Shown here piece by piece: positions 1 to 5,565 of a stretch of DNA of 5,565 nucleotides. How positions within the stretch are numbered: the stretch's first letter is position 1; every line of letters begins with the position of its first letter. The notes beneath the pieces are model-generated. The model was given only the letters and a program-made list of their open reading frames with translations. It had not been told where the DNA came from and did no database searches. Source of the DNA: a virus. The translations under genes and the position numbers were made by a program. Location: the UHGV virus genome UHGV-0382441, one strand, 5' to 3'.

Positions 1-609
1 ATATCCATCTCCTACACTAAGTTTCTTCCAGATATGGTTCACTCCGGTGATTACATATGCATTTTCTTCTTGTTTGTTGGCGTAGTAGTTTTTGAATATG
101 TCCCAGTACGCCAGATTGAATATTGCAGGAAATCTTCGTAGGTATTGATTTGTCTTGGATCGTCCGAATCCTTTTATTCCCAAGTATGAGATCAGCGAGC
201 TCGGGTTGACCTGCCCTCTGTTGGTGTCGTTTTCATAGATCGATGTGTTGGCTGTGTATACTTGAAATTGTGGCAATAGTACTTTACTCATGTTCAACCC
301 TACTCCTAAAGCGTTATTATGCAGCGCTGCTATGTAGAGTCTGATCGGAATTACGAATACGTCGATTTGATGTTTGAAACTTCCGAATACAGGTCCGGTC
401 GTCGGCAGTGTTTTTACTTTTGTCGTGATATCGATGTAAAATGTCGTTCCGTCCATACCTATTTGGCACCAATAGGGAACGATTGTGCCGCACGCTTGCG
501 ATGTTCGGATTATTTTTCCTACGTTATGCGATGATCTACCGAAATTAGGCAGATATACTTCCATTTTGCTTTCGCTTCGGATTCTGTCTCCTCCTAATGT
601 TTTTTTCAT
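1..609 (-). CDS. VP1: Major capsid protein VP1 (Microviridae F-like jelly-roll), N-terminal part. It continues across the circular junction into 4129..5565.
   Basis: ATG at 609-607 on '-'. My translation is MKKTLGGDRIRSESKMEVYLPNFGRSSHNVGKIIRTSQACGTIVPYWCQIGMDGTTFYIDITTKVKTLPTTGPVFGSFKHQIDVFVIPIRLY... This matches the conserved N-terminal pattern of gokushovirus and alpavirus VP1 (RSxF..S...T...G.L.P....LPGDTF.....FFVPxRL). It is 203 complete codons, ending exactly at base 1. There is no stop, so the ORF runs off the window edge. The six-frame track omits it because it has no in-window stop. Confidence 0.85.
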   Translation of the reverse strand, partial: MKKTLGGDRIRSESKMEVYLPNFGRSSHNVGKIIRTSQACGTIVPYWCQIGMDGTTFYIDITTKVKTLPTTGPVFGSFKHQIDVFVIPIRLYIAALHNNALGVGLNMSKVLLPQFQVYTANTSIYENDTNRGQVNPSSLISYLGIKGFGRSKTNQYLRRFPAIFNLAYWDIFKNYYANKQEENAYVITGVNHIWKKLSVGDGY

Positions 610-612
610 GGC

Positions 613-957
613 TTATTTCGTTTGATTGTTTTTCATTTCTTCGTTTACGTGCAGGATGAATATGAATGTTGCGGTCAGGATGTCTTCCCATTCTTTTTTA
701 GCTATGTGTTCTTCAGCTTCCTCTTTAGTGTCGAATTCCTTTCCGTTCAAGAGTGAGCCGCACATTGTGATCACCCATTTGTTTTTCTTATTGCGGATCA
801 GCACGAATATGCCGTTTTCCGATTGTACTCTTTCTTCGATTTCGAGGTTTACGCTTTCGATTTCTTCTTCTTTTTTTCCGCTTTCAGCAAGTAGCTGATT
901 TCTGAATTTTTTGTCCATGTTACTTGATTTTTGTTGTTGTTGATACTTTTTGTTCAT
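613..957 (-). CDS. Hypothetical protein (114 aa), directly upstream of VP1. Its start lies inside a 39-bp tandem duplication. The true start may instead be the second in-frame ATG at 918-916 (MDKKFRNQ…).
   Basis: ORF on the virion strand. Its TAA at 615-613 is followed by GCC and then the VP1 ATG, in the same frame. It has a charged, Glu/Lys-rich composition. Its position between the Rep module and VP1 suggests a small structural, scaffold or DNA-binding accessory protein. Confidence 0.5.
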   Translation of the reverse strand: MNKKYQQQQKSSNMDKKFRNQLLAESGKKEEEIESVNLEIEERVQSENGIFVLIRNKKNKWVITMCGSLLNGKEFDTKEEAEEHIAKKEWEDILTATFIFILHVNEEMKNNQTK

Positions 958-987
958 GTTACTTGATTTTTGTTGTTGTTGATACTT
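913..987. repeat. Tandem direct duplication with a 39-bp period. A 33-nt unit is identical at 916-948 and 955-987.
   Basis: catgttacttgatttttgttgttgttgatactt occurs twice, offset by 39 nt. On the virion strand this duplicates AAGTATCAACAACAACAAAAATCAAGTAAC-ATG, the leader and start codon of ORF114, and it contains the ORF56 stop codon. Confidence 0.8.
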
Positions 988-1129
988 CGACTGTGTCGAT
1001 TTTGATTCCGTTTGCTTTGAGGTAGTGCTTGTGAGTGCATCCTTGCTCCATGATTACGGCAGCTGCGGCGCCGATTGCGGCCGCTATTACCGCGATCCAT
1101 TTTACGATTTTCTTTACTTTTTCATTCAT
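959..1129 (-). CDS. Small membrane protein (56 aa) with a predicted single transmembrane helix. It is not in the supplied ORF track (below its size cut-off).
   Basis: ATG at 1129-1127, six nt after the ORF116 TAA. TAA at 961-959, one nt before the ORF114 ATG. Hand translation: MNEKVKKIVKWIAVIAAAIGAAAAVIMEQGCTHKHYLKANGIKIDTVEVSTTTKIK. A basic N-terminus is followed by a 20-residue hydrophobic Ala/Gly-rich segment with a small-xxx-small packing pattern. The helix is encoded by a local GC-rich island (gcggcgccgattgcggccgc) in an otherwise AT-rich genome. It fits exactly into the gap between two neighbouring genes. Confidence 0.5.
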   Translation of the reverse strand: MNEKVKKIVKWIAVIAAAIGAAAAVIMEQGCTHKHYLKANGIKIDTVEVSTTTKIK

Positions 1130-1132
1130 AGT

Positions 1133-1483
1133 TTAGCGATAATTGAGTGTTGGTTTTTTTTTGATCATTACTATCCTTCTGATAATAGGTTCGTACAGTT
1201 GTTTTCTTTCGTTGTATATCCAGTTGCTTACCTCGTAGAAACTGATGCCGGTTCTTTGTGGTTTTTGAGTATCTACGTATTCTTTGTCGAATGTTTCTCC
1301 GTCTTCTGTCACGTAGAATGTTCCTTCGTATTGGAAGTTTCGTTTGGATACTGTTTCTGCACCGATCAGTTTTATAAGATTAGTGGATCTATCTCCGATG
1401 TCTCCTCTTCCTTTGGTGAATTTATTATCCTGTTTCTGGTCAATATATTCTCTATTTTTCTGGTCGCAAATTCCGTTTCCCAT
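1133..1483 (-). CDS. Hypothetical protein (116 aa) immediately downstream of Rep.
   Basis: ATG at 1483-1481, three nt after the VP4 TGA at 1489-1487. TAA at 1135-1133. It is on the virion strand, tightly packed against its neighbours. I recognise no motif in it. Confidence 0.5.
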   Translation of the reverse strand: MGNGICDQKNREYIDQKQDNKFTKGRGDIGDRSTNLIKLIGAETVSKRNFQYEGTFYVTEDGETFDKEYVDTQKPQRTGISFYEVSNWIYNERKQLYEPIIRRIVMIKKKPTLNYR

Positions 1484-1486
1484 ATT

Positions 1487-2398
1487 TCACGAATTAATTT
1501 CTCCTTCTTTATGATCAGGTCTGCATATGCCTTGCATATTTCCTTCTTTTCTCTTTCCGTCATATTTTTTGATTGATTGCCAATATTTTACTGCGTGTAC
1601 ATATTCTTCGTATTGTTTTATTGTTTCCACTTTGATAGGAGTTTTGTTGTAGTACTTTACTTGTTTTTCTTCTTTTATGATCCGGAGGGCTTCGCGTTCT
1701 TGATCTGTCCATATTTTTTGTCTGTAGTATGTTGGCAGTGCTACTTTTATTCCTGAGTTTGTTCTGTATGTTTCTTCTGTGAATTTATCCCGATATCTAT
1801 GCTTGTCGAGTGTGTTTTTGTTTATGTAGTTTATTCCGATTTTTTTTGAAGTGAATATTTTTCCGTTGAATTCAGGGTTGTCCTCGTCTTTTTTCGTTAT
1901 GTATTTTATGATGTAGTTTATCGTCCTTTCGTTTACTTCGTACCCGAAGAATACCCAGCCGTACCCCCATTCTTTTTCGAATTGTTCCTCTGTTAGTTCC
2001 GTCCATATAATGCCGTGTAGATGTATTCTTTTGGTATTGTCGTGTCCCAGTTCTGTGATTAGCCAGTGTTTGAGTGGTTTTTTATGCTTTTTCCACCATC
2101 GTTTTCTGAATAGGCTGACTGCTTTTTGAGGTGTTTTGTTCGGTTCGTTTTCGTCATATTCTAATTTTTTTAGGCTTTCTTCGGAGAACGTCAGCGTGGC
2201 AAATATAGTATTTTTTGGATTAGATTTTATTTCTTCCATCAATCTTACTCTCCATTCATTTGCTTTTGCGCGTCTGCATTCTTCGCAGTGTCCGCATGGA
2301 ATTTGTATCCATCTCAGACGACGGTCTCTTATTCTTTTAGCGTTTTCGTTCGATTTGGCGTACTTTGGATTCTCTATGGTACTTGGATATAGACACAC
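1487..2398 (-). CDS. VP4: Replication initiation protein VP4 (rolling-circle HUH endonuclease, phiX174 gpA-like). It apparently starts at GTG.
   Basis: 303 aa. Motif I (uuTuxx) is IFATLTF at 2186-2203. The PCGHCEEC Cys pair lies at 2276-2296. Motif II (HUH) is RIHLHGIIW, with HLHG at 2012-2023. Motif III is YIIKYITK at about 1901-1915, holding the catalytic Tyr. The N-terminus (M/V)CLYPSTIENPKY resembles the MxCxxP start of microviral Reps. The codon at 2398-2396 is CAC on '+', which is GTG on the virion strand. The nearest in-frame upstream stop is at 2425-2423, with no ATG in between. Confidence 0.85.
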   Translation of the reverse strand: MCLYPSTIENPKYAKSNENAKRIRDRRLRWIQIPCGHCEECRRAKANEWRVRLMEEIKSNPKNTIFATLTFSEESLKKLEYDENEPNKTPQKAVSLFRKRWWKKHKKPLKHWLITELGHDNTKRIHLHGIIWTELTEEQFEKEWGYGWVFFGYEVNERTINYIIKYITKKDEDNPEFNGKIFTSKKIGINYINKNTLDKHRYRDKFTEETYRTNSGIKVALPTYYRQKIWTDQEREALRIIKEEKQVKYYNKTPIKVETIKQYEEYVHAVKYWQSIKKYDGKRKEGNMQGICRPDHKEGEINS

Positions 2399-2436
2399 TG
2401 CTTTTAATTGAATTTTCCCCCTTTAAAATCATTTTT

Positions 2437-3645
2437 CTACCATTTTGTCGTTACGGTTTTATCTACTCCTTTGAAATTCATCTCCGGATCGTAGTGTTGT
2501 GTTACTGTCGATGAGTTCATGGGGGGAGTATTGTTCATCTTTCTTTCTGTGTATTCCCTGATCGCTTTTCCTGTTTTTCCTCCGATTACCATATTTCCTA
2601 CTACTTGCGCGAGTTTGAGGATCGTGTTTGCTATTTCGGTCCAGTATTGGAGTTCTCGCAGGTCTGCGGTTGCTTCTTCGGTTCTCTTTTTTGCTTCGAG
2701 TACTTTTGCTTCTGCCTTTTGGGTTTCGCCTGCTGCGTAGAAGTAAGCTGCTTGAGCCATTGCACTGCATGCGTCCGCGTTTATTTTTTTGATTTCTGCC
2801 GATAGTTTTTCGTCTGCATATATGCTTTCCAGAGTTTTGATTGCCGCTGTTCCTTCGAGGATTTGTTTTTCGGCTTTCATCATATCGCCCTGGAATGATT
2901 CCTCTCCGAATACGATTTTGCCGAATTTGTCATCTTCTATCTCGAAGTACTTCGGTATTTCGACTTCTTTGCCGTCGATTGTTGTTTTCTCTGTAGGCTG
3001 CCATTTTACCATCTGGTCCCATAGTTGATTTGCTGTGCTGATAAAGCCTTTCCAGCCTTCGAACATTTCCTGTTTTACCTGCCATATTCTCTTTTCGATT
3101 ATTGACGTGGTTTCTTCTTTGTTTTTGCCCGCTTCTGCTTTGAGTGCTTCTGCTTGCGTATTGAGCAGGTTGATTTCTGCCTCGTTCTTTCGTTCGCTCA
3201 TCCGCACCTGTCGTAATGACATCAATGCCTGTAGTTGCATATTCGGATCGGCTGCTGATCCTGCTCCTGTAGCTCCTGTTGCACCTATTGGAGCACCTGT
3301 TGTCGAACCGGCTCCTCCGCCTCCGGCGCCTCCTTTGCCATACATCAGACCGGGAGACAATCCCGCTGCATCCATTTGCGCGACTTGATTGGCGTAACTT
3401 TGGTCTTGATAGGTCCTGTTGTATAACACTTGCTGTCTTTCGAATGCATTCTCCGCCGCCATTTCTCCGTATTTGTAATTTATTTTGGCTGCGTTTTCTA
3501 CCATCTCTTTCTGCTGTCTTATCTGCCTCCTTCTGCCTATGCCTAGCGTGTTGAGGATTCCTGACACATTGCCTACAATTCCCGAGAGAGGGTTCATAAT
3601 ATCCTCTCCTTTTCCGAGTAGGTCTAATAGTTTTTTGAAGTTCAT
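2437..3645 (-). CDS. VP2: Minor capsid / DNA pilot protein VP2 (402 aa) with a Gly/Ala-rich low-complexity tract.
   Basis: It sits between VP1 and VP4, as in microviral genomes. Residues 103-134 are a Gly/Ala/Thr-rich stretch (GKGGAGGGGAGSTTGAPIGATGATGAGSAADP). The C-terminal half is helical and rich in Glu, Lys and Ala (…EAEINLLNTQAEALKAEAGKNKEE…), typical of VP2/H-like pilot proteins. ATG at 3645-3643, TAG at 2439-2437. Confidence 0.65.
   Translation of the reverse strand: MNFKKLLDLLGKGEDIMNPLSGIVGNVSGILNTLGIGRRRQIRQQKEMVENAAKINYKYGEMAAENAFERQQVLYNRTYQDQSYANQVAQMDAAGLSPGLMYGKGGAGGGGAGSTTGAPIGATGATGAGSAADPNMQLQALMSLRQVRMSERKNEAEINLLNTQAEALKAEAGKNKEETTSIIEKRIWQVKQEMFEGWKGFISTANQLWDQMVKWQPTEKTTIDGKEVEIPKYFEIEDDKFGKIVFGEESFQGDMMKAEKQILEGTAAIKTLESIYADEKLSAEIKKINADACSAMAQAAYFYAAGETQKAEAKVLEAKKRTEEATADLRELQYWTEIANTILKLAQVVGNMVIGGKTGKAIREYTERKMNNTPPMNSSTVTQHYDPEMNFKGVDKTVTTKW
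3244..3339 (-). repeat. Low-complexity Gly/Ala-coding tract inside VP2 (GGN/GCN codon repeats).
   Basis: The '+' strand reads cctgctcctgtagctcctgttgcacctattggagcacctgttgtcgaaccggctcctccgcctccggcgcctcc. This encodes GKGGAGGGGAGSTTGAPIGATGATGAGSAADP on the virion strand. Confidence 0.7.
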
Positions 3646-3740
3646 TTTCGTTCTTTTTTTAAAAAGAATTTATACCTATAGTTCTTGTTATATATGTATA
3701 AATGTCTACCGTTCTGTGCCACATATATTTACGAGGGTTA
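3646..3740 (-). promoter_or_regulatory. AT-rich non-coding leader upstream of VP2. Candidate promoter region with an imperfect inverted repeat.
   Basis: About 75% A+T. atatatgt at about 3692-3699 and acatatat at 3721-3728 form an imperfect inverted repeat. Virion-strand TATAAC / TATAAA-like hexamers are present. There is no clear Shine-Dalgarno motif before the VP2 ATG (…AAAAAAAGAACGAAA-ATG). Confidence 0.3.
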
Positions 3741-3771
3741 AAAGAGGGGGGCGGAAATATCCCCCCTCTTT
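3741..3771. terminator. Perfect 11-bp GC-rich hairpin (aaagagggggg / cggaaatat loop / cccccctcttt) in the only sizeable intergenic region. Candidate intrinsic terminator and/or replication-origin stem-loop.
   Basis: 3741-3751 is the exact reverse complement of 3761-3771, with a 9-nt loop. On the virion strand the stem is followed by TCTTTT-AACC. On the '+' strand it is followed by GAGTTTTGG. It lies about 30 nt downstream of the ORF107 stop and about 95 nt upstream of the VP2 start. Confidence 0.5.
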
Positions 3772-3800
3772 GAGTTTTGGTAGATCTTTATACGACTGCT

Positions 3801-4124
3801 TTAGCTTTTTTCGGGATCGGTTTTTTCTTCTGTCCCGAAATTTTTCGCAGCCTCGGTTTCGCCCTTGTTTTTTGCGATTTGGCTTGCTGTGCTTTGGTTG
3901 ATTTTATCCATTGCGTCTATCGCTACTTCGAATCGATCTGTTCTTATGTCGTATTCGGGTTGTACTCCATCCTTTTTTTCCGTGTAGATTGTCGGGAATA
4001 CTCCATCCTCCATGTTACTGGTTTCTCCGCTGATTATCTTTCTTAGTTTCACTTCCCTCGGTTCTGCTTCGTAGGTAAGGTCTGGATTATTGATACATCC
4101 TTTTCTATTTTTTGCTGTTTTCAT
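3801..4124 (-). CDS. Hypothetical acidic protein (107 aa) between VP1 and VP2. It may be a scaffolding-like protein.
   Basis: ATG at 4124-4122, four nt after the VP1 TAA (TAA-CACC-ATG). This suggests translational coupling with the capsid gene. It is Glu/Asp-rich. I recognise no motif, so any function is inferred from position alone. Confidence 0.45.
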   Translation of the reverse strand: MKTAKNRKGCINNPDLTYEAEPREVKLRKIISGETSNMEDGVFPTIYTEKKDGVQPEYDIRTDRFEVAIDAMDKINQSTASQIAKNKGETEAAKNFGTEEKTDPEKS

Positions 4125-4128
4125 GGTG

Positions 4129-5565
4129 TTATAAATTTGGAATTTGTTTTGCTGACATTACTCGACGTGCTGTTACGTCGAACGCTACTTGTACCCAGAA
4201 GTTTTGCGCACTTAGTCTCGACTCTGCGAATATGCTGTTGTATATCGTAGGGTCGATGTATGTCGTTGCGTTTTTAATCGAGCCGTCTTTATTTTCTTCG
4301 TATATTCTGTTCAAGCACATGAATGCTAAAGGCATTCCCGCGGCGAATTCGCCGTACGTTTCGTTTACGTCTGTCGTGTATTCGATCCATGAAGGTTGTT
4401 TTCCTAATGATTGGTACGTGTGTGTGTAGTTTTCAGTGGTTTCTGTGCTCCATGCAGCTGCTTCTTCCGCTATCAGTTCTTGAAATCCGATTGCGTCCAA
4501 TGTCGGTTTATGGAAGTCATCCATATTTTGCAGTCTTGTCCACCATTTGTTGCCTTGGCTGTAATCGATTCGAGGTGTGATCGATCCTAAGGCCATGATC
4601 ATGCTTGGTTCTGTGCATTTGATCTTCAAGCCTCTTCCGGATTTGTACATGGTTGCGACTCCTCGGCCGGCAAGTGTTCCTAATGGTTCTTCATCTGTCG
4701 CTGAGTTCGATACGATTTCGTCGAATGCGATTTCGCTTTGCATTCCGCCGCAGAAGATAGGAGATTCAGGCAGCGTTGTGCTTCTGATCCCGTACGTTGC
4801 CTCTCTCCACGCCTGATAGGTGCCGTCTGTAATAGCTACGCGATTCAGCATGTTGAAAATTTTCTTTTGAAGGATCAGAGCATCCATCGTAAGTTTTCCA
4901 TCGCTCACATCTACCGCTGTGATTGCGTTGATCCCTCCGGTCGTTCCGTCGATCCATTCGGTGTTCAGCCAGTTGTTGAACCTGTCGCTGAGATATGTTT
5001 TTATCGCCAACCCCGCTTGTGAGAACCATGCAAATGAGCTGGTATATGTTTGTGTGCGATCATGATTCGGCAGGTCTAAAGGCGCTGTCGCTGCCCTATA
5101 TGGCATTTTTGTATCGTCTATTACATATGCCGAGGAGCTGGGTGCCGCTAAGATTGCAGTTCGTACGTCGTCGATGGTTTTTAACGGGAATGGTGTTAGT
5201 TTGATCCTCTGGTTGTCCGGCATTGTTATTGCGTAAAGCCCGGTTTTATCTTCATTGTATGCAATTTTGATTTTCTTTTTGACCTTGTACATGTAAATGT
5301 TGGTTGCCTTCCTCAGGTTCTTCGGTTCCCTGAGTCCCGGCGCCTCCGGATCGGTTCGGTCGAATACAAAGCTGTCTCCGAGTTTTGTTAATTTGTTGGT
5401 TTTTGCTGTAGGGTTATTCGGATCATTCGTTAAGAATTGTATCTCGCCGACTGTGTCGGGTGAGACGTTTTCCTCGAATTCCAGTTTGATGTATTGCGGT
5501 TTTTCAGTAGTTGGATCGATTATGCATGTTTGACTTACGTTATTCTGCCATGATGCCCTCCAAGC
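4129..5565 (-). CDS. VP1: Major capsid protein VP1, C-terminal part. The frame is open from 5565 down to the TAA at 4131-4129. Total VP1 is about 681 aa when joined to 1..609.
   Basis: The track ORF 4129..5292 (387 aa) has a typical Microviridae VP1 C-terminus (…LGTLAGRGVATMYKSG…WSTET…FWVQVAFDVTARRVMSAKQIPNL). I translated upstream of the internal Met at 5292 and found no stop all the way to 5565. That frame is in phase with base 5565, and the 1..609 part ends in phase at base 1. Confidence 0.85.
   Translation of the reverse strand, partial: AWRASWQNNVSQTCIIDPTTEKPQYIKLEFEENVSPDTVGEIQFLTNDPNNPTAKTNKLTKLGDSFVFDRTDPEAPGLREPKNLRKATNIYMYKVKKKIKIAYNEDKTGLYAITMPDNQRIKLTPFPLKTIDDVRTAILAAPSSSAYVIDDTKMPYRAATAPLDLPNHDRTQTYTSSFAWFSQAGLAIKTYLSDRFNNWLNTEWIDGTTGGINAITAVDVSDGKLTMDALILQKKIFNMLNRVAITDGTYQAWREATYGIRSTTLPESPIFCGGMQSEIAFDEIVSNSATDEEPLGTLAGRGVATMYKSGRGLKIKCTEPSMIMALGSITPRIDYSQGNKWWTRLQNMDDFHKPTLDAIGFQELIAEEAAAWSTETTENYTHTYQSLGKQPSWIEYTTDVNETYGEFAAGMPLAFMCLNRIYEENKDGSIKNATTYIDPTIYNSIFAESRLSAQNFWVQVAFDVTARRVMSAKQIPNL

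Follow-up and report, generated by a model that had tools for sequence, protein, structure and literature searches.

We consider with high confidence that the 5565-nt stretch of DNA analysed here (the window) is one full circular genome unit of a microvirus, that it belongs to a separate family-level clade and that its most probable host is a gut Bacteroidales bacterium. The term microvirus is used for Microviridae in the broad sense (class Microviricetes), i.e., small tailless icosahedral phages, presumably with single-stranded DNA in this case as well. The initial annotation had described the window as a complete circular Microviridae genome, reverse-complemented and cut inside VP1, and this description held: a 681-aa VP1 is read across the junction of the two ends, an independent contig crosses that junction and the relatives are circular.

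The circular unit and its capsid gene

The window is in reverse-complement orientation, and the assembler linearised the circle within the VP1 gene. The N-terminal part of VP1 (positions 1–609, minus strand, ATG at 609–607) reads from MKKTLGG... to ...WKKLSVGDGY in 203 codons without a stop and finishes with a complete codon at base 1, as had been claimed. The C-terminal part (4129–5565, minus strand) begins with AWRASWQNNV... at base 5565 and stays open for 478 codons up to the TAA at 4131–4129, also as described. Both pieces are contiguous in Logan contig L003 (SRR14000859, 5553 nt), which is 100% identical to the window, runs gapless over the 5565/1 junction, has its own break elsewhere and thus supplies the spanning sequence that the initial annotation had proposed to look for. 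The joined protein is, moreover, colinear with microviral capsid proteins, residues 1–681 aligning by tblastn in one unbroken piece to the entire VP1 genes of circular microviruses, and protein P0001 of a public collection is 100% identical over the full 681 aa. It scored 40.7 bits with Pfam Phage_F (cut-off 25) and E 4.5e-40 with PHROG 514 (major head protein), and the gokushovirus capsid protein PDB 8DES (E 1.8e-15) was the sole solved structure detectable by sequence; the predicted VP1 structure had a pLDDT of 31. The joined ORF is far beyond chance, and its pN/pS was 0.185. In ten relatives (87–92% identity) VP1 measures 680–682 aa and keeps G200 and G202 on one side of the Y203/A204 junction and W205 and W209 on the other. 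The cut falls at the start of a hypervariable insertion region (residues ~188–330).

No terminal repeat is present in the whole 5565 nt, so that the window contains exactly one unit. The close relatives (~60) were all contigs of 5.5–5.7 kb with terminal overlaps or concatemers. Terminal repeats left by the assembler measured 25–127 nt, trimmed units were 5522–5535 nt in 25 circularised relatives, and concatemer contigs of 10,040 and 7,500 nt had a period of 5525–5526 nt. No evidence contradicting completeness or circularity was found.

Genes and intergenic elements

The eight genes (VP1, a 107-aa ORF, VP2, an HUH Rep and four small ORFs) are all encoded on the minus strand, bearing out the earlier statement that VP2, Rep and the small ORFs share one strand. 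In coding sense, VP1 is followed by the 107-aa ORF, a regulatory intergenic region of ~155 nt, VP2 and Rep (~285–303 aa among the relatives), and then by an overlapping 63-aa gene, a 116-aa ORF, a 56-aa membrane protein and an ORF of 101 (+13) aa that leads back to VP1. The eight ORFs were intact in 25 of 25 relatives (24–25 for the 63-aa ORF with its ATG start) and carried a signal of purifying selection.

VP2 (2437–3645, minus strand, 402 aa) was assigned as DNA pilot (minor capsid) protein from its matches to eight PHROG families of “pilot protein for DNA ejection” (best E 8.8e-7) and its position, which is that of the annotated pilot proteins in relatives; it contains a Gly/Ala-rich stretch and has a pN/pS of 0.127. 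VP4, the rolling-circle replication initiator or HUH Rep (1487–2398, minus strand, 303 aa with a GTG start), matched Pfam REP_ORF2-G2P (45.9 bits, cut-off 27.8) and phrog_942 (E 6.8e-33), and contains CGHCEEC (2296–2276) and motifs I (FATLTF, 2203–2186), II (HLHGIIW, 2023–2003) and III (YIIKYITK, 1915–1892). Its start, MCLYP..., is common to all relatives and prophages. The pN/pS was 0.138 in the Rep core and 0.93 in the tail, the last ~25 codons being without constraint in the Rep frame. The 63-aa gene (1372–1563, minus strand) overlaps this tail and the start of the 116-aa ORF in another frame, and it is supported by the signal of purifying selection in its own frame in both overlaps (pN/pS 0.17 vs. 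0.93 for the Rep frame, 0.45 vs. 0.88 for the frame of the 116-aa ORF). The 116-aa ORF (1133–1483, minus strand) is the least conserved gene of the genome (median identity 66%); constraint is not clear in its first 37 codons, and its non-overlapping part had a pN/pS of 0.43 vs. 0.93–1.03 in off-frame controls.

Conservation is highest in the 56-aa protein (959–1129, minus strand; median identity 93%, pN/pS 0.105), a small membrane or lipoprotein-like protein: a basic N-terminus, a hydrophobic helix WIAVIAAAIGAAAAVIM (hydropathy 2.44 over 17 residues) and then Cys31. Similar small Cys-containing hydrophobic ORFs are found upstream of VP1 in Paludibacteraceae and Faecalimonas loci and in BMV1/2 (gp2), and lysis or exclusion are candidate roles. 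Directly upstream of VP1 is a 114-aa ORF (613–957, minus strand), equivalent to the 101-aa ORF of relatives (pN/pS of this core 0.34) plus a 13-aa N-terminal extension that is due to a 39-nt duplication. The 101-aa form was called in 15 of the 25 relatives, and in the other 10 a longer form starts at an upstream in-frame codon.

On the other side of VP1, the 107-aa ORF (3801–4124, minus strand; pN/pS 0.154) has the core motif P.IYT..K.GV.P.YDIRTDRFE.A..AMDK and homologues that occupy the corresponding place in all distant relatives as well as in the Bacteroidales prophages. It had no match in Pfam, PHROGs or PDB, nor to the VP3-like proteins of BMV, Chp2 and phiHBP1; its position makes it a candidate that may act as internal scaffolding protein. 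The intergenic region that follows folds at −20.2 kcal/mol (z = −3.8) and includes, at 3741–3771 (minus strand), a GC-rich hairpin with the arms AAAGAGGGGGG and CCCCCCTCTTT, a 9-nt loop and a T after it. Its stem is essentially kept in 21 relatives (few single-base changes or deletions) and its loop is variable, while distant relatives have hairpins of other sequence at the same place; it is likely a transcription terminator after VP1 and the 107-aa ORF and/or a structural element of the single-stranded DNA. Further on there is a clade-wide 30-nt motif, GGTAGACATTTATACATATATAACAAGAAC (3681–3710, minus strand), near-invariant in close relatives and conserved at the nucleotide level down to 36–56% VP1 identity. 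An nhmmer profile found it in 68 of 90 loci, once per genome and every time on the coding strand, and did not find it in phiX174, Chp2, SpV4, YZ-2015a or phiHBP1. We consider it a cis-acting element, with a replication origin or a promoter/operator as candidates. A T-run/A-run palindrome, TTCTTTTTAAAAAAAGAA (3651–3668, minus strand), kept in close and distant relatives, is followed by CGAAA and the VP2 ATG.

By analogy with established microvirus biology, VP2 would pilot the single-stranded circle into the cell, where host enzymes would turn it into the double-stranded replicative form, and Rep would nick the origin by means of its HUH and YxxxY motifs, starting rolling-circle synthesis. Sixty copies of VP1 would form a T=1 capsid, its large variable insertion probably being a receptor-binding protrusion, and the progeny single strand would be packaged.

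Relatives, host and unit length

The window is a strain of a heavily sampled human-gut population and an ordinary member of a Bacteroidales-associated lineage. Human-gut contigs in Logan, ENA and IMG/VR (e.g., SRR14000859_148582, FENG15 and HILD21 scaffolds, ~37 IMG/VR UViGs) have units of 5522–5535 nt and all eight ORFs, with VP1 identities of 80–92% and up to 100%, although they are unannotated and unclassified. The nearest deposited phage genomes, both circular, are bajarodmic virus 724 from rodent faeces (PQ006946, 5528 nt) and Microviridae sp. 7879-1612 from civet faeces (MG945452, 5728 nt), and they have the gene order and sizes of the window: VP1 (687/670 aa), an ORF of ~107 aa, pilot protein, a Rep of 303/308 aa with MCLYP and then the small ORFs. 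They also have the intergenic hairpin, the 30-nt motif and an A-rich coding strand. However, identity is only 55–56% for VP1 and 46–51% for Rep, nucleotide similarity is limited to patches of 46–47 nt, and the 39-nt duplication is missing.

At 39–46% VP1 identity the relatives are prophages in Dysgonomonas, Paludibacteraceae and Phocaeicola contigs (L015–L017 and L019). They have VP1 of 668–694 aa and, like the window, the order VP1, ORF of ~105 aa, VP2 and Rep (~310–340 aa) on an A-rich coding strand; the 30-nt motif is internal in three of the four and was not detected in the Paludibacteraceae locus L019. These prophages and the iPHoP prediction of Alistipes for Dulem virus 222 make a gut Bacteroidales bacterium the most probable host. 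An 83%-identical genome constitutes a whole 5673-nt scaffold in an isolate assembly of Acinetobacter lwoffii, which could indicate a different host, but carry-over seems more likely for a scaffold that stands alone and contains 12 Ns.

Integration in these chromosomes, with 24–31-nt dif-like imperfect direct repeats flanking three of the four prophages (Dysgonomonas and Paludibacteraceae), is what might suggest that the window is itself a prophage or a piece of bacterial chromosome. We give this a practically negligible probability. The prophages open between Rep and the small ORFs and not in VP1, whereas the ends of the window join in frame within VP1; all its bases belong to microviral ORFs or to conserved intergenic sequence, the close relatives are unit-length or concatemeric contigs, and no att- or dif-like site in the window was better than those of shuffled sequence. 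The in-frame junction, the crossing contig and the lack of host-like sequence in the window, flanking host DNA being what the initial annotation had named as contrary evidence, effectively refute it. No integration site was found in this strain, and it is probably lytic or episomal. More weight, although still a minor one, goes to the view that the circle is real but that the tandem duplication at 908–985 (two 39-nt copies with one mismatch, spanning the stop of the 56-aa ORF and the ATG of the next gene) is a mis-assembly and the true genome measures 5526 nt. All 25 circularised relatives have units of 5522–5535 nt, and L003 can be closed as a 5526-nt circle through a 27-nt terminal overlap. 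Nevertheless, a plain cyclic unitig (L024) has an overlap of 30 nt instead of 27, one base distinguishes the two copies, and the reading frame is left intact by the duplication. The window shares it with two independent Logan contigs from different runs (L003 and L004), both 100% identical to the window and both stopping at the same base within the repeat; this is expected if a repeated 31-mer branches the de Bruijn graph, which would mean that those reads contain the duplication. We therefore keep the 5565-nt unit, 39 nt longer than the 5526-nt relatives because of a strain-specific duplication.

Taxonomic placement and strand composition

By sequence comparison the phage is in a distinct family-level clade, neither strict Gokushovirinae nor original Alpavirinae. 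The clade was monophyletic with 100% support, and in NJ trees it was sister to Alpavirinae in 22–76% of the bootstraps and to gokushoviruses in 2–6%. The phylogeny that had been proposed to find a described subfamily thus set the window apart from gokushoviruses and left it also outside strict Alpavirinae. The size of VP1 had rightly been considered unlike classical gokushoviruses (681 vs. 553–566 aa in Chp2 and SpV4). On the other hand, the order VP1-VP2-VP4, taken at first to point to Alpavirinae-like phages, is shared by gokushoviruses (Chp2, VP1-VP2-VP3-ORF8-Rep) and discriminates nothing, being near-universal (Roux 2012; Kirchberger 2022). Gokushovirinae (Chp2, SpV4, capsid 8DES) have the same core genes and a Rep of about the same length (Chp2, 336 aa), but VP1 identity is only 28% over 141 aa, and they possess VP3 and VP5, undetectable in the window.

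That the phage belongs to Alpavirinae as originally defined (the BMV type, known from Bacteroides and Prevotella; Family 5 in Kirchberger et al. 2022) is very improbable, even though the likeness to Alpavirinae noted initially stands in a loose sense. The strict members, i.e., proviruses BMV1–7 (Krupovic & Forterre 2011) and Bacteroides phage phiHBP1, are like the window Bacteroidales-associated, with a large VP1 with insertions (681 aa falls in the 541–780 range of Roux 2012), a conserved ORF behind VP1, a small hydrophobic ORF with a Cys and no recognisable VP3, VP5 or J, and the sister position in part of the bootstraps goes in the same direction. However, VP1 identity to BMV1, BMV3, BMV4 and phiHBP1 is 20–23% over 226–280 aa (E 1e-7 to 7e-11), confined to the C-terminal third and under the criterion of 30% AAI over 80% of the length. 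Chp2 gave a value of the same order (E 1e-7), Parabacteroides phage YZ-2015a a better one (E 8e-26), and for BMV1 the match to Chp2, which is full-length (E 3e-21), is closer than the one to the window (E 4e-10). Rep has 303 aa vs. 497–569 aa, phiHBP1 has an M15 peptidase that the window does not have and lacks the 30-nt motif, and its strand composition is the opposite, the coding strand of strict Alpavirinae being T-rich.

The coding strand of the window clade is A-rich, with an AT skew of +0.18 to +0.52 in every member tested; at fourfold sites of its VP1, A makes up 48% and T 10.5%. All 13 non-clade microviruses were T-rich (skew 0.00 to −0.20; fourfold T 36–74% in the ten capsid genes scored), gokushovirus coding strands having an overall skew of ~0 with T dominating the fourfold sites of Chp2. 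Deamination leaves such a T-rich signature on the packaged strand (Cardinale & Duffy 2011). The composition of the window clade, a mirror image of the one seen in the 13 compared microviruses of other lineages, is the single odd trait of the phage.

One possible explanation, to which we assign a rather low probability, is a reversed polarity, with the origin on the non-coding strand and a packaged single strand antisense to the mRNAs (a negative-sense microvirus). Besides the mirrored composition, coding-strand singletons (C>A 28 vs. G>T 5) would fit it, as would the reverse complement of the 30-nt motif, which resembles the origin of phiX174: some members have an identical ACTTGATAT, and the window itself has TCTTGTTAT, with an AT-rich spacer behind it and then an end that contains G/C. 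This likeness is short, however (rough chance p ~0.02), and just 7/9 in the window. The spectra of recent mutations argue against reversal, since changes in 24 close relatives are of deamination type on the coding strand (A>G 169 and C>T 81 vs. T>C 34 and G>A 57; 55 vs. 5 in one genome alone, L059). At fourfold sites A>G outnumbered G>A by 28 to 1, so that the A-richness seems to be held against mutation, which points to selection and not to a G>A mutational bias.

Capsid gene across the window ends and the genome unit

All ORFs of any size in the window lie on the minus strand, and the capsid gene is interrupted by its ends. Read from 609 to 1, this gene yields 203 sense codons that begin with MKKTLGG and end with VGDGY, the last one flush with base 1, and translation down from base 5565 starts with AWRASWQNNV and continues for 478 codons until a stop at 4131–4129. 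Joining the window ends, which carry no terminal repeat, produces a single ORF of 681 aa. Its product is an F/VP1-type major capsid protein (Pfam Phage_F PF02305, 40.7 bits for a cut-off of 25; phrog_514, E 4.5e-40), and the gokushovirus capsid 8DES (E 1.8e-15) was the sole solved structure detectable from the VP1 sequence. By tblastn, residues 1–681 aligned in one piece with VP1 along its full length in deposited genomes of circular microviruses, of which bajarodmic virus 724 and a genome from civet faeces (both ca. 55% identical) matched best, and a 681-aa protein that is 100% identical to the joined VP1 was already present in the public protein collection. Ten relatives with 87–92% identity have VP1 proteins of 680–682 aa, which are conserved at residues flanking Y203|A204 on either side. 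This cut site lies within an insertion of ca. 140 aa in VP1. As an independent check, the Logan contig SRR14000859_148582 (5553 nt), which breaks elsewhere, contains an uninterrupted VP1 and is 100% identical and gapless across 5565/1; a second run (ERR8081566) provided another piece 100% identical to the window. The 5565/1 junction is real on four independent grounds, and the proposal made in the initial annotation that VP1 is split by the window ends is borne out by the joined ORF, its colinear tblastn alignment and the identical public protein. An AlphaFold2 model of VP1 built from an alignment of 11 sequences (87–100% identical) had a mean pLDDT of 31 and was unusable.

The relatives of this phage are demonstrably circular. 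The contigs of 23 of them had assembler terminal overlaps of 25–127 nt that, once trimmed, left units of 5522–5535 nt, and two ENA scaffolds (10,040 and 7,500 nt) were head-to-tail concatemers with a period of 5525–5526 nt. The 5565 nt of the window fall within the range of small circular microviruses (about 4.4–6.9 kb). That it could represent instead a prophage or a fragment of a chromosome is excluded, every base of the window being viral, and the distant integrated relatives being opened between Rep (VP4) and the small ORFs, an arrangement that leaves VP1 whole. With the junction crossed by an independent contig and the relatives showing overlaps and concatemers, the interpretation of the window as one complete circular microvirus genome holds.

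A 39-nt tandem duplication at 908–985 (two copies with one base different) spans the stop codon of ORF56, coding for a 56-aa protein, and the ATG of the gene that follows. It lengthens the window by 39 nt with respect to the 25 circularised relatives (5565 vs. 5526 nt) and adds 13 in-frame residues, giving a product of 114 aa vs. 101 aa in 15 of these relatives; in the remaining ten the ORF was called longer, from an in-frame start further upstream. The two Logan contigs identical to the window both end within the repeat, at an identical position, as expected from the effect of a repeated 31-mer on the de Bruijn graph. Therefore, the duplication, present in three datasets, is probably real.

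The window is a complete microvirus genome of an ordinary kind, its lineage is well sampled, and what interest it has lies in the side observations. We found more than 100 proteins with 86–92% identity on contigs nearly all of 5.3–5.7 kb, and ca. 37 genomes of this kind in IMG/VR. Identical or near-identical contigs are already public, without annotation, in assemblies and in IMG/VR. The nearest GenBank phage is only ca. 55% identical in VP1, and megablast against phages recovered only patches of 46–47 nt. The scaffold names FENG15 and HILD21, together with IMG identifiers in HMP style, presumably point to the human gut. The lineage appears to be common in gut metagenomes, and the present annotation offers a clean reference for it, with the true GTG start of Rep, an overlapping gene of 63 aa and a conserved regulatory intergenic region.

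Position within the Microviridae

By its circle size, capsid, Rep and pilot protein (VP2), the window phage belongs to the Microviridae in the broad sense (class Microviricetes). Its large VP1 and the gene order VP1-VP2-VP4 had been taken initially as pointing to an Alpavirinae-like lineage. However, the same order is found in the gokushovirus Chp2 and is the rule outside the Pichovirinae and a few families (Roux 2012; Kirchberger 2022). A large VP1 combined with this order is insufficient to make a phage a member of the Alpavirinae. We have used for comparison the prototype proteins of the BMV-type Alpavirinae, Family 5 of Kirchberger 2022 (Table S3 in Krupovic & Forterre), and the genome of phiHBP1, an isolated microvirus of B. 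fragilis, together with the family criterion of at least 30% amino-acid identity in VP1 over at least 80% of its length (Kirchberger 2022). The VP1 of BMV1 and phiHBP1 are 37% identical over their full length, indicating that the latter is a true alpavirus. BMV1 is also 23% identical to Chp2 over the full length of VP1 (E 3e-21), whereas its 23% identity to the window extends over only 226 aa (E 4e-10). Altogether, the window VP1 is 20–23% identical over 226–280 aa to BMV1, BMV3, BMV4 and phiHBP1 (E 1e-7 to 7e-11), i.e., below the family criterion, and 28% identical over 141 aa to Chp2 (E 1e-7); the E-value against the Parabacteroides phage YZ-2015a was 8e-26. The Rep proteins of Alpavirinae have 497–569 aa, and in the BMV proviruses their genes directly precede VP1, whereas the Rep of the window has 303 aa. 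Besides, the BMV proviruses of Bacteroides and Prevotella are flanked by dif-like sites, unlike the window, whose prophage relatives are distant and reside in Bacteroidales genera other than the hosts of BMVs.

In bootstrapped NJ trees over 419–510 trimmed VP1 columns, the window clade (14 taxa) was recovered with 100% support, the Alpavirinae in the strict sense with 98–100%, and the gokushoviruses plus YZ-2015a with 88–100%. The deeper branching had low support: the window clade joined the Alpavirinae in 22–76% of the bootstraps and the Alpavirinae joined the gokushoviruses in 22–75%, while the window clade grouped with gokushoviruses in only 2–6%. The VP1 identities, the size of Rep and the NJ supports indicate that the window phage is neither a gokushovirus nor an alpavirus in the strict sense. 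The distinction from classical gokushoviruses made in the initial annotation is thus upheld, and VP1 falls outside the strict Gokushovirinae, the group formed by the capsids of Chlamydia, Spiroplasma and Bdellovibrio phages; it does so in a clade of its own and, by the 30%/80% criterion, not within the strict Alpavirinae.

By a criterion of monophyly and at least 30% identity over the full length of VP1, the clade is coherent. The window VP1 is 36–56% identical to nine members in one full-length alignment; for one MAG contig and three prophages the variable insert divides the alignment into two segments, with 43–46% identity. The gene order of the clade is VP1, an ORF of ca. 105 aa containing DIRTDRF, VP2 and a Rep of ca. 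300–350 aa starting with MCLYP or MCLFP. The window conforms to it and has two more marks of the clade, a 30-nt motif at 3710–3681 and an AT skew of +0.41. The NCBI taxonomy (dump 2026-09-30) now ranks the Microviridae as a class, Microviricetes, in which the order Alpavirales comprises five families. Among these, the Litilviridae include the genera Alpaglavirus, Alcafavirus, Alciorovirus and Alhyhydvirus, whose names appear to allude to civet, dog, Ciona and capybara, from which the GenBank relatives of the window were sampled. The clade may already be formally named as a family, which we mention only as a lead.

Gene content and host

VP2 (402 aa) matched eight PHROG families of pilot proteins (best E 8.8e-7) and occupies the position of the annotated pilot genes of the relatives. 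Rep was identified by Pfam REP_ORF2-G2P PF23343 (45.9 bits, cut-off 27.8) and phrog_942 (E 6.8e-33), and the motifs I–III that can be read in its sequence (I, FATLTF; II, HLHGIIW; III, YIIKYITK) are those of a superfamily-I HUH protein; it also contains CGHCEEC. A GTG start gives it the N-terminus MCLYP, common to every relative and prophage. The ORF has 303 aa, within the 285–303 aa of the relatives, and its final ca. 25 codons appear to be without constraint. Four small ORFs stand between Rep and VP1. The small ORFs of the window had no match in Pfam or PHROGs, with no recognisable VP3 scaffold or VP5, and the Rfam and tRNA scans of the window gave no match.

All eight ORFs are intact in the 25 circularised relatives (the 63-aa ORF has an ATG start in 24–25 of them). 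The pN/pS values, obtained by pairwise Nei-Gojobori counts, were 0.10–0.19 for VP1, ORF107 (the 107-aa ORF after VP1), VP2, the Rep core and ORF56, 0.34 for the core of the 101-aa ORF and 0.43 for the non-overlapping part of ORF116 (116 aa), the off-frame controls ranging between 0.9 and 2.0. The 63-aa ORF (1372–1563, minus strand) overlaps the tail of Rep and the start of ORF116, and in both overlaps its frame is the selected one (0.17 vs. 0.93 for the Rep frame and 0.45 vs. 0.88 for that of ORF116). This pattern of substitutions indicates a real overlapping gene, one that had been left out of the gene predictions on record for these contigs. ORF56 (959–1129, minus strand) codes for the product with the highest conservation in the genome (median identity 93%, pN/pS 0.105), with a basic N-terminus and a 17-residue hydrophobic helix followed by Cys31, and may act in lysis or exclusion. 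BMV1/2 and related loci of Bacteroidales have comparable small hydrophobic ORFs that contain Cys.

ORF107 is kept throughout the clade, with a core containing DIRTDRF. No relative was detected in Pfam, PHROGs or a PDB profile search, and an HMM of the family did not match the “VP3?” of BMV1/3/4, the VP3 of Chp2 (0.6 bits), the 166-aa ORF of phiHBP1 or gp2 of YZ-2015a. These searches rule it out as a detectable VP3 homologue. A scaffolding role would be a guess from position only, like the one made for the ORF after VP1 in Alpavirinae (Krupovic & Forterre).

A scan of genome collections revealed integrated relatives with 39–46% VP1 identity and the same gene order, two in Dysgonomonas and one each in MAGs of Paludibacteraceae and Phocaeicola. 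The Dysgonomonas and Paludibacteraceae units, of ca. 6.0–6.3 kb, are flanked by imperfect direct repeats of 24–31 nt (prophage loci L017, 6664–6694 and 12721–12751; L015, 2660–2687 and 8662–8689; L019, 6518–6541 and 12812–12835). These repeats, placed between Rep and the small ORFs, resemble dif sites (e.g., TTAAACATAATGGTAATTATATAACAAA) and extend to the clade of the window the XerC/D-type integration proposed for BMVs; in the window itself no att- or dif-like site was found above shuffle level. The iPHoP host prediction for a relative, Dulem virus 222, was Alistipes. From the prophages in Bacteroidales and this prediction, the best inference is that the host of the window phage belongs to the Bacteroidales. 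A complete genome with 83% VP1 identity is also found in a RefSeq isolate assembly of Acinetobacter lwoffii (SU1904 scaffold_75, NZ_JACWEU010000076.1). Being a stand-alone scaffold of 5673 nt with 12 Ns, it is unreliable for assigning A. lwoffii as host, and is probably carry-over contamination, the alternative being a hint of an unexpected host.

Intergenic region and strand composition

The only sizeable non-coding stretch (3646–3800) folds better than 200 out of 200 shuffles (z = -3.8) and contains three conserved elements, all on the minus strand. After ORF107 there is a GC hairpin (3741–3771) with a stem essentially conserved and a loop variable in close relatives; distant relatives have hairpins of other sequence at this site. 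Just before the ATG of VP2 is a T-run/A-run palindrome (3651–3668) plus CGAAA, which is kept in distant relatives. The third element is the 30-nt motif GGTAGACATTTATACATATATAACAAGAAC (3681–3710), conserved at the nucleotide level among relatives of only 36–56% VP1 identity. Present in 68 of 90 loci, it occurs a single time per genome, each time on the coding strand; searches of five references from outside the clade (phiX174, Chp2, SpV4, YZ-2015a and phiHBP1) did not detect it. It is likely an origin or a promoter. The reverse complement of some of its variants includes ACTTGATAT, the core of the phiX174 origin, the similarity being short. We also considered it as a dif-like XerC/D attP and discarded this possibility, since queries with the prophage att sites and E. 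coli dif matched the window no better than shuffles and, in the prophages carrying the motif, it is internal and away from the junctions. A scan for sigma-70 promoters and terminators, which misses the GC hairpin with its 9-nt loop, gave counts in the window at or below those of shuffles.

The coding strand of the window has 40.8% A and 17.2% T, and at the fourfold sites of VP1 these values reach 48 and 10.5%, respectively. The AT skew was +0.25 to +0.41 in seven members of the clade and +0.18 to +0.52 in 25 more (the A-rich members tested include the window and loci L001, L002, L009–L012, L015, L017 and L062–L090). In contrast, all 13 non-clade microviruses tested, among them phiHBP1 of Bacteroides and the nearest outgroups (25–27% VP1 identity), had skews of 0.00 to -0.20, and T dominated the fourfold sites (36–74%) in the ten non-clade capsid genes scored. 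The T-rich pattern is a known bias of ssDNA phages, ascribed to deamination (C>T) of the strand that is packaged (Cardinale & Duffy 2011). The composition of the clade is a robust clade-wide anomaly, the mirror image of that pattern, and in the literature searched we found no description of either the inverted strand composition or the 30-nt cis element; taken together, the two make the packaged strand and the site of the origin directly testable questions.

A polarity reversed in this family-level clade with respect to all studied microviruses, with the origin-like 30-nt motif nicked on the non-coding strand and the virion carrying the antisense strand, would explain the A-rich and T-poor coding strand in every clade member tested, other microviruses being T-rich and A-poor. 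The short resemblance of the reverse complement of the motif to the phiX174 origin core also speaks for it. An analogous situation is known in mitochondria, where inversion of the replication origin leads to reversal of the skew. The singletons C>A (28) vs. G>T (5) point in the same direction. However, the coding-strand singletons among 24 close relatives (the window and units of loci L021–L061) were A>G 169, C>T 81, G>A 57 and T>C 34, and at the fourfold sites of the same alignment A>G changes were 28 vs. a single G>A. These excesses are indicative of deamination-type damage on the coding strand, so the recent mutations fit the canonical polarity, and we consider the reversed one improbable. 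The large excess of A>G over G>A at fourfold sites also implies that A-richness is held against the mutational flow, suggesting that it is maintained by selection. Even with canonical packaging, such a strong, clade-specific selection for A-ending codons against mutational flow needs explaining.

Two further observations concern these mutations. The imbalance between C>A and G>T is a further strand asymmetry. One genome (L059, IMGVR_UViG_3300029738_000083) had 55 changes of the deamination type on its coding strand vs. 5 on the other and looks hypermutated on the coding strand only; its singletons were A>G 37 and C>T 18 vs. G>A 2 and T>C 3, and its A content is lower (38.4%).

What the first reader, a model, noticed from the sequence alone, without database searches (positions are those of the whole stretch)
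959..1129. Unlisted 56-aa ORF encoding a single-pass membrane protein, wedged exactly between two genes. Candidate lysis or membrane-interaction protein.
My hand translation of the virion strand gives MNEKVKKIVKWIAVIAAAIGAAAAVIMEQGCTHKHYLKANGIKIDTVEVSTTTKIK. It has a Lys-rich N-terminus followed by a 20-residue Ala/Gly-zipper hydrophobic helix. It starts six nt after the ORF116 stop, and its TAA is one nt before the ORF114 ATG, so it fills the gap perfectly. It is encoded by a conspicuous GC-rich island, including a GCGGCCGC palindrome at about 1076-1083. Gokushovirus-like phages have no recognised lysis gene, unlike phiX174 E, which is a small transmembrane MraY inhibitor. A small transmembrane protein in the Rep-proximal module is a plausible lysis or envelope-interaction factor.
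Basis: seen in the sequence. Interest (0 to 1): 0.7.

Follow-up and report, generated by a model that had tools for sequence, protein, structure and literature searches.

The report
Small lipoprotein-type microvirus lysis candidate
The 56-codon reading frame is a real, strongly conserved gene of a gut microvirus whose product looks like a tiny exported lipoprotein, and because related phages carry a cell-wall-cutting enzyme at the same genome position it is the best candidate for the unknown cell-bursting function, though this is untested.

Summary
The ORF is real. It lies at 959-1129 on the minus strand, and the window is a complete circular microvirus genome given as its complement. The translation matches exactly. 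It is under purifying selection as strong as Rep (dN/dS 0.09; 1.9-2.2 in the shifted frames). It is the only coding-strand ORF with a membrane-grade hydrophobic segment. Public gene callers already call it, always as "hypothetical".

The helix is followed by a cysteine that is invariant across a large, unnamed microvirus family. Most members have a canonical lipobox (F-L-S/A-S-C), so the architecture is a lipoprotein signal peptide plus a mature peptide of about 25 residues. This clade has an atypical E-Q-G-C.

Small lipoprotein genes are near-universal in two unbiased samples of related clades (71/72 and 55/60 genomes). In the second sample, four of the five genomes without one carry a Bacteroides-phage-type M15 endolysin in the same slot. 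Nine other M15-bearing microviruses have no lipoprotein gene.

Best reading: a lipoprotein-type single-gene lysis effector, analogous to colicin lysis proteins but not homologous to them (confidence about 0.5). Rivals are superinfection exclusion of the Llp/Cor type and an uncleaved phiX174-E-like helix. The GC island and NotI site are by-products of alanine codons.

The parts
959..1129 (-). ORF56: 56 codons plus TAA; small membrane-targeted lipoprotein-like protein (family A)
   Evidence: translation; dN/dS 0.09; 190 / 918 / 56-representative homologue sets
1100..1129 (-). codons 1-10, MNEKVKKIVK: positively charged n-region of the signal peptide or anchor
   Evidence: sequence; K within the first 7 residues as in PROSITE PS51257 (rule quoted from memory); conserved in the family alignments
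1049..1099 (-). codons 11-27, WIAVIAAAIGAAAAVIM: hydrophobic helix; source of the local GC peak and of the NotI site at 1077-1084
   Evidence: hydropathy; AlphaFold2 helix 3-28, pLDDT about 80; aa 1-30 dN/dS 0.03; W11 and A22 invariant in alignment A3
1037..1048 (-). codons 28-31, E-Q-G-C: lipobox position with invariant Cys31 (1037-1039); atypical because of Glu at -3
   Evidence: Cys invariant; lipobox residue counts: F-L-S/A-S-C in about 100 distinct sequences, [MIL]-E-Q-G-C in 25
962..1036 (-). codons 32-56, THKHYLKANGIKIDTVEVSTTTKIK: predicted periplasmic mature peptide with the family motif C-x9-G-[IVL]-x-x-D-[TS]-[VI]
   Evidence: G41 and D45 invariant, T46 near-invariant; dN/dS 0.17; no confident fold
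908..985 (.). 39-nt tandem duplication (908-946 / 947-985, 97% identical) covering the last 9 codons, the stop and the junction of ORF56 and the start of the next gene
   Evidence: (the next gene is 101 aa in 37 of 40 relatives and 114 aa only in the window and one other)
613..918 (-). conserved 101-aa downstream gene. As an ORF in this window it runs 613-957 (114 aa) because of the duplication. It is the homologue of the gene that precedes the capsid gene in all relatives
   Evidence: dN/dS 0.25
1133..1483 (-). upstream 116-aa gene of unknown function. Its stop lies 3 nt before the ORF56 ATG here. In relatives the 118- or 119-aa version overlaps ORF56 by 4 or 8 nt
   Evidence: dN/dS 0.44

Best explanation
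ORF56 encodes a small envelope-targeted (pro)lipoprotein that serves as the phage's lysis effector. It would be a single-gene lysis protein of the lipoprotein type.

Proposed course:
1. The Lys-rich N-terminus and the Ala-rich helix insert the protein into the cytoplasmic membrane, N-terminus in and C-terminus out (inferred).
2. Cys31 is diacylglyceryl-modified by Lgt and the signal peptide is removed by signal peptidase II (inferred). The family's canonical lipoboxes support this. It is uncertain for this clade because of Glu at -3.
3. A 26-residue lipid-anchored peptide, probably a beta-hairpin, is left in the periplasm (inferred).
4. As it accumulates late in infection it destabilises the envelope or triggers autolysis without any muralytic enzyme of its own. 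Colicin lysis proteins work this way (inferred by analogy).

Shown: the gene is real and constrained. The Cys and the signal-peptide architecture are conserved across a large microvirus family. Small lipoprotein genes are near-universal in related clades. They are replaced at the same position by an endolysin in the genomes that lack them.
For: Real gene.
- dN/dS is 0.09, against 0.12 for Rep and 0.09 for the pilot protein.
- All relatives found through Rep whose locus covers the region keep it.

Lipoprotein architecture.
- Cys31 is invariant.
- Distant members have canonical lipoboxes: FLSSC 57 and FLASC 40 distinct sequences, also FAASC and FLTSC.
- The relatives in MG945452 and OM869549 read VTTSC and TASSC.

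Only candidate in this genome.
- It is the single coding-strand ORF with a transmembrane-grade segment.
- No peptidase or lysozyme match was found among the seven larger ORFs scanned, which for the capsid protein covered only its C-terminal 387 residues.

Core-gene behaviour.
- Family A is present in 71 of 72 complete genomes of a capsid-selected sample.
- A second lipobox family sits in the ORF56-equivalent slot in 55 of 60 genomes of another capsid-selected sample.

Alternation with an endolysin.
- Four of the five genomes without it in that sample carry an M15 peptidase in that slot.
- That peptidase is 44-54% identical to annotated endolysins of Bacteroides siphophages and crAss-like phages.
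- None of nine further M15-bearing microviruses, including the isolate phiHBP1, has such a lipoprotein ORF.

Host with a lipoprotein pathway.
- A family member lies in a microvirus prophage flanked by an Alistipes-type gene.
- Lgt and Lsp are conserved in all bacteria (PMC11573676).

Open question and precedent.
- Lysis in non-phiX microviruses is an acknowledged gap (PMC7062461).
Against: - No experiment exists. All functional evidence is positional and distributional.
- The four M15 genomes in the survey form one clade, so the in-slot replacement may be a single event.
- The closest GenBank relative (PQ006946, L002) and L182 have neither a lipoprotein or transmembrane ORF nor M15. The gene is therefore not strictly indispensable, or other solutions exist.
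- This clade's lipobox fails the PROSITE rule at -3 (Glu), so lipidation here is uncertain.
- The helix is more constrained (dN/dS 0.03) than the mature part (0.17). That is unusual for a mere signal peptide.
- There is no detectable sequence relationship to colicin lysis proteins (hhalign probability 36%; no Pfam match).
- How a 25-residue lipopeptide would breach peptidoglycan for 25-30 nm virions is unexplained.
- The host of this particular clade is not established.
Confidence: 0.5

Rival explanations
1. Superinfection-exclusion or receptor-masking lipoprotein, like T5 Llp and the Cor proteins. A small periplasmic lipoprotein would bind the phage's outer-membrane receptor from inside. That would block further adsorption or DNA entry and protect progeny from inactivation on cell debris.
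For: - It has the same general architecture as Llp and Cor: a small phage-encoded lipoprotein acting from the periplasmic side (bioRxiv 10.1101/2022.06.28.497910).
- In the L045 and L069 clades the gene sits 1 nt upstream of the DNA pilot gene.
- In the Alistipes prophage L058 it is the first gene at the prophage end, a typical position for lysogenic-conversion genes.
- The mature peptide diverges fast between lineages; families A and B are alignable only around the lipobox.
- Gokushovirus carriage confers superinfection immunity by an unknown mechanism (PMC7062461).
Against: - Near-universal presence (71/72 and 55/60) is atypical for exclusion genes, which are usually sporadic.
- The gene alternates with an endolysin in the same slot and is absent from all 13 M15-bearing genomes examined. 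An exclusion gene gives no reason for this.
- The mature part is about 25 residues with a single Cys. Llp has an intramolecular disulphide between Cys11 and Cys58.
- No Pfam or PHROG match to any named family.
Confidence: 0.2
2. One reading: an uncleaved single-pass membrane protein whose helix acts as a 'protein antibiotic' on a membrane step of cell-wall synthesis (MraY or MurJ). This would resemble phiX174 E or LysM. Cys31 would then not be lipidated in this clade.
For: - Glu at -3 breaks the lipobox rule in this clade.
- The helix is the most constrained part (dN/dS 0.03) and is rich in small-xxx-small motifs that favour helix-helix packing.
- It is the only transmembrane ORF on the coding strand.
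- All Sgl proteins with known targets inhibit the lipid II supply pathway (bioRxiv 10.1101/2023.10.16.562596 abstract).
Against: - Across the wider family the helix sequence is not conserved, only its hydrophobicity. The Cys and the periplasmic motif G-x-x-x-D-T-V are conserved.
- Most members have textbook lipoboxes, so the ancestral state is a cleaved lipoprotein.
- The helix contains no proline. From my own knowledge, Pro21 is essential in the transmembrane segment of E.
- The gene is not overprinted on another gene as E is.
- No similarity to E or LysM was found.
Confidence: 0.12
3. A conserved envelope protein with another role, for example anchoring replication or assembly at the membrane, aiding DNA delivery, or modulating the host envelope. 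The alternation with M15 would then be coincidental.
For: - No function has been tested.
- Two genomes lack both gene types.
- The in-slot replacement could be one event.
- The variable slot between Rep and the capsid gene is where accessory genes are inserted in general (PMC9239249).
Against: - No known microvirus replication or assembly step needs a periplasmic lipopeptide.
- Zero co-occurrence with M15 in 13 genomes from several lineages.
- The genome otherwise has no lysis candidate.
Confidence: 0.15
4. Chance ORF in an intergenic gap, not a gene.
For: It is short (56 codons) and has no match in Pfam or PHROGs.
Against: - dN/dS is 0.09 in frame and about 2 out of frame.
- The ORF is intact and of constant length in all relatives.
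- Homologues exist in microviruses whose Rep is only 28% identical.
Confidence: 0.01

Closest known systems
Colicin lysis proteins, also called bacteriocin release proteins (Pfam PF02402 Lysis_col)
   Same: - Precursors of about 45-52 residues with a lipoprotein signal peptide and a mature lipopeptide of about 27-30 residues.
- They cause quasi-lysis without any muralytic activity, and one small gene is sufficient (PMC9517006).
- ORF56 has the same size class and the same layout of n-region, helix, Cys and short mature peptide. A Gly even falls 10 residues after the Cys in both.
   Different: - No detectable homology: hhalign probability 36%, limited to the lipobox region, and no Pfam match.
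- They are encoded by colicin plasmids of enterobacteria, not by phages.
- They act through outer-membrane phospholipase A in E. coli, which is not known for Bacteroidota.
- ORF56 has Glu at -3 of the lipobox.
- Lytic activity of ORF56 is untested.
phiX174 protein E (Sgl, MraY inhibitor)
   Same: A small membrane protein of a microvirus with an N-terminal hydrophobic helix. It would be the only lysis gene in a genome that has no endolysin.
   Different: - E is overprinted inside gene D; ORF56 has its own slot.
- E is not a lipoprotein, and (from my own knowledge) its N-terminus faces out and its function depends on Pro21 in the helix.
- ORF56 has a positive N-terminus, no proline, an invariant Cys after the helix, and a conserved periplasmic motif.
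- No sequence similarity.
T5 Llp and the Cor family (superinfection-exclusion lipoproteins)
   Same: Small phage-encoded lipoproteins acting in the periplasm (bioRxiv 10.1101/2022.06.28.497910).
   Different: - Llp has an intramolecular disulphide (Cys11-Cys58). The mature part of ORF56 is about 25 residues with only the lipid-acceptor Cys.
- Llp and Cor are accessory genes. The microvirus lipoproteins behave as core genes and alternate with an endolysin.
- No sequence match.
Spanins (Rz1-type o-spanin; T1 gp11-type u-spanin)
   Same: Small phage lipoproteins involved in lysis of Gram-negative hosts.
   Different: - From my own knowledge, o-spanins need an inner-membrane partner (i-spanin) and are proline-rich, and u-spanins have a C-terminal transmembrane segment.
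- The genome has no second transmembrane ORF. ORF56 has no proline and no C-terminal helix.
- Spanins act only after an endolysin, and this genome has none.

Membership tests
Bacterial lipoprotein / signal peptidase II substrate (PROSITE PS51257 rule, quoted from memory) | Lys or Arg within the first 7 residues | tested here: met
   MNEKVKK has K4, K6 and K7
Bacterial lipoprotein / signal peptidase II substrate (PROSITE PS51257 rule, quoted from memory) | Uncharged hydrophobic stretch before the lipobox; Cys between positions 15 and 35 | tested here: met
   Residues 21-26 are AAAAVI, and the Cys is at position 31
Bacterial lipoprotein / signal peptidase II substrate (PROSITE PS51257 rule, quoted from memory) | Lipobox residues: -1 [AGS], -2 [LIVMFYSTAGCQ], -3 and -4 [LIVMFWSTAG] | tested here: not met
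[MIL]-E-Q-G-C is found in all 25 distinct sequences of this clade. About 100 distinct sequences of the wider family read F-L-[SA]-S-C and meet the rule fully
Bacterial lipoprotein / signal peptidase II substrate (PROSITE PS51257 rule, quoted from memory) | Acceptor Cys conserved among homologues | tested here: met
   Cys31 is invariant in alignments A1, A2, A3 and A7 and in the lipobox family of the equivalent slot
Bacterial lipoprotein / signal peptidase II substrate (PROSITE PS51257 rule, quoted from memory) | Actual diacylglyceryl modification and Lsp cleavage | not testable with these tools
   Needs lipid labelling, globomycin treatment or mass spectrometry. SignalP and LipoP are not available here
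Colicin lysis protein (Pfam PF02402) | Sequence match to the family profile | tested here: not met
   No Pfam match for ORF56 at E<=1 or for 10 family members at E<=10. hhalign of A3 against three Lysis_col sequences gives probability 36%; those three were validated at 72-117 bits
Colicin lysis protein (Pfam PF02402) | Small lipoprotein precursor with a mature peptide of about 27-30 residues | tested here: inconclusive
   Size and layout fit (56 aa, 25 residues after the Cys). The lipobox is atypical in this clade
Colicin lysis protein (Pfam PF02402) | Causes quasi-lysis on expression | not testable with these tools
   Experimental
phiX174 E-type single-gene lysis protein | N-terminal transmembrane helix in a small protein of a phage without an endolysin | tested here: met
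phiX174 E-type single-gene lysis protein | Sequence similarity to E, a gene overprinted in another gene, and an essential Pro in the helix (the last from my own knowledge) | tested here: not met
   No PHROG or Pfam match. ORF56 occupies its own slot with spacers of 3 and 1 nt. The protein contains no Pro
T5 Llp / Cor superinfection-exclusion lipoproteins | Small lipoprotein with an intramolecular disulphide (Cys11-Cys58 in Llp) | tested here: not met
   ORF56 has 25 residues after its single Cys. Llp features are from bioRxiv 10.1101/2022.06.28.497910
T5 Llp / Cor superinfection-exclusion lipoproteins | Blocks the phage receptor | not testable with these tools
   Receptor and host are unknown; this needs adsorption assays
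Spanin (o-spanin / u-spanin) | Partner i-spanin gene or a C-terminal transmembrane segment, with an accompanying endolysin (definition from my own knowledge) | tested here: not met
   No other transmembrane ORF on the coding strand. No endolysin was found. The C-terminus is polar
Holin | Membrane protein encoded next to an endolysin that it releases | tested here: not met
   The window has no endolysin gene. In M15-bearing relatives the adjacent tiny transmembrane ORFs (27-30 aa) fit this role better

The most novel reading that the evidence does not exclude
Small lipoproteins (family A, the second lipobox family, and the MG945452 type) are a previously unrecognised class of single-gene lysis proteins. 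They would be core genes of Bacteroidota-infecting gut microviruses and interchangeable with a cassette of a tiny transmembrane peptide plus an M15 endolysin. Their periplasmic lipopeptide would hit an as yet unknown weak point of the Bacteroidota envelope.
Probability: 0.35. Interest if true: 0.85.

Novelty: new variant of a known kind. Interest (0 to 1): 0.66.

Why it matters
How microviruses other than the phiX174 group lyse their hosts is an acknowledged gap (PMC7062461). These phages are among the most abundant in the mammalian gut.

This finding gives a concrete candidate: a family of tiny lipoprotein genes. I found no named Pfam or PHROG family for it and no description in the papers I could search. 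It is near-universal in several gut microvirus clades, and an endolysin takes its place in the genomes that lack it.

If the candidate is confirmed, three things follow:
- the repertoire of single-gene lysis 'protein antibiotics' would extend to lipoproteins and to Bacteroidota;
- a new envelope target in a major gut phylum could be identified;
- thousands of metagenomic microvirus genomes could be annotated better, since the gene is currently 'hypothetical' or missed.

The idea is now testable, because a Bacteroides microvirus isolate exists (phiHBP1, PMC13064476).

Tried and rejected
- **Chance ORF.** Rejected by dN/dS.
- **GC island or NotI palindrome as a signal.** Rejected. The ORF has 43% GC against 42% for the genome, and the NotI site is kept in 4 of 36 relatives.
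- **Promoter and terminator scan.** Counts were no higher than in shuffled sequence.
- **Pfam, PHROGs and profile comparison.** No named family matched ORF56 or ten divergent members. hhalign against colicin lysis proteins gave 36% for family A and 5% for family B. Family A against family B gave 76%, but only over the lipobox region, so their homology is left open.
- **AlphaFold2 with a 24-sequence alignment.** It gave only the helix; residues 28-56 had pLDDT below 50. I therefore ran no fold search.
- **Host assignment for this clade.**
  - The genome-contig scan found only a free 5.7-kb contig in an 'Acinetobacter lwoffii' assembly, probably contamination.
  - One contig joining the phage to a ribosomal-protein operon is an assembly chimera, with both genes truncated at the junction.
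- **Finding M15-bearing microviruses in IMG/VR with the peptidase as query.** This returned almost none. I replaced it with a capsid-based sample and GenBank records.
- **tblastn of ORF56 against GenBank phages.** No match. The low-complexity filter may mask the Ala-rich helix, and this clade is apparently absent from that collection.
- **Literature searches.** Six searches for a microvirus lipoprotein, a lipoprotein Sgl and related terms found no description of this family.
Full report
**What the window is**

- All long ORFs lie on the minus strand.
- The capsid gene runs off position 1 and continues from 5565. It forms one 680-aa frame (610..1 plus 5565..4129), so the window is a complete circular 5565-nt microvirus genome given as the complement of its coding strand.
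- Rep (phrog_942, E = 7e-33; PF23343) and the DNA pilot protein are recognisable.
- Gene order on the coding strand: capsid, ORF107, a 155-nt intergenic region, pilot, Rep, ORF116, ORF56, ORF114, capsid.
- The nearest annotated relatives are faecal microviruses at about 60% capsid identity: 'bajarodmic', 'Dulem', 'Sigmofec' and MG945452. More distant capsid matches include records named Parabacteroides phage.

**The observation**

- W11-M27 is the only transmembrane-grade segment among the 28 coding-strand ORFs of at least 20 aa. Its 17-residue hydropathy score is 2.44; the next best is 1.39.
- The upstream stop is 3 nt away. The next ATG is 1 nt after the TAA.
- The 'GC island' is a 100-nt local peak of 54%. 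The ORF as a whole has 43% GC and the genome 42%.
  - On a coding strand with 41% A and 17% T, a hydrophobic helix is encoded most easily with Ala codons (GCN). That explains both the peak and the GCGGCCGC site at 1077-1084.
  - Only 4 of 36 relatives keep that site.

**Is it a gene?** Yes.

- The protein search returned 190 clusters. All 120 listed are 79-96% identical, and 103 of them are exactly 56 aa. They lie on contigs of about 5.55 kb.
- This exact sequence is indexed in 486 blocks of public assemblies. Gene callers call it routinely, and a 93%-identical cluster carries the nr name 'hypothetical protein [Microviridae sp.]'.
- Among 32 distinct close relatives fetched through Rep, dN/dS is 0.09 in frame and 1.9-2.2 in the shifted frames. 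Variable sites by codon position are 16/8/37.
- Other genes for comparison: Rep 0.12, pilot 0.09, ORF114 0.25, ORF116 0.44.
- In 40 of 40 relatives the next gene starts 1 nt after the ORF56 stop, which would allow translational coupling (my inference).

- The helix is followed directly by Cys31. When distant relatives are aligned, Met1 and Cys31 are the only invariant residues.
- A profile search found 918 proteins at E <= 1 in the large collection, and 56 representatives of 50%-identity clusters at E < 0.001. Apart from about 20 longer ORFs of 170-223 aa, two large repetitive proteins and some fused or truncated gene calls, they are 58-65 aa.
- Family consensus (family A): M-x(3-10)-K-K-F-W-T-L-V-x-A-I-V-A-A-L-x-A-F-F-L-[SA]-S-C-x-x-Q-A-[KR]-V-x-R-x-G-[VI]-H-[IC]-D-T-V-[RQ]-V-D-Y.
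- The residues before the Cys are F-L-S-S (57 distinct sequences) or F-L-A-S (40). This is a textbook lipobox.
- The window's clade always has [MIL]-E-Q-G. It passes every element of the PROSITE lipoprotein rule except position -3.
- W11, A22, C31, G41 and D45 are invariant across family A.
- The syntenic 71-aa and 68-aa ORFs of MG945452 and OM869549 (the latter unannotated) have VTTSC and TASSC followed by T/S-H-K. This resembles the window's C-T-H-K.
- The architecture is therefore a lipoprotein signal peptide plus a mature peptide of about 25-33 residues.
- Neither Pfam nor PHROGs has a named family for it.
- AlphaFold2 gives only the helix (residues 3-28, pLDDT about 80); the rest has no confident fold.
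- The alternating polar and apolar pattern of G-I-K-I-D-T-V-E-V suggests a beta-strand or hairpin. This is my inference.

**Distribution and context**

- Family A occurs in microviruses whose Rep is only 28% identical to the window's. There it sits 1 nt upstream of the pilot gene rather than between Rep and the capsid gene.
- In a capsid-selected sample of that clade, which is unbiased with respect to the small gene, 71 of 72 complete genomes carry it and none has an M15 peptidase.
- I drew a second capsid-selected sample of 60 complete genomes from the clade whose Rep is 38-40% identical to the window's:
  - 55 genomes carry a 63-75-aa lipobox ORF. Its sequence reads ...LTAQSC / LQAC / LGGC / VTSC followed by T-M-S-L-S-V-S-K-N-N... 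I call this family B.
  - That ORF sits exactly in the ORF56-equivalent slot, immediately upstream of the ORF114 homologue and the capsid gene.
  - 4 genomes, all from one clade, carry an M15 peptidase in that slot and no lipoprotein ORF.
  - 1 genome has neither.
- By simple arithmetic, the chance that all 4 M15 genomes fall among the 5 genomes lacking the lipoprotein is 5/487,635. The four are related, so this may be a single event.
- The M15 protein is 44-54% identical to annotated endolysins of Bacteroides siphophages (B124-14, B40-8) and crAss-like phages.
- Nine further M15-bearing microviruses from GenBank, including the B. fragilis isolate phiHBP1, have no 60-70-aa lipoprotein ORF.
  - Several have a 27-30-aa hydrophobic ORF next to the peptidase, for example MKEKIKKVLEVIVIALSALLGALGGSSL.
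  - This would fit a holin-like partner.
- One family A member is the first gene of a microvirus prophage. That prophage is flanked by a gene whose cluster is named from 'uncultured Alistipes sp.'. At least part of the family therefore infects Bacteroidota.
- The host of the window's own clade could not be fixed.

**Interpretation**

The gene behaves as a core gene. It encodes the only membrane-active candidate in a genome without a muralytic enzyme. The genomes that lack such a gene carry an endolysin in its place. Lysis explains all three points at once.

The closest working analogy is the colicin lysis protein (bacteriocin release protein). It is a precursor of about 45-52 aa with a mature lipopeptide of about 28 aa, and it causes quasi-lysis on its own (PMC9517006). 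This is an analogy only. Profile comparison with validated Lysis_col sequences gives 36% probability over the lipobox region.

I commit to a lipoprotein-type single-gene lysis effector at about 0.5.

Steps that are inferred, not shown:
- membrane topology;
- Lgt/Lsp processing, which is doubtful in this clade because of Glu at -3;
- periplasmic location of the mature peptide;
- lytic activity.

Observations that cut against this reading:
- PQ006946 and L182 have neither gene type.
- The helix is more constrained than the mature peptide within the close clade (dN/dS 0.03 against 0.17).
- The replacement in the slot may be a single event.
- No mechanism for breaching peptidoglycan is evident.

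**Rivals**

- **A superinfection-exclusion lipoprotein of the Llp/Cor type (0.2).**
  - For: the architecture, the position next to the pilot gene in some clades, the position at the prophage end, and the fast-evolving mature part.
  - Against: the core-gene distribution and the alternation with M15. The mature peptide is also much shorter than Llp and has no disulphide.
- **An uncleaved helix acting as a protein antibiotic, like phiX174 E (0.12).**
  - For: the atypical lipobox and the strongly constrained helix.
  - Against: across the family the helix sequence is free to vary, while the Cys and the periplasmic motif are fixed.
- **Another envelope role (0.15).**
- **A chance ORF (0.01).** This is refuted.

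**Novelty**

- The gene has been called before, but only as a hypothetical protein. Of the 37 GenBank phage records that match a canonical family A member, 14 have no feature annotated at that place, 18 label it 'hypothetical protein', and the other 5 carry other labels.
- Six literature searches, plus the key microvirus diversity papers, mention only M15 peptidases as lysis candidates. None mentions a lipoprotein.
- I rate it a new variant of a known kind: a small lytic lipoprotein or single-gene lysis protein in a new setting.

**Score**

Interest is 0.66. The evidence is comparative only, but it turns a long-standing open question into a directly testable one.

Noticed in passing
window 908-985: A 39-nt tandem duplication (97% identical) copies the last 9 codons, the stop and the junction of ORF56 and the start of the next gene. 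The next gene therefore gains a 13-residue N-terminal extension, MNKKYQQQQKSSN, which is ORF56's 3' end read in another frame. That gene is 114 aa here and in one other relative, and 101 aa in 37 of 40 relatives.
   Followed up: yes
window 1-610 and 4129-5565 (minus strand): The major capsid gene (680 aa) crosses the ends of the window. The window is thus a complete circular genome, supplied as the complement of its coding strand. Rep appears to start with GTG at 2398: it reads VCLYP..., where relatives have MCLYP....
   Followed up: partly
window 3741-3771 (intergenic region 3646-3800): A perfect 11-bp G/C-rich hairpin, AAGAGGGGGG-loop-CCCCCCTCTT, is followed by TTTT on the coding strand. Folding gives -11.7 kcal/mol with z = -3.9. 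It lies in the only sizeable intergenic region, between ORF107 and the pilot gene. It could be a terminator or an origin-related structure.
   Followed up: partly
L219 6040-6126; L223 1138-1230; L040 about 4657-4737; L050 (phiHBP1) just after the M15 gene; L182 977-1072: Microviruses with an M15 peptidase carry a tiny 27-31-aa hydrophobic or amphipathic ORF next to it, for example MKEKIKKVLEVIVIALSALLGALGGSSL. These are possible holin-like partners. Their Lys-rich start and Ala/Leu helix resemble the N-terminus of ORF56. Most are unannotated.
   Followed up: partly
proteins P0172, P0178, P0181-P0185, P0189, P0191-P0195 and others: In some genomes the family A ORF continues for 170-223 aa into a Ser-rich, low-complexity extension. 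It ends in a conserved ...RRGGRRKG.PRP...IPLGG[SK]HL. This may be read-through into another frame of the neighbouring gene or a real longer isoform.
   Followed up: no
L058 (Logan ERR14039818, 10.3-kb contig), about 2000-7300: A microvirus prophage lies between a CPBP-protease gene and a peptidase S41 gene. The cluster of the CPBP protease is named from uncultured Alistipes sp. The family A lipoprotein gene is the first phage gene at the left end.
   Followed up: partly
L051 (NZ_JACWEU010000076.1) and L061 (ERZ987562): A complete 5.7-kb relative of this phage sits as a free contig in an 'Acinetobacter lwoffii' isolate assembly, which is probably contamination. Another contig joins the phage, inside its pilot gene, to a truncated map-infA-rpsM operon; this is an assembly chimera. 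Neither is evidence for a host.
   Followed up: yes
L003 (OM869549.1) 4801-5007: An unannotated 68-aa lipobox ORF (…LTASSC-STSHKVIQSAYNTSTGDSIVIRYEQ…) is homologous to the annotated 71-aa hypothetical protein of MG945452. GenBank annotation of this gene class is inconsistent.
   Followed up: yes

Follow-up and report, generated by a model that had tools for sequence, protein, structure and literature searches.

Where does a microvirus with almost no non-coding DNA keep the signals for replication and transcription? To our knowledge, an experimentally defined origin and a transcription map exist for phiX174-like phages only, and neither for the microviruses that dominate gut and environmental samples. 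The window analysed here, a stretch of 5,565 nt, is a complete circular microvirus genome of the Alpavirinae-like type. According to the ORF map and circularisation, its genes (identities assigned with PHROGs and Pfam) all lie on the minus strand, with VP1 crossing the circle junction (609 to 1 / 5565 to 4129); judging from prophages, the hosts are Bacteroidales. An earlier note on this DNA had taken positions 3646–3800 for its sole real non-coding region, with gaps of 1–4 nt elsewhere. The region is indeed the only sizeable non-coding stretch of the circle, while the gap sizes hold for most intervals but not for one of 38 nt at 2399–2436. Another stretch of 171 nt (959–1129) is occupied by a 56-aa ORF that is 84–98% identical in relatives and encodes a hydrophobic helix, and we therefore count it as a real gene. 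A plus-strand ORF (3485–3901) spans the intergenic region, but coding across it was excluded by loop-length changes in the hairpin at 3741–3771, whose loop measures 9–12 nt among close relatives. The following features are referred to below.

3646–3800, minus strand: intergenic region between ORF107 and VP2 (ORF map and circularisation)
3801–4124, minus strand: ORF107, upstream flank of the intergenic region
2437–3645, minus strand: VP2, the pilot-protein gene, downstream flank of the intergenic region
3741–3771, minus strand: hairpin H1, probable intrinsic terminator or attenuator of the VP1-ORF107 transcript
3738–3743, minus strand: T-tract at and after the 3′ arm of H1, reading CUCUUUU-AA
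3684–3710, plus strand: conserved 27-nt block (coding strand GGTAGACATTTATACATATATAACAAG; plus strand CTTGTTATATATGTATAAATGTCTACC), probable Rep recognition/nick region
3668–3703, plus strand: AT-rich hairpin with arms 3668–3680 and 3691–3703 (13 nt, 92% complementary)
3696–3793, minus strand: outer stem with arms 3779–3793 and 3696–3710 (15 nt, 87%)
3716–3730, minus strand: hypervariable spacer between H1 and the block, holding one arm of the 3690–3697 / 3721–3728 repeat
3651–3668, minus strand: palindrome H3 (TTCTTTTT / AAAAAGAA), in which a T-run followed by an A-run stands between two complementary clamps
3646–3650, minus strand: CGAAA leader directly before the VP2 ATG (3645–3643)

The intergenic region occupies the same position in about 35 close relatives, with a length of 154–157 nt. 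Comparison with relatives supported the expectation that it is the seat of conserved cis-acting signals: about 130 related genomes share one layout, consisting of a strong GC hairpin with a T-run, a gapless 27-nt block, a palindrome of a T-run and an A-run, CGAAAA, and the VP2 start. The 155 nt also fold more strongly than expected, both as RNA (z = –4.3) and as DNA of either strand (z about –3.7), and contain two of the genome's four short-range inverted repeats. Over all 127 contexts, whole-region free energy was equal for the coding strand and its complement; outside the close clade the coding strand was weakly favoured (59 vs 31, p = 0.006, uncorrected for phylogeny). A megablast search against GenBank phages returned two matches only, of about 46 nt each and both in VP1, and the Rfam 15 covariance models held no family for the region, their sole match being a snoRNA elsewhere in the window at chance level (E = 0.83). 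We propose—and would give the proposal an even chance—that the 155 nt form a single control module composed of a terminator or attenuator hairpin, an origin-like 27-nt block, and a palindrome/CGAAA leader. The intergenic region of f1/M13 combines a terminator hairpin, minus-strand priming hairpins and the plus-strand nick site, and thus likewise unites several signals in one non-coding region; unlike here, it belongs to another virus family with another Rep, its hairpins all act on the packaged plus strand, and it includes a packaging signal. For the microvirus lineage, the analysis offers a common layout of terminator hairpin, 27-nt origin-like block, palindrome and VP2 leader; it also predicts where the nick falls and points to a corresponding origin candidate in gokushoviruses.

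H1 is exactly the perfect stem-loop that the earlier note had described. Its 11-nt arms (3741–3751, AAAGAGGGGGG; 3761–3771, CCCCCCTCTTT) are 100% complementary, form seven G–C pairs among 11 bp, and enclose a loop of 9 nt (3752–3760). As RNA of the coding (minus) strand it has a folding energy of –19.9 kcal/mol (z = –3.6), and it is the genome's only perfect hairpin of at least 11 bp with a loop of 3–12 nt, none having arisen in shuffled genomes (0/300). T residues follow the stem on both strands, as had also been claimed (TTTT-AA on the minus strand, TTTGAGTTTTG on the plus strand). H1 begins 29 nt past the ORF107 stop codon and combines several attributes of intrinsic terminators: a stable GC-rich stem-loop, a U-tract directly 3′ of it, and a location after ORF107. 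The T-tract is short, with four T of which three pair with upstream A's. A terminator scan, which missed H1 because its loop of 9 nt exceeds the limit of 8 and fewer than five of the eight tail bases are T, placed all seven terminator-like sites on the non-coding, T-rich strand, leaving H1 as the sole terminator-like candidate on the coding strand. The transcription-unit boundaries around H1 are those that we infer.

Among relatives, stem and loop behave differently. Within the close clade the H1 stem does not change but the loop does: at Rep identities of 80–91%, the genomes carry the loops ATATTTCCG, ATAATTCCG, TATTTTCTC, TCGATTCCGC or GTGACCCCA. Distant clades (VP1 39–59% identical) have unrelated GC stems at the same place, mostly of the form A-run, G5–7, C5–7, T-run. 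Across 25 unique hairpins of the H1 kind, T made up 61% of the six nucleotides after the last G–C pair, against 20% genome-wide, with at least three T in 22 of the 25; this threefold enrichment falls on a T-poor strand, and A upstream of the hairpins was hardly enriched. In one clade (the L036 type) no T-run follows the GC hairpin. In 33 lineages lacking the upstream hairpin, a GC stem instead encloses the 27-nt block and ends in a T-run. The two arrangements exclude each other (none with both, 35 with the hairpin only, 33 with the enclosing stem only; Fisher p = 6e-10, uncorrected for phylogeny), the other 23 contexts having no strong hairpin of either type by the thresholds applied. Changes in the enclosing stem were compensatory: 88% of cells were paired and four pairs had changed on both sides, giving a covariation score reached by 0 of 500 shuffles. 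The coding strand tolerates G.T pairs (22) far more than A.C pairs (4), and the unique upstream hairpins pair better on it in 13 cases, equally in 7 and worse in 5. Finally, a sequence identical to H1 lies between convergent genes in an unrelated, apparently non-microvirus viral contig.

Given its lineage-specific sequence, variable loop, coding-sense pairing, T enrichment and replacement by the enclosing stem, H1 is most likely an intrinsic terminator or attenuator rather than an origin. The suggestion that it terminates the VP1-ORF107 transcript has in this way gained comparative support from the T enrichment, the tolerance of G.T in the coding sense only, and the swap with another stem that ends in a T-run. 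H1 and its T-tract would act in the RNA, ending or thinning the transcript after the VP1-ORF107 capsid module and ahead of the low-copy pilot gene VP2. In phiX174, a likewise one-directional genome, terminators TJ, TF, TG and TH also consist of an intergenic GC hairpin and T-tract after structural genes, and by analogy read-through at H1 would tune stoichiometry. The phiX174 terminators are leaky, and an overlapping TH-pA element resets transcription (bioRxiv 10.1101/2020.03.05.979765). Unlike phiX174 with its four sites and E. coli host, the present genome has one site, a Bacteroidales host and no recognisable overlapping promoter, and termination is predicted.

Two replication roles for the hairpin compete with termination. 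In one, which the earlier note had considered, H1 itself would be the nick site with the origin in its loop; as a perfect palindrome it might form a cruciform, and hairpin loops are where many HUH Rep proteins cut. We regard this as very improbable, and the comparison spoke against it: the loop differs among genomes with closely similar Rep, the stems are unrelated between clades, such a hairpin is absent from the 33 enclosing-stem lineages, and neither loop nor stem of H1 contains a CTTG-type motif. Somewhat better placed, though in our judgement still unlikely, is a complementary-strand origin, in which H1 (with the outer stem) would form a stable, SSB-free fold in virion ssDNA and recruit host primase, PriA or RNA polymerase. 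Examples from the F-G intergenic region are the n′ site of phiX174 and the origin of G4. The strong fold of our region on either DNA strand would suit this role, as would the occurrence in each lineage of exactly one strong GC hairpin beside or around a conserved single-stranded block, and priming there would be compatible with simultaneous termination. The location after the capsid module matches phiX174 and G4 (cited in PMC9865509), and conserved intergenic hairpins of other microvirus clades have tentatively been read as complementary-strand origins (PMC9865509). In Chp1, a hairpin annotated as h1 lies in the VP1-VP2 intergenic region. H1 resembles this hairpin and those of reekeekee- and roodoodooviruses in being conserved and adjacent to capsid genes, with compensatory changes and a putative function; the sequences, however, are unrelated, and an adjoining conserved block is unreported for those hairpins. 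Two observations speak against priming: on the coding strand T is enriched 3′ of the stem, a mark of transcription for which a priming site has no use, and the identical hairpin lies between convergent genes of the non-microvirus contig; if the antisense strand is packaged, the G.T bias moreover points to the wrong strand. We therefore keep termination or attenuation as the preferred reading of H1.

The better candidate for an origin-like element is the AT-rich 27-nt block, 30 nt downstream of H1, on which the earlier note had touched only briefly. It recurs without gaps at 130 loci and keeps a single orientation with respect to the genes; with 21 invariant nucleotides, it ranks second in length among the invariant runs of 33 close genomes. 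Since the longest such run lies inside VP1 (4136–4161), an origin embedded in coding sequence may also be considered. In phiX174, protein A nicks a 30-nt viral-strand origin (CAACTTG^ATATTAATAACACTATAGACCAC), annotated at 4306. Once reverse-complemented, the lineage consensus could be aligned with the core of this origin (CTTGATATATAAGAACA to CTTGATAT-TAATAACA), a match equalled in 5 of 5000 shuffles; the complement of the block, CTTG(A/T)TAT, is the core of the phiX174 nick site. On the antisense strand, CTTG[ATG]T occurs in 78 of 91 lineage contexts. The window's own plus strand reads CTTGTTAT at 3684–3691 (lineage consensus CTTGATAT), with one mismatch in the phiX174-type core, and the similarity of its own block to the phiX174 origin was not significant (3009 of 5000 shuffles), so that the case for an origin rests on the lineage consensus and on SpV4-like hairpin loops (see below). 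The coding strand of the block has no CTTG; a phiX174-type core was present on the gene-complementary strand only. A scan of the collection with CGGTACGCA-N11-T-N3-CAAG was set aside: it gave mostly chance matches in large contigs, with microviruses accounting for 2 of 120. Nothing relevant to the block sequence, or to the origins of non-phiX microviruses, emerged from a search of the literature.

In the window, the nick-like motif sits in the 10-nt loop (3681–3690; plus strand GTTCTTGTTA) of the AT-rich hairpin. This hairpin is only moderately conserved in the close clade, where its 8-bp core (ATTTATAC/GTATAAAT) has G.T changes as well as bulges of 2 nt, and the block lies outside any hairpin in many lineages. 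The likeness to the phiX174 origin thus comprises a conserved element of about 27–30 nt among diverged relatives, a CTTG(A/T)TAT core, an AT-rich stretch and a GC-richer end, and the Rep proteins of both systems share an HUH motif and two tyrosines (YIIKY here). Differences are also apparent: the block does not lie within the Rep gene VP4 (1487–2398, minus strand) but roughly 1.3 kb away, between ORF107 and VP2, its motif is on the gene-complementary strand, and this motif stands in a hairpin loop in the window genome and many relatives. A parallel came from gokushoviruses, of which eight of twelve have an intergenic hairpin, among the five strongest of the genome, with (T)(A/T)CTTG(A/T)T in its loop; we know of no published description of these nick-motif hairpins. 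They were located as follows.

SpV4, about 511–550: hairpin with the motif in its loop
Chp2, about 2903–2940: hairpin with the motif in its loop
phiMH2K, about 3295–3334: hairpin with the motif in its loop
five metagenomic genomes: one such hairpin each

Their loops (TTCTTGAT, ATTACTTGTTATA) resemble that of the window (GTTCTTGTTA) and that of the relatives with an enclosing stem (TACTTGATAT); unlike in gokushoviruses, the motif is antisense in the window's lineage, and the loop is longer and continues into conserved sequence. From its conservation, its constant position and its likeness to the nick motif, the block is a probable origin of rolling-circle replication. Rep (VP4) would bind and nick it to start replication, with the phiX174-type core CTTG(A/T)TAT presented in the loop of the 13-bp AT hairpin on the gene-complementary strand; by analogy to phiX174, the nick is predicted between G3687 and T3688 of the plus strand. 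In practice, the block can also serve as a marker by which assembled microvirus genomes are oriented and given a common start.

Could the block instead serve transcription? Transcription of a circular, one-directional genome must begin from one promoter or more, the intergenic region is its only non-coding stretch, and the earlier note had seen a promoter hub here. Block and palindrome would then drive VP2-VP4 and the hairpin would terminate the preceding unit, akin to the phiX174 reset element TH-pA, with the origin elsewhere, for example within a gene. The block's placement 36–50 nt ahead of the first gene that follows the hairpin would suit such a role, as would its two conserved halves at a fixed spacing of 11 nt with TATAAC and TATATA-like hexamers inside, and a signal for host RNA polymerase would account for conservation across many phage lineages. 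Yet the promoter hub found no backing in consensus searches: no sigma-70-type site was called in 3646–3800 (whole genome, 8 sites against 9.8 expected), and the Bacteroidetes –7/–33 motifs were absent from the intergenic region, with no TAnnTTTG or TTTG there and a single TAnnTTTG on the whole coding strand, inside VP4. The 10 nt between TAGACA and TATAAC are too short for sigma-70, and a promoter does not account for the resemblance to the nick motif of phiX174 and gokushoviruses. We consider a promoter improbable here. Far less credible is a dif-like attachment site for XerC/D-mediated integration. Alpavirinae proviruses are flanked by dif-like sites, some with a second, inverted one (PMC3091885), and the region is AT-rich with many inverted repeats. 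In integrated relatives (one in Dysgonomonas, one in a Bacteroides MAG), however, the order is small ORFs, VP1, ORF107, intergenic region, VP2, VP4, which puts the prophage junction after VP4 and not in the intergenic region; the Dysgonomonas element is flanked by dif-like repeats, AATAGTAATTAT(G/A)TAAC, next to host genes, and the window's intergenic region has no CATAA-N6-TTATG-like core. With these junctions and the core missing, the attP/dif reading was rejected, and a Rep recognition and nick region is still the probable identity of the block.

The orientation of the motif bears on which strand is packaged. It is opposite to that expected for a positive-sense microvirus. In hairpin loops, the motif was antisense in 25 of 83 cases of the window's lineage and on the coding strand in one, whereas the eight gokushovirus loops all had it on the coding strand (antisense 0 of 12 genomes); the gokushovirus origins are themselves inferred. 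The antisense strand was T-rich in 82 of 82 genomes, and at its four-fold degenerate sites T made up about 50% and A about 10%, a composition that the packaged phiX174 strand shares but host genes do not. The preponderance of the motif on the antisense strand, both overall and in loops, together with the T-richness of that strand, suggests that the lineage, which comprises Bacteroidales prophages and more than 100 genomes of gut, freshwater and marine origin, may nick and displace the mRNA-complementary strand and package it. That these are negative-sense ssDNA microviruses we put forward tentatively, as a possibility that we doubt somewhat more than we believe. In phiMH2K the motif lies on the coding strand, which is A-rich; this weakened base skew as a predictor of the packaged strand, and skew alone is therefore not reliable. 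The region folds on both DNA strands; pairing statistics of the hairpins favour the coding sense, as would suit a role at the RNA level. Were the orientation borne out, a major group of ssDNA phages that pass as "positive-sense" would in fact package the other strand, with consequences for the reading of strand-specific virome data, the launch of synthetic genomes, and the mutational skews of ssDNA phages.

The remaining pairings surround these elements. The outer stem encloses H1 and joins the start of the intergenic region to the 5′ half of the block; it shows compensatory differences between lineages (GTATAAA/TTTATAC vs GTATAATC/GATTATAC), and in eight close relatives an uncompensated change (TCTACC to TCAACC). 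The second inverted repeat of the earlier note exists as a perfect 8-nt pair (3690–3697 / 3721–3728) but is not conserved: its arm at 3721–3728 lies in the hypervariable stretch and changes without compensation. Pairings 3668–3680 / 3691–3703 and 3696–3710 / 3779–3793 are better supported. No consistent register was found in close relatives for a small covarying hairpin within the hypervariable spacer. There is no Shine-Dalgarno sequence before the VP2 ATG. Palindrome H3, assessed by listing unique stems as its variable run lengths shift the alignment, is present in 126 of 127 related contexts, and its clamps covary (CGC/GCG, TTC/GAA, GAT/ATC, GTCG/CGAC, TGC/GCA). H3 and CGAAA constitute a conserved leader before the VP2 start, which may act in translation or as a DNA element; in most genomes, CGAAAA(A/T) follows H3 and the ATG comes 5–9 nt further on.

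The genome is that of a complete, circular microvirus (5565 nt) with every gene on the minus strand, arranged as follows:

609 to 1, wrapping from 5565 to 4129, minus strand: VP1, 681 aa, PHROG major head protein
4124–3801, minus strand: ORF107, between VP1 and the 155-nt gap
3800–3646: intergenic gap of 155 nt, between ORF107 and VP2
3645–2437, minus strand: VP2, pilot protein
2398–1487, minus strand: VP4, Rep (Pfam PF23343; HLHGII and YIIKY motifs)
after VP4, minus strand: ORF116, ORF56 and ORF114, in that order

No close relative was found in GenBank, where the best VP1 matches (only 60–63% identical) are unclassified gut Microviridae, including Alpavirinae-like Parabacteroides phages. IMG/VR contributed ~35 genomes with VP1 80–89% identical, plus several clades at 39–61%. 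Integrated relatives in one Dysgonomonas scaffold (L063) and one Bacteroides MAG point to Bacteroidales as hosts. A 5673-nt scaffold of an Acinetobacter lwoffii assembly (NZ_JACWEU010000076.1) is a complete microvirus of the window's gut clade—with VP1 83–85% identical and the clade's own intergenic region—and probably represents a contaminant rather than host evidence.

An earlier note had singled out 3646–3800 as the sole real non-coding region, and this holds: the other candidate gap (959–1129, minus strand) is ORF56, a conserved 56-aa reading frame. At 84–98% amino acid conservation, ORF56 surpasses its neighbors ORF116 (55–72%) and ORF114, and its hydrophobic helix, IAVIAAAIGAAAAVI, hints at a small protein acting at the membrane or in lysis. 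ORF56 and ORF114 overlap by ~25 nt in relatives; at 908–987 of the window, 39 nt are duplicated in tandem (2.1 copies, 97% identical) across the ORF56 3′ end and the ORF114 5′ end, encoding a repeated YQQQQKSSNM(N/D)KK peptide in the reading frame that extends ORF114 upstream of its ATG.

The GC hairpin, too, lies where it had been placed, with perfect 11-bp arms (3741–3751 and 3761–3771) around a 9-nt loop, and folds as RNA at −19.9 kcal/mol. A hairpin in the sole non-coding region is a real and non-random observation—none of this kind arose in 300 shuffled genomes, and the 155-nt stretch contains two of the four short-range inverted repeats present genome-wide—while the GC hairpin taken alone is ordinary. 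The note's second inverted repeat (3690–3697/3721–3728) is likewise present, but one of its arms falls in a hypervariable stretch and the changes are uncompensated.

Homologues of the region were identified at 130 loci (127 distinct contexts) of the close clade, distant clades, prophages and 80 further diverse gut, freshwater and marine genomes. The layout common to these relatives bears out the proposed control hub and reads, 5′ to 3′ on the coding strand: one strong GC hairpin, a conserved block, a palindrome, CGAAAA and the VP2 ATG. The block is a gapless 27-nt element, [G/A]GTA[C/G][G/A]C-N11-(T/A)T(A/T)(A/T)(A/T/C)(C/G)AA(G/C), with the consensus GGTACGCATsTrTTCTTATATATCAAG (window version GGTAGACATTTATACATATATAACAAG, 3710 to 3684); it lies on the coding strand in all loci, in constant orientation relative to the genes. 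After 10–14 variable nucleotides follows the palindrome (clamp, T-run, A-run, complementary clamp), found in 126 of the 127 contexts with covarying clamps (CGC/GCG, TTC/GAA, GAT/ATC, GTCG/CGAC, TGC/GCA), then CGAAAA, with the VP2 ATG 5–9 nt downstream. Between hairpin and block, the spacer 3716–3730 is hypervariable in close relatives (nearly all transitions, at five positions), and no consistent pairing register was found in it among these genomes. The block was absent from phiX174, phiMH2K and SpV4, and its sequence was not found in the literature searched.

The GC hairpin is best read as an intrinsic terminator, one of the roles the earlier note had offered. Close-clade genomes share an essentially invariant stem, while their loops vary in sequence and length (ATATTTCCG, ATAATTCCG, TATTTTCTC, TCGATTCCGC, GTGACCCCA). 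Stem conservation, which had been suggested as a check, does not extend further: other clades place unrelated stems at the same site (e.g., CCCCCCGC/GCGGGGGG and AGGTCGGGT/ATCCGACCT), the form A-run, G5–7 … C5–7, T-run occurs in many independent lineages, and 33 contexts lack an upstream hairpin and instead have the block enclosed by a GC stem, in most cases AAGCGGTAC … GTACCGCTT with TTT after it. No context had both structures, 35 had only the upstream hairpin, 33 only the enclosing stem and 23 neither (Fisher p = 6e-10, a statistic that ignores phylogeny). The enclosing stem shows compensatory variants (GTGGTAC/GTACCAC, AGCAGTAC/GTACTGCT), with 88% of cells paired, four pairs changed on both sides and a covariation score attained in 0 of 500 shuffles. 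Non-Watson–Crick cells on the coding strand were G·T in 22 cases and A·C in 4, and of 25 unique upstream hairpins, 13 paired better on the coding strand, 5 paired worse there and 7 showed no difference, indicating that the coding-sense fold is the relevant one; this bias fits an RNA-level (terminator) role and is uninformative on the packaged strand. The six nucleotides past the last G–C pair are 61% T, versus 20% strand-wide, and at least three T follow that pair in 22 of the 25 unique stems; upstream A is barely enriched. A scan for terminator-like sites called seven, all on the non-coding strand, and missed the GC hairpin only because of its 9-nt loop. Finally, an identical hairpin (AAAGAGGGGGG-N9-CCCCCCTCTTT) sits between convergent genes of an unrelated 4.9-kb viral contig (L059, 1078–1108), a typical bidirectional terminator position. 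Together, these findings support the terminator reading.

Such a terminator would consist of a position-flexible, sequence-free GC stem plus U-tract and would act between the capsid module and the low-copy pilot gene. Leaky terminators in intergenic regions serve phiX174 in like manner; one of them, TH, overlaps promoter pA, an arrangement that resets transcription. Conceivably, the hairpin has a second role as an SSB-resistant structure for complementary-strand priming: such roles have been suggested for conserved hairpins of other microvirus clades (PMC9865509), and a hairpin is annotated between VP1 and VP2 of Chp1. In enclosing-stem relatives (e.g., L221 and L243; block −10 to +60), the stem's 3′ arm is GTACCGCTTT, whose CGCTTT is also the 5′ arm of the palindrome (CGCTTT/AAAGCG), making enclosing stem and palindrome mutually exclusive; the segments AAAGCG … CGCTTT … AAAGCG resemble an attenuator-like switch.

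The origin, which the earlier note had sought in this region, has its candidate not in the GC hairpin but in the adjoining AT-rich block with its small hairpin. Twenty-one nucleotides of the block, TTTATACATATATAACAAGAA, are invariant across 33 close genomes, the second-longest invariant run of the genome. The longest (26 nt, 4136–4161, at the VP1 3′ end; 94% megablast match to a distant GenBank microvirus) may be explained by a conserved C-terminus (VMSAKQIPN) and A-ending codons, or could alternatively be an embedded cis element. In reverse complement, the consensus block reads CTTGATATATAAGAACAGATGCGTACC and aligns with the phiX174 origin core CTTGATAT-TAATAACA (origin annotated at 4306) at 15 of 17 positions with one gap, equaled by 5 of 5000 composition-preserving shuffles; one relative (L066) reads ACTTGATATAAAT against phiX174 ACTTGATATTAAT (9 of 5000). 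The window's own version, CTTGTTATATATG, showed no significant similarity to the phiX174 origin; it is an almost exact match to the loop of a strong intergenic hairpin in SpV4 (L069 511–550: TGGGGCATAT-ATTACTTGTTATA-ATATGCCCCA; z = −5.2). CTTG[ATG]T occupies a fixed block position on the antisense strand in 78 of 91 contexts, and in the window the motif falls in the 10-nt loop GTTCTTGTTA (3681–3690, plus strand) of a 13-bp AT hairpin (3668–3680/3691–3703).

Following the SpV4 loop match, we scanned the five strongest hairpins of each of 12 gokushovirus genomes. Eight carry an intergenic hairpin whose loop shows, in coding-strand orientation, the phiX174 nick motif (T)(A/T)CTTG(A/T)T, among them Chp2 (L270 2903–2940: CTAGCGTATAACAG-tctacttgat-CTGTTATACGCTAG), phiMH2K (L068 3295–3334: AGTTCGGCTAC-ggaccctacttgttgtaa-GTAGCCGAACT) and five metagenomic genomes (L273 ~4641, L274 ~4619, L275 ~1994, L276 ~2652, L277 ~2595); no top-hairpin loop of the 12 had it on the antisense strand. 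The same scan of 83 window-lineage genomes returned the loop motif antisense in 25 and coding in one. The gokushovirus hairpin may mark the viral-strand origin of Gokushovirinae. Motif match, conservation and hairpin-loop parallels likewise make the block a candidate Rep recognition and nick region, with cleavage predicted, by analogy with phiX174, between G3687 and T3688 on the window's plus strand. Neither this block, shared across the lineage, nor its kinship to the phiX174/gokushovirus nick motif nor its inverted orientation seems to have been described before; all three are open to direct testing.

In rolling-circle replication, as established for phiX174, the nicked strand is displaced and packaged. 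If the motif marks the nick, the lineage would therefore package the strand complementary to its mRNAs. Across the window and loci L035–L066 and L190–L269, the coding strand is strongly A-rich and T-poor in 82 of 82 lineage genomes (mean A 43%, T 20%; at four-fold degenerate sites A 48–55%, T 6–12%), opposite to Dysgonomonas host genes, whose coding strand is T-rich. The antisense strand is thus T-rich like the packaged strand of phiX174 (T 57–65%), SpV4, Chp1, Chp2 and most gokushoviruses, which fits negative-sense packaging and counts as one independent observation; the skew is not decisive, because the phiMH2K coding strand is A-rich yet carries the motif. Packaging of the negative-sense strand is a tentative proposal that we consider less likely than not.

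The block matches neither sigma-70 nor Bacteroidetes promoters, and no promoter of either type was recognized in the region, where the earlier note had expected one. An attachment site was also considered for the block and rejected, as the region lies intact mid-prophage in the Dysgonomonas scaffold; no dif-like core was found in the window's intergenic region. That prophage is opened after VP4, between dif-like direct repeats AATAGTAATTAT(G/A)TAAC (~2666–2692 and ~8671–8697) whose neighboring host genes are MeaB/ROK at one end and Usp/GyrA at the other. This arrangement agrees with the proposal that Alpavirinae integrate by XerC/D. In the window clade the corresponding junction (VP4/ORF116) leaves no gap, so the clade may be strictly lytic.
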